From assembly GCA_965197645.1 (NCBI GenBank), contig OZ240219.1:320001-384000 (forward strand): a DNA stretch of 64,000 bases, written 5' to 3'. The notes beneath the pieces were generated by a model. That model worked only from the letters and a program-made list of their open reading frames with translations. It was not told the origin of the DNA and did not search any database. Position numbers and translations under genes: made by a program. Within the stretch, counting starts at the first letter, position 1. Each line of letters begins with the position of its first letter. This document shows positions 1 through 64,000 of the stretch, in pieces. Source of the DNA: Dehalococcoidia bacterium. GTDB lineage: Bacteria > Chloroflexota > Dehalococcoidia > Plut-88900.

Positions 1-358
1 TCAGCAGCTCGGTGATGGCGAGGAGGGAGGTCAGATACTCCTCCTCCTCGGTCATAGCGGACTGGAGCTTGAAGACGTTGGCCAGGTAGTCCTGGGGGTG
101 CAGATTGTCGGGAAAGATGCCGCGGGTAGCGTGGGCGTAGCTGATGTGGATGTGCCCGTTGCAGAAGCCCGGGGTTACCACCATCTCCCGCCCATCGATG
201 ACCCGGTCCGCGGAGACGTCCTCCATCTCCTCGGCCTTGCCCACACGGCTGATCCTCTGCCCCTCCAGCAGGACCGATCCGTCCCGAATGATGCGGCGCT
301 GGGGGTCTAGCGTGAGAAGAAACCTGGCATTCTCTATCTTGATGGTCCGGTCTGCCAT
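1..358 (-). CDS. Metal-dependent amidohydrolase/deaminase (MTA/SAH or 8-oxoguanine deaminase-like), truncated by window edge
   Basis: Manual translation from ATG at 358: MADRTIKIENARFLLTLDPQRRIIRDGSVLLEG...VVTPGFCNGHIHISY, with the PG..NxHxH metal motif; not in the ORF track because it runs off the edge. Confidence 0.8.
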   Translation of the reverse strand, partial: MADRTIKIENARFLLTLDPQRRIIRDGSVLLEGQRISRVGKAEEMEDVSADRVIDGREMVVTPGFCNGHIHISYAHATRGIFPDNLHPQDYLANVFKLQSAMTEEEEYLTSLLAITELL

Positions 359-486
359 GGATGTGTCCCCCTTGTTACATATAGCCGAGATTGCCCGCTA
401 CGACCCGCTTTGTCATCGGCGCTTCGCCAGGCTGCCGCGGCCTCTCTCGCTTGGGAAAAGCAGTTGTGCTCGTTGTTACACCTTTA

Positions 487-1230
487 TCATGTGACCGAGG
501 GCTTTGAGGGTTGAGTTTGAGGTTTTAGTTTAACGTAAATGAGCGAGGGCCCGCCTTTGGTTTTCGATTGCCGCATTTCGAACAGTTTAGGTCGAGACTT
601 GATGAGCAGTGACAATTGCTTGTGTCCGTAGCTCCGGGAATCGAAGGCAGGATCCAACTGACGCAAGTAATCTCCGACTCGTCCAAGAAATGCCCAATCG
701 TCGTCCTGAGCGGCCATCTCAATAGCGCGCACAACCGTTTCGGTCCAGTCTGACGAGGCCAACTCAACTACCTTGGAATCACCGCCCTCGTCAGGCGATA
801 AATTCTCCGTGTAGACGAAAACCTCGCAAGCATTGACAAACGACTTGGGCGTATCCGATCGACCGATGCCCATCACGAACAACCCTTGCTCACGAATCCT
901 CGTGGCTAGCCTCGTGTAGTCGCTGTCACTGGACACGATGCAGAAACCGGAAACGGTTCCACCGTGCAACAGGTCCATGGCGTCGATTATCAGGGCACTG
1001 TCGGTTGAGTTTTTCCTGACGGTGTAGTGGAACTGCTGTGCAGGTTGGATCGCGTGAGAATGAAGAGAGTCCTTCCACCCTGACATCTCCGACTTCGTCC
1101 AGTCACCGTAGATGCGTCGGGTCGTCACGACACCATATTTTGCCGTTTCGGCTAAGATATGCTCAATCAACGATGGCTGAGCGTTATCACCGTCTATCAA
1201 AATGGCGATAGGCCGTGCGTCGGTACTCAT
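487..1230 (-). CDS. NYN (LabA/DUF88, PIN-like) domain protein with C-terminal OST-HTH/LOTUS domain
   Basis: IDGDN, RRIYGDW, KNSTDSALIIDAMD and VSSDSDY motifs; C-terminal DPAFDSRSYGHKQLS. Confidence 0.9.
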   Translation of the reverse strand: MSTDARPIAILIDGDNAQPSLIEHILAETAKYGVVTTRRIYGDWTKSEMSGWKDSLHSHAIQPAQQFHYTVRKNSTDSALIIDAMDLLHGGTVSGFCIVSSDSDYTRLATRIREQGLFVMGIGRSDTPKSFVNACEVFVYTENLSPDEGGDSKVVELASSDWTETVVRAIEMAAQDDDWAFLGRVGDYLRQLDPAFDSRSYGHKQLSLLIKSRPKLFEMRQSKTKGGPSLIYVKLKPQTQPSKPSVT

Positions 1231-1386
1231 GGCTCCCTGATTATACCGAATAGCTCATCGGTCGCTATTAGTCCAGCCCGTTCAACCCTTGTCCTATCTC
1301 TCGTGGAAAGGTCGTGGAATTGAGCGGTTTGGTCACAAGGGATACAATGACCCCATCTCGCTAACCGATCTCCCCGGAGGTGCAAG

Positions 1387-3120
1387 ATGTCCAGGATATT
1401 CGCTCCCAACAGGCCACCGATTCAAGGCGTGACCCACATGGTCTCGTCAGGGCACTATCTGGCTTCTGCGGCGGGCTATCGAGTCCTGGAGGAGGGAGGG
1501 AACGCGGTGGACGCGGGCGTAGCGACGGGCATAGTCCTAAATGTCACTCTCCCTCACTGGACCAGCTTCGGGGGTGTGGCTCCCATCATGATCTACTCCG
1601 CCGAGTCGCAAGAGGTGGTAACCATCAGCGGACTGGGCAGGTGGCCCAAGGCCGCAACCCTGGACTACCTGTTGGAGCTGGGCGGCGGAGATATGCCCGG
1701 GATGTTGAAAAACGTCATACCGGCTGCCTGCGACGCCTGGCTCACCGCCCTGGAGAAGTACGGCTCGATGACCTTCGAGCAGGTGGTGACTCCTGCCCTG
1801 GAGCTGTGCGAGCAGGGGTTCGTGGTGCAGGGCACGCTGGCGAGGCATCTACCTCTGTCGAGGGAGCTGTTCGAGGCCAACCCAACGCTTCGACAGGTGT
1901 TCATGTCCAACGGCCGGGTCATGGGCGAACGGGACGTGCTGGTGCAGAGAGACTTGGGCAAGACCTTCCGGCGGCTCATCGAGGTCGAGCGCTCCCAATC
2001 CCACCAGGGGCGGCAGGCGGCAATCCGGGCGGCCAGGGACTACTTCTACAAGGGCGACATAGCCCATGAAATGGCCGAGTTCTCCGAGTCCAACGGTGGG
2101 CTAATCACCTACGAGGATATCTCGGAGTTCAGGGTCAAGCTGGAGCAGCCGGAGACGGGAGAGTTCAAGGGCCTGACGGTGTTCACCTGCGGGCCGTGGT
2201 GCCAGGGCCCATCGCTGATAGAGGTGCTCAACATCCTGGAGGGGTTCGACCTGAAAGGGATGGGGCACAACAGCCCCGACTACGTTCACACCCTCGCCGA
2301 AACGATCAATCTGGCCTTCGCCGACCGGCACTACTACGTCGGCGACCCGGAGTTCGTTCCGGTGCCCACGGCCGGCCTGCTGTCCAAGGAGTACGCCAAC
2401 GATAGGCGAGGGGCGCTGGACATGGCGAGAGCGTGGCCCGAGATGCCCGAGCCGGGTGACCCGTTCCAGTATCAGCCGGGCCCCAGGCCCGAATTTCAGC
2501 TGGCGAGGAAACCGGTCGCCAAAGAGGGCGCAGAGCTGCGGGACACTAGCTACCTGTGTGTAGTGGACCGGTGGGGCAACGCGATATCCGCTACCCCCAG
2601 CGACGGATATGGAACGCCCTTCGTGCCGGGCCTCGGGTTCAGCATATCGGGCAGGGGGACTCAATCGTGGCTGGAGGAGGACCACCCATCGTGCGTGGCG
2701 CCGGGGAAGAGACCTCGGTTGACGCCCAATCCGGCCATGGCTCTCAAGGACGGCAAACCCTACATGGTGTTCGGGACGCCGGGCGCCGACGTGCAGGTCC
2801 AGGCGATGACCCAGCTCCTGCTGAACGTGGTGGAGTTCGGGATGGACCCCCAGCAGGCCATCGAGGCCCCGAGATTCTCCAGCTACAACTATCCCCAGTC
2901 CTTCTGGCCCCACAGCTACCTGCCGGGGCTGCTCTGCGTTGAGCCGAGTTTGGGGCGGCAGGTGTCGGAGGACCTGAGCGCGCGGGGACACCGGATGCGA
3001 GACTGGGAGGAGAGGGACTTCCTCGCCGGTGGGCTGTGCGCCATCAAGGTGGACCAGGACCGGGGAACGCTGTCCGGAGGGGCGGACTTCCGCCGAGAGT
3101 GCTACGCCATGGGGAGATAG
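1387..3120 (+). CDS. ggt: Gamma-glutamyltransferase (Ntn-hydrolase) family protein
   Basis: GGNAVDA, nucleophile Thr in DTSYLCVVD, PGKRPRLTPNP, GTPGAD, GGADFRR. Confidence 0.9.
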   Translation: MSRIFAPNRPPIQGVTHMVSSGHYLASAAGYRVLEEGGNAVDAGVATGIVLNVTLPHWTSFGGVAPIMIYSAESQEVVTISGLGRWPKAATLDYLLELGGGDMPGMLKNVIPAACDAWLTALEKYGSMTFEQVVTPALELCEQGFVVQGTLARHLPLSRELFEANPTLRQVFMSNGRVMGERDVLVQRDLGKTFRRLIEVERSQSHQGRQAAIRAARDYFYKGDIAHEMAEFSESNGGLITYEDISEFRVKLEQPETGEFKGLTVFTCGPWCQGPSLIEVLNILEGFDLKGMGHNSPDYVHTLAETINLAFADRHYYVGDPEFVPVPTAGLLSKEYANDRRGALDMARAWPEMPEPGDPFQYQPGPRPEFQLARKPVAKEGAELRDTSYLCVVDRWGNAISATPSDGYGTPFVPGLGFSISGRGTQSWLEEDHPSCVAPGKRPRLTPNPAMALKDGKPYMVFGTPGADVQVQAMTQLLLNVVEFGMDPQQAIEAPRFSSYNYPQSFWPHSYLPGLLCVEPSLGRQVSEDLSARGHRMRDWEERDFLAGGLCAIKVDQDRGTLSGGADFRRECYAMGR

Positions 3121-3190
3121 GGCGCTCCAGCTTGTATCAGTACAGCTGACCTCTCGGTACGAACTACCGCCGCTCACAACGACGACCTCT

Positions 3191-3390
3191 GTCATTCCGA
3201 GTCCATCGAGGAATCCTCTTCGTCGGGGCGTCGCAATCTGGCAAGTCGGGACGGTCGAACCAGACCAGATTGCTTCGCTCCCATCAGCCCTCCAGGACGA
3301 ACTTCCCCTCGCTCGCAATGACCACGACCGTTCGACCGAATACGCACCCTCGTCATTGCGAGGTCCGACAAAGTCGGGGCGTGGCAATCT
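3191..3390. repeat. Cluster of REP-like palindromic units (GTCATTGCGAG / GCAATC / GATTGCTTCG / CTCGCAATGAC type)
   Basis: gtcattccgag ~3191, gtcggggcgtcgcaatct ~3222, gattgcttcgct ~3268, ctcgcaatgac ~3312, cgtcattgcgagg ~3352, gtcggggcgtggcaatct ~3373; units are direct and inverted copies of each other. Confidence 0.7.
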
Positions 3391-3568
3391 AGCGAGCGCG
3401 GTTAGGGCCGCCTTTCAAGAGGGTTAGGCTTTGTTCCTTGGGACTACGCCGTAGGCCTCCTTAGATAGCACAGCGTACGAGGCCAAAGGCGACGGAGAGG
3501 CCGCCCGGTGGGAGCATCGGCCCAGATACTCATGTATACTCGGCATCGACCTGAGTGGGACCCCAACG

Positions 3569-4828
3569 TTGACTGAAACCCTTCCGCTACGAACCGTTGC
3601 TCCTGCGGAAAGCTCCGCCCGCTGGCTTATGCTGGCCCTCCTCTGGCTGCTCTACTTCTCCTTCGGCCTGACGATGGGCTCCGTTGCGCCGTTGGTCACG
3701 CCCATCCTCGATGATCTCAAAATGAGCTCCAGCCAGATGGGCCTGGTGCATGGCAGCTGGCAGCTGATCTACGTGTTTCTCTCGCCGCCGGCGGGCGCCA
3801 TCGTCGATAAACTGGGGATCCGCCGGTCCATGGGGATCGGCATCTCAATCGTATGGATTTCGATGGTGGTCAGGGGCCTGTCCATCGACTTTACAACGCT
3901 CATCCTGGCCGTATCTGTCTTTGGTATCGGCGGCCCGTTTTTATCGGTAGGAGCACCCAAGCTGGTGTCGGTCTGGTTCGCCGGCCGGGAGCGCGGCCTG
4001 GCCGCCGGGGTCTATGCCACTGCCCCGCCTGTCGGACTCGCCTTAGCATTCGCCACCGCGAGCAGCGTGGTGCTTCCCGTCACCGATACCTGGCGAGGAG
4101 TCTCCGTGGTCTACGGCGTGATCATCCTGCTAGTGGTCAGCGCCTGGTGGCTGCTAGCCAGAGACCCGGGGCCGTCTTCAGCTCCCGACGCTGCACAGTC
4201 GACCATAGAAACTCAGTCCACCCGCTCCGCCTTCGCGTCGTTGATCCGGCTCAGGAACGTCCAAGTGCTGCTGTTCATATCGTTGGGACAGTTCGTGCTG
4301 ATGTCGGGCCTGAGCGCCTGGGCTCCCGCCATCCTGGAGGAGAAGGGGATGACCCTCTCGCAAGCGGGACTGTGGACCGCGGTGGCAACAATCGTCAGCA
4401 TTGTCAGCGTCGTATTCGTTCCCGGCCTTGTCAAACACGGGTTCAGGACCAAGGCCGTCGCCGTCCTCCTCCTGGTCTCGGGACTGGGCGCATTCGGCAT
4501 GGGCTTCTTCGATGGCCCGCTCCTTCTCACTGGCCTGATGGTCTTCAGTCTCAGCAGTCAGCCCCTGCTTCCCCTGACCACGTTGGTGTTGATGGAGACG
4601 CCAGGTGTTGGAGCGGCGCGCATGGGGGCGGCTGCGGGCCTCTTCTTCTCCACCGGAGAGCTTGGTGGGTTTCTGGGGCCCCTTTGCATGGGACTGCTGA
4701 GGGATGCGACAGGCCTGTTGAACCCGGGGTTCATGATGCTCGGGGCCGTATCCGTCTTTCTGGTCTCCCTCCTGCCCATCGTGAGAGAGAGCCCATTGGT
4801 GGAGTCCCGGTCCGCGGCTACTGCATAA
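3569..4828 (+). CDS. MFS transporter (CynX/NimT-like)
   Basis: About 12 hydrophobic segments; motif A-like GAIVDKLGIRR; WFAGRERGLA. Confidence 0.85.
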   Translation: MTETLPLRTVAPAESSARWLMLALLWLLYFSFGLTMGSVAPLVTPILDDLKMSSSQMGLVHGSWQLIYVFLSPPAGAIVDKLGIRRSMGIGISIVWISMVVRGLSIDFTTLILAVSVFGIGGPFLSVGAPKLVSVWFAGRERGLAAGVYATAPPVGLALAFATASSVVLPVTDTWRGVSVVYGVIILLVVSAWWLLARDPGPSSAPDAAQSTIETQSTRSAFASLIRLRNVQVLLFISLGQFVLMSGLSAWAPAILEEKGMTLSQAGLWTAVATIVSIVSVVFVPGLVKHGFRTKAVAVLLLVSGLGAFGMGFFDGPLLLTGLMVFSLSSQPLLPLTTLVLMETPGVGAARMGAAAGLFFSTGELGGFLGPLCMGLLRDATGLLNPGFMMLGAVSVFLVSLLPIVRESPLVESRSAATA

Positions 4829-5017
4829 ACCTATGTCATCTACGGACTCGGCGCATGCACCCGGTGATGCCTACCCTCGAGTGACGGTTACTGACAACGT
4901 GGGTGAGGCGCTTGTCGAGCTAGGCCAGGTCAGCCGGGCCAACGAGTACGCCGTGCGTCACCACCTGCCCTCCGGCAAGCCGGGGAGACTGCACAGTCTG
5001 AGTCTCGAGACCGCAAA

Positions 5018-5187
5018 CAGGCTGTTGAAAAATGGGCTATGCAGACGGGCGAAGCAAATTCTTCTGAGACTGTCTGCTGAGGGCCGGGAGTCTGAGGGTG
5101 TCCCTCAGAGACAATCTCTATTTCTGCCCCATTCCTGGCCAAAAATGGGGCAAGGGGGATGGTCGAAAGGGTTTTTTCAACACCCTG
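5018..5187. mobile_element. MITE-like non-autonomous element, copy 1 (170 bp)
   Basis: Terminal inverted repeats CAGGCTGTTGAAAAA / TTTTTCAACACCCTG (14/15 match); interior similar to 16526-16718. Confidence 0.75.
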
Positions 5188-5260
5188 CTAACGGGGTGAA
5201 CAAGGATAGGGCGTCGCCGGATCGTCCAAACCGCTGCCGGACAAAAGACGGGAGGAGACT

Positions 5261-6661
5261 ATGGACCTGGTAATCAGAGGCGGGACCGTGGTTACCGCAG
5301 AGAGCAAGTACGCGGCCGATGTAGGAGTCCGGCATGGGAAGATCGCTCAAATCGGGGGTGATGTTTCCGCCGCCAGGGAGATCGATGCCAGCGGCAAGCT
5401 GGTGATACCCGGCGGTGTCGATGTTCATACGCACCTGGAGCGCTCCGACCTACTGCATGCCGGTGGGGAGCTCCGGGAGGACGGCCTTCCTCGCATGGTG
5501 GACGATTACTACGCCGGTACCGCCGGTGCGGCCATAGGGGGCGTGACCACCATCGGCAACATGGTGGCCCCCGAACCCACCGAACCCATTGGTCTCAGTG
5601 AGATGCTGGAGCGCTCAGAGGCCGACGCCCTCGCCAGCTCCATGATCGATTTCACCTTTCACCCCACCATATACGACCCCTCTCCGAAGGCCATAGCCGA
5701 GCTCCCTCGCCTGGTTGAGGAGGGTTACACCAGCATCAAGATCTTCACGCTCTACAACTTCGATAACCGGGTCGACGACTTCATCAACGTCATCGACGCC
5801 GCCGGTCGCAACGGCATTCTCACGATGGTCCACTGCGAGGACCGGCCGATCAATCAGTTCCTGGAACGGCGCCAGATCGATCAGGGGAAGTCCGACATAC
5901 GCTACTGGGCTCAAACCCGCCCCGACTACGCAGAAGCGATCGCGACGGCGCGCGCCGTCGCCATCTCCAAGGCCGTCGACGCCGCCGTCTACATCGTCCA
6001 TCTTTCCTCGAAGGCGGCCCTGGACGTCACCCGGCGCGCCAATGCGGCAGGTCAACAGGTCTACGTGGAGACCCGACCGATCTACCTGCACTTGACCAAC
6101 GAACGCTACCAGCTGCCCGATGGCGCCAAGGACGTGGGCTGGCCCCCGCTCCGCGACCAGTCCAACGTGGACGCACTTTGGCATGGACTTACCACTGGGG
6201 CCATACACACCGTCTGCACCGACCACGCTCCCTGGACGCTGGACCAAAAGCTGGACCCCACCCTCAACGTGAGCAGCTTCCTGCCGGGCATGGCCAATCT
6301 GGAGACGGTGATGCCCATGCTCTACTCCGAGGGTGTTCGGACCGGCAGGATATCGGCGAACAGGTGGGTGCAGCTGGTCTCTACCAACGCCGCCAAGCTG
6401 TTCGGCATGTTCCCTCAGAAGGGCTCGATAGCCGTGGGTTCGGACGCCGACCTGGTGGTTTGGGACCCGGACCGGAAGCGTACCATCCGGGGTGAGGAGA
6501 TGGCCTCCAACGCCGGATACGACATATACGAAGGGTGGGAGGTCCACGGCTGGCCCGAATACACCATCTTGAGGGGGCAAGTGATCGTCAAAGACGGTGA
6601 GCTAAGGGCATCAAGAGGCCAGGGCCGCAGGGTCATTCGCGGGCCCCACAGCCCTTTGTGA
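5261..6661 (+). CDS. hydA: Dihydropyrimidinase / D-hydantoinase family cyclic amidohydrolase
   Basis: PGGVDVHTH, GGVTT, carbamylated Lys in SIKIF, HCED, YIVHLS, TDHAP, GSDADLVVWDP. Confidence 0.85.
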   Translation: MDLVIRGGTVVTAESKYAADVGVRHGKIAQIGGDVSAAREIDASGKLVIPGGVDVHTHLERSDLLHAGGELREDGLPRMVDDYYAGTAGAAIGGVTTIGNMVAPEPTEPIGLSEMLERSEADALASSMIDFTFHPTIYDPSPKAIAELPRLVEEGYTSIKIFTLYNFDNRVDDFINVIDAAGRNGILTMVHCEDRPINQFLERRQIDQGKSDIRYWAQTRPDYAEAIATARAVAISKAVDAAVYIVHLSSKAALDVTRRANAAGQQVYVETRPIYLHLTNERYQLPDGAKDVGWPPLRDQSNVDALWHGLTTGAIHTVCTDHAPWTLDQKLDPTLNVSSFLPGMANLETVMPMLYSEGVRTGRISANRWVQLVSTNAAKLFGMFPQKGSIAVGSDADLVVWDPDRKRTIRGEEMASNAGYDIYEGWEVHGWPEYTILRGQVIVKDGELRASRGQGRRVIRGPHSPL

Positions 6662-6764
6662 TCCGGGTTTGGCAGGGTGGTTGTCCAGGCGACGAGGGCC
6701 GGATAACCGTATGCTAAGATGAGCGGTGGCAGGACCGGATGTGAGAAGGTGAGGTGGCCCGAGC

Positions 6765-7877
6765 ATGGCTACGTACAGGTTGATATCGTCTGATTCCCAC
6801 ATCATCGAACCGGCCGACCTCTGGGAAAAGAGGATCGACGCCAGGTTCAGAGACCGTGCGCCAAGCCTTGTCCGAGAGGGTGACAAGGACCAGTGGTACT
6901 GCGATGGCGTGGCATTCGGGCTCATCGGCACCAACCAACAGGCGGGGCTACGGTTCGAGGAGCCGGAAAAGCTTTCCGAAGAGGGAAGCATGGAGACCAT
7001 ACCGTTGGGCGGGTTGGACCCTCACGAGCACGTCAGGGACATGCAGAAAGACAGCGTATCCGGCGGGGTCCTCTATCCCTCCCAGGGACTGACCTTGTGG
7101 ACCGTTCCGGCGAGCGACCTGCTGGCCGCTGCCTTCCGTGCCTACAACGACTACCTGGCGGAGTTTTGCGGCGCACAACCAGACTGGCTCAAGGGCATCG
7201 CCATGATCACCGTGGACGACGCCGAGGATGCCGTCGAGGAGTTGAAGCGCGTGGCAGACCTGGGACTGGCCGGGGCCATGATCACGGTGCGTCCCATGCT
7301 TCGCTATGACCATCCCGCCTACGAGCACTTTTGGGCCGCCTGCCAGGACCTGGACATGCCTCTCAGCCTACATACGGGAACACGTCGCTGGATACCGGGA
7401 TTGGACCCGGCCAACCTGATGGCCGGAGACGCCCTGGACTTCCCCAACCGGGAGTACGATGCCCGGCAGTGCATCAGCGATATGATGTTCTCAGGGGTGT
7501 TCGAGCGTTATCCCAAGCTGAAGGTCGGCGTCATAGAGTTCGAAATCGCCTGGGCGCCCTACTTCATACGGAGGATGGACGAGTTCTACATGCAGCGGGC
7601 CCAGGGAGTCCACGGCAACCGGTTCGAAGGGGACGCCACGCCCAGCGATTTCTTTCGTAACCAGGTGTTCATCGGCTTCCAGGAGGATGACCTGGGGATT
7701 GAACTGCGCCATCACGTCGGCGTCGACAACCTGTTGTGGGGGTCCGACTATCCGCATGCCGAGTCCACCTTCCCCCGGTCCAGGGAGATCGTGGAGCGCA
7801 TACTGCAGGGCGTCCCCGAAGACGAGAAGGCCAAGATCGCCGGGGAGAACACGGCGAGGCTGTATCACTTCAACTAG
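6765..7877 (+). CDS. Amidohydrolase_2 family protein (LigI/ACMSD-like TIM barrel)
   Basis: ISSDSHIIEP, PLSLH, GVFERYPKLK, LWGSDYPH. Confidence 0.85.
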   Translation: MATYRLISSDSHIIEPADLWEKRIDARFRDRAPSLVREGDKDQWYCDGVAFGLIGTNQQAGLRFEEPEKLSEEGSMETIPLGGLDPHEHVRDMQKDSVSGGVLYPSQGLTLWTVPASDLLAAAFRAYNDYLAEFCGAQPDWLKGIAMITVDDAEDAVEELKRVADLGLAGAMITVRPMLRYDHPAYEHFWAACQDLDMPLSLHTGTRRWIPGLDPANLMAGDALDFPNREYDARQCISDMMFSGVFERYPKLKVGVIEFEIAWAPYFIRRMDEFYMQRAQGVHGNRFEGDATPSDFFRNQVFIGFQEDDLGIELRHHVGVDNLLWGSDYPHAESTFPRSREIVERILQGVPEDEKAKIAGENTARLYHFN

Positions 7878-8674
7878 GGCGTCCACTTACCCTTCCAGTT
7901 GGGCCGCCAATCGGTCCATGTAGGGGTGGGTTTGGGCTCGATGCCGGTCTCGTACACTTCCACGCCCAGTGAGTGGACCATATTGTCCTCGGGAACGCTG
8001 AAAGCCCGGGTATTATCGGCGTTGGGGCAAACGGACAACGATATCACCAGGTCCATTTCGGCGTAGAACTCGATATAGTCCCCCGGCTTCGAGTCGCTAC
8101 GTGCGGTGTACTTCTTTCCGTCCTCGGGGCTGATGCGCATCTTCTGGAAGACGTCGACGTTGTCGTGAATGTCCTCCTCCGTCAACCCGAAGGGCTCGAT
8201 TCCCTGCAGGAGATTGACGAAGCACCCGTTCAGTCCCGTAAGGCCGTACTTCAGTTCGTACACCTCCGGAGCACAGTGGGTACCCACGAGATGGTGATGG
8301 TAATCGCCGTTGGGCGGCTGGGTAATCACCGTATCTTCGATGCAGGTGGCCATGGGATGCAGCCACGGCACATCGGACCATAGGCGGGAATACGGCCTGA
8401 CGAACCATCCCTCCAACATCCAGGTGCGCATGCCGCCGAAAAACTCCCCGGTGTTGTGGGCGTTCCATAAGCACACGTCGCCGACCTGGGGGCCCTCCGG
8501 CTGGGTGACTCGGAATGTTTGGCCCCTGTCGACTTTGAATCCGCGTCCGTTGAAGGGCGGAATGACAAACTTGTCCAGGAGCTTATGCCCGCTGGCGGCC
8601 CGTACCCTGTCGCAGAACGCCTGGTCCACCTGGTAGCGAGGCTGCATCTCTGATAGGTCTTTGAGCTCCGGCAT
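7874..8674 (-). CDS. DUF1989 / urea carboxylase-associated family protein
   Basis: EGPQVGD, GTHC, GCFVNL, DIHDNVDVFQ, PGDYIEFYAEMDL..SVCP; start set at ATG 8674 behind a GGAG RBS. Confidence 0.8.
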   Translation of the reverse strand: MPELKDLSEMQPRYQVDQAFCDRVRAASGHKLLDKFVIPPFNGRGFKVDRGQTFRVTQPEGPQVGDVCLWNAHNTGEFFGGMRTWMLEGWFVRPYSRLWSDVPWLHPMATCIEDTVITQPPNGDYHHHLVGTHCAPEVYELKYGLTGLNGCFVNLLQGIEPFGLTEEDIHDNVDVFQKMRISPEDGKKYTARSDSKPGDYIEFYAEMDLVISLSVCPNADNTRAFSVPEDNMVHSLGVEVYETGIEPKPTPTWTDWRPNWKGKWTP

Positions 8675-8822
8675 GTCTCCCCCAATAACACCGATTGTTG
8701 AGCCGATCTGATGCAATGATGAATGTTACCATTTCTTGTTGCCCATACCCTTTGTTGATACAATCGAAGCAAGCTTTCTCGATAGCCCCACCTTTCCAGC
8801 AGACCCCGGAAGGAGACGCGAC

Positions 8823-9863
8823 ATGGACGTGGGAAGCATTTTGACCGGATTGGCCCGCGATGGTGAACCACCCCTGATCGCCCAGCTGTCCCGGGCGGCA
8901 TGGCTTGCGGGTGTAGCACAGACGGCCGTCAGGGTGGACCTGTTTACCAAGTTGAAGGGCAAGAAGCTAAACGCCGCGGGGATAGCTGATCTCATGGGAT
9001 CAGATCCTCGATACACTGGGGGTCTGCTGAACTCCTGCGTATCTATCGGCTTGCTGGAGAAGACCGGCGACCAGTACCAGAATACCCATGAGAGCGACAC
9101 GTACCTGGTCAAAGGGGAGCCACTGTACTACGGTGATAGCCTTACCTACCAGACGGGGTTGTGGCCTCTGCTGGACTCGCTGGACACCGCGGTGCTCACA
9201 GGGGAAGCGATCTCCCACGAGCACGAGTCTGAATCGGAGGAAGAGAAGGCAGCCTACTGGCGTCATTACATGATGGCGATGCATCAGTGGGGCCTTACGG
9301 GACACCAGCAGATGCTGGTCAAGAACACTGACCTGACGGGCAGAAGGCGTATGCTGGACGTGGCCGCTGGATCGGGAGTGTACTCCATGGCCTTCTGCAG
9401 GGAGTACCCGGAGCTTACCTCCGTCATGTTCGATCAGGAAAAGGCGCTGCCCCTTGCGAAATCGCTGATAGAAGCCGAGGGCCTGTCATCGCGTATCTCG
9501 ACGTTAGCCGGCGATTACTATACGGATTCCCTCGGCTCGGGCTACGACGTGGTCCTGTTTTCGGGAGTACTGTGCCAGGAGTCTATCGAGTGGCAGCGCA
9601 AGCTGATGAGACAGGCGTACGAGGGCATGGATTCCGGCGGTCTGGTCATAGTGCACGACGTCATGAAGATGGCCCCCTACAACACCGAGACTTCGCCCCT
9701 AACGGCCATAATGAGCTTCATAATCTCCATAGCCTATGGACGCTCGGCGGGAGTAGGTACCGGGGATGATACCGTGGAGTCCCTCACGTCGGTAGGCTTC
9801 ATCACTCCCGTGCAGACTCCCCTTCCCGGGGTTTTCTCTCTGATCACCGCCCTGAAGCCGTAG
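8823..9863 (+). CDS. SAM-dependent O-methyltransferase (Methyltransf_2 with dimerisation domain, ASMT-like)
   Basis: N-terminal winged-helix dimerisation region; LDVAAGSG motif I; GDYY; start ATG 8823 after GGAG. Confidence 0.85.
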   Translation: MDVGSILTGLARDGEPPLIAQLSRAAWLAGVAQTAVRVDLFTKLKGKKLNAAGIADLMGSDPRYTGGLLNSCVSIGLLEKTGDQYQNTHESDTYLVKGEPLYYGDSLTYQTGLWPLLDSLDTAVLTGEAISHEHESESEEEKAAYWRHYMMAMHQWGLTGHQQMLVKNTDLTGRRRMLDVAAGSGVYSMAFCREYPELTSVMFDQEKALPLAKSLIEAEGLSSRISTLAGDYYTDSLGSGYDVVLFSGVLCQESIEWQRKLMRQAYEGMDSGGLVIVHDVMKMAPYNTETSPLTAIMSFIISIAYGRSAGVGTGDDTVESLTSVGFITPVQTPLPGVFSLITALKP

Positions 9864-9891
9864 GGGTTCGAACCGAGAGAAGGGAACCGCT

Positions 9892-10242
9892 ATGACCATC
9901 ATCGATAGTAGGCAGGCCTCCGCCCAGGAGTCCTTCCCGGGCATAGACAGGCGGACGTACGTCAACGCCGAGATGGGGGCACAATCTCTCAGTGTGATGG
10001 ACCTGGTGATGTCCGCGTCATCGACGGTGCCGACCCACACCCACCCGACGGAGGAGGCGATGGTGGTGCTGGAGGGTCAGTTGGAGGCCGTCATAGGAGA
10101 CCAGGTAGTGACCGTTCAGCCGGGCCAGACCGTCCTGGCTTCGGCGGGCGTCTCGCATGGGCTGACCAACAAGTCGGGAGCCGATGCCCGCATCATGGCC
10201 ATCTTCCCCACGGGCACTGTCGAACGCACCCTCGTGAATTGA
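9892..10242 (+). CDS. Cupin_2 domain protein
   Basis: HTHPTEE...VLEG and GVSHG cupin motifs. Confidence 0.85.
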   Translation: MTIIDSRQASAQESFPGIDRRTYVNAEMGAQSLSVMDLVMSASSTVPTHTHPTEEAMVVLEGQLEAVIGDQVVTVQPGQTVLASAGVSHGLTNKSGADARIMAIFPTGTVERTLVN

Positions 10243-10250
10243 GCTGCGGC

Positions 10251-11114
10251 TTACGTTTCGCGTCGCTCCGGTAGTGCGGCGTGGGTTCCGAGGACAAGTC
10301 CGGCCTCGTGCACCTGAGCTACAAGAGAGTCCCATAGCCCACGCAATTCCTCTCTGGTGCGCTGGCGCCGCGGCCCTTTCTGAGCCTGCCAACTCCTCGG
10401 GTTGAAGTACTCACTCGGAAGGCCGATCACCGGACGTGGAAAGCCTGCATCGCCGTGCGCCGGCATCGCGGGGAAGAAGCTGAACATACCCTCTACCGGA
10501 TTGTCGGGTGTTGCTCCCATGTAGAGCCTGAACGAGGCCCTCTCGTTGTCCGTAATGGGGCCGCCGGTTACCGTGAGGAATGCCTCAGGCGCGGCGTCCT
10601 CTAGCGTCGAGCGCGCCTCCGGTGCCCTGTAGGTGAGGGAATCCGCGACCACGAGCACGGTGTCGAGCACCCACCTACGTTCGCCAGCTATTTTCCTTCC
10701 GCTCCCAAACGCGATCACCGTGCCTCGTCCGAGGTGCGCCAGGCTCGGGACGCTCCCCTGTTTGCAGTTTGAATACAGGAACCGCTCGCCGAAGATGAAC
10801 GGATCGGTGTTGTGCAACAATCGATAGTTGCTTTTGGGGACGTAGTATGGACTCCAGAGATAGCCAGGATACTGCCGGTCCTGTCGGGGTTGCTGGAGCT
10901 TGGAGGTGAGGTCCGATTCGGCTTCCCACTCGCCCCAAGCACGGAGGCTGCCGCTCCGTTCGGTGCCGTCTCCTTCGATCCATTTGCCGCGGAACTCCAT
11001 GAACTTGCGAGCGTGACTGTTGGGGAGAGTGTTCCAACCCTTCCTTCCGTTGGGATCGGGTTCATGCTCTCCGCCCGGATGAGGGAATTGAACAAAGCAC
11101 CTGTTATCGGTCAC
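10251..11114 (-). CDS. Conserved hypothetical protein, Nmad-like (nucleotide-modification-associated) candidate
   Basis: GTG start at 11114 with GGAGG RBS, overlapping the upstream stop by 11 nt; motifs QFPHPGGEH, WGEWE, NTDPFIFGERFLYSNCKQ, GTVIAFGS, LDTVLVV; Nmad likeness is by eye only. Confidence 0.55.
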   Translation of the reverse strand: MTDNRCFVQFPHPGGEHEPDPNGRKGWNTLPNSHARKFMEFRGKWIEGDGTERSGSLRAWGEWEAESDLTSKLQQPRQDRQYPGYLWSPYYVPKSNYRLLHNTDPFIFGERFLYSNCKQGSVPSLAHLGRGTVIAFGSGRKIAGERRWVLDTVLVVADSLTYRAPEARSTLEDAAPEAFLTVTGGPITDNERASFRLYMGATPDNPVEGMFSFFPAMPAHGDAGFPRPVIGLPSEYFNPRSWQAQKGPRRQRTREELRGLWDSLVAQVHEAGLVLGTHAALPERRET

Positions 11115-11871
11115 GGTGAAATACCTCCAATGCGGTCGCGCCTGCTTCTCGCTTCTGGATGTTGCCCAGCCGGCCAAGGGGCTTCTGCGCTGCGGGGATG
11201 AAGACAAAAAGTGATGGTTTGCTGCTGATCTCGCACCAGCGTACAGAAACACTCACAGGTCGTTTGCGGGGTGTGCCCTGCCCTGTTCGGTCAAACAGGT
11301 GGACGACTTGCCACCCGTTCAGGAAATTGAATTGAATGCGCGATAGATGGTGGCGCGCAACAGACAGTATCACTATTTGCGGTCGCAGCACTTTCAGTAA
11401 GGCGTGCCAGAGCGGACCGCCGTCCTTCTCGAGAGTCTCCCGCACCGTTGGGTCGAGGCGGCTCCATGTCGGGTCGGTGGCGACGGAAGAGCAGATGTCG
11501 GTATGGAGGACTGTCGAGGACTGCCCCTGATAGTAGCTCGCCTCCATGCCGTTAAGCAGCGGCTCGAACGCGCTGAACCAACCTCTATACGGATCGGTAC
11601 GGAAGTAGGCCGAGAGCGCGTCCAGGTAGCGGTCCGGCTCACTTGCCGTAACGCTCTCAGCTAGCGGGAACCGCCGGAAGGGGGACTCCGTTGGGAACTC
11701 GTGCAACGAGGGATTTAAGCCTACGGTCAGGATGCGTACCCTTGAAGAAAAGTAAACGTGAAGGTCGCCAAAGAACAGTATCGGGATGGAAGGACTGACG
11801 CGTGATGGCAGGGCGTCTGCGCGCTCGAATGCGCTCCACGCCCCCGCCACCACCTGGCTAAGGGTTGCCAT
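11104..11871 (-). CDS. Uracil-DNA glycosylase superfamily-like protein (divergent)
   Basis: PILFFGD...RILTVGLNPS (UDG motif A-like), HTDIC..AT, LRPQIVILS; start could be TTG 11880. Confidence 0.65.
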   Translation of the reverse strand: MATLSQVVAGAWSAFERADALPSRVSPSIPILFFGDLHVYFSSRVRILTVGLNPSLHEFPTESPFRRFPLAESVTASEPDRYLDALSAYFRTDPYRGWFSAFEPLLNGMEASYYQGQSSTVLHTDICSSVATDPTWSRLDPTVRETLEKDGGPLWHALLKVLRPQIVILSVARHHLSRIQFNFLNGWQVVHLFDRTGQGTPRKRPVSVSVRWCEISSKPSLFVFIPAAQKPLGRLGNIQKREAGATALEVFHRDR

Positions 11872-11889
11872 CTCCTTCAAAAAAGACCC

Positions 11890-11916
11890 ACAAGGACCTG
11901 CGTTGCAGGTCCTTGT
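11890..11916. promoter_or_regulatory. Perfect 12-bp hairpin just upstream of the UDG-like gene
   Basis: acaaggacctgc-gtt-gcaggtccttgt, followed on the minus strand by a T-run and the start codon. Confidence 0.5.
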
Positions 11917-12099
11917 CCTCCTTCAACGCCATGAAAGGATAATACCCGATGGTGCCTCCCGCGTGGAACATTGCGGATGGCCCTAACCCATGCCTGCTTT
12001 CTTGCGGCAGCCCCCCGGCGTAACCTGCGACGCCGAAATGCAGCCCCAATCGTGATACAATCGGGCTGGAAGCCAACTCACGTCTCAAGGGAGGGCGAC

Positions 12100-12603
12100 A
12101 TGAGCTACAAACCAAAGGGACTGGGACACGTGAACATCTACGTGCGGAACGTGGAGCGGTCAGAGCAGTGGTATCGGGACCTACTGGGTTTGCACACCTA
12201 TGACTTTGCGCCCGGAGAAGCCGCCTTCATGTCGGCCGACCCGGAGGTCTCCCACGAAATCGCCCTGATAGAGGTGGGCGACGACGCCCTCGGGCCGCAG
12301 CAGGCGCAGGTTGGGCTGAACCACATGGCCTGGTACATGCACAATCTGGACGACTTGAAGGAGCTGTATCTCAGGGTCAAAGCAATGAACATACCCATTG
12401 AGACCGTGTCCGACCACGGCCTCTCCATAGGCATCTATATCCACGACCCAGACGGCAACGGCATCGAGCTCTCCTACGAGTTGCCCCGCAGCGAATGGGG
12501 CCGGGAGGAGAACATCTTCATGGGCGGCGACTTCACCCAGATGGGCCGCTTCCCGGGACCGTGGGACGAAGAGCTCGTCAAGGACGCCGCTACCACGACC
12601 TAG
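12100..12603 (+). CDS. VOC / glyoxalase-like (catechol 2,3-dioxygenase-type) protein
   Basis: LGHVNIYV, GLNHMAW, DHG...IYIHDPDGNGIEL; ATG 12100 after GGAGG. Confidence 0.85.
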   Translation: MSYKPKGLGHVNIYVRNVERSEQWYRDLLGLHTYDFAPGEAAFMSADPEVSHEIALIEVGDDALGPQQAQVGLNHMAWYMHNLDDLKELYLRVKAMNIPIETVSDHGLSIGIYIHDPDGNGIELSYELPRSEWGREENIFMGGDFTQMGRFPGPWDEELVKDAATTT

Positions 12604-12742
12604 CCCGGGCCTGCGAGGAGCTGAAAATCCTACGATGGACTGATGCCCAGCGGTTACCGACAATAGCTCGCTCTGTATGGTCCACAAACAGAGCCACTTT
12701 GACTTCACGTTTCCCTGTTCACAACCGATTAAGGAGTGACAC

Positions 12743-13495
12743 ATGACAGGCAGCTTCGAGAACAAGATAGCTCTGGTTACGGGAGGAAGCTCGGGGATCG
12801 GGCGGGCCACGGCCCTGGTCTTCGCCAGAGAAGGCGCTAAAGTCGTAGTGGCTGATGTCGGGACCGAAGGAGGGGAGGAGACGGTGGGGATGATAGGGGA
12901 GAACGGTGGCGACGCTACGTTCCTGAAGGTCGACGTGTCCAGGCGGGACGAAGTCGAGTCGATGGTGAACAGCGTAGTGGAAACTCACGGCCGGCTGGAC
13001 TGTGCCTTCAATGCCGCCGGTATCGAAGGGCCGGTGGGCCTGGGAATAGACTACTCCGAAGAAGATTGGGACCGAATCATCGACATCAACTTGAAGGGTG
13101 TTTGGCTGTGCATGAAGTATGAGATTCCTGCGCTGCTCGAGGGTGGTGGCGGGGCCATCGTGAACGTGTCATCGGTTAGCGGGCTGGAGGGCAGCGAGAT
13201 GATGGCGGCCTACTCGGCCAGTAAGCACGGAGTGGCCGGACTTACCCGGGCCTTCGCCAACGAGTACGGGGGAAACGGCATCAGGGTCAATGCGGTGTGC
13301 CCGGGCGACATCGACACGCCCATGGCAGAGCGGCTTCGCGCCGCGAGGCTGGAGGACTGGGGCACGGGCCGGATTCCCATTGGGCGCGCCGCCCCTCCGG
13401 CAGAAGTTGGGGAAGTGGCCGTGTGGCTCTGCTCGGAGGCGGCATCCTACGTCAACGGCATCCTCATGCCAGTGGACGGTGGATACATGGCCTGA
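12743..13495 (+). CDS. Short-chain dehydrogenase/reductase
   Basis: TGGSSGIG, NAAG, YSASK, IRVNAVCPG, VDGG. Confidence 0.92.
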   Translation: MTGSFENKIALVTGGSSGIGRATALVFAREGAKVVVADVGTEGGEETVGMIGENGGDATFLKVDVSRRDEVESMVNSVVETHGRLDCAFNAAGIEGPVGLGIDYSEEDWDRIIDINLKGVWLCMKYEIPALLEGGGGAIVNVSSVSGLEGSEMMAAYSASKHGVAGLTRAFANEYGGNGIRVNAVCPGDIDTPMAERLRAARLEDWGTGRIPIGRAAPPAEVGEVAVWLCSEAASYVNGILMPVDGGYMA

Positions 13496-13507
13496 CGGTT
13501 GGCAGAA

Positions 13508-13584
13508 TGGTCGGGGCGCCGGGATTTGAACCCGGGACCTCATCGTCCCGAACGATGCGCGCTACCAAACTGCGCCACGCCCCG
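13508..13584 (-). tRNA. tRNA-Pro(CGG)
   Basis: Reverse complement CGGGGCGTGGCGCAGTTTGGTAGCGCGCATCGTTCGGGACGATGAGGTCCCGGGTTCAAATCCCGGCGCCCCGACCA: cloverleaf, anticodon CGG, encoded CCA. Confidence 0.97.
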
Positions 13585-13730
13585 TCTGCAAACAGGTCAA
13601 GCAACATTATAGCCCCTCCTGTCCACTGCCCTTGCACCTGTCTTCTTTTCCCACAACAAAAAGCACTAGTCGTGTAGAATGGGCTTGTTGCTGTGTTTAC
13701 TCGAACTGCCGCCAAGCTAGCCCGAACCAG

Positions 13731-14648
13731 ATGAACAATCGACCAACCAGGGTGACCCTTCGGGCCCCGGCCACCACGGCCAACATGGGGCCAGGTTTCG
13801 ACTCTATGGGCATGGCCTTGGACATTTTCAACACCGTTTCGGTAGAGCCGGCCGATTCGCTCCGGATATCCATTACCGGACACGGCAGCGATCTCCTCAG
13901 CCGGGACCAGGACAACATGGTCTACCGGGGCTTCGAGGCCGTTTACCGGGAGACTGGCACTACGACACCTCTCGTACACCTGTCCTGCCACAACGAAATT
14001 CCCCTCAGGAGAGGGCTGGGAAGCAGCGCCGCGGCCGTCACCACCGGCCTCGTGGCGGGGAATGTACTGAGCGGCGCCGGCCTATCCACCGAAGCGTTGC
14101 TCTCCCTCGCCGACGCCATCGAGGGCCATCCCGACAACGCCGCGCCCGCTCTCTTCGGCGGCTGCCAGATAGTGATCAGAGATGGTGGGAGGTTGGAATC
14201 CCACCCGGTTCCCATCAAAGACCGGGTCTCGGCCGTCCTCCTCATCCCGGAGTTTGAAATCCCCACCGATGCGGCCAGGGCGGCGCTGCCAAAACAGGTG
14301 GACATGGGAGATGCCGTGTTCAACGTCGGCCGGGCCGCATTGATGTGCGTTGCCCTGTCAACGGGGCGTAACGGCGCCCTGAGGCTGGCCAGCCAGGACT
14401 CGCTGCATCAACCCCACAGGGCCCATCTCTTTCCCCCGATGCAGAAGGTCTTCTGCGCTGCTCTCGAGGCTGGGGCTGACGGCGTGTTCCTTTCCGGCAG
14501 CGGCTCGACGATACTGGCCCTCGCCACCGATAACGAGTCCAGCATAGCCAAGGCCATGCTGGATATCTGCGTCGGGGAAGGCGTCCAGGGTACGACCCGC
14601 ATCGCTCATCCCTGCCCCACCGGCGTAACCGTTGTGGAGGAGAGATAG
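13731..14648 (+). CDS. thrB: Homoserine kinase
   Basis: PATTANMGPGFD, IPLRRGLGSSAAA, EGHPDN, LSGSGST. Confidence 0.95.
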   Translation: MNNRPTRVTLRAPATTANMGPGFDSMGMALDIFNTVSVEPADSLRISITGHGSDLLSRDQDNMVYRGFEAVYRETGTTTPLVHLSCHNEIPLRRGLGSSAAAVTTGLVAGNVLSGAGLSTEALLSLADAIEGHPDNAAPALFGGCQIVIRDGGRLESHPVPIKDRVSAVLLIPEFEIPTDAARAALPKQVDMGDAVFNVGRAALMCVALSTGRNGALRLASQDSLHQPHRAHLFPPMQKVFCAALEAGADGVFLSGSGSTILALATDNESSIAKAMLDICVGEGVQGTTRIAHPCPTGVTVVEER

Positions 14649-14650
14649 CG

Positions 14651-15874
14651 TTGGCGCTTCTGGTACAGAAGTACGGCGGTTCCTCCGTAGCCGACTCCCA
14701 GCTAATCGTCAACGTGGCCAAACGCATAGTCTCGACGGCGAAGAAGGGGAACCAGGTGGTGGTTGTCGTCTCGGCGATGGGGGACACCACCGACGAGCTG
14801 ATCAACCTCGCTCACCAGATAACCGACGACCCCGCACCTCGTGAGCTGGACGTACTGCTGTCCACCGGCGAGATGGTCTCCAGCACCCTGATGTCCATGG
14901 CTATCAGGAACCTCGGCCACGAGGCCATCAGTCTCAGCGGCGCCCAGGCCGGCATCCGGACCGATTCCGCCTACAGCAGCGCTCGGATCACCGCCGTAGA
15001 AGTGGAAAGACTTCTGAAGGAGCTGGAAAAGGGCAAGATCGTCATCGTCGCCGGGTTTCAGGGCATCACGCCGGACATGGACGTGACCACCCTCGGACGG
15101 GGAGGCTCCGACACCAGTGCCGTCGCCCTGGCGGCGGCCCTCAACGCCAGCCAGTGCGAGATATACACAGACGTTAGAGGCGTCTTTACAGCCGACCCAC
15201 GGGTTGTGCCCGGCTCCCTTCAACTCGACCAGATAAGCTTCGAAGAGATGCTGGAGCTGGCCAGCTATGGCGCCGTCGTGCTTCACCCCCGGGCGGTGGA
15301 GCTGGGCGCCGCCTACAACATCCCCATCCTGGTTGCCTCCAGCTTTGAGGACGTGCCGGGTACTTTGATACATGGAGGTGAGTCCTTGGAGGTCAGAAAC
15401 AAGCTCAGCGGCATAGCTCTAGATACCGACGTGGCCAAGATAACCATACTGGGAGTGCCGGACAGGCCGGGCATAGCCGCCTCCATATTCGAACCCCTCG
15501 CCGACTCCGGCATCAGCGTCGACACGATAGTCCAGAACGCCAGCACCGAAAACGTCACCGATGTAACGCTGACCGTCTCTCGAAAAGACCTGAAACAGGC
15601 CGAGGTGCTGATGAAGCCGATCTCCGAGACCCTGGGCAGCAGTGGGTTCGTTTCGGACCCGGACCTGGCCAAGGTCAGCATAGTGGGCACCGGCATGCAG
15701 AACGCCCCGGGCTACGCCTCCCGCATGTTCCGGGCGCTGTACGATGCCAACATCAACATCGAGCTGATCACCACCGCCGAGATCCGAATCACCTGCATAG
15801 TCGGCTTGTCCAAGGCAAACGAGGCAGTCGAGGCCCTTCACAACGCTTTCGTCCTGGAGAAGATGGAGGGTTAG
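14651..15874 (+). CDS. lysC: Aspartate kinase
   Basis: QKYGGSS, VVSAMGDTTD, TLGRGGSDT, two C-terminal ACT domains. Confidence 0.96.
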   Translation: MALLVQKYGGSSVADSQLIVNVAKRIVSTAKKGNQVVVVVSAMGDTTDELINLAHQITDDPAPRELDVLLSTGEMVSSTLMSMAIRNLGHEAISLSGAQAGIRTDSAYSSARITAVEVERLLKELEKGKIVIVAGFQGITPDMDVTTLGRGGSDTSAVALAAALNASQCEIYTDVRGVFTADPRVVPGSLQLDQISFEEMLELASYGAVVLHPRAVELGAAYNIPILVASSFEDVPGTLIHGGESLEVRNKLSGIALDTDVAKITILGVPDRPGIAASIFEPLADSGISVDTIVQNASTENVTDVTLTVSRKDLKQAEVLMKPISETLGSSGFVSDPDLAKVSIVGTGMQNAPGYASRMFRALYDANINIELITTAEIRITCIVGLSKANEAVEALHNAFVLEKMEG

Positions 15875-16098
15875 GCCCCGGTTTTACAGGCGCCCGGATA
15901 GGAGGCGTGTAGAGCGCCACCTTGCATTTCTCCATTCAGATACGGAGCGGCATTTAGTTCTCCGTCGGACGGTGGCATCGTACCCTGAAATCCTTTTGCG
16001 GGATTTAGTTGTGCCGGGGGTTATTCCGGAAATTGGGTCTCTGACCCCTTGATTCCTTCCCGGAGACGTTCCAAAATCCAGGGAAAAAGAGGCAGCCA

Positions 16099-16533
16099 AT
16101 GAGTTCCGTAGAAAACATACTTAAGGACAGCCGAACGGTTGCTGTGGTGGGGCTTTCGCCCAAGCAGCACCGGGACAGCCACGAGGTCGCCAAGTATCTC
16201 CAGGACCAGGGCTACCGCATCATCCCTGTGAATCCCAAGGCCGAGGAGGTCTTGAACGAAAAGTGCTACCCGGACCTGGAGTCCGTCCCGGACAAGATAG
16301 ACGTGGTGGACATCTTCAGACGCTCGGAGGACGTGCCGCCGATAGTCGACCAAGCCATCTGCATCGGTGCTTCAACGGTATGGATGCAACTGGGCATCGT
16401 GAACGAAGAAGCCGCTGCCAAGGCTGAAGCCGCGGGGCTGAACGTTATCATGGATAGATGCACGCTCGTGGAGCACAAACGGCTGGTCCGGGAGGGTAAA
16501 CTGCCCCGAAAACCCGGCGCACTGACAGACTGA
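16099..16533 (+). CDS. CoA-binding protein (YccU-like)
   Basis: VAVVGLS, IIPVNP, DVVDIFRRSE, VWMQLGI, MDRC. Confidence 0.92.
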   Translation: MSSVENILKDSRTVAVVGLSPKQHRDSHEVAKYLQDQGYRIIPVNPKAEEVLNEKCYPDLESVPDKIDVVDIFRRSEDVPPIVDQAICIGASTVWMQLGIVNEEAAAKAEAAGLNVIMDRCTLVEHKRLVREGKLPRKPGALTD

Positions 16534-16718
16534 TGAAAAATGGGGTATGCAGAGGAGCGAAGCAAATAGTTCTGAGACTGCCTGCTTGGGGCCGGGAGTC
16601 TGAGAGCCTGCCCTGAGCCCGCCGAAGGGGCGTCCCTCAGGAACAATCTCTTTATCTTCCTCCTTCCTGGCCAGGAAGGGGGCTAGGGGGATGGTCGGAA
16701 CGGTTTTACAGTACCCTG
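16526..16718. mobile_element. MITE-like element, copy 2 (193 bp), with a nested REP-like insert
   Basis: Colinear with 5018-5187 (aaaaatggg..tatgcaga..gcgaagcaaat..ttctgagactg..gggccgggagtctgag..tccctcag..acaatctct..ttcctggcca..agggggatggtcg); extra segment cctgccctgagcccgccgaaggg. Confidence 0.75.
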
Positions 16719-16778
16719 CCAAACCCTTGAAATAGTGAACGCCAGTGGATAGAATGCACCATCCCCGCAGGGGCGATT

Positions 16779-17633
16779 ATGGAAACTAGAGCACCTAGAA
16801 GCAGAAAATCGAGCCCTCAGGCCCTGGAGGCCGAGGCTATCGAGCTGGCCACGGCCGGCCGGTGGCAGGAGGCCCTCGAGGTCAACACCGAGTGCATCGA
16901 GATCTCACCGGAAGACTCCGGTGCGTACAATCGGCTCGGCAAGGCCCTGATGGAGCTGGGCCAGTACCACGAGGCGCAAGCCGCTTTCAGTCGCACCCTG
17001 GAGATCCTGCCCACCAACTCCATCGCCAAGAAGAACCTGAAACGGCTGGAGCACTTGCTGGAATCGGCCCCGAACCGTCAGACCACCTACACCAAGATAG
17101 CGCCGCAGCACTTCATAGAGGAGACGGGCAAGACCGGCATTACCGTCCTTATCGCTCCCGGCCCGCCGGAGGTTCTGGCCTGGCAGGACCCCGGAGTCCC
17201 CGTAGTCCTGCGACAGGACAGTGGGAACCTCATCGTGGACAGCGCCGATGGACAGTACCTGGGTCAGGTGGAGCCCAAGCTCACGTTCCGCCTCTCGCAG
17301 CTAATGGAGGGCGGCAACAGGTACGAAGGCGCCGTGACCAGCGTCGACGACGACAAGATTTCCGTGATCATTAGAGAGGTGTTCCAAGACCCGAGCCAGG
17401 TTGGGAAGTTCCCGTTTCCGTCCAAGGGCTCGGATGGGTTTCGCTCCGATATCAAGGAAAGCGTCATCAAATACGAGTTGGGGCAGGAAATTGCCTCTCA
17501 CGACGACGAGTTGGATTCCTGGGAGGACAAAGAGGACCCCAACGTCCCTGACGGCATCAGCATAGTCAGCGGAGACCGGGACAAATTTACGGTCGTGGAA
17601 GAGCCGGAAAAGGACGAAACCGGGGAATCCTGA
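16779..17633 (+). CDS. Tetratricopeptide repeat protein with a C-terminal beta domain and acidic tail
   Basis: AYNRLGKALMELGQYHEAQAAF TPR repeats; FIEETGKTG; GGNRYE. Confidence 0.75.
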   Translation: METRAPRSRKSSPQALEAEAIELATAGRWQEALEVNTECIEISPEDSGAYNRLGKALMELGQYHEAQAAFSRTLEILPTNSIAKKNLKRLEHLLESAPNRQTTYTKIAPQHFIEETGKTGITVLIAPGPPEVLAWQDPGVPVVLRQDSGNLIVDSADGQYLGQVEPKLTFRLSQLMEGGNRYEGAVTSVDDDKISVIIREVFQDPSQVGKFPFPSKGSDGFRSDIKESVIKYELGQEIASHDDELDSWEDKEDPNVPDGISIVSGDRDKFTVVEEPEKDETGES

Positions 17634-17670
17634 AACCGGCCCCCGAATACGGAACTCGATGTTCCGCGCG

Positions 17671-17698
17671 GGCCTGGGCCATAGCCCAGGCCTTACTT
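17671..17698 (+). terminator. Probable intrinsic terminator after the TPR gene
   Basis: ggcctgggc-cata-gcccaggcc followed by ttactt. Confidence 0.5.
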
Positions 17699-17807
17699 GC
17701 GCATAGGTCCCGTCCGGAATGAGGGCTGACACATTAATCCAGTGTCGCCATTCCGCCGGATGGACCTCCTCATTGAAAGAATAGGCGAAAAAGGGTTAAA
17801 CTGAGGC

Positions 17808-18746
17808 GTGCGTCACAGCGAGACTTTACCTCTCTCCCAGGAATACCTGGGCCTCATCTCCAAATATCCCCCTCTTCAGGCCATCGGCAACACGCCCCTG
17901 GTGGGCCTTGATCTGGGCTTGGACATCGGCGACGCCGAGATCTTCGCCAAGTACGAGAACCTGAACCCGGGCGGCTCCATCAAGGACCGGCCCGTGCTGC
18001 GAATGCTCGTCGAGGCGGTCCTCTCCGGCGAGCTGACCAGGGACAAAACCATCCTGGACTCCACCTCCGGCAATGCCGGCATCGCCTATGCCATGATCGG
18101 CGCGGTGCTGGGCTACAAGGTGGAGCTCGTCATGCCTGCCAACGCAAGCGAAGAGCGGAAGAAGCGGGTCAGGTCCCACGGCGCCAACATCGTCTTCACA
18201 GACCCCCTGCTGGGCTACGATGAAAGCCTTCGGGAGGTCAGGCGGCGGTACGAGGATAACCCAGAAAAGTACTTCTTCTGCGACCAGTACAAGAACCGGA
18301 ACAACTGGCTTGCCCACTATGACACCACCGCCGATGAGATTCTCAAACAGGCCCCGGACCTCACCCATTTCGTTGCCGGAGTTGGCACCGGGGGCACGAT
18401 AACCGGTGTGGGCAAGCGTCTCAAGCAGGAGAAGCCGGACGTGAAGGTGGTCTGCATCATCCCGGGAGACTGGCGGGGCATCGAGGGGCTCAAGCCGCTG
18501 GGCGAAGACGATATAGTCCCTGAGATCTTCGATGAGAGCGTTGTTGACGAGAAGATGGATATGGACGTGGATGCCGCCCACAAGATGTCCAAGCTGCTGG
18601 CATCCAAGGGGATATTCGTGGGCCAATCCTCGGGGGCATACGTGCAGGGCGCCTACGAGGTTGCTCGCAGGGAGCGTAAAGGGCGCATCGTGACCGTCTT
18701 CAACGACCTCGGCGAGCGCTACTTCAGCACCGGCATGTGGGACTAG
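17808..18746 (+). CDS. cysM: PLP-dependent cysteine synthase (CysM/CysK family)
   Basis: IGNTPLV, NPGGSIKDR, STSGNAG, GVGTGGT, SSG, DLGERYFST. Confidence 0.9.
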   Translation: MRHSETLPLSQEYLGLISKYPPLQAIGNTPLVGLDLGLDIGDAEIFAKYENLNPGGSIKDRPVLRMLVEAVLSGELTRDKTILDSTSGNAGIAYAMIGAVLGYKVELVMPANASEERKKRVRSHGANIVFTDPLLGYDESLREVRRRYEDNPEKYFFCDQYKNRNNWLAHYDTTADEILKQAPDLTHFVAGVGTGGTITGVGKRLKQEKPDVKVVCIIPGDWRGIEGLKPLGEDDIVPEIFDESVVDEKMDMDVDAAHKMSKLLASKGIFVGQSSGAYVQGAYEVARRERKGRIVTVFNDLGERYFSTGMWD

Positions 18747-18753
18747 GCCGCCC

Positions 18754-20346
18754 CTAACGCTCTCTCCTCATCACCCGCCCCACCTTCTTCCCGTTGTACC
18801 GTCCCTCGTCGACCACAATCTGGCCGTTTACCAGCACGTACTCGATCCCCTCGGGATATCGTCTCGGGTCTTCCATGGACGATGTGTCTCTGACATCATC
18901 CAGGTTGAACAGCACCAGGTCCGCATCGGCGCCCTTGCGAACTACCCCCTTGCCTGAGAGCCCCATGGTCTGAGCGGGATAGGAGGTCATCTTCCTGACC
19001 GCCTCCTCCAGGCTGATGAGCTTCTCGTCCCTTACGTACTGGCCCAGCACTCTGGGGTAGGTTCCGTACTGGCCCGGGGGTGGCTTGCCATCGGAGTAGC
19101 CCATGGCGTCCGTCTCCAGCATGGTCAGCGGATGGGAAAGCGCCGTGCGAAAGTCCTCTTCTACTCCGTAGGGGCCGTACATGCTCACCTGGCACTGCTC
19201 CTCCAGTACCAGGTCCATCACCGCCTCCGAGGGGTCGACGCCCCGCTCCTCACTCACCTCCACGAGGGACATACCCTCCAGCGGCTTGTTCGCCTGGGTC
19301 ATTACCCTGCTGATGTAAACGTCGCTCCATCTCTCATCCAGGGGTTGGCCCAACTCATCCACCGAATCCCCGGACATCTCCTCCCTGATCCGGCGGCGGG
19401 TATCCGGGTCCTGCAATCGCCGGTACAGGTCGTCCAGGGTTCCCTCGCTGACCCAGTGAGGCAGAAGCACCCGCAGAGTGGTCCCCGCCGAGGTGAAGAT
19501 ATCGGTGGTGACGTCCAGCCCCTCTTCCCGGGCCTGGTCCATCGCCGCCAGCGCGCTTTCGAGCAGGCCCGCCGTACCGACGCGAGGCGTGACGATATGG
19601 GAGACGACCACTGGAATCTCGGCCTGCCGGCCCACCTCGAAGCTCTCGTCCAGGGCCTGGAGCACCTCTTCCGAATAGCTGCGCATGTGGGTGGCGTACA
19701 GTCCGCCGTTTCTCCCGGCCACGCTGGCCAGATCGATGATCTCCGGCGTGGCGGCGTAGGCGCCGGGCGCGTATGCGAGGCCCACCGAGAACCCGAAGGC
19801 CCCGGCATCCATCGCCTCCTGCACATAGGCGCGCATCTGCTCCAGCTCGGATGGGGACGGGTCACGAACGTCGAAACCCATGGCGGCTATGCGCACCGTC
19901 CCATGCCCGACCAAGGGCACGAAGTTGGTGGGGATTTCGAAGCCTGACAGCGCCTCCAGGTACTCGGCGAAGGTGCGCCACTCCCAGGAGAGCACACCTT
20001 GTTCGGGCGATTCGAAGGCCACAAAAGTCTTCAGCAGATCAAGGCGGTCCGGGTGCACCGGCGCCGCCGTTTCGCCGCAGTTCCCGCCGACCTCGGTGGT
20101 AATACCCTGCCTGAGCTTGAAGTCCCGGGGGTTGGACTCGTCCAGGATGGTGAAATCGGCGTGGCAGTGAACGTCGATGAAGCCGGGCGCCAGGTGGAGC
20201 CCCTGGGCATCGATCACCCTCTCGGCCTCCGCCGACACCTGCCCGATGGCGGCGATGGCATCGCCCTGGACGGCTACGTCCCCTGGGAACGGGGGCGCAC
20301 CCGTGCCATCGATTATCAGGGCATTGCGGATCAGGACGCTATACAA
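18754..20346 (-). CDS. N-acyl-D-amino-acid deacylase (D-aminoacylase)
   Basis: PGFIDVHCH, GNCG, GHGTVR, THMRS, YPRVLGQYVR, ADLVLF. Confidence 0.9.
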   Translation of the reverse strand: MYSVLIRNALIIDGTGAPPFPGDVAVQGDAIAAIGQVSAEAERVIDAQGLHLAPGFIDVHCHADFTILDESNPRDFKLRQGITTEVGGNCGETAAPVHPDRLDLLKTFVAFESPEQGVLSWEWRTFAEYLEALSGFEIPTNFVPLVGHGTVRIAAMGFDVRDPSPSELEQMRAYVQEAMDAGAFGFSVGLAYAPGAYAATPEIIDLASVAGRNGGLYATHMRSYSEEVLQALDESFEVGRQAEIPVVVSHIVTPRVGTAGLLESALAAMDQAREEGLDVTTDIFTSAGTTLRVLLPHWVSEGTLDDLYRRLQDPDTRRRIREEMSGDSVDELGQPLDERWSDVYISRVMTQANKPLEGMSLVEVSEERGVDPSEAVMDLVLEEQCQVSMYGPYGVEEDFRTALSHPLTMLETDAMGYSDGKPPPGQYGTYPRVLGQYVRDEKLISLEEAVRKMTSYPAQTMGLSGKGVVRKGADADLVLFNLDDVRDTSSMEDPRRYPEGIEYVLVNGQIVVDEGRYNGKKVGRVMRRER

Positions 20347-20396
20347 AACTCTAGCCTGCTCCTTGGTGGCCCCGGCCTGCTCCCCGTTGCTGGCTG

Positions 20397-21281
20397 CTAG
20401 TTTCCGTCCCTCTTTTCGCCGTCCTTCTGAGAGTCCGCGGCCATGTTGACAAAGGGTTTCAGAATGCCGGTGAACTCCATGGGGAAGATGAACTTGGTCG
20501 AGGGGCTGGAGCCGAGCTGCTTCAACGTATCGAAGTACTGGAGGCTCATGGTCTTAGCATCGACGTTCTGGGCGACCTCATAGACCTTGTTCAGAGCGTT
20601 ACTGAAACCCTCGGCGTTGAGAATGGCTGCTTGACGCTCGCCTTCGGCGGTGAGAATCGCCGCCTGTCTATTGCCCTCTGCGCTCAGAATCGCCGCTTGC
20701 TTTTCACCCTCGGCAACGGTTATGTTCGCCTGCCGGCTGCCATCGGCCTCGGTGACCACCGCCCTTCGTTCCCGCTCGGCCGCCATCTGCCGGTTCATAG
20801 CGTTCTGGATATCGGTTGGGGGATCGATCTCCCTGATCTCGACAGCGGTGACCTTGACGCCCCAGCGCTCTGTCACTTCGTCCAATTTCACTCGAAGAAT
20901 CTGATTGATCTCTTCCCTTTTGGCCAGAACGTCGTCCAGCGGGATGTCGCCTATGACGGCACGCAGAGTAGTAGTGGCCATTCCTACTATCGCCGCCCGG
21001 AAGTCCTGCACCTCCAGGACCGAGCGTTCGGCCTGCGCTTCCATAACCTTATAGTAGATGAGGAAGTCGATGCCAATTGGGGCGTTGTCCTTGGTGATGT
21101 TGGTCTGGCGGGCCACGTCTATGACGTTTTCCCTCAGATCAACCTTCTGAAAGCTGTCCAGGAAAGGCACCAGCAGCTTGAGGCCGGCGTCCTTCATTCC
21201 AATGTACTTCCCGAGCCTAAAGGTCACCATCCGCTCATACTGTCTTACGATAGCAAAGGGGAATATCACGGGCGTCGTCAT
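20397..21281 (-). CDS. SPFH/band 7 (stomatin/QmcA-like) protein
   Basis: QYER..FRLG, ITKDNA, TTLRAVIG, WGVKVTAVEI, AERERRA, repeated AEGxxQAAIL. Confidence 0.92.
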   Translation of the reverse strand: MTTPVIFPFAIVRQYERMVTFRLGKYIGMKDAGLKLLVPFLDSFQKVDLRENVIDVARQTNITKDNAPIGIDFLIYYKVMEAQAERSVLEVQDFRAAIVGMATTTLRAVIGDIPLDDVLAKREEINQILRVKLDEVTERWGVKVTAVEIREIDPPTDIQNAMNRQMAAERERRAVVTEADGSRQANITVAEGEKQAAILSAEGNRQAAILTAEGERQAAILNAEGFSNALNKVYEVAQNVDAKTMSLQYFDTLKQLGSSPSTKFIFPMEFTGILKPFVNMAADSQKDGEKRDGN

Positions 21282-21299
21282 TACAGGCCTCCTTTTACG

Positions 21300-22631
21300 C
21301 TACACCTTCCGCACTTTTACCGTTAGACCCACTATCTCCACCACCTCCACGTCTTCGCCACTGGGGATGACCTGTTCCTCTTCGGAAACGGCGCTCCATT
21401 CCTCACTCGCCACTTGCACCGTGCCGGTGGGGTCCAGGTCCGTTGTCACTCGCCCCTTCTGTCCCACAAGGACCGTTAGAGAACTGACATACTTGATCTT
21501 TCGGGACCGGACTACCGCCGTCACTACAACTAGGGCGAACAGGGCCATTATACCCGAGAGGATGCCCACCAGCCAAAGGCTGATCTTGATCACCGGCGCA
21601 CCTGGAAAGTCCGGCTCGCCCACCGAGAACAACAACAGTGCTCCCAGGATGAAAGCGACCACCCCCGCCAGCCCAAGGAACCCCAGGCCCGGCACCTGTA
21701 TCTCGAAGAAGATGAGCACCGCCGCCAGGGCCAGCAGCGCAATGCCAGCCCAGTTGAAGGGCAGGGTGCCCAGCGCTACCAGCCCGATGATCAGCGCGAT
21801 AGCCCCCGAAACGCCGGGCACTATCAGGCCCGGATGAAGTATCTCAAAGAATATACCCAGGGTGCCTATGGTCAGCAGGATGCCTATTACGTTGGGGTTG
21901 CCGACGAAGGACAGGAATTTCTCGGCCAGGTTCATGTCCAAGTCTCTTACGACGATCCCCTCGGTGTTCAGCGTCACGATACCGGATGCTGTTTCCGCCT
22001 CCCTGCCATGCAGCTGGTGCAACAGGTCGTCGACGCTGGTAGCGATGAAGTCCACCACGTTCTGCTCCACGGCTTCGATGGCGGAGAACGCCTTGGCCTC
22101 GGTCACGGTGCTGATGAGGAGCTCCTTGTTGCGGCCCCGCTTGTCTGCGATCCCCTCGACCATGGCTACGGCTATGTTCGTTGCCTTTTCGGAGAGGGTT
22201 TCGGGCAGGTCCTCACCCCCCGCCCCCACCGGCGAGGCCGCCCCGATGGAGGAGCTTTCGGACATTACGGCAAAGTTGGCCGCTGTGGTCACGAAGGTCC
22301 CAGCCGATGCAGCCAAGGCCCCGGCCGGATATACGTATACCGCCGTCGGCACGTCGGCGGTTAGGAGCGTTGACACAATCTTTTCAGTAGAGGAGAGAAG
22401 CCCGCCCGGCGTATCCAACAGGATGACGACCACCTCCGCCCCATCATTCTCAGCCTCCTCGACGCCCCGCCCTATGTAGCGTTGGGATATAGGCTCGATG
22501 GCCCCGTCTACAGTGAGAATGAAGGCCTCCCTGCCTTCGCTTTGGGCGTACGCCGAAGACGCAAGTCCCAGGAGGCCGAGACACAGCAAAGTTATGGATA
22601 TCGCCAGTCTGACCCGCCTGCCGCCAATCAT
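21300..22631 (-). CDS. nfeD: NfeD membrane-bound serine protease (ClpP-like, TM and OB domains)
   Basis: LDTPGG, AASAG, IGAASPV; TM region; C-terminal GTVQVASEEWSA; directly upstream of the SPFH gene. Confidence 0.93.
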   Translation of the reverse strand: MIGGRRVRLAISITLLCLGLLGLASSAYAQSEGREAFILTVDGAIEPISQRYIGRGVEEAENDGAEVVVILLDTPGGLLSSTEKIVSTLLTADVPTAVYVYPAGALAASAGTFVTTAANFAVMSESSSIGAASPVGAGGEDLPETLSEKATNIAVAMVEGIADKRGRNKELLISTVTEAKAFSAIEAVEQNVVDFIATSVDDLLHQLHGREAETASGIVTLNTEGIVVRDLDMNLAEKFLSFVGNPNVIGILLTIGTLGIFFEILHPGLIVPGVSGAIALIIGLVALGTLPFNWAGIALLALAAVLIFFEIQVPGLGFLGLAGVVAFILGALLLFSVGEPDFPGAPVIKISLWLVGILSGIMALFALVVVTAVVRSRKIKYVSSLTVLVGQKGRVTTDLDPTGTVQVASEEWSAVSEEEQVIPSGEDVEVVEIVGLTVKVRKV

Positions 22632-22850
22632 ATGTCAATTATACCTTGCCCAACCAGAATGCCCATTCTCTCTGGATTGTCCAGGCACGATTTAGCTTTG
22701 ACTCAGGCATGGAGATATGGTAGGATGAGATAAGCGTTTGAAGGCCACATTTCTACATATCCGGTCCTCCACCTCGTCCCTTGCAGACGATGCAGGTTTC
22801 GTCGGCCCTTACGCTGAATTCCGCGGCAGCTCCGTCTCTCCCTATCGTTC

Positions 22851-23534
22851 ATGACCGTAATAGGCATATCCACGTCCAGCAGGGCCAAAGTACGTCGGTA
22901 TAGACACGTTGTCGAAAAATTGGGCGCGGACCCCCTGCCCCTGAGACCCCACCCCAAGCCTGACATCGACCGGGTGCTGAACGAAGTGGACGGCCTGATT
23001 CTATCCGGCGGCGAGGACATAGACCCAATCTATTACAATGACCCGCCGGAAAACTCCAGCCCGGACCAGGAGCGGGACGCCTTCGAGATACCCCTGGTGA
23101 CGACAGCCCTGGAACGGGACATGCCAATCTTCGGCATCTGCCGGGGGATGGAAGCGCTCAACGTGGTGCTGGGGGGTAAGCTGATACAGAACATCTCCGG
23201 GCACCGCACCCACGATAGGATCGAGTCAGAGTACCACGACGTCTACGTAGCCCCCGGCAGCAGGCTGGGCCGAATTCTCGGCGGCGGACCGGTCATGAAG
23301 GTCAACAGCCGTCATCGCCAGGGGTTCAACCACGCCATCAAAGCGCCGGGGCTCCTCGCTTCCTGCTACGTCCTTGATGGAGACCTGATCGAAGGTGTCG
23401 AAGCGCCCGAGTACTCCTGGGTCGTCGCCGTGCAATGGCACCCGGAGCGAGAGGACGAGGTCCCGGCCCGCAACATGAACCTGTTCCAAGGTCTTATAGA
23501 AGCCGCCGAACGTATGGCCGCTACGGCCCGCTAG
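22851..23534 (+). CDS. Peptidase C26 / gamma-glutamyl-GABA hydrolase (PuuD-like) glutamine amidotransferase
   Basis: LILSGGEDIDP, RDAFE, GICRG, VQWHPE. Confidence 0.88.
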   Translation: MTVIGISTSSRAKVRRYRHVVEKLGADPLPLRPHPKPDIDRVLNEVDGLILSGGEDIDPIYYNDPPENSSPDQERDAFEIPLVTTALERDMPIFGICRGMEALNVVLGGKLIQNISGHRTHDRIESEYHDVYVAPGSRLGRILGGGPVMKVNSRHRQGFNHAIKAPGLLASCYVLDGDLIEGVEAPEYSWVVAVQWHPEREDEVPARNMNLFQGLIEAAERMAATAR

Positions 23535-23543
23535 CGAGAGATT

Positions 23544-26021
23544 ATGGTCACCAACATCGGGAAGATCAGGCCGGTAAAGATAGAAGAGGAGATGCGAGGG
23601 TCCTACCTGGACTACGCCATGAGCGTAATCGTGGCCCGGGCCCTGCCGGACGTCCGAGACGGACTCAAGCCGGTGCACCGTCGCATCCTCTACGCCATGG
23701 ACGAGCTGGGCATCCAGCCGGACAGCCCCTACAAGAAGAGTGCCCGAATAGTGGGCGAGGTGATGGGTAAGTACCACCCCCACGGCGACTCGCCCATATA
23801 CGATGCCATGGTGCGGATGGCCCAGCCCTTCTCCATGCGCTACATGCTGGTGGACGGCCAGGGCAACTTCGGCAGTGTCGACAACGACCCACCGGCCGCC
23901 ATGCGCTATACCGAGGCTCGGCTAACTGCCATTTCCACCGAGCTCCTCGCCGATATAGACCAGGACACCGTAGATTTCAACCCGAACTTCGATGACAGCC
24001 TGCGGGAGCCATCGGTCCTGCCGGCTCGAATCCCCAACCTGCTGATAAACGGCAGCTCGGGAATCGCCGTGGGCATGGCCACCAGCATACCTCCCCACAA
24101 CCTGGGCGAGGTCATCGACGCTATCGGCCGCCTAATCGATAACCCCGATACCTCCATAGAAGAGCTGATGGAGATAGTGCATGGGCCCGATTATCCCACC
24201 AAGGCGGTCATCTGGGGCAAGGAGGGGATCCGCAACGCCTATACCACCGGCCACGGCAAGGTGGTCACCAGGGCAAGAGCGGAGATCCAGGAGATCTCCA
24301 AGGGCGGCAAAAGCCAGATAGTAGTATCTGAGCTGCCCTACCAGGTCAACAAGGCCAACTTGATAGAAAAGATCGCCGATCTGGCACGGGATAGACGAGT
24401 AGAGGGCATCACAGAGGTCCGTGACGAATCGGACCGGGAGGGCATACGCATAGTCATAGAGATAAAGCGGGACCAGTATCCGGAGCAGGTGCTAAACAAC
24501 CTGTACCTCAACACCTCTATGCAATCGGCCTACTTCGTAAACATGCTGGCCCTCGTGGACGGGGCCCCGCGGGTGCTGAATCTCAAGACCGCCCTGCAAC
24601 ACTTCATCGATTTCCGCCGCGAGGTCATCGTCCGGCGCTCCCGCTATCAGCTCAAGAAGGCCCAGGAGCGCGCCCACATCCTCGAGGGTCTCAAGATCGC
24701 CCTGGACCGGCTCGATGCGATAATCGCCACCATCCGGCAGTCCCCCAGCGTAGAAGATGCTCGCAACAACCTGATGCACCTGTTCAACCTGACCCAGGTA
24801 CAGTCCCAGGCCATCCTGGACATGCAGCTGCGCCGCATCGCCGCCCTGGAGCGGGAGAAGATAAACGACGAGTACACCGATACCATCAAGAGGATCAATT
24901 ACCTGGAGGACCTGCTGGCCAGTCCACGCAAGGTGATGTTCCTCATCAAGGACGAGATGCTGGAGATCAAGGCCAAATATTCCGACGCTCGCAGCACCGA
25001 GATAACAGACGAGGAGCCTACGGCCTTCTCCAAGGAGGACCTGGTAGCCCACGAGGAGACGGTGGTTACCCTCAGCCACCAGGACTACATCAAGCGCATG
25101 CCCCGGGACACCTACAAGGTCCAACGTAGAGGCGGTAGAGGCGTAGCCGGGATGGAGACCCGGGAGGCCGACGCCGTACAGCACCTCATAGTGGCCGATA
25201 CCCATGATACCCTACTCTTCTTCAGCAGTCGCGGCCGGGTCACACCCCTGAAGTGCTATGATATTCCTCCCGCTCTATCCCGCACGGCGAAGGGGATATC
25301 CATCAATAATCTTCTCTCCCTGGAAGAGGGCGAGCAGATAACCGCCCTGATCAACTTCCAGGACTACGAGACCGACAAGTTCTTCGTTATGGCAACCCGA
25401 AAGGGACAGATCAAGAAGACGCCCCTCGAGGGATTCGTCAACATCCGGGGCAACGGCCTCAACGCCTTCAAACTGGACAGGGGAGACGATCTGGTGTCCG
25501 TGGTTCTCGCCGGGGACGAAGATGAATATGTCATAGTCACGGAACAAGGTCAGTCCCTAAGGGCCAAGGTCGAAGCTCTTCGCAGCGCCTCCAGGTACAG
25601 CGGCGGCGTCCGGGGCATCAAGCTGGTCGGGAGTGACAGGCTGATCGCCATGGCTAACGTTATACCAGACCACCATCTCCTCACCATATCGATCAATGGC
25701 TTCGGGAAACTTACGCCGCTGCGGTCCTATCACACCCAGGCCAGGGGAGGTCAAGGGGTGATAACCTTCCGGGTGAACCCCAAGACGGGCCCTCTAATCT
25801 CCGCCCGGGTCGTTAGCCGCGACCAGGAGTTGATAGTGGTCTCCACCCACGGAATCCTCTCTCGAATCAATCTGAAAGAGATATCCGTACAAGGGAGAAT
25901 CACCCAGGGCGTAACCATCAAGAAGCTGGACACCGGAGACTCGGTAGCGGCCATAGCCACAGCCAACGGCCACATCGATGTCCCCTCAGACGACCAGCCC
26001 AAAGGCAAGGGCAAGGCCTAG
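23544..26021 (+). CDS. gyrA: DNA gyrase subunit A
   Basis: [27 protein letters not shown], GyrA-box QRRGGRG. Confidence 0.98.
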
Positions 26022-26087
26022 CAGGGCGGCCGAGTATCCCTTTCGGCCATCCGGTGTTACCCTCGCAACTGCCACAGGAGGATGTTC

Positions 26088-26777
26088 ATGAAATTGGTAT
26101 TTGTCCACGGCTCCGGCGGCTCGGAAACGGATTTCTACTATCAGACCCGCTACTTCGAGGACTCGGAGGCCGTCAACCTTCCAGGCCACCCCGACGGCGC
26201 GGCCTGCCAGTCGATTCCCGAGTACGTCCAGTGGCTCCGCGGCTACTTCTTCGGCCGGGGATACGAGGATATCGTTCTGTCCGGCCACTCCATGGGAGGC
26301 GGCATAGTCCTCTACTATGCCCTGATGCATCCCGGCGAGCTGAAGGCCATAATCCCCATAGGCAGCGGGGCAAGGTTAAGGGTGCATCCGACATACCTGG
26401 CCGAGCTTCACGACGGCATCACCAACCGGCAGGCCTGGGAACAGGAGCACCGCGAGCAGACCTACGACGAGGACCCAGAGGTGAATCGGCTGATGCTGGA
26501 TGCAATGTTACGAGTCGGGCCGGCCGTGGCATACACCGACATGTTGGCCTGCGACAACTTTGATCTGATAGGACGCATGAAGGAGATAAGACTGCCCACC
26601 CTGGCATTTTGCGGCAGCGACGACGAAATGACTCCTCCTCTCTACACCAACTACCTGGGCGAGAACATACCAAACTGCAAGACCCTCGTCATCGAGGGGG
26701 CCGGCCACAGCGTCATGTCGGAGAAGCCTAAGGAGACCAACCGCGCAATAGAGGAGTTCCTGACCTCGCTGGCCTAG
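26088..26777 (+). CDS. Alpha/beta fold hydrolase
   Basis: FVHGSGG, GHSMGG, GSDD, AGH catalytic triad. Confidence 0.9.
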   Translation: MKLVFVHGSGGSETDFYYQTRYFEDSEAVNLPGHPDGAACQSIPEYVQWLRGYFFGRGYEDIVLSGHSMGGGIVLYYALMHPGELKAIIPIGSGARLRVHPTYLAELHDGITNRQAWEQEHREQTYDEDPEVNRLMLDAMLRVGPAVAYTDMLACDNFDLIGRMKEIRLPTLAFCGSDDEMTPPLYTNYLGENIPNCKTLVIEGAGHSVMSEKPKETNRAIEEFLTSLA

Positions 26778-26839
26778 TCCCGAGCCGGGAAGGCCGGTCA
26801 ACGGGTTGGTTTATTGCTCATCACCCGTGTTTGTGATTA

Positions 26840-26869
26840 TTGACACTACTAGGTAGGCTTGGTTAGAAT
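26840..26869 (+). promoter_or_regulatory. Sigma70-type promoter of rplU-rpmA-rpmE
   Basis: TTGACA (26840) - 18 nt - TAGAAT (26864), 8 nt before the ATG. Confidence 0.7.
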
Positions 26870-26877
26870 GTCTTGAA

Positions 26878-27264
26878 ATGACCAAAGACGAAGACTACGC
26901 AATCGTGATGTCCGGCGGGAAGCAGCACCGGGTCTCGGTGGGCGATACCGTAAGAGTAGAGCGACTGCCCCAGGAGCCTGGAGCAGCCGTCGATCTCAAC
27001 GAGGTACTGCTGGTCTCTCGGAAGGGTGATGTGAGACTTGGCGCTCCGCTGGTACCCGGAGCCAAAGTAAAGGCGAAGGTGGTCGACCATGGCCGGGACG
27101 ACAAGGTCACAGTCTTCAAGTACAAGAGCAAGGTGAGGTATCGCCGCAAGACCGGCCACCGGCAGCACTACACGGACCTGGCCATCGAAAGGATCAACGT
27201 CGGCCGCAGCCAGTCTAAGAGGTCCGTCAAGGCGAAGTCCGAGGAAGCGAAAGAGGACGAGTAA
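26878..27264 (+). CDS. rplU: 50S ribosomal protein L21
   Basis: [30 protein letters not shown]. Confidence 0.97.
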
Positions 27265-27518
27265 TGGCTCACAAAAAGGGTGGAGGCAGCAGCCGCAACG
27301 GTCGGGATAGCCAGTCCAAGCGGCTCGGCGTCAAACGATACGGTGGCGAGTTGGTCACGGCGGGTACCATCATCGTGCGTCAACGGGGCACGCGAATACA
27401 TCCCGGCAGCAACGTGGGGTTGGGCCGGGACCACACCCTGTTCGCCCTGCTGGACGGCAAGGTGCAGTTCGAGCGGGCATCCAAAGAGCGCAAGAAGGTT
27501 AGCGTGTACCCCGGCTAA
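27264..27518 (+). CDS. rpmA: 50S ribosomal protein L27
   Basis: [24 protein letters not shown]. Confidence 0.98.
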
Positions 27519-27528
27519 GGAACCACCC

Positions 27529-27732
27529 ATGAAGACTAAGATACATCCCAAGTACCATAGAGCTAAGGTTACCTGCGGAAGCTGTGGCACCACCTTCGAG
27601 ACCGGCTCCACCAGGGAAGAGTTACGCGTGGAGCTGTGCAGCAAATGCCACCCCTACTTCACCGGGGAGCAGCGGATTGTGGACAGCGGCGGCAGAGTGG
27701 AGCAGTTCAAGAAGCGCTACGGACTGGAGTAA
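27529..27732 (+). CDS. rpmE: 50S ribosomal protein L31 (Zn-binding type)
   Basis: [35 protein letters not shown]. Confidence 0.97.
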
Positions 27733-27752
27733 CTTACGAATATCCGAGAGTC

Positions 27753-27784
27753 ACGAGGGAGCACGAGGCTCCCTCGTTTGGTTT
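27753..27784 (+). terminator. Probable terminator after rpmE
   Basis: acgagggagc-acgag-gctccctcgt followed by ttggttt. Confidence 0.55.
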
Positions 27785-27792
27785 AGGGGACA

Positions 27793-28746
27793 ATGCCTCA
27801 GAAGAGCTTCTACGGCGGCCAGGCAATCATCGAAGGGGTGATGATCCGCGGCAAGGAGAACATCTCCATAGCCGTCCGCTGCCCGGACGAGCACATAGAC
27901 CTCCACGTAGAGCCTATTCGGAGCATCTTCGGCGGCCCCCTCCGGAAAATCCCCTTGATACGGGGGTTCCTCGTCCTGCTGGAGGTCCTCATCATCGGTA
28001 CCCGGGCATTGATCAGGTCGGCCAGGCTCTCGTTGGAAGAGGACCCGGACGAGTCCTACTCCCTGGTCCTTTGGGCCACGGTGGCCGCGGGCCTGGTCAT
28101 AGGCGTTGGCATATTCTTCGTATTCCCCGTGTTCGTTCAGGAGTGGCTCGACTCCTACGTAGAGTCATCGGTGCAGCTGAACCTCATCGAGGGCGGCTTG
28201 AGGCTGGGCCTGTTCCTGGGCTATCTGAGGCTTATAGGCTTCATGGGAGATGTGCGAAGGGTCTTCCAGTATCACGGCGCCGAGCACATGTCCATCCACG
28301 CCTATGAGCACGGCGAGAGCCTGGACACGGATTCGGTACGCAAATACACCACCCTCCATCCCAGATGCGGCACCGCTTTCCTCCTGGTGGTAGTGGTGGT
28401 GGCGATAGTCGTCTTCGTTCTGCTGGGGCACCCGCCGCTATGGCTTCGCATCGTATCTCGAATCGTCCTGCTGCCCGTCGTCGCAGGCATCGCCTACGAG
28501 ATCATCCGCTTCCACGGAGCCCACACTGACAACCGGATTCTGAAGGTACTGCTGTCTCCCGGCCTTGCCCTCCAGAAGCTTACCACTCGCCGGCCCGACG
28601 ACTCCCAGATAGAGGTCGCCATAACGGCGCTGAATGGCGCCCTTGAGGCCGATGGCGTAGCTCCCACCGCAACGCCTGAGCAGGGGGCCGTCGATTCGTC
28701 CAGCCCATCCTCGATAGGGGCCAAAGGCTCCAACCCCGCCGACTGA
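27793..28746 (+). CDS. DUF1385 (YqhQ-like) membrane protein
   Basis: GGQAIIEGVM, FQYHGAEH, HPRCGTAF, LQKLTT; typical position after rpmE. Confidence 0.92.
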   Translation: MPQKSFYGGQAIIEGVMIRGKENISIAVRCPDEHIDLHVEPIRSIFGGPLRKIPLIRGFLVLLEVLIIGTRALIRSARLSLEEDPDESYSLVLWATVAAGLVIGVGIFFVFPVFVQEWLDSYVESSVQLNLIEGGLRLGLFLGYLRLIGFMGDVRRVFQYHGAEHMSIHAYEHGESLDTDSVRKYTTLHPRCGTAFLLVVVVVAIVVFVLLGHPPLWLRIVSRIVLLPVVAGIAYEIIRFHGAHTDNRILKVLLSPGLALQKLTTRRPDDSQIEVAITALNGALEADGVAPTATPEQGAVDSSSPSSIGAKGSNPAD

Positions 28747-28760
28747 GTCCCGTTCCTACA

Positions 28761-28947
28761 CGGGCCTCTCACGGTCAGGTTTGTAACTGAGTAGACATCC
28801 ATGGCCCCCGCAGCCGGCCAGCGAGCCTCCGATGTTAGTAGCAGGTTGAATAACCGGACCCTGAGCGATCGTTAAGTGACGAGCGCCCCCCTGGACTGAT
28901 TCACCGGACGATTCTTCCCAGTTCCGGGCCGTTGGCACGACGGCCTG
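28761..28947 (+). ncRNA. ssrS: Probable 6S RNA (SsrS)
   Basis: 187 nt; ends pair (cgggcc/ggcctg, acggtc/ggccgt, aactg/cagtt) to form a rod; blocks resembling 6S (CTGAGTAGACAT, GCGAGCC, GCGCCCCCCTG); no credible ORF. Confidence 0.6.
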
Positions 28948-29562
28948 CTAACGTCTGCGGGACCTCAGCTCCTCCCAAACGTCCTCGGGGGTGAGGTCGC
29001 AGGCGGCCAGCAGTACCATGGTGTGAAACCAGAGATCGGCAATCTCTCGTGTGGTCTGTTCCGCGTCGCCTTCCACCGCGGCTATGGCCGATTCCCCCGC
29101 CTCCTCGATGACCTTCTTTCCCACCCGGCCGGGACCCTCGGACAGGAGCTTGGCCACGTAGCTGTCCTCCGGTTTCTCCGCCTTTCGCTGCTGGATTATC
29201 TGAAATAGCTCGTCCAAGACGGGCGATGCCTTTCTCTCGAAGTCCACCTGGTCCTCGGCGGGCATAGACCGGAAGAAGCAGCTCTCCTCCCCGGTGTGAC
29301 AGGCGGGGCCCAAGGGATCGGCCCTGATCAGTATGGTATCGCCATCACAGTCAATGGACAGACTCTTGACGTTGAGGTAGTTGCCCGACGTCGCCCCCTT
29401 GTGCCACAGCTCCTGCCGGCTCCTGCTGTAGAACCACGCCTGCCCCGTTTCGATGGTCTTTCCGATCGACTCTTGGTTCATATACGCCAGCATGAGGACC
29501 CTTCCCGTAGCATCGTCCTGAACTATGGCCGGCACCAGACCCTTCTCATCCAGCTTGATCAT
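28948..29562 (-). CDS. hisIE: Bifunctional phosphoribosyl-AMP cyclohydrolase / phosphoribosyl-ATP pyrophosphatase
   Basis: [30 protein letters not shown]. Confidence 0.97.
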
Positions 29563-30358
29563 CTACTGCCTCTCTCGTCGCGACCCGCCGTACGGGAACG
29601 CCGCGCTTCTCCAGATAGTCTTTGGTATCCGATATCGTGTAGGTACCGTAGTGGAAGATGCTGGCGGCCAGGGCCGCGTCGGCCCTACCCTCGACCAGCG
29701 CTCGGCACATATGCTCGGGAGTCCCGGCGCCTCCGCTGGCCACCACCGGCACCGTTACCGAATCCGCCAGCGCCTGCAACAGCTCCAGATCGTAGCCCTC
29801 TCTAGTGCCGTCGGCATCGATGCTGTTGGCCACTATCTCCCCCGCACCAAGCTCCTGCGCCATGAGGGACCACTCAATGGCGTCCAGGCTGGTCTGCTTA
29901 CCTCCGCCTTTCCCCGTCCGTATGCGCACTTCCCACTGCAACGGATCGCTGCCCGGTATCCTCAACGCGTCCAGCCCGAGAACGATGCACTGGCTCCCAA
30001 ACTGCTCAGCACCTTGCTTGATAAGATCAGGATTTTCCACAGCGGCCGTGTTTATGGACACCTTGTCGGACCCAGCCTGCAGCATCTGGTTCATATCGTC
30101 GATGGTCCGCAGCCCGCCGCCAACGGTCAGAGGAATGAAGACCCGCTCCGCCACCCGGGAGACCACGTCGAGCATTATGGCCCGGCCGTCGGAGGAGGCC
30201 GTAATATCGTAGAAGACCAGCTCGTCGCACCCCTGCCGGTCGTATTCGCCGGCGAGCTCAACGGGGTCGCCCGCGTCCCGATGGTCGAGGAACTTCACCC
30301 CCTTGACCACCCTGCCGCCTTTGACGTCCAGGCAGGGGATTATCCGTTTAGTAAGCAC
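29546..30358 (-). CDS. hisF: Imidazole glycerol phosphate synthase cyclase subunit
   Basis: [33 protein letters not shown]. Confidence 0.98.
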
Positions 30359-30414
30359 GGGTTCACGTTTCCTATCAAGGTTTCAACGCAACAACTATTG
30401 GCAGCCATCTCTCC

Positions 30415-31131
30415 TCAGCTTGCCGCGATGTCGACCGCCTCCGGCAGGGCGATGTCTCCATCGAACAGCGCCTTGCCGACAATGGCTCCCTCGACCCCGA
30501 TCTCCTTCAAGCGTACCAGATGCTCAAGGGTCGATACTCCGCCGGAGGCGATCACTGCCCCGGAAGTCAGGGCCTGGAGCTGGGCAACCGCCTCGAAGTT
30601 GGGATGCGTGAGAGTGCCGTCCCGTGATACGTCAGTGTAGATGAACCTCTGCGCGCCCAGCTTCTCCATCCGGCTTACCAACTCAATGGCCGTAATGTCG
30701 GAATCACGGGTCCACCCGGCGGTCCTGACGTAGCCGTCCTTGGCATCGACCGCTATGATCACGGACTCCCGGTACCGGCTGCAGGCCTCCCGAACAAAAT
30801 CCTCGTCCTCCACCGCGGCCGTCCCCAGTATCACCCTCTGGACTCCCGCCTCTAGATATCGCTCAAGGGTTTCCATATCCCTGACTCCACCTCCCAACTG
30901 CAGCGGAACGGTGACCTCCGCGGAGACACTTTCGACGATGGACACGACCTGCGGCGTGCCTGATACGGCGGCTTCCAGATCGACTATGTGAATCCGGGGA
31001 GCGCCCTCCCTTTGCCACCTCTGGGCCACCCCCACAGGGTCATCCGAGTAGACCCGCTCTTTGCCGAAGTCGCCCTGGTACAGCCGGACGGCCCGGCCGT
31101 TCTTCAGGTCGATGCAGGGGATCACCTCCAT
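30415..31131 (-). CDS. hisA: ProFAR isomerase
   Basis: IPCIDLKNGRAVRLYQG, QLGGGVR, TDVSRDG, ASGGV. Confidence 0.97.
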   Translation of the reverse strand: MEVIPCIDLKNGRAVRLYQGDFGKERVYSDDPVGVAQRWQREGAPRIHIVDLEAAVSGTPQVVSIVESVSAEVTVPLQLGGGVRDMETLERYLEAGVQRVILGTAAVEDEDFVREACSRYRESVIIAVDAKDGYVRTAGWTRDSDITAIELVSRMEKLGAQRFIYTDVSRDGTLTHPNFEAVAQLQALTSGAVIASGGVSTLEHLVRLKEIGVEGAIVGKALFDGDIALPEAVDIAAS

Positions 31132-31754
31132 TGCCGGCCCCTGATCCAGTACTTGACGAAGTTATCATACAGATGCAGTCCCAAATCTCCGCTCTTCTCC
31201 GGGTGAAAGAGGGTGGCGACCAGATTATCTCGGGCCACGGCAGTGCAAAAGGTGGCGCCATACTCCGTCTCACCGATGGTTACCGATGGGTCGCTGGGGT
31301 TGGGATAGTAGCTGTGTACGAAGTAGAAGTTCGATTTATCGGGCACGCCCTCGAAAAGAGGGCAAGTCCCCTTCTGAATCACCTGGTTCCATCCCATGTG
31401 GGGCACCTTCAGGCCCTGGGGCAGCCGTTGTACCCGACCAGGCAACACGCCCAGGCACTCCTGGTCCCTCTCGTCCGAGAAATCGAACAGCACCTGCAGC
31501 CCCATACAGACCCCGAAGAACGGCCCTCCGTCTGCGATGTACTTGAGCAGGGGATCGATGAGGCCCCGAGATTGGAGGCCGTTCATGGTGGCCTCCGCGG
31601 CGCCCTGGCCCGGAAGCACCACCGCATCGGCGGCGCCTATGTCGTCGGCTGAACCGGACACAACCGCAGTGTGGCCCAATTTCTCGAAGGCCTTGGCCAC
31701 GCTCCGAAGATTGCTGGCCCCATAGTCCAGTACCAGGACTCTTACATTACTCAA
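31122..31754 (-). CDS. hisH: Imidazole glycerol phosphate synthase glutaminase subunit
   Basis: DYGASNLRSV, GVCMG, PHMGWN, YFVHSY, FHPEKSG. Confidence 0.97.
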   Translation of the reverse strand: MSNVRVLVLDYGASNLRSVAKAFEKLGHTAVVSGSADDIGAADAVVLPGQGAAEATMNGLQSRGLIDPLLKYIADGGPFFGVCMGLQVLFDFSDERDQECLGVLPGRVQRLPQGLKVPHMGWNQVIQKGTCPLFEGVPDKSNFYFVHSYYPNPSDPSVTIGETEYGATFCTAVARDNLVATLFHPEKSGDLGLHLYDNFVKYWIRGRQWR

Positions 31755-31771
31755 CAGGCCCTTCTCTCCTG

Positions 31772-32755
31772 CTAACCGCCGGTGGCCAGGGAATGGCCGT
31801 CCAGGAAGTCCAACAGCAGGGACTGGACATCCTCGCCGTCGTCACCGAAGAGCAAAGCGGTCCCGTGAGCCGAGCCCGCGTAGATTTTCAGCTTCTTGTT
31901 TTCGCGGGCCAGCTCGTAGAGCCTGGCGGCGTGGATGGCTGCGCTCCTGTCTTCCTCGGATACGACGATCAGCATTGGCTCGTCCACTTCGCCTATCTCC
32001 TGCTCCACGTCCAGCCCCATGAACTCCAATGGAGCGGAGATGGCGACAACCCCGTCCAGCGACTCGGTAGCCGCCAGCTTCAGCGATGCAGTGCCTCCCA
32101 TGCTGGCTCCCAGCAGAAACACCTGCTTAGCTCCACTGCTGCGTACGAAGTCCACCGCCGCTTTCGCATCTTTGCCGATTTCTTCGATGACCCTTTCGCC
32201 CTCGGACACGCCGTAGCCCCGGAAGTCCAGTGTCAATGCGGTGTAGCCCTCGTCGGCGAGCACCTGGGCGAAGGGATACCAGCTGGTCTGGTCCGAGGGG
32301 AACATGTGGAGCAAGACTACAAAGATATCACTATCCCCGAACCGACGGCCTCGCAGGAGCACCCCATCTTCCGAGGTAAAGGGTACATACACCTCGAGCG
32401 ATACCGCACCCACCAGTCCCTCATCCATCGTCGTCGTGACGGTGGCGTTTCCCGATAAGACTCCCGTTGCCAGCCCGTTTTCGTCTACTGTGATCACCGA
32501 TTCGTCGGAGCTGCTCCACGTAACACTAGTCGTCATGTCCACCCGGGTCTCATCGGCCAGCACACCTACTGCCGAGAGCTGAAGGGTCGAGTCCTCGTCT
32601 AGTACGGGGTCCAGGGGCAATACTTCCAGCGAGACAATAGCTGGATCTTGGTCCGGGCTTGGGTAAACAGGCTGGCCCTTGTCCGAAGGCGAGCACGCAA
32701 CCAGGAACGCCAGCAGGGTAATGGCCAGCGCGTGCGCGCCGAGTCTCCTACGCAC
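31772..32755 (-). CDS. Lipoprotein: bacterial Ig-like (Big_2) domain fused to an alpha/beta hydrolase
   Basis: Lipobox LVAC; VTWSSSDESVITVDENGLATGV; DFRGYG, GASMGG, AHG. Confidence 0.8.
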   Translation of the reverse strand: MRRRLGAHALAITLLAFLVACSPSDKGQPVYPSPDQDPAIVSLEVLPLDPVLDEDSTLQLSAVGVLADETRVDMTTSVTWSSSDESVITVDENGLATGVLSGNATVTTTMDEGLVGAVSLEVYVPFTSEDGVLLRGRRFGDSDIFVVLLHMFPSDQTSWYPFAQVLADEGYTALTLDFRGYGVSEGERVIEEIGKDAKAAVDFVRSSGAKQVFLLGASMGGTASLKLAATESLDGVVAISAPLEFMGLDVEQEIGEVDEPMLIVVSEEDRSAAIHAARLYELARENKKLKIYAGSAHGTALLFGDDGEDVQSLLLDFLDGHSLATGG

Positions 32756-32769
32756 TCTATCCAGGTGTT

Positions 32770-33315
32770 CTACTTGGCCGAACCCTTCTCCTCGTACCGG
32801 GCTAGGACGAAGAGTAGAGAGCTAAGCCTATTAAGGTATCTGATAATCTGATCGTTGTGGATAAGGTCTTGCTCCTTGAGCTCGACCGCCCGCCTCTCCG
32901 CCCGTCTGACGATGGTACGGGACATGTCCAACGCCGCCGCAGCGGGAGTGCCTCCGGGCATTATGAACTCGGTGGGCATCTCGACTCTAGAAGCGTAATC
33001 GTCGGTCACGTGTTCCAGCCGGTCGACCATCTCCGGGGTCACTACCCCGAAGTGTTTGAGGAGCTTGTCGTAGTGCTCTGCGGCGGTGGCCAGCTCCCCA
33101 CCCACGATGAAGGCCTCCTTCTGCAGGTCGAGAAGCAGCCGGCGCATCTCCTCGTCAGTGGAGAGGGAGCGGGCCAGCCCCATAGCGGATACGGTCTCAT
33201 CGAGGGTGCCATAGGCCTCGCAGTGGAGGTTGGCCTTGGAGACACGGCCGCCGTAGAGGAGGCCGGTCTCGCCGCTATCACCCCTTCGGGTGTACATTTT
33301 TGAGGATGCAGTCAT
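32770..33315 (-). CDS. pduO: PduO-type ATP:cob(I)alamin adenosyltransferase
   Basis: YTRRGDSGET, AYGTLDE, RTIVRRAER, YLNRLSSLLFVLAR. Confidence 0.93.
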   Translation of the reverse strand: MTASSKMYTRRGDSGETGLLYGGRVSKANLHCEAYGTLDETVSAMGLARSLSTDEEMRRLLLDLQKEAFIVGGELATAAEHYDKLLKHFGVVTPEMVDRLEHVTDDYASRVEMPTEFIMPGGTPAAAALDMSRTIVRRAERRAVELKEQDLIHNDQIIRYLNRLSSLLFVLARYEEKGSAK

Positions 33316-33381
33316 GATGGCACCGGGCCAATTATACCAAGAGCGGGTTGGGCGTGTAATGAAAACGTACGCGGAGTGAGG

Positions 33382-34341
33382 TTAGACGCCGAGGCTGTCC
33401 CGCAGCTGCTCCAGCGAGATGTTGCCGCCGCTGAGGACCAGCACCACCTTGCGCCCTTGAATTCGGTCTCTCATGTTCAGGGCGGCAGCTAGAGCGGCAG
33501 CCCCCGCGCCTTCGGCCAGGTTGTGGGTCTTCTCCAGCATCAGCACGATGGCGCGACGGATCTCGTCTTCCGTGACCAGGACGAAATCGTCCAGCTGCTC
33601 CCTCATTATTACCTGGGGTATCTCGAAGGAGGTTCGTACCGCTATTCCCTCAGCAAAGGTCTCCATGGGAGACTCCACCAACCTGCCCTCTTTCCAGGAT
33701 AGGTAGGGCGATTGGGCCTTCTCGGAGCACACGCCGATTATCGTAATCTCAGGCTTGATGCTCTTGCAGGCCAAGAGCAGGCTGGATATCAGGCCTCCTC
33801 CGCCCACCGGTGCGATCAGGATGTCGGTCTCCGGCAGCTGTTCCAGTATCTCAAGCCCCAGGGTGGCTAGACCCGCTACGAAAAAGGGTTCCTCGGCATC
33901 GTTGAACAGATAGGAGCCGCGTTCCCGAGCGATCACCTCGATGTGGTCTCTGGCCTCGTCGTAGTCGCGGCCGTGTAGGATGAGCTCCGCGCCGAAGTTC
34001 CGGATCGCCTCGGCTTTGGAGGGGTTGGGGTTGGCGGGCAGTGCCACGGTGGCCTTCACCCCGAACATCCGCCCTGCGTAGGCCACCGCTTGCCCGAAAT
34101 TACCGGAGGAGGAGACGATCACACCCTTGCTCCGTCGCTCCGCGTCCAGGTTGGCAATGGCGTTGATTCCGCCCCGTATCTTGAACGATCCGATGGGGGT
34201 GTGGTTCTCGTGTTTGACATAGACCTGGGCATCGAGAAGCTGACTCAGCCCCGTGTACTCGTGGAGGGGCGTGATCGGTAGGTACCGCCTCAGCAATCTC
34301 CGGGCGGCGAACACGTCTGCGAGGGTGGTGTTGGGATGCAT
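33382..34341 (-). CDS. Threonine/serine dehydratase family (PLP; short form without ACT domain)
   Basis: GSFKIRG, SSGNFGQ, PVGGGG, AEGAGA, LSGGN. Confidence 0.9.
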   Translation of the reverse strand: MHPNTTLADVFAARRLLRRYLPITPLHEYTGLSQLLDAQVYVKHENHTPIGSFKIRGGINAIANLDAERRSKGVIVSSSGNFGQAVAYAGRMFGVKATVALPANPNPSKAEAIRNFGAELILHGRDYDEARDHIEVIARERGSYLFNDAEEPFFVAGLATLGLEILEQLPETDILIAPVGGGGLISSLLLACKSIKPEITIIGVCSEKAQSPYLSWKEGRLVESPMETFAEGIAVRTSFEIPQVIMREQLDDFVLVTEDEIRRAIVLMLEKTHNLAEGAGAAALAAALNMRDRIQGRKVVLVLSGGNISLEQLRDSLGV

Positions 34342-34352
34342 ATGAATCGTTC

Positions 34353-35609
34353 CTAGTGGGGGACCAGCCGCTCGTCGTAGGGCGCCTGGGAGATCACTAG
34401 AGGGCCGTCTGCTGTAACGATGAGCTGCTCCTCCAGCTTCACCTGCTCCCGGCCGCCGCTCCTCCCGAAGCTGGCCTCCATGGACATCACCATGTTCTCT
34501 TGCAGCACTCCCTCGTAGTTGGTCCCGCCGTCAGGCCTATCGTCATTCAGGAAGAATATCCCCGGCCACTCGTCGGACATGCCATCGCCGTGAGCGATCA
34601 GCGGATACCTGTTGGCCTGATACTCTTCGGGCACCTCAGGCACCTTTTCGGCAAACTCTTGGAATGAGACTCCCGGCTGGAACAGAGGCAGCGATTGTTG
34701 GATGAAATCGTAGGCCCGGTGATAGGCGTCCAGCTGTTCTTCGTTGGGCTTGCCGTCGCCGCACAGGTAGGTGCGAGATATATCGGCGAAATAGCCCATG
34801 GGGCCCACCATATCCGTGTCCATGCCGACGAGATCGCCTGGCCGGATGATCCTATCGCTGGAGTTTCTCTTCAGCCAGGGATTGGTGTTGCCTCCCGCCG
34901 TCAGCTGTTTGTCGTCTATCCGCTCTCCGCCGTACCTCAGGTTGGTGTACATCAGGACGGCGAACATATCGTCCTCGGTAACGCCGGGCTCTATGGCCTG
35001 CTGTACCTCCCACAGCGACACGTCGGCTATGGCGCAGGCCTGCTTGATTAGGGCTATCTCATCGACGGTCTTCACCGCGCGGGCCATGCTCAACGGCTCG
35101 AGGGCGTCGTCCAGCCGGACGCCGTTATCTTCGAGGGCATGCATAGTGAGGGCGTCGAGACGATCGACACCCACCTTCTCGTTGGCCGCACCCATCTCCT
35201 CGAGACTGGCCTTCAGCTCCGCGGCCCATTGCTTGATGTTGCCCCGGGTGTGGCTGCCGGTGGACCAGAACTCGATGGAGATGGCGTGCCGCCGGTGGAT
35301 GTCGTCTCCGAGCACCACGTCCTCCAACTCGTTGCCGTTGAACAGGATTGGCTTGCCTTCCACCGGCACCAGTGCGTGGCGGGCCTTGAACCGGAGGCCG
35401 AAGTTCTCCATGAGCCGTGTGCCGGTAGCATACCGGACGTTGGTAGGATCGAAGAGGAGCACCGAGCCCAGGTCCTGCTTGGCCATCTCGGCCTGCAGCC
35501 TTTGGATCCGCTCTCTCCGCAGCCGTTCGATGTCGACCCGCTCTTCAAAGTCGACAGCGTGGACGCCCAGTAGGTCCTTCTGGTGTATGCCGTTGACGTC
35601 TTCAGCCAT
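34353..35609 (-). CDS. M24 family protein, DddP (DMSP lyase)-like, paralog 1
   Basis: LLFDPTNVRYATG, GGNTNPW, DTDMVGPMGYFADISRT, RYP..AHGDGMSDEWP, VKLEEQ. Confidence 0.8.
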   Translation of the reverse strand: MAEDVNGIHQKDLLGVHAVDFEERVDIERLRRERIQRLQAEMAKQDLGSVLLFDPTNVRYATGTRLMENFGLRFKARHALVPVEGKPILFNGNELEDVVLGDDIHRRHAISIEFWSTGSHTRGNIKQWAAELKASLEEMGAANEKVGVDRLDALTMHALEDNGVRLDDALEPLSMARAVKTVDEIALIKQACAIADVSLWEVQQAIEPGVTEDDMFAVLMYTNLRYGGERIDDKQLTAGGNTNPWLKRNSSDRIIRPGDLVGMDTDMVGPMGYFADISRTYLCGDGKPNEEQLDAYHRAYDFIQQSLPLFQPGVSFQEFAEKVPEVPEEYQANRYPLIAHGDGMSDEWPGIFFLNDDRPDGGTNYEGVLQENMVMSMEASFGRSGGREQVKLEEQLIVTADGPLVISQAPYDERLVPH

Positions 35610-35797
35610 TTGAAGCCTCCAATGGGGAACATCGGGACAAAACCATACGACCTTCTCTGTTATAAGATTCGGGGACGGGCCCCGGGTTGCATCCGCGCGG
35701 CCCACCGTCATACCTGCCATTCAACGGAGAATCCCTGAACCCGTTCAGTAACGGGCCTGTTCAGGACATTTCTAGTTCATGGGCCCTGCTCATCAGC

Positions 35798-36916
35798 CTA
35801 GTTCATCGGAAAGTTGTACAGCCGCGCCGCGTTTTCGAAAACTATCTTCCTCTTCTGCTCTTCCGGCACGTCCTTGAACTGGCGCTCTATGGCTTCCTGG
35901 CTGTGGGGAAAGGTGCCCTCGTCGTGGGGATAGTCGCTGCCCCACATCAGACAGTCGTCGCCGGTGAGGCCTATGTTGTTGATGCCCGCCTCGTCATCCT
36001 GGAAGGTGAAGCGCACCTGCCGCTTGATCTGCTCGCTGGGCAGCGTTTCCGATTCCTTCTGACCGAACTGCCTGCCTATATCGGTCATCTGGTCTATCCG
36101 GTTGAACAGCCAGGCCAACCATCCGATATCACACTCGACGAACGCTATGGGCATACCAGGGTGACGCTCCAACATACCGCTTCCCACGATGGTGCACAGC
36201 GTCTCCATCGGTTCTATGGAGATGCTGACCGCGCCGAAAAGGGTTACATTCAAGCTCTGGATCGAGTGCCAGTCGTCGGTCTCAGGCTTGCTGATGGTAC
36301 TGACGTGGAAGCTCACCGGCACGTGGGCCTCTTCCAGAGTACTCCAGAGAGGCTCGAAGGAGGGATCGGTGTACGGCCTCTCGGGCACTCCGAGGGGCAG
36401 CAGCGCCGCTCTGTATCCCAGCTTGACTACTCGCTGGACCTCCTCCACCGCGGCATCAACGTCCGAAGTTGGGATTAGCCCAACGGGAACGAACTTATCG
36501 GTGTACTCACCGAATATCTCGGCGTAGTAGTCGTTGTAGGTACTGCAAATCGCCGTCTGATAGACGGGATCGGGGGAGGTGAAGGCCCGAAAGATGCCCT
36601 GGGGATAGATCACCTCGGCGCTTATGCCGTCCTCTTGCAGGTCTGCCAGCCGAATCGGGATGTCCAGTCCGGCCTCCCGCCCGTAACCCGCCGTAAGCTC
36701 CTCACCACCCCTGAACTCCCGCCTCTTGGCCTCCTCCGTCAGAGGGATGGAGGAGTCCATCGGCCTGGGAACCGAGCCTTCGGCTACCCAGTATCTTTTT
36801 CCGTCGATAACCTCGGTGTGAGGAGCTCTGTCCCGGAACTCCGCCGGCATCCGGTCCCGGATATTGTCGGGTTCGCTGGCGTGGGAGTCCGCTGAGATCA
36901 CCTTGAGCTCTGCCAT
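35798..36916 (-). CDS. Amidohydrolase_2 family protein
   Basis: ISADSH, PVSFH, ERHP, MWGSDYPH. Confidence 0.85.
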   Translation of the reverse strand: MAELKVISADSHASEPDNIRDRMPAEFRDRAPHTEVIDGKRYWVAEGSVPRPMDSSIPLTEEAKRREFRGGEELTAGYGREAGLDIPIRLADLQEDGISAEVIYPQGIFRAFTSPDPVYQTAICSTYNDYYAEIFGEYTDKFVPVGLIPTSDVDAAVEEVQRVVKLGYRAALLPLGVPERPYTDPSFEPLWSTLEEAHVPVSFHVSTISKPETDDWHSIQSLNVTLFGAVSISIEPMETLCTIVGSGMLERHPGMPIAFVECDIGWLAWLFNRIDQMTDIGRQFGQKESETLPSEQIKRQVRFTFQDDEAGINNIGLTGDDCLMWGSDYPHDEGTFPHSQEAIERQFKDVPEEQKRKIVFENAARLYNFPMN

Positions 36917-36931
36917 GACATCACTCCTTGG

Positions 36932-38203
36932 CTAGCCGAAAAAGCGCCCGTCGTAAGGGGCTTTGGAAAGGAGCTCGGGGCCATCCTTGGTTATCAGCAC
37001 CTGCTCCTCCAGCTTGACGCTCTCCCGTGCCCCCTCCTTGCTCGCCAGCCCCTCGATGCACATCACCATCCCCTCTTCCAGCACATCGGGATCGTTGCCG
37101 AACCCGCTCCAGCTGGCGTCGGGCCAGTAGATGGTGGGCCACTCGTCGGACATTCCCGCGCCGTGGGAGATCATCGGGTAGCGCTGGTTCTTGTACTCTT
37201 CGGGATACTCGGGACACTTCTCGGCGATCTCCTGGAACTCCACGCCCGGCACGAACAGGGGCATCGACTCGTATATGAAATTGTAGCCGAGCTTGTAAGC
37301 CTCAAGCTGCTCGGCGTTGGGCTTGTAGACCGAGTTGTCGCCGTAGGGGCAGAGGTAGGTCCGCGAGAAGTCGGCGAAGTAGCCCATAGGCCCGGCCATA
37401 TCGGTATCGTAGGCCACCAGGTCTCCCGGCCGGACTATCCGGTCGCTGGCGGAGCCGGTCCAGGGGTTGGTGTTGCCTCCGGCGGTGAGCAGCCTGGCGT
37501 CCATGTGCTCGCCGCCGTAGGCTATGTTGGTAGCCGTCAGGACGGAGAACAGCTCCTCCTCGGTTACACCCGGCTTGATGGCGTCCCTGGTCTTGGTAAT
37601 GGCGATGTCCGCCACCGCGCACGCCTGCTTTACCAGCGATATCTCGTCCACGGTCTTGATGGCCCTGGCCCTCTCCAACGGTATCCGGCCGTCGGCTAGC
37701 GGGATCTCCTGGGCCCGGAGAGATTCCATGCTGTAGAAGTCCAGCTTATCGAAGCCCAACCGCTCGCCGGCTATGCCCAGCTTGTTCATTATCTCCTTCA
37801 CGTCCTCACCCCACAGGCGGGCGGCCTCCTCCACGTTTCGACCACAGGGGAAGAAATCCCAGAACGCGCCCTTCTTCCTTCGCCACCCGGCCTCCGGCCA
37901 TCCGCCGTTGTAGTCCACCGGCGATTCGTCCAGGCTCTCGCTGGAGACGTGGGGCTGCCCCTCCTGGGGCACGATGGCGTAGTCCAGCATGAATCTCATG
38001 GAGAACACCCCGGCGTTTCGAACTGCCGTGGCATACCTTATGTTGACGGGATCAAACAGGAGCAGTCCCCCGAGGTTTGCCTTGGCCATCTGGGCCTGGA
38101 GACGTTCCAGTCGTTCCCTTTTGAGACGGGACATGTCCACCCGCTCATCGAAGTCCACGATGTTCTGGCCCAACAGATCGCGCTCGTGACCTAACTTGAC
38201 CAT
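36932..38203 (-). CDS. M24 family protein, DddP-like, paralog 2
   Basis: LLFDPVNIRYAT, RLLTAGGNTNPW, DTDMAGPMGYFADFSRT, RYP..SHGAGMSDEWP, CIEG, VKLEEQ. Confidence 0.8.
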   Translation of the reverse strand: MVKLGHERDLLGQNIVDFDERVDMSRLKRERLERLQAQMAKANLGGLLLFDPVNIRYATAVRNAGVFSMRFMLDYAIVPQEGQPHVSSESLDESPVDYNGGWPEAGWRRKKGAFWDFFPCGRNVEEAARLWGEDVKEIMNKLGIAGERLGFDKLDFYSMESLRAQEIPLADGRIPLERARAIKTVDEISLVKQACAVADIAITKTRDAIKPGVTEEELFSVLTATNIAYGGEHMDARLLTAGGNTNPWTGSASDRIVRPGDLVAYDTDMAGPMGYFADFSRTYLCPYGDNSVYKPNAEQLEAYKLGYNFIYESMPLFVPGVEFQEIAEKCPEYPEEYKNQRYPMISHGAGMSDEWPTIYWPDASWSGFGNDPDVLEEGMVMCIEGLASKEGARESVKLEEQVLITKDGPELLSKAPYDGRFFG

Positions 38204-38278
38204 AGAGCTACCTCCCTCGGGTTAAAGGTATTCCTGGGAGTCGAGAACGGGGTCATTATACCCGTACCTCAGGCACGC

Positions 38279-40249
38279 CTACAACTCCACGCCCACCTCA
38301 TGGCCCTCCACCGTAGCCACTTCTATGTCCCTGGGTTGAAAGCTATCTCCGATGTGACGCAGCTCTTCCACCACGCCTCTGAGCCGGTGGTAGAGCCCGT
38401 CTTCAGCCACCCCTCCGGCAGCGAGGACAACCGTGTCCACGTTGCGGATGTACCTGGGCTCCCAGGTTACGGTGTTGTATACGTACAACGAGTCCTCCAG
38501 CACCTCGAACACGCCGGTAAAGGGGGTCAGGACCACACCCCTTTTCATCAGGTTTTCGGTCATGTGGTGCCACACCGGCGGCGGAATCTCCCGCCCGACA
38601 TACTGCAGTCCCGTGACGATCTCCACCTGCTTTCCCATCTCCGCCAGGTACTCTCCGACCACGGAGCCTTCGGGTCTGCCCTGGGTGTCCACAACGACTA
38701 CCCTATCCCCCATCTCGGCCGTGCCCGTGAGCACGTCCCAAGTGCTTACCACGTTCCTCCCATCTATCCCGGGAATCGAAGGACGGTAAGGGGTGGAGCC
38801 GGTGGCGATGATCACCGAGTCCGGCTTCTCCGCCAGGACGTCGTCTACGTCGGCTTCACAAGAGGTCCTTACTTCGACGCCCAGCTTGGGCAGCTGCCGC
38901 TCGAAGAAGAGAATGATCTCCTCGAAGCTGTCGCGCTTGGGTGTCTTCATCACCAGGTTTATCTGTCCTCCAAGCCGCTTCGCCTTCTCGAACAACACGA
39001 CGTGGTGACCCCGCTCTGCGGCTACCCGGGCCGCCTCCATCCCCGCCGGTCCTCCTCCTACAACCACCACCTTCTTCCTCTCGACGGCCGGCGCTACCTC
39101 CGCCCACTCCCGCTCTCTGCCGGTGACCGGATTGTAGATGCAGCTCACACCAAGGCCGAGATAGACGTGACCCGCACAGCTCTGCGTGCAACCGATGCAG
39201 TAGCGGATGTCTTCGGCCCGGCCCTCCTTGGCCTTGTTGGGCAGATGGGGGTCGGCTATCAGGGCCTTCACCATGCCGACCAGGTCCATCTTGCCCTCTA
39301 CAAGTATCTGCTCCGCCGTGGCCGGCGAGTCTATCCGCCCCACTCCTATCACAGGCAAGCTTACGACCTCCTTGACCCCGGCGGCCAGGTAGGCGAACTG
39401 GCCCGGCTCGTAGTAGTGGGGGGCCCAGTGGACACGGCCGCTTCGCAGGTCGGCCACGGCGCCCAGCCACACGTTGAAATAGTCCAGCATTCCAGTGGAC
39501 TCCAGCAACGGGGCTATGAACTTGAGATCGTCCAGGTCCAGGCTGTAGTCAACGCGATCATCGTACATACGGACGCCTAGCAGCAGGTCCGGCCCCAGAG
39601 CCTTGCGCACCGTATCCATGATCTCATAGAGGAAGGTCATCCGTTCCTCCAGGGTATTGCCGCCGTACCTGTCGGTGCGAAGGTTGCTCGACTCAGCTAG
39701 GAACTGGGCGACGAGATAACCCATTCCCACGGTGATCTCCACCCCGTCCATCCCACCTTCCCGCGCCCGGCGCGCCGCTGCAGCAAAGGCTCTCACGATA
39801 CCTTCCACCTCCTCGGTCTCGAGAACGTGGGGCATCAGCTGGGGAGCAGAGCTATCGGGCGCGGGCGCCGCGGAGGGCGCTACCAGGGGCCTTCCGAGGA
39901 ATCCGGCCGCGTCGGGGATGGACCTGCCCCTGTGACCCAGCTGGGCAAGGACCGGCACGTCGAACTCGTGGGCCGCCTCCGCAAACTCCCTGTACTTGGG
40001 GATGATGCGATCATCGTAGTTGGTCAGGGACATGGTCAGGTCCCCGTCTCGATACACCACCGTGTGGCCGGTGACTATCATCCCCACCCCACCCTTCGCC
40101 CGCTCCCGAACGTAGTCTATGTAGCGGTAGGTGGGCATCCCCTCGCTGGTCTGGAAGTGGGCCGCGTGCCCCGTATTGACTATCCGGTTCTTGAGGGTGT
40201 ACTTGCCCACTTTGAGGGGGCTGAATAAGTGGGGAAAGGGCTGAGACAT
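38279..40249 (-). CDS. OYE-like FMN oxidoreductase with 4Fe-4S and FAD domains (FadH/TMADH/DgcA family)
   Basis: LKNRIV, RAKGG, QLGHRG, NLRTDRYGG, CIGCTQSC..CIYNP, GGGPAGMEAA. Confidence 0.9.
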   Translation of the reverse strand: MSQPFPHLFSPLKVGKYTLKNRIVNTGHAAHFQTSEGMPTYRYIDYVRERAKGGVGMIVTGHTVVYRDGDLTMSLTNYDDRIIPKYREFAEAAHEFDVPVLAQLGHRGRSIPDAAGFLGRPLVAPSAAPAPDSSAPQLMPHVLETEEVEGIVRAFAAAARRAREGGMDGVEITVGMGYLVAQFLAESSNLRTDRYGGNTLEERMTFLYEIMDTVRKALGPDLLLGVRMYDDRVDYSLDLDDLKFIAPLLESTGMLDYFNVWLGAVADLRSGRVHWAPHYYEPGQFAYLAAGVKEVVSLPVIGVGRIDSPATAEQILVEGKMDLVGMVKALIADPHLPNKAKEGRAEDIRYCIGCTQSCAGHVYLGLGVSCIYNPVTGREREWAEVAPAVERKKVVVVGGGPAGMEAARVAAERGHHVVLFEKAKRLGGQINLVMKTPKRDSFEEIILFFERQLPKLGVEVRTSCEADVDDVLAEKPDSVIIATGSTPYRPSIPGIDGRNVVSTWDVLTGTAEMGDRVVVVDTQGRPEGSVVGEYLAEMGKQVEIVTGLQYVGREIPPPVWHHMTENLMKRGVVLTPFTGVFEVLEDSLYVYNTVTWEPRYIRNVDTVVLAAGGVAEDGLYHRLRGVVEELRHIGDSFQPRDIEVATVEGHEVGVEL

Positions 40250-40262
40250 GACTCACCTCTGT

Positions 40263-41453
40263 TTAGTGAATGCCGATCTCGCCGAACAGCCAGGCAGAGG
40301 GCAAGGGCCAGCCCTCTTGGAAGCGCCTGGAGGTGAAGATGGAGACGTCTATCAGGCTGGTCTCCCCCTCGACAATCAGCTCCGCCATCAGCTCGCCGGC
40401 CACCGGGGCCTGCTGCATACCAAGCCCTCCCCACCCCACCAGGTTGTAGAACCCCTCGACCTCTTCCGATTGCTCGATGATTGGGGACTCGTCGGGCGTG
40501 ATATCGTAGGCACACGAGTAACCACCCCTATATGACGCTCTCTCCAGGGCCGGGAACGTTCGACGGCCCTTGGCCAACGCCTTGACCAGGATCTCCTCGT
40601 CGGCGTCCTCGGGCATCGTGTCCGGGTCCACGATTTCCGGCTCCAGGATCTCCAGCGTGTCGACCGTATTGATCAGGTTGTCCGGCTCGCATCTGAAGAT
40701 GTAATCGGTGCGGCCATCGTGAAATATGGGCGTGAACGGGGGTAGGTCCCAGGGCAGCCGGAGAATCACCCCCTGGCCCCGTGTGGGTTGGATGGGAATT
40801 TCGATCCCCACCATTTGGCCGATTTGAGCTCCCCATATGCCGGCGCAGTTGACTACCGTAGGCGTAGATATCGACCCCTGTTTTGTCCTCACCGAGCGAA
40901 CCTTACCCATCGCCGACTCGATACCGGTGACCCCCGTCTCTTCGAAGATTAACGCACCCAACTCCCTTGCCCTATTGGCGTAGGCCACGGTCACTGCACC
41001 GGGGTTGCTATAGCCGGCGTCGGGGAAGTGCGCTGCGATACCCAGGCCATCGGCATTCAGGCCGGGCATCATCGTCGCCAGGTCCTGGATGGAGATGAAC
41101 TCGGCCTTGATCCCTACCTTTTGCGACAGGGCAACGGCCTGCTCGATGACGGGTCTCTTGGAATGCGGTTCGGCCCACACCCGGCCCAGCTTCCGGAAAT
41201 CGATGTCTCCTCCAACCACATCGTCGAAGTTCAGGTAGATGTCGTTGGCCTTCTTGATGATTCGAACCGTCTCCTCAACGGCATGGTAGGGCCGGACGTT
41301 GGCCAGCGACTTGCCGGTGGGGCCGCCGGCCAGGTAGCCTTTCTCCAGCAATACCACCTTCTTTACGCCCAGCTTGGCCAAGTGATAGGCGGTGCTTGCC
41401 CCCATGACCCCTCCACCTATGATCACCACTTCGGCCGTTTTGGGAAGCTCCAT
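40263..41453 (-). CDS. FAD-dependent oxidoreductase (sarcosine oxidase beta / DAO family)
   Basis: IIGGGVMGAS, VVNCAGIW, YDITPDESPII; start ATG 41453. Confidence 0.88.
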   Translation of the reverse strand: MELPKTAEVVIIGGGVMGASTAYHLAKLGVKKVVLLEKGYLAGGPTGKSLANVRPYHAVEETVRIIKKANDIYLNFDDVVGGDIDFRKLGRVWAEPHSKRPVIEQAVALSQKVGIKAEFISIQDLATMMPGLNADGLGIAAHFPDAGYSNPGAVTVAYANRARELGALIFEETGVTGIESAMGKVRSVRTKQGSISTPTVVNCAGIWGAQIGQMVGIEIPIQPTRGQGVILRLPWDLPPFTPIFHDGRTDYIFRCEPDNLINTVDTLEILEPEIVDPDTMPEDADEEILVKALAKGRRTFPALERASYRGGYSCAYDITPDESPIIEQSEEVEGFYNLVGWGGLGMQQAPVAGELMAELIVEGETSLIDVSIFTSRRFQEGWPLPSAWLFGEIGIH

Positions 41454-41590
41454 TGCAGGTCCTTTGCTATACGGGAGTTCGAGGGCAAGATATAGCCCTC
41501 GAGTCAATTTCGTCAAGCGGCTAGAAGTGGCTGGACCAGCGACCCATGTGGTAACGTTACCGGCGCTATCTGCACCTGAGGAGGAACAAC

Positions 41591-42250
41591 TTGAAACTCG
41601 ATCTAGCATCAGTCGACCACGTGCTCAATACCACCCGGTCCGTCCGCAAGCGCCTCGACTTCACCCGACGCGTCGAGCCCGAGGTGATCGAAGAGTGTCT
41701 GGACATCGCCATCCAGGCACCCACCGGCTCAAACCGGCAGGAGTGGTTCTTCATGGTGATTACGGACGAAGAAAAACGCCGCTCCATCTCCGAGCTGTAC
41801 AAGAAGGGGTTCTTCGCCTACATCACGCCCGAGACCGACATCGGGTCGGACTTCCCTGCCGATGATCCCCGCACCGAGCAGTCGACTCGGGTACGAGACT
41901 CCGCCATCTACCTCGCCGATAACATGCACCGGGCGCCGGTGTTCATCATCACGTGCATCGAAGGGCGCGTATCGGGCGGCAACGAGTCGGCCGCGGGGTT
42001 GATGGGCTCGATCTTGCCGGCCACATGGTCGTTGATGCTGGCCCTGCGATCCCGGGGTCTGGGCTCCGCCTGGACCACTCTCCACCTGCCCTACGAGCAG
42101 GAGACCGCCGAAATCCTAGGCATCCCGGACACCGTCAGCCAAGCGGCCCTCTTGCCCGTGGCCTACTTCACCGGTGAGGACTTCAAACCCGCCAGGCGTA
42201 TTCCCGCCAGAGAGGTGACCTACTGGGACTCGTGGGGAGCCAAGCGCTAG
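41591..42250 (+). CDS. Nitroreductase family protein
   Basis: TTRSVRKRLD, QAPTGSNRQ, RSRGLGSAWTT. Confidence 0.9.
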   Translation: MKLDLASVDHVLNTTRSVRKRLDFTRRVEPEVIEECLDIAIQAPTGSNRQEWFFMVITDEEKRRSISELYKKGFFAYITPETDIGSDFPADDPRTEQSTRVRDSAIYLADNMHRAPVFIITCIEGRVSGGNESAAGLMGSILPATWSLMLALRSRGLGSAWTTLHLPYEQETAEILGIPDTVSQAALLPVAYFTGEDFKPARRIPAREVTYWDSWGAKR

Positions 42251-43206
42251 CGCTTGATCCTCTCGATGAAGAGAGCCAGGAACCGGTTGGAGCTCACCCC
42301 CATGGCAACGCGACAGTTGGGAGGCGTCTTCACCTTGCCGCTGTTACCGAAAGGCACGGTCATACCCTGGGTCAGGCCCTCTTTGGTCTCGACGTAGAGC
42401 CTCATCGGTTCCAACCGCACCAACGACGGATCGATGACCGCTCCGACCGCGAGGGGATCGTGCAGGTAGGCGCCATCCATCCCAGCCTGGTTCCGCTCGA
42501 AGTCCATGTAGAGCCGGGAGCAGTCCACCACGAACTGGGGCACGGTGTTCGGGCCCGTCGCCAGCTCCCTCTCCGCCAGCACTCGTAACAATTTCGCTTT
42601 GTGGGTCACGTCCAGCGGCACCATCGTCACCGGGACGCAGAACCCAAACACCACGTCCTGGGCCTCCGGGTCTACGTAGGTGTTGAACTCGGCAGCCCCG
42701 AGGGGAGGAGCGTTGCCGGGTTCGATGATGGCGCCTCCCATGATGACGATCTCCTTGGCCTGGGACATGGCTATAGGGTGGGCCTGGACCGCCTTGGCGA
42801 CGTTGGTGACGGGGCCCGTAGCGATTATCGTCACCTCCCCCGAGTGCTCCTCGACCAACTCGGCCATCAGTTCCACTCCCGTTTTCTCCGAGACGTGCTT
42901 CCAGTCCAGCGGGGGAAAGTAGTCGTCCCCCAGGTCGCCGAGGCCATCGTTCCCGTGGACGCTGGAGGCGAAAAAAGCCTCCTTCACCAGCGGCCTGTCC
43001 TCCCCTCTGGCAACCATGGGCGGGTTCTCGATCCGGAGCACGGAAAGCACCCGCAGCACGTTCTTGGTGCAGTGGTCCACGTGGGTGTTGCCGCTGACCG
43101 TGGTAATGGCCAGCACATCCAGCTCCGGCGAGTTCATAGCCAGGATTATGGCCAGCGCATCATCAACGCCGCAGTCCACGTCCAGAATTACTTTCTTTCT
43201 CTCCAT
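42247..43206 (-). CDS. Inosine/uridine-preferring nucleoside hydrolase
   Basis: DVDCGVDDA, VHGNDGLG, AEFN..DPEA, YLHDP; 319 aa. Confidence 0.92.
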   Translation of the reverse strand: MERKKVILDVDCGVDDALAIILAMNSPELDVLAITTVSGNTHVDHCTKNVLRVLSVLRIENPPMVARGEDRPLVKEAFFASSVHGNDGLGDLGDDYFPPLDWKHVSEKTGVELMAELVEEHSGEVTIIATGPVTNVAKAVQAHPIAMSQAKEIVIMGGAIIEPGNAPPLGAAEFNTYVDPEAQDVVFGFCVPVTMVPLDVTHKAKLLRVLAERELATGPNTVPQFVVDCSRLYMDFERNQAGMDGAYLHDPLAVGAVIDPSLVRLEPMRLYVETKEGLTQGMTVPFGNSGKVKTPPNCRVAMGVSSNRFLALFIERIKR

Positions 43207-43214
43207 TTCGACTC

Positions 43215-44171
43215 CTAGCTCTTCATACTGTTCAGAAACAGTCTTACGAATCTCCCCGAGTCGGCCGACATGGCCACTCGGCAGTTGGGTGGGTTGCCGA
43301 CCTTTCCGTGGCTTCGATACCGGACCGTCATGCCCCGGGTTGGCGTGTTGGTGGTGTCTACGTATATCCGGCACGGTTCAGTCTCTATGAAAGAAGGATC
43401 TATGACCGCGCCCACGGTTAGAGGGTCGTGCAGTCAGGCTCCATCGAAACCCTCCTCCTCCTTTCCGATGTCCATGTACATCCTCGAAGACTCTGCTATG
43501 AATCTGGGCACGGCGTTCTCTGCCATTCCCAGCTCCTCCATCTGTTTCCTGGATACGCAGGCCTGATAGGTCGCGTCCACGGCGACCAACGTAACCGGCA
43601 CAGTAAACCCCAGGACTATCTCCAGCGCCTCCGGGTCGACGTAGGTGTTGAAGTCCGCTATCCTCAGCGGCGGCATCACACCCATCTCGTGGATAGCGCC
43701 GGCCATTACAACAATCCCTTTGGCTTTGGACATGGCCACCGGCTCCGATTGAATAGCTCGCGCTATGTTGGTAAGCGGCCCAACCCCTATGATGGTGACC
43801 TCGCCCGGGTGCTGCTCGATCAGTCTTGGCATTAGCTCCGTTGCCGGCTGGGACGATACCAGTCCCCAGTCGAGGGGCGGATAGTAATCGTCTCCCAGGT
43901 CGCCCAGACCGTCAAACCCGTGGACGAAGTCGGCGTAAACCGGCTCTTTGACGAGGGGGCGGTCCTCGCCTCTGGCCACCACGGGAGGAGATTCCATGTC
44001 CAACAACGCCAGTATGCGGAGCACGTTCTTGGTGCAATGGTCCACGTGGACATTACCGGTAACGGTGGTAATCGCCGCCACCTCCAGTTGAGGGGAGCGC
44101 AGGGCGAGAATGATGGCCATCGCATCGTCCACTCCGGCGTCCACGTCCAGAATCACTTTCTTTCTGTCCAT
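43215..44171 (-). CDS. Second nucleoside hydrolase with in-frame TGA at 43434-43436 (candidate selenocysteine, otherwise a nonsense pseudogene)
   Basis: DVDAGVDDA, VHGFDGLG; GFDGA-(TGA)-LHDPLTVGAVIDPS continues in frame to TAG 43215, giving 318 codons colinear with the neighbouring paralog. Confidence 0.8.
43397..43433 (-). promoter_or_regulatory. Candidate bacterial SECIS hairpin
   Basis: After UGA: cugcacgacccUCUA-ACCGU-gggc-GCGGU-ca-UAGA; G-led apical loop 21 nt downstream of the UGA. Confidence 0.4.
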
Positions 44172-44265
44172 GTGAGCAGTTAGCCCTCGACGTGAGTATC
44201 TGATAAATTACATCCACCCTTGGGCATAGTCAAACCTGAACGATTCAGATATCGGGAAGCAGAAG

Positions 44266-45183
44266 TTGACACGAAGACCGATAGTTGTCGCCGGAAGCAT
44301 TAATATGGACCTGGTCGTCGGCCTGGAGAGGATGCCGAGGCCGGGCGAGACGGTGATGGGGGACGACATCCGGTACATTCCCGGGGGTAAGGGCTCGAAC
44401 CAGGCCATCGCCGCCAGGCGGCTCAGCGAGGCGCCAGTCACGCTGATCGGCAAGCTGGGCCGGGACGCCTTTGGCGACGAACTGCTCGACTACCTCCAGG
44501 CCCAGGACCTGCTGCTGCAGGGGCTCACCCGGTCTGAAAAGCCCAGCGGCACGGCCATCATAACCATAGATGCTACCTCTGAGAACGCCATCGTCGTCGT
44601 ACCGGGAGCGAACTTCGATCTGACTGTCGAGGACATTGACCAGATGGAAAACACGATAGCGAGCGCCGGTGTTGCCGTCTCCCAGCTGGAGCTGTCGTTG
44701 TCCGCTACGGAGCACTTCCTGCAGGTCGCCAAGGAGAAAGGCGCAGCGACGATCCTGAACGCCGCTCCGGCACGGCAGCTTGGCCGGACCATCCTCTCCT
44801 CCGTCGACTACCTGGTGGTCAACGAGACCGAGCTGGCCTTTTTCACCGGAGGAGGAGAGCCGACGGAAGACCGCAATTTGGTGATTGCCGGGGCGAAGAA
44901 GCTCCAGGCGCAAGGCCCACCCAACGTGGTCGTTACCCTCGGCGCCAAGGGCTCGGTCACCGTCGCCGGTGACGAGGTGATCTCCATCGATGGGTTGAGA
45001 GTAAACGCGGTCGACCCCACGGGTGCGGGCGACACCTTCATCGGCGGTCTGGCAGCCAAGCTCAACGCCGGTGCCGACCTCGAGCAGGCCCTGAACTTCG
45101 CCAACCGGGCCGCAGCCCAGGCGGTGCAGCGCCTGGGCGCCAGCTCTTCCATCCCCCACCTTTCCCAGGTAGTCGGGCCATGA
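44266..45183 (+). CDS. rbsK: Ribokinase
   Basis: GSINMD, PGGKGSNQA, NAAPA, VNETE, DPTGAGDTF. Confidence 0.93.
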   Translation: MTRRPIVVAGSINMDLVVGLERMPRPGETVMGDDIRYIPGGKGSNQAIAARRLSEAPVTLIGKLGRDAFGDELLDYLQAQDLLLQGLTRSEKPSGTAIITIDATSENAIVVVPGANFDLTVEDIDQMENTIASAGVAVSQLELSLSATEHFLQVAKEKGAATILNAAPARQLGRTILSSVDYLVVNETELAFFTGGGEPTEDRNLVIAGAKKLQAQGPPNVVVTLGAKGSVTVAGDEVISIDGLRVNAVDPTGAGDTFIGGLAAKLNAGADLEQALNFANRAAAQAVQRLGASSSIPHLSQVVGP

Positions 45184-45205
45184 CACCATCCTTACAATCG
45201 GGATT

Positions 45206-46465
45206 ATGAACCTCGACTCCTCCATGGGTCCTTACCGGGCCTTGGACCTGACCGAAGGCGGATTCAACTGGTGCGGCAAAGTGCTGGCGGACCTGGGTGC
45301 GGACGTCATCAAGATCGAGCCGCCCAGGGGAAGCGACACCCGATACCGCGCTCCCTTCTACAACGATGAACCACACCCCGAGCGGAGCCTCTTCTGGTAC
45401 GCCTACTGTGTCAACAAGCGGGGCATCACCCTCAACCTGGAAACCGGCGACGGCCGAGAGCTGTTCAAACGGCTCGTTGCCGGTGCGGACTTCGTTCTGG
45501 AGTCCTTCCCGCCGGGCTACATGGCCGGCCTGGGCCTCGGCTACGAAGATCTGTCGAGGATCAACCCGCGTCTGGTGGTGACATCCATGACCCCTTACGG
45601 TCAGACCGGGCCCCATTCCCTTCACAAGACAACGGACATGGTGTCCTGGTCCATGGGCGGCATGCAGTACCTGACCGGCGAAGAGGACCGCGCCCCGCTT
45701 CGCATAACCTTTCCCCAGGCGGAGTTTCTGTGTGGCGCCCAGGCCTACGCCGGTTCGATGACTGCCTTCTGGCACCGGCAGAACACCGGCGAGGGCCAGC
45801 ACGTCGACGTCTCCACCCAGGTTGCCGTCATCTGGACCCTCATGAACGCCACCGCTTACCCCAAGCTGCACAAGGTAAATGTCGAGCGGGCCGGGATCTA
45901 CCATGGCGCCGGTCTGGTCGAGATTCGTACCGTCTTTCCTTGCAAGGACGGCTACATCGCCCTGACATTCGGAGGCGGACTGTTTGGGCCGTCGACTTCC
46001 GCCCTCGTCCGGTGGATGGACGAGGAGAGCATGGCGCCCGGTTTCATGGTGGAGCGGGACTGGCCGGCCTGGGACTTCGCCGATATCGCAGGTCAGGGAG
46101 AAAAGGGGGCGGCCGAGGTCCGGGCCATCGAAGGACACATGACCCGGTTCTTTGGCACCAAGACCAAGTCCCAGCTGTACCAACGCGCCTTCAACGATCG
46201 GATCCTCATCGGCCCTTGCAACAACGTCAAGGACATATGGGAGTATGAGCAGCTTCGGGCGCGGGGCTTCTATATCGAGGTGCATCACCCGGAGCTCCAG
46301 GTCTCCCTACCCTATCTGGGGCCCTACGTCAAGCTCGGTGAGTCACCCATTCAGATCCGACGTCCGGCGCCTGGGATAGGGGAACACAACGATGAGATAT
46401 TCGGCGACGAGCTGGGCCTGACCCGTGATGAACTGCTGCAGCTCGAAGGGATAGGAGCGGTCTAG
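45206..46465 (+). CDS. Family III CoA-transferase subunit (CaiB/BaiF; BbsE-like, catalytic Asp apparently absent)
   Basis: LADLGADVIKIEPP, NKRGITLNL, TGEGQHVDVS, APGIGEHN. Confidence 0.88.
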   Translation: MNLDSSMGPYRALDLTEGGFNWCGKVLADLGADVIKIEPPRGSDTRYRAPFYNDEPHPERSLFWYAYCVNKRGITLNLETGDGRELFKRLVAGADFVLESFPPGYMAGLGLGYEDLSRINPRLVVTSMTPYGQTGPHSLHKTTDMVSWSMGGMQYLTGEEDRAPLRITFPQAEFLCGAQAYAGSMTAFWHRQNTGEGQHVDVSTQVAVIWTLMNATAYPKLHKVNVERAGIYHGAGLVEIRTVFPCKDGYIALTFGGGLFGPSTSALVRWMDEESMAPGFMVERDWPAWDFADIAGQGEKGAAEVRAIEGHMTRFFGTKTKSQLYQRAFNDRILIGPCNNVKDIWEYEQLRARGFYIEVHHPELQVSLPYLGPYVKLGESPIQIRRPAPGIGEHNDEIFGDELGLTRDELLQLEGIGAV

Positions 46466-46468
46466 CTT

Positions 46469-47731
46469 TTGCCACAGCGAACAGCGTTTGAAAACATCAG
46501 GGTGCTGGACTTCACCTGGGTCGGTGTGGGGCCCATAACCACCAAGTACCTGGCGGACCACGGCGCAACGGTTCTGCGGGTGGAGTCGGCGTCCCGACCA
46601 GACCTGCTCCGCACCCTGGCACCTTTCAAGGACGGCGTGCCCGGCATCAATCGGAGCCAGTTCGCCGCCAACTTCAACACCAACAAGCTGAACCTGGGCC
46701 TCGATATGTCAAAGTCCCAGGCTAGAGAGCTGATACGGCGCATCATCCGCCTGTGGCAACCCGACATCGTCGCCGAGAGCTTTACCCCCAAGGTAATGCG
46801 CAACTGGGATCTGGACTACGAGCACGTGAAGGAGCTCAAGCCCGACGTAGTCTATTTCAGCGCCTGTCAGCAGGGTCAGACCGGCCCCTACTCCAGCTAC
46901 GCCGGTTATGGAGAGCTGGCTGCCGCCATGGCCGGCTACTACCACATCACCGGGTGGCCCGATCGGGACCTGATCGCTCCGTACGGCGCCTACTCCGACT
47001 TCGTCAACCCGCCCAACGCCTTCGGGGCCATAGTGGCCGCCCTGGAGTACCGACGCCGCACGGGCAAGGGGCAGCATATCGACCTCGCTCAGCTGGAGTG
47101 CGCCGCACATTTCATGGCTCCAGCCCTGATGGACTACGCTTCCAGCGGCAGGATCATGGCAAGGAACGGCAACCGGGACGATACCTTCGTGCCCCACGGC
47201 GTGTACCCCTGCAAGGAGAGCCCTTCAGACGACCCGGAAGTGCCCAGCCAGAGCGGGCACTGGTGTGTCATCGCCGTCTCATCAGACCAGGAATGGCGGG
47301 ACCTTTGTGAAATCATGGGCAACCCGGACTGGTGCCTGGAAGACCGGTTCGCCACCTTCTCGGCTCGGCGACAGCACGAGGACGACCTGGACCGCCTGAT
47401 CGGCCGGTGGACCTCCCGGTTCGAGGCAAAGGAGTTGATGGAGATGTGTCAGAGAGCCGGCGTTCCCTCGGGAGTGGTGCAGAGCCAGACTCAGCTGTGG
47501 GCCGACCCTCAGCTAAAGCATCAGGAGTACTTCCGGTGGCTGGACCACGTCGAGTGCGGTCCCATGCCCTACGACGGCCTCCAGTTCCAGCTTTCCAAAA
47601 CTCCCGGCGAGCATCTCAACGCCCATGCCCTCATCGGTCAGCACAACGAGATGGTGCTCAAGGAGTTCATCGGCCTGACCGACGAGGAGATCGGCCAGCT
47701 GGTGATCGACGAGGTACTGGAGACCTCCTAG
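46469..47731 (+). CDS. Family III CoA-transferase subunit (BbsF-like, catalytic Asp in YSDF)
   Basis: VLDFTW..VGP, LADHGA, GWPDR, YSDF, TGKGQHIDL. Confidence 0.88.
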   Translation: MPQRTAFENIRVLDFTWVGVGPITTKYLADHGATVLRVESASRPDLLRTLAPFKDGVPGINRSQFAANFNTNKLNLGLDMSKSQARELIRRIIRLWQPDIVAESFTPKVMRNWDLDYEHVKELKPDVVYFSACQQGQTGPYSSYAGYGELAAAMAGYYHITGWPDRDLIAPYGAYSDFVNPPNAFGAIVAALEYRRRTGKGQHIDLAQLECAAHFMAPALMDYASSGRIMARNGNRDDTFVPHGVYPCKESPSDDPEVPSQSGHWCVIAVSSDQEWRDLCEIMGNPDWCLEDRFATFSARRQHEDDLDRLIGRWTSRFEAKELMEMCQRAGVPSGVVQSQTQLWADPQLKHQEYFRWLDHVECGPMPYDGLQFQLSKTPGEHLNAHALIGQHNEMVLKEFIGLTDEEIGQLVIDEVLETS

Positions 47732-48651
47732 CTGAGGACGGGTCTGGGCAGCTGCTCTGCCAGCGTGGCGATGTGCTCCAGACCGGTCCCGCAACACCCA
47801 CCTATGATCTGCACCCCCATCTCCACCCAGGTCTTACAATGCTCCAGGTAGTCCTCCGGCGATACCGGGTTATCGAAGACCCATTCCGGCCGTTTCCACG
47901 TTCCCAAGTTGGGGTAGGCCCCCAGGGAACCATCCCATCTCTCCTTCACGATCTCTAGGCCCGGGGCAGTATTCTCGATCTCGGAGTGCATCACCGTTAC
48001 CGCCGACCCTCCCAGCGACAACAGGGCATCCAGGCACTTGGCGAAGGGGATGTTTTTTTCAATCTCGTCCATTATCAGATCTCCGGACTCGGCGCGCTGG
48101 ATGGTGAACCCTATCCACACCGGCAGGCCGGTGGAGAGAGCGGCCTGGGTGCAGAGGGTGGCCTGCTCTATGTCCGTCATCATCTCCAGCACGAGCAGTT
48201 CGGCTCCCGCTTCGGCCAGGATGTCGGCCTGCTCGTGGTAGAAATCCTTCCCGTCATCAGCAGCCGACAGGGACGGCACTTTAGTGGCCATGGTACCCCC
48301 GTAGGTCGACATCGATCCTGCGACGTACACCGGCCTGTCCCCGGCGACGTTGTCCCGCGCCTCCTGGGCCAGCTTCACCGCCAGTGCGTTCAGCTCCCTG
48401 GTCTCGTCGCCCAGACCCGCGTCCGCCAGGGCGGGACGGGCCGAGGAGAAGGAGTTGGCGGTAACAATGTCGGCGCCGGCCCGGATGTAGTCCTCGTGGA
48501 TCTCCCTCACAGTGTCCGGGTGAGTCTTCAGAGCTTTGCCGGACCACGAGGCGTGATCCATGGGTACGCCTCTCGCCTGGAGCTCAGAGCCGGTGGCCCC
48601 GTCCAGCAGGATGATTTCTCCGTTCCTTAACCTCTCGTCTATACTACCCAT
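47728..48651 (-). CDS. Homocysteine S-methyltransferase family protein
   Basis: LLDGATGSEL, HEDYIRAGA, AYPN, IIGGCCGT. Confidence 0.9.
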   Translation of the reverse strand: MGSIDERLRNGEIILLDGATGSELQARGVPMDHASWSGKALKTHPDTVREIHEDYIRAGADIVTANSFSSARPALADAGLGDETRELNALAVKLAQEARDNVAGDRPVYVAGSMSTYGGTMATKVPSLSAADDGKDFYHEQADILAEAGAELLVLEMMTDIEQATLCTQAALSTGLPVWIGFTIQRAESGDLIMDEIEKNIPFAKCLDALLSLGGSAVTVMHSEIENTAPGLEIVKERWDGSLGAYPNLGTWKRPEWVFDNPVSPEDYLEHCKTWVEMGVQIIGGCCGTGLEHIATLAEQLPRPVLS

Positions 48652-48729
48652 GTCCGGTCCTCCAGCCCCGAGCAATTAACCTGCTCTCGTTAACGTCAGG
48701 GGCTGTATTGTAAAGTAGTTCACCAGAAC

Positions 48730-50673
48730 ATGTCACACCCCGCGACGAATCGAACATCCAACATCACGAACGACCTGGCTTACCTGGGCCTCGGCGCCGT
48801 CACGGTCGTATTCGGCCTCCAGGTACTGCGCATGTTCATCGTCCTCATGGGGGTCTACCTCCGCCAGATCGAGGATGTTGGCACCGTCACGCTGGGCGTT
48901 GTCGCGCTCCTCGTCTTTGCATCCGGGTTACTCGCTCCCATGGTGCCTCGTGTCCTGGGTCAACGGGATGCGCTCATCCTGACCGCAGGAGGCCTGGGGT
49001 TGGTGCGACTTATCGAGCAACTGGTATCCTCGCCACCTGCAGATGTCGCACTGTCCATCGCCGGCACGGTGCTGTTCCTGTGGTTCATCCCCACCTTTGT
49101 TCAGGACCTTCAAGCTAGCGATTCCAGCGGGCGCAGCCGCCTTGCTTTTCCGATTCTGATCGGTATCTCGTCGGACACTGCCATCAAGGGGATGTTCGGA
49201 ACCATGGACACGTCGTGGGTTGGCGGCGTCGCTCCCCACGTTCTCATAGCGGTCCTGGTGGTGTGCCAGTGGGCTCTTCTGCTGCGATCTGCAATCCGCC
49301 GCCCGGAGGAGCCCGGGTCACACTCCCCGGTTAGTGCAGGCTCTCTACTAGCGTTGGGTCCGGCCATCTCCCTGGAGTTCATGCTGTTCCAGAACATGGC
49401 CCAGCAGACGGCCATCATCGATTGGGCCCAGCCAGCCGTTTTCGCCTGGATAATGGCAGCCAACCTGGCCGGAATCGTAGCTGCCGCCGCCCTACTCCCG
49501 AACTCAACCCGCATCATCCCATATGGTCTCTCAGTACTGGGTCCATTGCTGGTTCTCCTGGTCATCGAGCAGCACTCCGGCCTTCCAGCCGCCCTGGCGC
49601 TGCTGGCGGGGCAGGTCATCCTATCCCTCTTCATCGCCGCCGCCTTGGCCGGCCGTTCCCAGACAGAGGCAACGAGCTTCGGTAGGGCGTCGACGTGGAG
49701 CGGGGCCGGGATGATTCTCTTCGTGCTGTTCATCTTCGCCTACTACGCCTCTTACGACGTCAACCTGTTGGTCCCCGGCAAGGCTGTGCCGCCCATCGCC
49801 GCAGCCCTGGTTGTCCTGCCTGTTCTGATCGTGAATCTGCGACCACACGGTAATGCACTGCCTGCCAGCTTCAAGTGGGTCTTCCTGGTTCCCGCTGTAA
49901 TCCTGCTGTTTCTACCTCTGGCCCGCTTCATGACGTGGGAAGAAGTATCGGCGTCGGAGGGGGACGGATTACCGGTTAGGGTGATGTCCTACAACATCCA
50001 CCAGGGTTTCGATGTCGAAGGCGTGCTGGGCATGGAGGCTCTGGCCCGTGTCATCGAGGCGCAAGACCCCGATATCGTGGCGCTGCAAGAGGTGTCCCGT
50101 GGATGGGTCATCAACGGCTCAACCGATACCCTGGTATGGCTCTCCCAGCGGCTGGAGATGGACTACGTGTGGGGACCTGCCGCCGACTCTACCTGGGGAA
50201 ATGCGGTCCTCTCTCGATTTCCTGTGTTGGACTCTCAGAACATATCCATGCCCAACAACGATGAGATCCGCTTGGACCGAGGGTTTCTAGACGTAGATAT
50301 AAACATTGGCAATGGAGAGGTATTGAGGGTGGTGGCGACCCATCTTCACGCCGGGGACACCGAGGGTGTCTTTCGAGAACCTCAGATTCGGGCCATCACC
50401 GGTTTCTGGAACGGCGCCGACCGGACGGTCCTGCTGGGCGACCTCAATGCCCAGCCCGGCGACCCTGAGATGCTTCACCTGGCCGAAGCCGGAATGTTGG
50501 ACGCTTTTCTCATCTCCGGCACCTCGGGCCCGGGCTTCACCTCCGAGGCTGACGACCCCCGCCAGCGCATCGATTACATCTGGGTCTCACCGGACCTGAA
50601 CGCCGGGGATTTCGTAGTTACCCAGAGCCTGGCCTCCGACCATTTCCCAGTAACAGCTACCCTGTTCCGCTAG
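48730..50673 (+). CDS. Multi-pass membrane protein with C-terminal endonuclease/exonuclease/phosphatase domain (CWH43/PGAP2IP-like architecture)
   Basis: About 12 TM segments, then MSYNIH, ALQEV, GNAVLSRFP, GDLN, IDYIW, SDHFPV. Confidence 0.85.
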   Translation: MSHPATNRTSNITNDLAYLGLGAVTVVFGLQVLRMFIVLMGVYLRQIEDVGTVTLGVVALLVFASGLLAPMVPRVLGQRDALILTAGGLGLVRLIEQLVSSPPADVALSIAGTVLFLWFIPTFVQDLQASDSSGRSRLAFPILIGISSDTAIKGMFGTMDTSWVGGVAPHVLIAVLVVCQWALLLRSAIRRPEEPGSHSPVSAGSLLALGPAISLEFMLFQNMAQQTAIIDWAQPAVFAWIMAANLAGIVAAAALLPNSTRIIPYGLSVLGPLLVLLVIEQHSGLPAALALLAGQVILSLFIAAALAGRSQTEATSFGRASTWSGAGMILFVLFIFAYYASYDVNLLVPGKAVPPIAAALVVLPVLIVNLRPHGNALPASFKWVFLVPAVILLFLPLARFMTWEEVSASEGDGLPVRVMSYNIHQGFDVEGVLGMEALARVIEAQDPDIVALQEVSRGWVINGSTDTLVWLSQRLEMDYVWGPAADSTWGNAVLSRFPVLDSQNISMPNNDEIRLDRGFLDVDINIGNGEVLRVVATHLHAGDTEGVFREPQIRAITGFWNGADRTVLLGDLNAQPGDPEMLHLAEAGMLDAFLISGTSGPGFTSEADDPRQRIDYIWVSPDLNAGDFVVTQSLASDHFPVTATLFR

Positions 50674-50733
50674 GATGAGCCAGCCCTGAGCCGATAGCCG
50701 CTCGTGCTATACTGGAACGCCGAACGTTACCCC

Positions 50734-50809
50734 GCCCCTGTAGCTCAGAGGATAGAGCAACGGTTTCCTAAACCGTGTGTCGGCGGTTCGAGTCCGCCCA
50801 GGGGTACCA
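50734..50809 (+). tRNA. tRNA-Arg(CCT)
   Basis: GCCCCTGTAGCTCAGAGGATAGAGCAACGGTTTCCTAAACCGTGTGTCGGCGGTTCGAGTCCGCCCAGGGGTACCA; anticodon CCT. Confidence 0.97.
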
Positions 50810-50824
50810 TGCCGGAGAAGCGCC

Positions 50825-50955
50825 GGCCCTGGGAATGCTCCAGGAGCTAGCCCTGCCTGACTTGGCCTTGATCTCCTTGACGACCGAACGAAGGTCCTGG
50901 TTTCCGTCAACTCGTTGGTCTTGAGGAGGTCGACCATTTCTGCGTCATAGTCAAA
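50825..50955 (-). pseudogene. Frameshifted C-terminal remnant of a large serine recombinase (putative)
   Basis: Reads DYDAEMVDLLKTNELTETRTFVRS / frameshift / VKEIKAKSGRASSWSIP, resembling the ...FVRSFVKEI...YSIP tail of large serine recombinases; points toward the tRNA 3' end. Confidence 0.5.
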
Positions 50956-51205
50956 GAACCTCTGGCAACTTCAGCGATCTCCTCAAAGCAGCTCTCCCCC
51001 CGTAAGTTGTCTTACCGCTCCTTGCTTCCGGATACCCCTCCGTTTAAGATACACTTTACCGATCACCGTCTGGCTAAGATCGTTCTTGACCATTAGCCAG
51101 TTAAGGTTTAGGCGCCTCATCAGTGAGGTTTCGCGGCCCTAAGCCGACCAAACGACCGAGCTATAGGCTACAAACACATACAGGTGTATAAGGGAGGGTG
51201 CCACG

Positions 51206-52666
51206 ATGGCAGAGCTAGGTTTACTGTCTCAGACTATTTCAGAACTAGCCCCCCGGATTAAATCCAGAGAGGTTTCCCCCGTCGAGGTGACCGAGAGCGC
51301 CTTGGAGCATGCAGAACGGATGCAGCCCATACTCAAATCGTTCATCACTCTGACCTCGGATCTGGCCCTTCGCCGCGCTCAAGAGCTGGAACAAATGCTG
51401 ATGCGCGGCGAGTATCTGGGGCCACTGCACGGGATTCCGATAGGCCTTAAAGACATGCTGCTGACAGCAGGGGTAAGGACTACGGACGGCGGAAAGCCTT
51501 TAGAAAACTACGTCCCGGAGGAAGATGCTGAAGTAGTCCGCAGACTCAGGTCGGCCGGAGCCGTCATTATTGGCAAGGAGAATATGCATGAGGTCGGAGC
51601 CGGCTTCGTAAGTGACAACCAGTGGTATGGCCGAGTAAGCAACCCCTGGGACCTGGATAGACCTGCCGGTGGGTCCAGTGGGGGATCGGCCGCCAATGTC
51701 TCCTCTTTTGTTACTTTCGCATCGATAGGGACCGATGGTGGCGGATCGGTGCGTCAACCGGCAGCAGTCTGCGGCCAAGTCGGACTCAAACCTACCTACG
51801 GCCGTATCCCCATTCGAGGCGGCTTGGAAGGGCCCGATCCTTCCACCTATCACATGGGGCCTCATGTGCGTTCAGTTCGAGACTCCGCTGTCATGCTGCA
51901 AGCTATGGCGGGATATGATCCCCTGGACGCCACCACTGCTCCAGTCCCCGTGGACGACTACACCAGCACCCTGGGTCAGAGCATCAAGGGACTGAGGATG
52001 GGTATCCCCACCAACCACTTTTATGATCCGTTGGACCCGGAGATAGGTGCGGCCACCTCGAAAGCTATCTCTGATCTGGAGGGCCTGGGGGCCGAGCCGG
52101 TCGAGGTTGAGGTGAAGTACACGGAAGAAATGTTCAAGGTTGGCAGCGTCTTGCTGGCCGGTTACATCGTTCCCTATGAGAAGATTGTGCGGGAAAACCG
52201 AGAAAACATGAGTCCACCCGAGCGTTACTGGGTCATGACCAGCCAGTTCGTATTGGCCACCGATCTGGTCAAAGCACAGCAGGTTCGCCATCTGTTCCAG
52301 CAGGCATGGAATGAGATGATGCAGGAGGTCGACTTCCTGGTTGTTCCCACAACGGCGGCTCTTCCCTGGAAATTCGGGGACAAGACGGTCAAGGTGGGGG
52401 ATACTGAGCACGACGTGAGCAGTCTTCCGCACGCGGCGAATGGATGGATTATGGGCCGTAACACAATCCCCGGAAACTATACAGGAGTGCCTGCGATTAC
52501 CGTCCCCTCAGGGTTCTCAAGCGCAGGTCTACCTATCGGCCTTCAGATCATGGGTAGACCCTGGGAAGATACCCTGGTGCTGCGTGTGGCCCACCAATAC
52601 GAACAGGTCAACCCCCAGTCAGGCAAGGTGCCTCCGGCCGTCCAAGAGGCCATCGGGGCAAGTTAA
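51206..52666 (+). CDS. Amidase-signature family amidase (GatA/AtzE-like)
   Basis: GPLHGIPIGLKD, GGSSGGS, GTDGGGSVR, GLKPTYGR, GLPIGLQ. Confidence 0.92.
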   Translation: MAELGLLSQTISELAPRIKSREVSPVEVTESALEHAERMQPILKSFITLTSDLALRRAQELEQMLMRGEYLGPLHGIPIGLKDMLLTAGVRTTDGGKPLENYVPEEDAEVVRRLRSAGAVIIGKENMHEVGAGFVSDNQWYGRVSNPWDLDRPAGGSSGGSAANVSSFVTFASIGTDGGGSVRQPAAVCGQVGLKPTYGRIPIRGGLEGPDPSTYHMGPHVRSVRDSAVMLQAMAGYDPLDATTAPVPVDDYTSTLGQSIKGLRMGIPTNHFYDPLDPEIGAATSKAISDLEGLGAEPVEVEVKYTEEMFKVGSVLLAGYIVPYEKIVRENRENMSPPERYWVMTSQFVLATDLVKAQQVRHLFQQAWNEMMQEVDFLVVPTTAALPWKFGDKTVKVGDTEHDVSSLPHAANGWIMGRNTIPGNYTGVPAITVPSGFSSAGLPIGLQIMGRPWEDTLVLRVAHQYEQVNPQSGKVPPAVQEAIGAS

Positions 52667-52716
52667 CGTCTTCCAACAACCCCATTGGTAACGTCCGATC
52701 AAACAGGGAGGCCAAG

Positions 52717-52893
52717 ATGACAATAAGCAAAGAGTTGGTTGTGAGACTGATCGAGGAGCAAGGGCTGATTCCGATGTCTGATGAAGAGTTGGAGATCGCC
52801 TTACCCACCATCCAGTCTATAGCGGACAACATGAAGGAGATATCGGAGTTGGACCTATCGGGAGTAAGAACCAGCCACGTTTTTCGTGCCTAG
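52717..52893 (+). CDS. Small GatC/AtzG-like amidase partner (58 aa; below the ORF-track cutoff)
   Basis: GGAGG RBS; MTISKELVVRLIEEQGLIPMSDEELEIALPTIQSIADNMKEISELDLSGVRTSHVFRA resembles the GatC pattern (I...V.....L.LSEEE...L.ELD...V). Confidence 0.7.
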   Translation: MTISKELVVRLIEEQGLIPMSDEELEIALPTIQSIADNMKEISELDLSGVRTSHVFRA

Positions 52894-53033
52894 GTCTAAA
52901 CGGATAATCCGTTCCTTCGAGCATCCTGCTAATTTCTAGGGCATTTCCATATCCACAACGGCCTCGGTTCCTCGAGGCCGCTAATCCGCAGTGGCGTTCC
53001 TCGGTTGCCGCTACACATGAAGCGTCCTAATCC

Positions 53034-53981
53034 ATGACACGTTTCATCCTCGTTCGCATAGCCACCTCTATCTTGACTATTTGGGGCGTGGCCACCCTGG
53101 TGTTCATCGCCCTGCACTTTGTTCCAGGCGGATTCGCGGAAGTGCTTTTGGGCGCCAGTGCTACCCCCGAGGTCATCGAGCGCATGAATGCGAAGTTTGG
53201 CCTCGATAAGCCGGTCCCCGTTCAATACGGCTACTGGTTTTTCAACGCATTGCAGGGGGACTTGGGAACGTCACTACGGAGCCACAATTCGGTGGTGTCG
53301 GAGATATTCCGAAGGTCTCAGGTAACCGTTGAACTGACCTTGCTGTCGACGTTGTTCTCGATCATCGTAGGAGTCCCGGCGGGAATTTTTGCCGCGCGGC
53401 GTAGAGGCTCCCCATTGGCAGTAGCCGTCCAAGGGCTATCCGTCGCCGGTCTATCGATACCGGACTTCGTCCTAGGAACCATTCTCATCTACTTTGTATC
53501 CACTCAGGGAATAGGTCTTCCCGTCTCCGGTTACGTTCCCCCGGGGGAAGACCTCCTGGGACACTTCTATTCCATGGTGCTTCCGACACTGACGCTTGGA
53601 TCTATAACCACGGCAATCGTTGCTCGGGTTACGAGGTCGAGCGTCCTGGAGATCCTGTCGGAGCAGTATGTAACCACGGCTCGAAGCAAAGGGTTGCGAG
53701 ATTGGTTGGTAATCCGGAGGCACGTGTTACGCAATGCGCTTATTCCCACGGTGACGGTGGTGGGTGTAAACGTGGGGTATCTACTAAGTGGGGCCGTCAT
53801 AGTTGAGCAACTCTTCTCTCTGCCGGGCATCGGGCGTTATGCCCTGCAGGGAGTTTTGTCTAGAGACTATCCGGTAGCTCAAGGCGCCGTCCTGCTCGGT
53901 GCAACCTTGTTCGTGTCGGTCAACTTCATAGTAGACATGATCTACGCATACTTGGATCCCCGTATTCGTTACCACGAGTAA
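53034..53981 (+). CDS. Peptide/nickel ABC transporter permease (DppB/OppB-like)
   Basis: GLDKP, GDLGTS, YVTTARSKGL, RHVLRNA, AYLDPRIR. Confidence 0.93.
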   Translation: MTRFILVRIATSILTIWGVATLVFIALHFVPGGFAEVLLGASATPEVIERMNAKFGLDKPVPVQYGYWFFNALQGDLGTSLRSHNSVVSEIFRRSQVTVELTLLSTLFSIIVGVPAGIFAARRRGSPLAVAVQGLSVAGLSIPDFVLGTILIYFVSTQGIGLPVSGYVPPGEDLLGHFYSMVLPTLTLGSITTAIVARVTRSSVLEILSEQYVTTARSKGLRDWLVIRRHVLRNALIPTVTVVGVNVGYLLSGAVIVEQLFSLPGIGRYALQGVLSRDYPVAQGAVLLGATLFVSVNFIVDMIYAYLDPRIRYHE

Positions 53982-53989
53982 GGCGTTCA

Positions 53990-54871
53990 GTGGCAACTGC
54001 AAATCGCATGCGAACTACACTATCCCATCGCTTATGGGTCTTGTCGAAGTTTGCCTTCCGCAATAAGACCGCCTCGGTCGCGGTCCTATTCTTGCTAGCC
54101 GCCGTGTCCTTCTCGATTATCGGGCCCTTGGTGGGGACCGGAAATCCACAGGAAATCCACCCCACCGCAACTTTCGGCGCCCCGTCATCGGAATTCCCAA
54201 TGGGAACGGATCGCCTGGGCAGAAGTATGTTTGCTCGGCTTGTTGTGGCATTTCGATACTCCCTGGGACTGGCCGTATTGTGTGCCGCCATTGCTGCTGT
54301 TTTCGGAACGCTTCTGGGAATGTTAGTCGGATATCTCGGCGGGCTGACGGACCAGATAGTCATGCGGTTTATGGACATGGGCTTTGCTTTTCCAATGCTG
54401 TTGATGGCCATCCTGGTCGCCGCGGTAATAGGCACAGGCGCCCCTAGTGTCGTGGTCACCATCATCGTTGTGACACTGCCGGCCTTCTCCAGAGTAGCCC
54501 GCGGTCCTACGTTAAGCGTTAGAGAGAGGGAGTACGTAACGGCTGCCATAGTAAACGGGGCGGGTCTTCTGCGAATCCTGAGCCGACATGTGTTGCCCAA
54601 CATTCTGCCCCCGGTCTTGGTCCAGCTGTCATTCACCTTGTCCGTAGCATTGATAGTGGAAGGTGCACTGAGCTTCCTTGGACTTGGCATTCAACCCCCA
54701 CAACCGTCCCTCGGCTCCCTGTTACGCGATGGCAAGAACTATCTGGAGATCGCCCCCTGGACAGTGCTGTTCCCGGGTATGGCTCTGGCGTTGGCAATCC
54801 TGGCCATCAACATATTCGGAGACTGGCTGCGAGACTTTCTCGATCCCAAGCTTCGCCACCAGGAACGATAG
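53990..54871 (+). CDS. Peptide ABC transporter permease (DppC/OppC-like)
   Basis: GTDRLGR, REYVTAA..NGA, HVLPN, LSFLGLG, LRDFLDPK. Confidence 0.93.
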   Translation: MATANRMRTTLSHRLWVLSKFAFRNKTASVAVLFLLAAVSFSIIGPLVGTGNPQEIHPTATFGAPSSEFPMGTDRLGRSMFARLVVAFRYSLGLAVLCAAIAAVFGTLLGMLVGYLGGLTDQIVMRFMDMGFAFPMLLMAILVAAVIGTGAPSVVVTIIVVTLPAFSRVARGPTLSVREREYVTAAIVNGAGLLRILSRHVLPNILPPVLVQLSFTLSVALIVEGALSFLGLGIQPPQPSLGSLLRDGKNYLEIAPWTVLFPGMALALAILAINIFGDWLRDFLDPKLRHQER

Positions 54872-55306
54872 TCCTGGCATTAGCCTCTGAGAAATGGGGC
54901 GATGCTGGCCCTGGATTACCGACCCGCGTACGGGTACTGATGGCAGGACATTCAGATCATGGACCAGGCGTCGATCAGACTAGACCTCATAGCTGGCCTA
55001 ACAGGCAGCATAATTGGATTATTCCAAAGAGGGCGTAAATCGAGTCGCTGAGCCTCGGCATCAGCGATTCACAGAACGAGACGTTGTGGGCAAGTTCGGA
55101 GCCATTGGACAGTCATATCCTGACATGTTCATTGAACATCTACTGGAACGAGTACAATAACTTGACAAATTGGGGACGGTGGTCTAGTTTCTCCTCGGAC
55201 GTGCGGGATTACAACTCTAACCACGAAACTACCTCGGGAGCCACTTACGTCGTAACTGATGCCCTAAGGTAGTCACATCGTAGGCGAAGACGGAGAGATA
55301 GAGGAA

Positions 55307-56962
55307 ATGATGAAAACCTTCAAAAAGAAAAGCTTATCGGCATTTCTGGTGCTTGGGGTGATAGCCCTGTTGATCATCGCCGCCTGTGGCGGTTCTGAGA
55401 CTCCCACAACGGCACCCGAAGTAGCCGCACCGGAGGAAGAGGCGACTGCCACGGCCGCCCCAGCCACCCCAGAGCCGGAAGTAATGGCGCCATCCTCAGG
55501 CGGCAAGCTGGTCATCGGAAAACCGTGTGAAGCCCAGTCGAAGGACCCACACAACAGTCCCTTCCAATGCTCCTGGGAAATTCACGCCTTGGTCTATGAA
55601 CCGTTGGTCTTTTTGGACGACGATTTGAACCCGATTCCTGGGCTGGCAACGAGTTGGGAAACCCCCGACGATCGGACCTATGTATTCAACCTGCGCCAGG
55701 GAGTGGACTTCCACAATGGCCGAGAAATGGTTGCGGAGGACGTCGTTTTTAGCCTGAATAGGGTGCTGGATCCCGATACGGCCTCTTTTTGGGCCACTAA
55801 GATGGGCCCGATCGACAGCATAGAAGCAACAGGAGAGCACCAGGTTACGGTGCGTTTGTCCGACCCCTACTCACCTTTCCTGTTTGCTCTCGGCTCCATA
55901 ATGACCTCCATCGTGCCGGGCCAGGAGGTACAGTCGGGTGACCTGAACGTGGAAACGGACATGATAGGCACCGGCCCCTTCATGCTCGTTGACCATCAGG
56001 AAGACCATCGATGGTTGTTTGAAAAGTTCGATGGTTACTGGCAGGAAGGCGAGCCTTCATTGGATGAAGTGGAATGGCGGATTATTCCCGACGACTCGGC
56101 ACGAGTGGCTGCGCTGCGTCAAGGGGAAATCAACCTCACCTTCTTCGAGAACCCCAAGATGTTGGATCTGCTGGCAGATGATGCCGATATCGACACTTAC
56201 GACCAGCTGACAACCAACTATTATCCCCTGATGATTAACTCCAACCAGGAACACCTCAGCGATCCGAGGGTGCGTCAGGCCATCTCCCTGGCGATCGATA
56301 GAGAAGAGGTCCGGCAACTGGCCAACTTCGGGTTTGGAGTGCTCTCGGGACCCCTTCCGATCGGTTTCGGCTCCTTGGCCAACCCGGTGGATGGGTTGCC
56401 GTACTACACTCACGACCTCGCCCAAGCACAAGCCCTTCTTGACGAGGCAGGTTACTCGGACGGCCTGACCATGCGAATATGGGTTACTCCGGATATTCCG
56501 ATCACCGTTGCGATTGCGGAAGTGTTGGTGGAGCAGTTGGGAGAGGTAGGAATATCAGTTGAAATCGTGCAACGCGAGTTGGGTCCTTTCGTGGACGACT
56601 ATTGGATCAATGGCGTACATGAGGCTGCCATCTCCTGGTGGGCCGGATATAGCGACCCGCACCTGCTGTTCAGCAACATCACCAGCAATGGGGCAAAGGT
56701 GCTTGGCGTCGATCGAGAGGAAGAAGCCAGGTTCTATCAATTGATGGATGAGGCCGCTCAAGCCCCAGACGATTCGTCTCGCGAGTCCGCATTCAAGGCC
56801 CTAGACAACTACCTGGCCGAGAATGCGACCCTGTTGCCCATGGTAACTCGCGATAACTTCATAGCGTGGAGGACCGATCAAGTAGAAGGCGTTGAATTCA
56901 AAGATGTAGACGGGTACGGACTTTCGATCTGGCACTCGATAAAGCAGATCACTAGTAAGTAA
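55307..56962 (+). CDS. ABC transporter substrate-binding lipoprotein, family 5
   Basis: Lipobox IAAC; Ala/Thr/Pro linker; LATSWE, FNLRQGVDFHNG, IGTGPF, VRQAISLAIDR. Confidence 0.93.
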   Translation: MMKTFKKKSLSAFLVLGVIALLIIAACGGSETPTTAPEVAAPEEEATATAAPATPEPEVMAPSSGGKLVIGKPCEAQSKDPHNSPFQCSWEIHALVYEPLVFLDDDLNPIPGLATSWETPDDRTYVFNLRQGVDFHNGREMVAEDVVFSLNRVLDPDTASFWATKMGPIDSIEATGEHQVTVRLSDPYSPFLFALGSIMTSIVPGQEVQSGDLNVETDMIGTGPFMLVDHQEDHRWLFEKFDGYWQEGEPSLDEVEWRIIPDDSARVAALRQGEINLTFFENPKMLDLLADDADIDTYDQLTTNYYPLMINSNQEHLSDPRVRQAISLAIDREEVRQLANFGFGVLSGPLPIGFGSLANPVDGLPYYTHDLAQAQALLDEAGYSDGLTMRIWVTPDIPITVAIAEVLVEQLGEVGISVEIVQRELGPFVDDYWINGVHEAAISWWAGYSDPHLLFSNITSNGAKVLGVDREEEARFYQLMDEAAQAPDDSSRESAFKALDNYLAENATLLPMVTRDNFIAWRTDQVEGVEFKDVDGYGLSIWHSIKQITSK

Positions 56963-57078
56963 CCTGTCCCAAGCCGCCACCTGCAGAAATCATCGTAGAC
57001 AATAGCAGCCAGTCATAATCTAGAACGACTGGGCCTGCCGGAACTCCGGTCCTTCGGGTCTGCCTGCCAAGAACAGGT

Positions 57079-57110
57079 AAGGGCCCCAGCGAAATCGCTG
57101 GGGCCCTTTT
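57079..57110 (+). terminator. Rho-independent terminator
   Basis: aagggccccagcg-aaat-cgctggggccctt-tt. Confidence 0.8.
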
Positions 57111-57151
57111 CGTAGATTTAATCGCCGATCCCTCGTGGGATCGGCGGTTGA

Positions 57152-57290
57152 GCTTGTCTCAAAAGCACGGACGTCTTAGTCCCAACCGCCCGCCCTCGGA
57201 AGGTTTTGTAGCTGAGGGAACATCCCCCAGGCTCCCTGCCAGAGGGAAGTTTCCCTCTGGACTCTCTCAAAGCAGGGTTCTGACACAGGC
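57152..57290. mobile_element. MITE/REP-like element related to 5018 and 16526 (inverted orientation, different ends)
   Basis: Imperfect TIR gcttgtctcaaaa / ttctgacacaggc; interior reverse complement ggcagggagcctgggggatgttccctcag resembles ggccgggagtctgagggtgtccctcag; internal hairpin ccagaggga-agtt-tccctctgg. Confidence 0.5.
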
Positions 57291-57411
57291 GCAGTTCAGT
57301 ACGGGCAGGGGTGCCAGTTGAGCTCTCAGTGTTCTGACCAAAGCTGGCAATACATATGACACCAAACGAGTCTGTTTGATATGGGGGCAGAACGCCTCGT
57401 ACCAATTCGAG

Positions 57412-57870
57412 TTAAGGATTTTGATCGTTGTCGTCGATTTCTTCGGGATTGACTTCTTGCACAACCGGATCGCCGATCTGAACGTAGGAGTCTTCTTCAT
57501 CCAACTCTTCCACAGCCGCCTCTTCCGTCTTAAGCGTCTCATATTGTGTTTCCCACTTGGGAGGTTCAAACAACCTACTGCCGAACCCCCCCAATCCACT
57601 ACCGCCAACATTTACTCTTCGCTTACGGTACGTTGTTGCGACAGCGATTCTGTCATATACAACTTTGACTTTGACCCTGGTCTTTACCAATTCAACAGAG
57701 CCTAAGGTTTCTTGTGTGTCTGGGTCTCTAATTTCCGACCCTTTAAGGCTAAGAACTTTGAAGATCATTCCAACTTTGACACCGTCTCGCTGGCCCTTGT
57801 TTATAGCGACTTCTCTTGTGTTAAGCACACGAGCTATTTTCCCGCTTATGAGTTCAAGCTGACTTGTCAT
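57412..57870 (-). CDS. Hypothetical protein, FlgT C-terminal-like beta-barrel
   Basis: GKIARV...VAINKGQRDGVKVGMIFKV...EIRDPDTQETLG...IGDPV; ATG 57870 overlaps the upstream gene; AT-richer. Confidence 0.6.
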   Translation of the reverse strand: MTSQLELISGKIARVLNTREVAINKGQRDGVKVGMIFKVLSLKGSEIRDPDTQETLGSVELVKTRVKVKVVYDRIAVATTYRKRRVNVGGSGLGGFGSRLFEPPKWETQYETLKTEEAAVEELDEEDSYVQIGDPVVQEVNPEEIDDNDQNP

Positions 57871-58291
57871 TTCTCGCACTTCTCCTTTCGATTTCGTCCA
57901 CCTCCTCGGGAACGATATCTCGCCAGTCTTCCATGGCATCCTGGCCGGTCCGAATGTGTTCGTCTACTAGAGCTTGAATCAAATTCAATCTGTGATCAGG
58001 TCCATCGCGCTTCAGATCTTCAACTTTCTCAGACAATCGATACAAACTGACATACAAAGCTGTAACTCGCCTGAAAGCGGCGCGGGCATGTATACGAATC
58101 ACATCATCAGCTCCTTCTCGCTCCATCTTTCTGCCGAAGATGTAAGAGCCGAGTAACCCACTTACCAAGATTACTACTTGGAAGAGCACAACCTCAAAAT
58201 TGGTTGGATCTCGATTGATGGTGAGAACAACAAATATTGCCACCGCCGCGAGACATGCGGCAAACAGCAGGTAGTGAAACTTATCTTTCAT
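57854..58291 (-). CDS. Hypothetical membrane protein (2 TM plus helical tail)
   Basis: Two N-terminal hydrophobic segments; overlaps the downstream gene by 17 nt. Confidence 0.65.
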   Translation of the reverse strand: MKDKFHYLLFAACLAAVAIFVVLTINRDPTNFEVVLFQVVILVSGLLGSYIFGRKMEREGADDVIRIHARAAFRRVTALYVSLYRLSEKVEDLKRDGPDHRLNLIQALVDEHIRTGQDAMEDWRDIVPEEVDEIERRSARNDKSA

Positions 58292-59034
58292 TGTTTTTAC
58301 CGTGCCTCAATCATTACTTGGTCGACATCTCTCCGCCCATAGTCGAAGATATAATCAATTTAGAGTTTGCGAGTTACTATTCCCGTCAAAAAGCTACTTC
58401 AGAAAAGTGTACACCGTCAGCAGTAATGAGACAGATCTGAGGGCAGGAAAAGCCGAGAGTTTGGAGGGGTGTGGGCTCCTGAACCTGGTAGTCGATGATT
58501 CGTTGACTGCTCTGCCATGCCTGATGGAACGGAGTTTTCGGTCGATTGCTGACAACCATCATCAACCAACTCCGTTCAACACGATTGGTCCTTTAGAGGA
58601 TGGATCTTGAGAGGTTTAACGCCTGTAGGTCGTGTACTCTATAGATGAGTTACTAAGTCCGAAGTTCGCAGTTGAGCCTGGGCAGGGGTACCCGGCCTTA
58701 CTGTTAACACCTCTGCGTCACGGGTGCTCTGGCATAGTCAAGTTTACACCGTTTATGACTCATGCTACCGTTGCTCTCGTCGACGATGGCGTCGTGATTA
58801 GCCCAGGTCAGTTTGATATGAGCGATTCCGGCTAAGCCAGTCTGCATGATAACTTGACCGATTTGGTCTGTGGAGCATTGAGAGCCGGGTAGTCGTCGAT
58901 AATGGCGCCTCGACGGAAGGCGGGGCCGGATACTATCGTTGCAGGAGCTGCGTTATGGCCTGTGTGATGCCGCCCCGATAGAACCTTCCCGAGGATAACC
59001 ACCTGCACGAGAAAGGCAAGGAGGCACCATCGTC

Positions 59035-60321
59035 ATGTCCACCAGTTCCCTACCGGAGTTCCAGATTAAGGTCCTTCCCGAGCGCCTCTGTAACTATGGA
59101 CGGCTGCTGGAAACGATGGAAGCTCGAGGCCTGGATGGCATAGTCGCCACGTCCAGGTACAACGCATTTTACCTGAGTGGGTTCCATCCCAATGCCTACC
59201 ACCAGGACGAGCCGCCCCAGGCCGCTGTCGTGATATCAAGACACGAGCCTGACCACCCGGCAATGGTGGTAGCAGAGCACGTCATGGCGGGCTTCCTGCT
59301 CCAGCCGACCTGGTTGGAGGACATCCGCCCCTTCCGTTGTGTGATCACAAACCTGGACCTGGAGCTGAGCCAGTCGGATTTGGACCGCTTCATTCCGCAG
59401 TGGGGCATGAACACGCCGTGGGTCCAGCACGCTCGCGAGCACTACTCGACGAACATAGTCGAGGCTCTCAGGAACGTCATGCGGGATCTCGGGCTCGACA
59501 AGGGGAAAGTAGGGTTCGATTACCCCGGACTTGCTGGACCGCTTGGTTTCTCGGAACTGCAGGAGGTGGACGGCCGCGGTCCGGTTGTGTTCACCCGGCA
59601 GGTGAAGACGCCCGAAGAGGTCCAACTAATCCGCGAGGCGATTCAGATAAACCAGAGGTCCATCCATAAGACTGTGAAGGCTTGGGACAAAGGTATGACC
59701 TGGAAAGAGCTCAACTACGCCTATCACAAGGCTACTGTGGACGTGGGAGGCTACATAGACGACCCGCGGGGATTCGTCTTCGTTAACCCCAGGGGGTCGG
59801 ACTCTCACGTCTCCCTACGCAACGGACTGGACGACCACGTTGTTGAGTCCGGTACTAACATCATCTTCGATGGTCACGGCACCTGGAACATGTACTGCTG
59901 GGACGGCGGCAAGACATGGGTCGTGGATGACGAACCGGCGGGTAGCACGCACGAAGTAGCGGAGGCCACGAAGGCGGGGGTGATGGAGCTGAGGCAGATT
60001 ATGCGGCCCGGGATGAAGGTGAGCGATCTTCAGGCCAGGACAAGACAGGTCTTCAAGGGCTTCGGCGCGGCACCCGATTCGGTGTACATCTTCTTCCACG
60101 GGCTCGGTCTGAGCCACTCGGACCTGGAGCAGCATGTGTCGGAGGGCGAACCCCACCCGGACTGGGCTCTCGAGGAGGGCATGGTGGTGGCAACACACCT
60201 TCTCTCCCCAGGCAGCGACCGGGAGAGATACTGGGCAGAGGACGTCGTGTTGATACGAAACGACGGAGCGGAATCACTTTACACCTGGGACTTCGACCCG
60301 ATAACCGGTCGGGGTGACTGA
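59035..60321 (+). CDS. Divergent M24 (Xaa-Pro peptidase/creatinase) family protein
   Basis: GLDGIVA..NAFYLSG, VKTPEEV, DGHG..CWDGGKT, FHGLG, LEEGMVV, AEDVVLI. Confidence 0.8.
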   Translation: MSTSSLPEFQIKVLPERLCNYGRLLETMEARGLDGIVATSRYNAFYLSGFHPNAYHQDEPPQAAVVISRHEPDHPAMVVAEHVMAGFLLQPTWLEDIRPFRCVITNLDLELSQSDLDRFIPQWGMNTPWVQHAREHYSTNIVEALRNVMRDLGLDKGKVGFDYPGLAGPLGFSELQEVDGRGPVVFTRQVKTPEEVQLIREAIQINQRSIHKTVKAWDKGMTWKELNYAYHKATVDVGGYIDDPRGFVFVNPRGSDSHVSLRNGLDDHVVESGTNIIFDGHGTWNMYCWDGGKTWVVDDEPAGSTHEVAEATKAGVMELRQIMRPGMKVSDLQARTRQVFKGFGAAPDSVYIFFHGLGLSHSDLEQHVSEGEPHPDWALEEGMVVATHLLSPGSDRERYWAEDVVLIRNDGAESLYTWDFDPITGRGD

Positions 60322-60364
60322 GCCGGCACAGCGACAATGCAATTGCGATCATACACCCCGCGGT

Positions 60365-61216
60365 TCATTCGTCGGTGCCGAATGAAGTGAAGCTGTCCGA
60401 ACCGTCGTTCTGTATGACGTATTGGAACCGTAGCTCATCATGGTCTTCTCCCCGTGTATCGTCTTTGATCGAAAGCACACGGACGGCGGCATAGAACCCG
60501 TTTTTGTTCCGCAACACGACGATCTGACCGACGCAGGGAGTCCTTACAGGCGACGTGTAATCTAGTGATGAAGCATTGACTACCTGTTGTATGGTCGCCC
60601 ATTCGCGAGGAGCGAGAGCTATGCCGTTGATCGAAGGAGGATCGTTATACGCATAGATTCTGATGTCGCTTGCCTTACTCCATTTGGTTTCGAACTCCAG
60701 CGTACCGTGGCCGACAACATAGCGTCCGTTGTGGCTACTGTAGTCGAACACAGCCTCGCCGACCAGAGAAGTCATGCGAGGGGGAGGTACGTCAGAAGCC
60801 TTGCCCTCAAAAGGCTTTAGCCCTAGCTTCTGAACTATCATTGATGCGATCTCAGCCGGTGAGTGATCCCCAGCTTGGAGATAGTGAACGCTGTCTGGTA
60901 AGCCAGGCACTGCGGTGTCATCAAATCGGACAGGTAGGAGGTACTCACCCGGTTCCAGCACCGCTCTGCTCAATGCTGCTCGTCGTTCGTGCCTTGGCCA
61001 AGCCCTTTCGACCCAGGCCTTTGATATGAAGAGGACCACGCAGCCAGCCTTGTACTCGTACACGGCCTGCAACTCCTCGCCGAGATCCTTTCCCCACAGC
61101 GCGCTCTTCTCGAATTCATCGTAGAACACGCCTATGCCACGAGCTTGTAGAGCCAACGCTACCCCTTCAACGTATCTACGCTGTTCACCGGCAAAGGACA
61201 ATGCTACTTCATACAT
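60365..61216 (-). CDS. TIR domain protein with an uncharacterised C-terminal beta-rich domain
   Basis: YEVALSFAGEQR, VFYDEFE..LWGKDL, FISKAW..WPRHE (catalytic Glu), LLPVRFDD. Confidence 0.88.
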   Translation of the reverse strand: MYEVALSFAGEQRRYVEGVALALQARGIGVFYDEFEKSALWGKDLGEELQAVYEYKAGCVVLFISKAWVERAWPRHERRAALSRAVLEPGEYLLPVRFDDTAVPGLPDSVHYLQAGDHSPAEIASMIVQKLGLKPFEGKASDVPPPRMTSLVGEAVFDYSSHNGRYVVGHGTLEFETKWSKASDIRIYAYNDPPSINGIALAPREWATIQQVVNASSLDYTSPVRTPCVGQIVVLRNKNGFYAAVRVLSIKDDTRGEDHDELRFQYVIQNDGSDSFTSFGTDE

Positions 61217-61410
61217 GATCGAAGGTGGCGGTTTGACTTGATCTCTATTGAATCAGCATACACTATCTTTATGCTGTCACAGAGACAGAGGTGCGAGACT
61301 GAACTGATGCGACTGACCGCCGCCGGCCACCCCTATGAGACTACCGGCTCCGGTCGCCATTTCAACTTTCCAGGCAATGGGGTCCGTCTTGTCGGATCCC
61401 CGACCGTGCC

Positions 61411-62343
61411 TTATGTTCCGGTTGCCCAGGCTTTGATCAGATGGTGGGCTATAGCCGACGGTCCAGGCAGCTCCAGTTCCGGGTTTTTGCCGTCCAGAGC
61501 CAGAAGGACCTCCCTGCGCTGGAACCAACGGACGTCGGCCATCTCATCATCGTCCATTACGATGTCTGTGCTTGCCGCGTCCGCATGACAACCTATCATT
61601 AGCGACCATGGGAAGGGCCAAGGCTGTGAGGAGTGGTACCGGATGTTCTCCACCTGGATACCCGACTCCTCCCCGATTTCTCTCATCACGGCCTCTTCGA
61701 TCGATTCTCCCTGGTCCATGAAACCGGCGAGTGCGGAGTACATCTTCTCACCGAAGCCCCTGTCGCGGGAGCGACCCAGTAGGCAGTGGTCCTTATCCGA
61801 CACCAGAGTTATAACCACCGGATCAGTGCGGGGGAAGTGCTCGACATTGCAGTTTGAGCACTGACGTATTTGGCCACCGCGCTTGACGAACGTCTCGTGT
61901 CCACACACGGAGCAGAAGCCATTGCGATTGTGCCACTCCACCTGTATGTGGGCTTGGGCCACTATTCCACAGTCAGCTTTGCTCAGATTATCGGTGGCCT
62001 CATAGGCGTCCCTGAATCTCCATTTCCCGCTCTCGCGTAGCTCCAGTACCGCAGCGGCTTTACCTGATACATCGACGGCGAAACAGGCCTCCTGGCTCCT
62101 CAATCCCAGGAATATTGCCTTTGTAGCGACTCCCAGCCGGCCCAACTCATCGGCGCTCAACCAACCAAGGCGCTGATCTGGCCCGACGGAAACGAGGACT
62201 TCCAGGTCTGACAGCGGTAGGAACCTACTCGTAGGGTCCTTCGCCTTTCGGGCTAACCATTCTTCATCTCGGCGCTCACGGTCCCCTCTATCCAGGGGAT
62301 TGCTGGCGTAAACATGGGAGATCATCGATTGCTTGTTTCTCAT
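61411..62343 (-). CDS. nudC: NAD(H) diphosphatase (Nudix)
   Basis: FCSVCG/CSNC zinc ribbon, FPRTDP, GFMDQGESIEEAVMREIGEESG Nudix box, SQPWPFP. Confidence 0.95.
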   Translation of the reverse strand: MRNKQSMISHVYASNPLDRGDRERRDEEWLARKAKDPTSRFLPLSDLEVLVSVGPDQRLGWLSADELGRLGVATKAIFLGLRSQEACFAVDVSGKAAAVLELRESGKWRFRDAYEATDNLSKADCGIVAQAHIQVEWHNRNGFCSVCGHETFVKRGGQIRQCSNCNVEHFPRTDPVVITLVSDKDHCLLGRSRDRGFGEKMYSALAGFMDQGESIEEAVMREIGEESGIQVENIRYHSSQPWPFPWSLMIGCHADAASTDIVMDDDEMADVRWFQRREVLLALDGKNPELELPGPSAIAHHLIKAWATGT

Positions 62344-62486
62344 GGCCTCGTCCCGTGAAATTCTTCTTACGGTGATATGTTCAAGGTCTACATACTTTGA
62401 ATGCGAGCGGAGTCTACCAGGAACGGATATTATATCTAAGGTTGGGCGTATAATCCTTACCCGTCCTACTCACAGGAGGAGCAATA

Positions 62487-63437
62487 ATGGGAGCTGTAGA
62501 TTCGTTGCAGTCCCGGCTGAAGTCCGGGGAGGTCATCATCATGGATGGAGGCACAGGCTCTGAGCTCCATCGCCGAGGCCTGCCGGTAAGCGAGAAGGCC
62601 TGGTCCGGGGAGGCGATGTACTCTCACCCGGACGGCATTCGTGAGATTCATGAGGACTATATCCGGGTTGGTGCCGAGATCGTTATCGCCAACACGTTCT
62701 CAGCCAGTCGGTCCGTACTGAAAGAGGCGGGACTGGGCGAACGGACCGTCGAAATAAACAAGTTGGGTGCAAAAGTCGCCCGGGAAGCGCGAGACCGGTC
62801 CGAGGGGAACGGGTCGATAATAGTTGCTGGCTCCATGTCCACCTACGTTCCCTGGCTGGAACCGGCCGTAACCCCGTCCTATGAAGATATGTTGGCGGAC
62901 TACCGAGAGCAGTCCCAAGCCCTGGCAGAAGCCGGCGTCGACTTGATAGTGATCGAAATGCTGGTACGTACACTCGATGCCCGGGCCGCTGCAAAGGCGG
63001 CGGCCGAGACCGGGCTTCCCGTTTGGATAGGCTACTCGGTGGCAGAAGACGGGGGCAATCTGTATGTTGGAGTACGTGGTAGGCACGCTAACGAGAGCAT
63101 ACAGTCTGCCGTAGAAGCGGTATCGTTCGCCGGGGTTTCCGCCTTCTTCATCATGCACTCGGCCGTGGAGCATACCGGCCCCGGACTCAGGGAGCTACGG
63201 CAGTACACGGACCTACCCATTGGTGCGTATGCCCACGCAATAGGTCACCGCACCGGGCCTCTGCCCAAGGATATGGGCTGGAGGGAACTACCGCCGGAAG
63301 AATACCTGCGATATGCTCGGGACTGGATGACAGAGGGTGCCCAGATCATCGGGGGCTGCTGCGGCACTACCCCGGAGCACATCCGGGTACTCAAGGATGG
63401 ACTGCCTGCGCGGATTCCCGCTGCGGGTAAAGCGTAA
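62487..63437 (+). CDS. Homocysteine S-methyltransferase family protein (paralog of 47728-48651)
   Basis: MDGGTGSEL, HEDYIRVGA, IIGGCCGTTPEHI. Confidence 0.9.
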   Translation: MGAVDSLQSRLKSGEVIIMDGGTGSELHRRGLPVSEKAWSGEAMYSHPDGIREIHEDYIRVGAEIVIANTFSASRSVLKEAGLGERTVEINKLGAKVAREARDRSEGNGSIIVAGSMSTYVPWLEPAVTPSYEDMLADYREQSQALAEAGVDLIVIEMLVRTLDARAAAKAAAETGLPVWIGYSVAEDGGNLYVGVRGRHANESIQSAVEAVSFAGVSAFFIMHSAVEHTGPGLRELRQYTDLPIGAYAHAIGHRTGPLPKDMGWRELPPEEYLRYARDWMTEGAQIIGGCCGTTPEHIRVLKDGLPARIPAAGKA

Positions 63438-63507
63438 GAAATCCCGCCGGACTGTCGACAAAGATTGCTCCGTTCGGGGCGTTATCAGTTGCCGTGTCCG
63501 TCAATCC

Positions 63508-63909
63508 CTACTCGGAAGAGTGCCAGAGGCAGGCGCCGGCGCCGGCAAGAACGAGAGGGTTGAGAAACGAGACCAGCAGCCATCCGACGTTCTGTGCGTC
63601 GGACTGGGTATCGCCCATGATCAGGGAAAACCAGAGCGGGAAGAAGATGATGGCGAGGGCAAGGGAGATGTATACACCTGCCTGGGCGGTGAGCCGTCGG
63701 ACGGGGTCGGTTTCAGCTACCGAGCGGAGATTGACAATTGCGACTGCGATGGCAATCAGGATGCCGGCGCCCGTTATGAAATTGAAAACGTCCCAGATCT
63801 GCTCGGGGTCCAACGCGTCTACATAAAAGCGGCTGAAGAGCACCTGGGCCGTGTAGACGACGGCATATAGGAATAGGACGCCTCCGACGGCCCGTTTGGC
63901 ACCATACAT
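63508..63909 (-). CDS. Hypothetical 4-TM membrane protein
   Basis: Four hydrophobic segments; GGAG RBS upstream. Confidence 0.6.
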   Translation of the reverse strand: MYGAKRAVGGVLFLYAVVYTAQVLFSRFYVDALDPEQIWDVFNFITGAGILIAIAVAIVNLRSVAETDPVRRLTAQAGVYISLALAIIFFPLWFSLIMGDTQSDAQNVGWLLVSFLNPLVLAGAGACLWHSSE

Positions 63910-64000
63910 AGCGTCTCTCCCTTGCCTGGACTGACTTGCACCCTGGCTTGCAGTGTACTGGGTTCCACCCTGGCGGAACCCGAAATCACGTACCTCTTCT

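Follow-up and report, generated by a model that had tools for sequence, protein, structure and literature searches.

A probable selenocysteine codon in a diverged nucleoside hydrolase paralog of a Dehalococcoidia bacterium

Introduction

In nucleoside hydrolases (NHs) neither the sheet nor the active site is complete without the C-terminal strands and the C-terminal helix (PMC8910321, section 2.3.1). The group III enzymes have an active-site cysteine in the leaving-group pocket, and this residue is described as taking part in leaving-group activation (PMC8910321, section 2.3.3). Two characterized enzymes serve as points of reference for the gene reported here. RihA/YbeK of Escherichia coli (PDB 3G5I, 1YOE), a group I enzyme, has the same fold and belongs to the same family (phmmer E=1.3e-50, residues 6-317), and the group III NH of Caenorhabditis elegans (PDB 5MJ7) is a sequence relative (E=1.1e-21).

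Selenocysteine (Sec) in bacteria is expected to be accompanied by a short hairpin 3' of the UGA, the bacterial SECIS (bSECIS) element. The published model gives this hairpin a loop of 3-9 nt with a G in the first two loop positions and an upper stem of 4-16 bp (PMC13188914), and the legend to Fig. 2 of that article sets the spacing at 16-37 nt and the minimum free energy at -7.5 kcal/mol or lower. According to BSepDB, a canonical SECIS is found for 87.4% of the entries, and Dehalococcoidia are among the bacteria richest in selenoprotein genes (PMC13326102). The Sec enzymes known so far are almost all oxidoreductases. Full-text literature searches returned no report of a selenoprotein in the nucleoside hydrolase family, the supplementary family lists lying outside these searches, so that a listing there is possible. 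Neither "nucleoside" nor "hydrolase" occurs in the main text of PMC13188914, PMC13326102 or PMC12013277.

Here we analyse a pair of NH genes from a Dehalococcoidia bacterium. They lie in a 64-kb stretch of DNA, referred to below as the window, which corresponds to C1:320001-384000 of a 3.21-Mb single-contig genome whose relatives are annotated as Chloroflexota or Dehalococcoidia. One of the two genes is interrupted by an in-frame TGA beside the codon for the catalytic histidine, and it had been proposed from the sequence of the window, before any database search, that this UGA encodes Sec in a family not known to contain selenoproteins. We refer to that proposal as the original prediction.

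The tandem hydrolase genes and the in-frame TGA

Both hydrolase genes are located on the minus strand. The TGA-containing paralog (43215..44171; here called the U copy) is 318 codons long when the TGA is counted and ends with a TAG, and the Tyr-bearing paralog (42247..43206; the Y copy) encodes a protein of 319 aa that matches PF01156 with 291.8 bits. The two copies are 62% identical, and the ATG of the Y copy (43206) lies 8 nt past the TAG of the U copy. A ribokinase gene on the plus strand (44266..45183; TIGR02152 304.3 bits, cut-off 299.65; PfkB) is divergent from both. The syntenic locus in one related genome has a single hydrolase adjoining a ribokinase-sized ORF.

The TGA is codon 246 of the U copy (43434..43436, minus strand) and precedes His248-Asp249 by two residues. 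Its surroundings, GAT GGA GCC TGA CTG CAC GAC CCT, translate as GFDGA-stop-LHDP, and at the matching site the Y copy reads GMDGA-Y-LHDP, with TAC as the Tyr codon. No other lesion is found in the 318 codons, and past the TGA the frame is open for 72 codons (43215..43433, minus strand) as far as the TAG at 43217..43215. The original prediction had described the tandem paralogs with their two motifs, the frame of about 72 codons ending in a TAG 8 nt before the next start, and the lengths of 318 and 319 aa; all of these sequence statements hold.

When read through the TGA, the U copy is recognized as a member of the IU-nucleoside hydrolase family, with a PF01156 match that runs in one stretch across the TGA from residue 6 to residue 309 (273.5 bits, cut-off 34.2). 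Its scores against the NCBIfam equivalogs are far under the cut-offs (RihA, 222.8 vs 433). The group I calcium fingerprint DxDxxxDD is present (D9, D11, D15 and D16), as are Asn40, His84, Thr134 and Asn175, and the catalytic His248 and the third Ca-binding Asp249 are both encoded 3' of the TGA. An AlphaFold2 model of the read-through protein, built from a 56-row alignment, has a mean pLDDT of 96.2 and a pTM of 0.94 and displays the NH fold as a single domain, with its C-terminal strands and helix. In this model residue 246 ends a short strand (244-246) just ahead of the helix that starts at His248, and the C-terminal part consists of strands 262-267, 269-271, 282-284 and 297-303 followed by helix 305-317.

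The U copy departs from the family in the G-N ... A-E-F-N segment, whose invariant Asn and Glu are both replaced. The Asn, present in 120/120 other homologs and in 126/126 cluster representatives, is Val in the U copy (N165V), and the Glu, present in 119/120 and 126/126, respectively, is Asp (E173D); the five members of the TGA lineage described below all carry both replacements. From the C. fasciculata structure, we take the Asn and Glu of this segment to be ligands of the ribose hydroxyls. N165V and E173D suggest a changed substrate, and an alternative reading is that the ancestral activity has been lost. In combination with the low dN/dS reported below, they would indicate that the sugar pocket was remodelled and the substrate is new, rather than that the gene is decaying. 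In a maximum-likelihood tree, computed in quick mode only, the U copy sits in an unresolved fork on a long branch (0.52).

Selenocysteine use in the genome

The observation of the original prediction that the window contains no sel genes is correct, and a search of the whole genome, which had been recommended, located the full Sec machinery elsewhere on the contig. The genes selA (547.7 bits), selB (346.8 bits) and selD (379.7 bits) all score above the curated cut-offs, selD itself having one in-frame TGA, and tRNA-Sec was detected with 66.4 bits and the ARAGORN anticodon tca. The U copy is consequently an otherwise intact frame with an in-frame UGA in a genome that has selA, selB, selD and tRNA-Sec.

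The genome was also scanned for TGAs that have coding-like sequence on both sides in one frame, and 20 candidates were put through Pfam. In 11 of these interrupted frames the TGA falls within a domain of a known selenoprotein family: AhpC/TSA (two cases), DsbA, thioredoxin-like/NHL, OsmC, UGSC (two cases), GrdB, rhodanese, CMD and ferredoxin-thioredoxin reductase (FTR), with two TGAs in the gene for the FTR catalytic chain. Together with SelD, there are at least 12 selenoprotein genes of known families in the genome, and the organism uses Sec widely. Seven of the 20 top candidates are merely neighbouring genes that share a frame. The remaining two, a Zn-alcohol dehydrogenase and a CoA-transferase, are outside the known selenoprotein families.

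Since TGA ends 620 of the 1977 long ORFs (TAG ends 985 and TAA 372), it is an ordinary stop in this genome. Stops flanked by coding-like sequence, counted at three thresholds, displayed no usable excess of TGA (TGA 426/58/29, TAG 824/151/59, TAA 160/37/20), and the size of the selenoproteome is therefore not estimated from these counts.

The residue at the TGA position in homologs

The column occupied by the TGA is dominated by Tyr. It is Tyr in 85, Phe in 10 and Cys in 6 of the 120 other homologs, and among the 126 cluster representatives the residues include Tyr (41), Ala (23), Pro (11), Phe (11), His (10), Cys (4) and Trp (2); E. coli RihA has Pro. In all, Cys was seen in 10/246 homologs, each only 36-42% identical to the U copy, and in no close relative. 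The original prediction had called for Cys or TGA to be sought at this column in orthologs. In close orthologs beyond the small TGA lineage neither was seen, and Tyr stands there instead.

Forty related genomes were searched in total, yielding a stop-free copy in 13 and no match in 27. No TGA copy was found in the 11 other genomes of the same family, each of which holds one stop-free copy, or in 29 more distant relatives, where matches were obtained in two genomes, both stop-free. Loci related to the U copy in genome and metagenome contigs were Tyr-type or partial relatives only. In a set of 1.84 billion representatives the truncated U-copy ORF constitutes its own 50% cluster, and the best 150 of the 15298 hits in that set included no other truncated forms. 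A search with region 120-246 found no short N-terminal fragments ending at the stop.

The hairpin 3' of the TGA

A SECIS-like hairpin directly downstream of the TGA was part of the original prediction, and it exists as described at 43422..43399 (43399..43422, minus strand), 12-35 nt 3' of the TGA. The candidate element, UCUA-ACCGU-GGGC-GCGGU-CA-UAGA, is composed of 5 bp, a 2-nt bulge and 4 bp (-6.6 kcal/mol), and its 4-nt loop (GGGC, 43413..43410) has G as the first base and starts about 20-21 nt past the TGA. Loop, stem, G and spacing all fit the bSECIS model, whereas the energy of -6.6 misses the limit of -7.5 kcal/mol.

The hairpin is statistically unremarkable, however, and the weight placed on it in the original prediction is reduced to little or none. 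Shuffled versions of the 24-mer folded as well in 32/200 cases (z=-1.1), and for the 57 nt counted from the TGA the corresponding number was 43/200 (z=-0.82). With loose criteria, a bSECIS-like hairpin of equal or better quality occurs at 54% of 250 random in-frame coding positions, for which reason the loose search was rejected as evidence. In a stricter test, stems of at least 5 bp were found at 11/15 Sec sites of known families vs 13.8% of 20000 random positions, and stems of at least 6 bp at 9/15 vs 5.6%. The 5-bp hairpin of the U copy is thus weak support for Sec at best. It had further been noted that the sequence of the Y copy does not form this stem. The exact stem is indeed absent, but the Y copy has a 5-bp hairpin of equal grade, with a GAG loop 22 nt past the Tyr codon. 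The conserved V-G-A-V codons probably account for part of the U-copy stem.

Conservation of the stop and selection on the U copy

At 90% identity, the truncated ORF of 245 aa falls into a cluster of five proteins from different assemblies (identities of 90-95%), each of which terminates in ...GFDGA. The concern that the TGA might be private to this assembly is thereby settled, and a private, recent nonsense mutation is excluded. All stop-bearing sequences, being at least 90% identical, constitute one shallow lineage. Two of the five members share an in-frame insertion of 3 nt (one residue) that keeps the frame.

Independent support for the TGA region, also asked for in the original prediction, comes from sequencing runs. 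A Logan assembly of the probable source run is identical to the window over all 1001 bases. A contig from run X3, which belongs to another study, spans the U copy with 45 differences and no gaps, and a third run, again free of gaps, has 10 differences over 43288-43716. Cluster member P0123 has 13 amino-acid differences, and 10 of them are accounted for by the X3 differences that are listed (39 of the 45). For codons 1-175 the listed differences between X3 and the window give a dN/dS of 0.157 at a dS of 0.22, and by arithmetic the ratio becomes approximately 0.19 once three further replacements are added. As the X3 tally of change types contains no C>T beyond the listed differences, the stop has not been turned into TAA or TAG in the X3 strain; the identity of the relatives' stop as TGA is deduced in this way for X3, and the other strains are known from the protein end only.

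The U copy also evolves as slowly as its intact neighbour: between this genome and a genome with a 3,153,984-base contig, 233/245 residues are identical in the U copy and 304/318 in the Y copy. The amino-acid differences of cluster members P0125 and P0126 are concentrated on columns that are variable in the family (p=0.002 and 0.003). Judging from these comparisons, which for selection cover codons 1-245 only, the U copy is under purifying selection. Relaxed selection, further lesions and a private lesion, by which a pseudogene would be recognized, are all lacking, and an old pseudogene is excluded by the purifying selection and by a divergence equal to that of the Y copy. The conservation of the stop together with purifying selection is the strongest evidence in this case.

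Of the alternatives to Sec, the one that survives best, although we regard it as unlikely, is a nonsense mutation passed down within a few related strains, with the TGA acting as a plain stop and the U copy inactive or decaying and redundant with the intact Y copy. The shallowness of the lineage agrees with this, as do the Tyr rather than Cys at the column in homologs, a hairpin no better than chance and matched by that of the Y copy, the loss of two otherwise invariant active-site residues and the functional paralog 8 nt downstream. Moreover, in one strain the 3' 467 bases are near-identical to the window (at most three differences), so its stop may not be independent. An inactive gene would, however, hardly be expected to have a dN/dS of 0.16-0.19 since the strains split, to diverge no faster than the Y copy between the same two genomes, or to be free of a second lesion across 318 codons and of gaps in two other contigs. 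The frame-keeping insertion and the placement of the P0125 and P0126 differences likewise speak against decay, as does the C-terminal ORF of a distant relative, conserved in the pattern of the family (see below), and the long U branch would reflect a long separate life while the gene was intact.

Improbable, to a greater degree, is a leaky stop, that is, low-level read-through of UGA-C by a near-cognate tRNA (e.g., for Trp), in which an ordinary residue would occupy position 246 and selection would operate without selenium. The base after the TGA is C, and termination in E. coli is weakest in the context UGA-C. At the column aromatic residues predominate, Trp itself being found in 2/126 representatives, and a convincing SECIS is absent. 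On the other hand, the organism has a complete and heavily used Sec system, TGA is an ordinary stop in its long ORFs, and a hairpin of the right geometry is present. No conserved leaky nonsense codon is known to us from the core of any bacterial enzyme.

The segment downstream of the TGA

Six codons separate the TGA from a GTG at codon 253 and encode LHDPLT, the family consensus, which includes the catalytic His and the third Ca-binding Asp, and the U copy aligns to E. coli RihA through residue 317. In the AlphaFold2 model the 72 downstream residues supply the His248 helix, four beta-strands and the C-terminal helix. The GTG opens an ORF of 66 aa. A more distant relative has, on a 601-base contig, an ORF of the same length with the same GTG start (P0127), which shares 74% identity with the C-terminal segment of the U copy. 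Its 17 differences lie on family-variable columns (mean entropy 2.81 vs 1.83 bits; one-sided Mann-Whitney p=1.3e-4), a pattern that, at the level of sequence, is the signature of protein-level constraint. That the gene caller started P0127 at the GTG and not upstream suggests an upstream stop there too. The downstream part thus looks translated. The codon-bias score of the U copy falls from 0.31 upstream to 0.127 downstream of the TGA; this was rejected as a diagnostic because the intact Y copy shows a similar fall (0.389 vs 0.266).

These data bear on a further explanation, to which we assign slightly less credence than to a leaky stop, namely that the 245-residue product is itself under selection, e.g., as a non-catalytic partner of the Y copy, the downstream codons being a remnant that has yet to decay or a separately started piece of 66 aa. 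Purifying selection was measured upstream of the TGA, the GTG could start the separate piece, and plant NH paralogs are described as forming heteromers in which one partner modulates the other (PMC8910321). Such a product would, however, be deprived of essential parts: neither the catalytic His nor the third Ca-binding Asp would belong to it, and the fold would lose core strands and the C-terminal helix. The LHDPLT codons are intact and follow the consensus, no Shine-Dalgarno-like motif was found at a usable distance before the GTG, and the downstream ORF of the distant relative obeys family constraints.

An error of sequencing or assembly, which the original prediction had listed as an alternative to Sec, is refuted by the identical independent assembly of the probable source run and by four further assemblies that end the protein at the same residue, and nothing was found in its favour, even though the genome is a single-contig assembly of metagenome type with an estimated contamination of 6.35%.

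A putative selenoenzyme with a nucleoside hydrolase fold

With these alternatives weighed, we favour the reading that the TGA is a genuine Sec codon in a neofunctionalised hydrolase paralog, which would probably represent a new selenoprotein family, and give it a probability of about 0.6. The central claim of the original prediction, a UGA read as Sec in a family not known for selenoproteins, has accordingly survived each refutation test named for it, and the insertion of Sec itself is what we infer. Under this reading, codon 246 would be decoded by the SelA/SelB/SelD/tRNA-Sec system of the organism, possibly with the help of the hairpin, and the product would be a full-length protein of 318 residues with the NH fold. 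Sec would be the last residue of a short strand (residues 244-246) running up to His248-Asp249, the motif for catalysis and Ca binding. The protein would be a diverged paralog of the canonical hydrolase encoded next to it. With N165V and E173D in a site that keeps the residues listed above, an altered sugar pocket would be combined with a selenol(ate) in or beside the leaving-group pocket, and the substrate would probably be a modified nucleoside rather than the ordinary ribonucleosides.

Several points count against Sec: the Tyr-dominated column, the chance-level hairpin, the lack of a TGA copy outside one lineage in the genomes and representatives searched, and the chemistry, nucleoside hydrolysis being a non-redox reaction. 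A more specific version of the Sec reading is offered tentatively, as something we find possible and would not yet bet on. Here the U copy would found a selenoprotein family in a non-redox fold of the glycosidase type, in which Sec has taken the place of an aromatic residue beside the catalytic His, Asn165 and Glu173 have been exchanged, and the enzyme acts on modified nucleosides with a selenolate in leaving-group chemistry, in a role similar to that of the active-site Cys of the group III NHs. The substrate could then be, e.g., a nucleoside that is 5'-substituted or that carries sulfur, selenium or halogen.

With Sec confirmed, the locus would be a tractable test case in which the Y copy next door provides a built-in control. 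It also illustrates that SECIS prediction from hairpins has its limits when a genome is GC-rich; here stop conservation and purifying selection, not the hairpin, carry the argument.

Comparison with known systems

The U copy and E. coli RihA share DxDxxxDD, His84, Thr134, Asn175 and His248-Asp249, and the U copy adjoins a ribokinase gene, as expected for nucleoside catabolism. The U copy has a TGA two residues before the catalytic His, where RihA has Pro and the close homologs of the U copy have Tyr. It differs also in having Val165 and Asp173 in place of Asn and Glu.

The selenoprotein genes of the same genome resemble the U copy in that the TGA is inside a single conserved domain and is followed 16-29 nt later by a small hairpin loop led by G. 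In these genes (SelD, AhpC/TSA, DsbA, OsmC, UGSC, GrdB, rhodanese, CMD and FTR) the TGAs are located at known redox Cys/Sec positions. The TGA of the U copy, in contrast, is in a Tyr-dominated column of a non-redox family, and its hairpin has an upper stem of 5 bp and an energy of -6.6 kcal/mol.

The Cys of the group III NHs takes the place of the His or Trp that immediately precedes the last Asp, whereas the U copy keeps the His and has its candidate Sec two residues earlier. With few exceptions, the selenoproteins known so far are oxidoreductases whose Sec stands in for a redox Cys. If the Sec reading is true, an N-glycosidic hydrolase would have a conserved Sec in its leaving-group pocket, at a residue that is Tyr in its relatives, and this would widen the chemistry attributed to selenium.

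Genomic neighbourhood and mosaicism of the TGA-containing hydrolase gene

In the window, the ribokinase gene is followed by two CoA-transferase family III genes (PF02515), which are located side by side on the forward strand (45206-47731). Beyond the intact Tyr paralog of the nucleoside hydrolase there are a nitroreductase gene on the forward strand (41591-42250) and a FAD-dependent oxidoreductase gene on the reverse strand (40263-41609). When the TGA gene is compared between the window and the contig of X3, a sequencing run of another study, the 467 bases at the 3' end of that gene (43180-43646) display at most three differences and the 525 bases at its 5' end (43647-44171) at least 39, with a dS of 0.22. 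This abrupt mosaic boundary could reflect recent recombination of the TGA-carrying segment.

Other genes with in-frame TGA codons

The selD gene of the same genome (G000:C1, a single contig) is itself a selenoprotein gene, with a TGA on the forward strand (position 941874; L001:1531-1533) in the context ...CAG-U-ASK..., where U is the TGA read as Sec, and an 8-bp stem with a GUA loop 27 nt downstream. In the gene for the catalytic chain of ferredoxin-thioredoxin reductase (PF02943, reverse strand), the C-P-x motif and the C-I-x motif each carry an in-frame TGA (1202982 and 1202886; L050:265-267 and 169-171); the two codons are separated by 96 nt, and a hairpin follows each of them. In a gene for a Zn-dependent alcohol dehydrogenase with the domains ADH_N and ADH_zinc_N (2857718-2858809, reverse strand), the in-frame TGA (2858689; L047:970-972) occupies the G-V-x-H-S-D position, the usual site of the catalytic zinc Cys, and our hairpin search detected a weak hairpin for it (4-bp stem, -1.8 kcal/mol).

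Finally, a CoA-transferase gene on the forward strand (PF01144, 67.8 bits; 1709609-1710484) has a TGA (1709918; L053:310-312) in frame within the domain (...KDNT-U-GIMYS...), and a hairpin with a 7-bp stem and a GGC loop lies 23 nt downstream; just 2.2% of the background positions, chosen randomly from the genome, gave stems of 7 bp or more. This CoA-transferase is a candidate selenoprotein of a family that, to our knowledge, is not among the known selenoprotein families.
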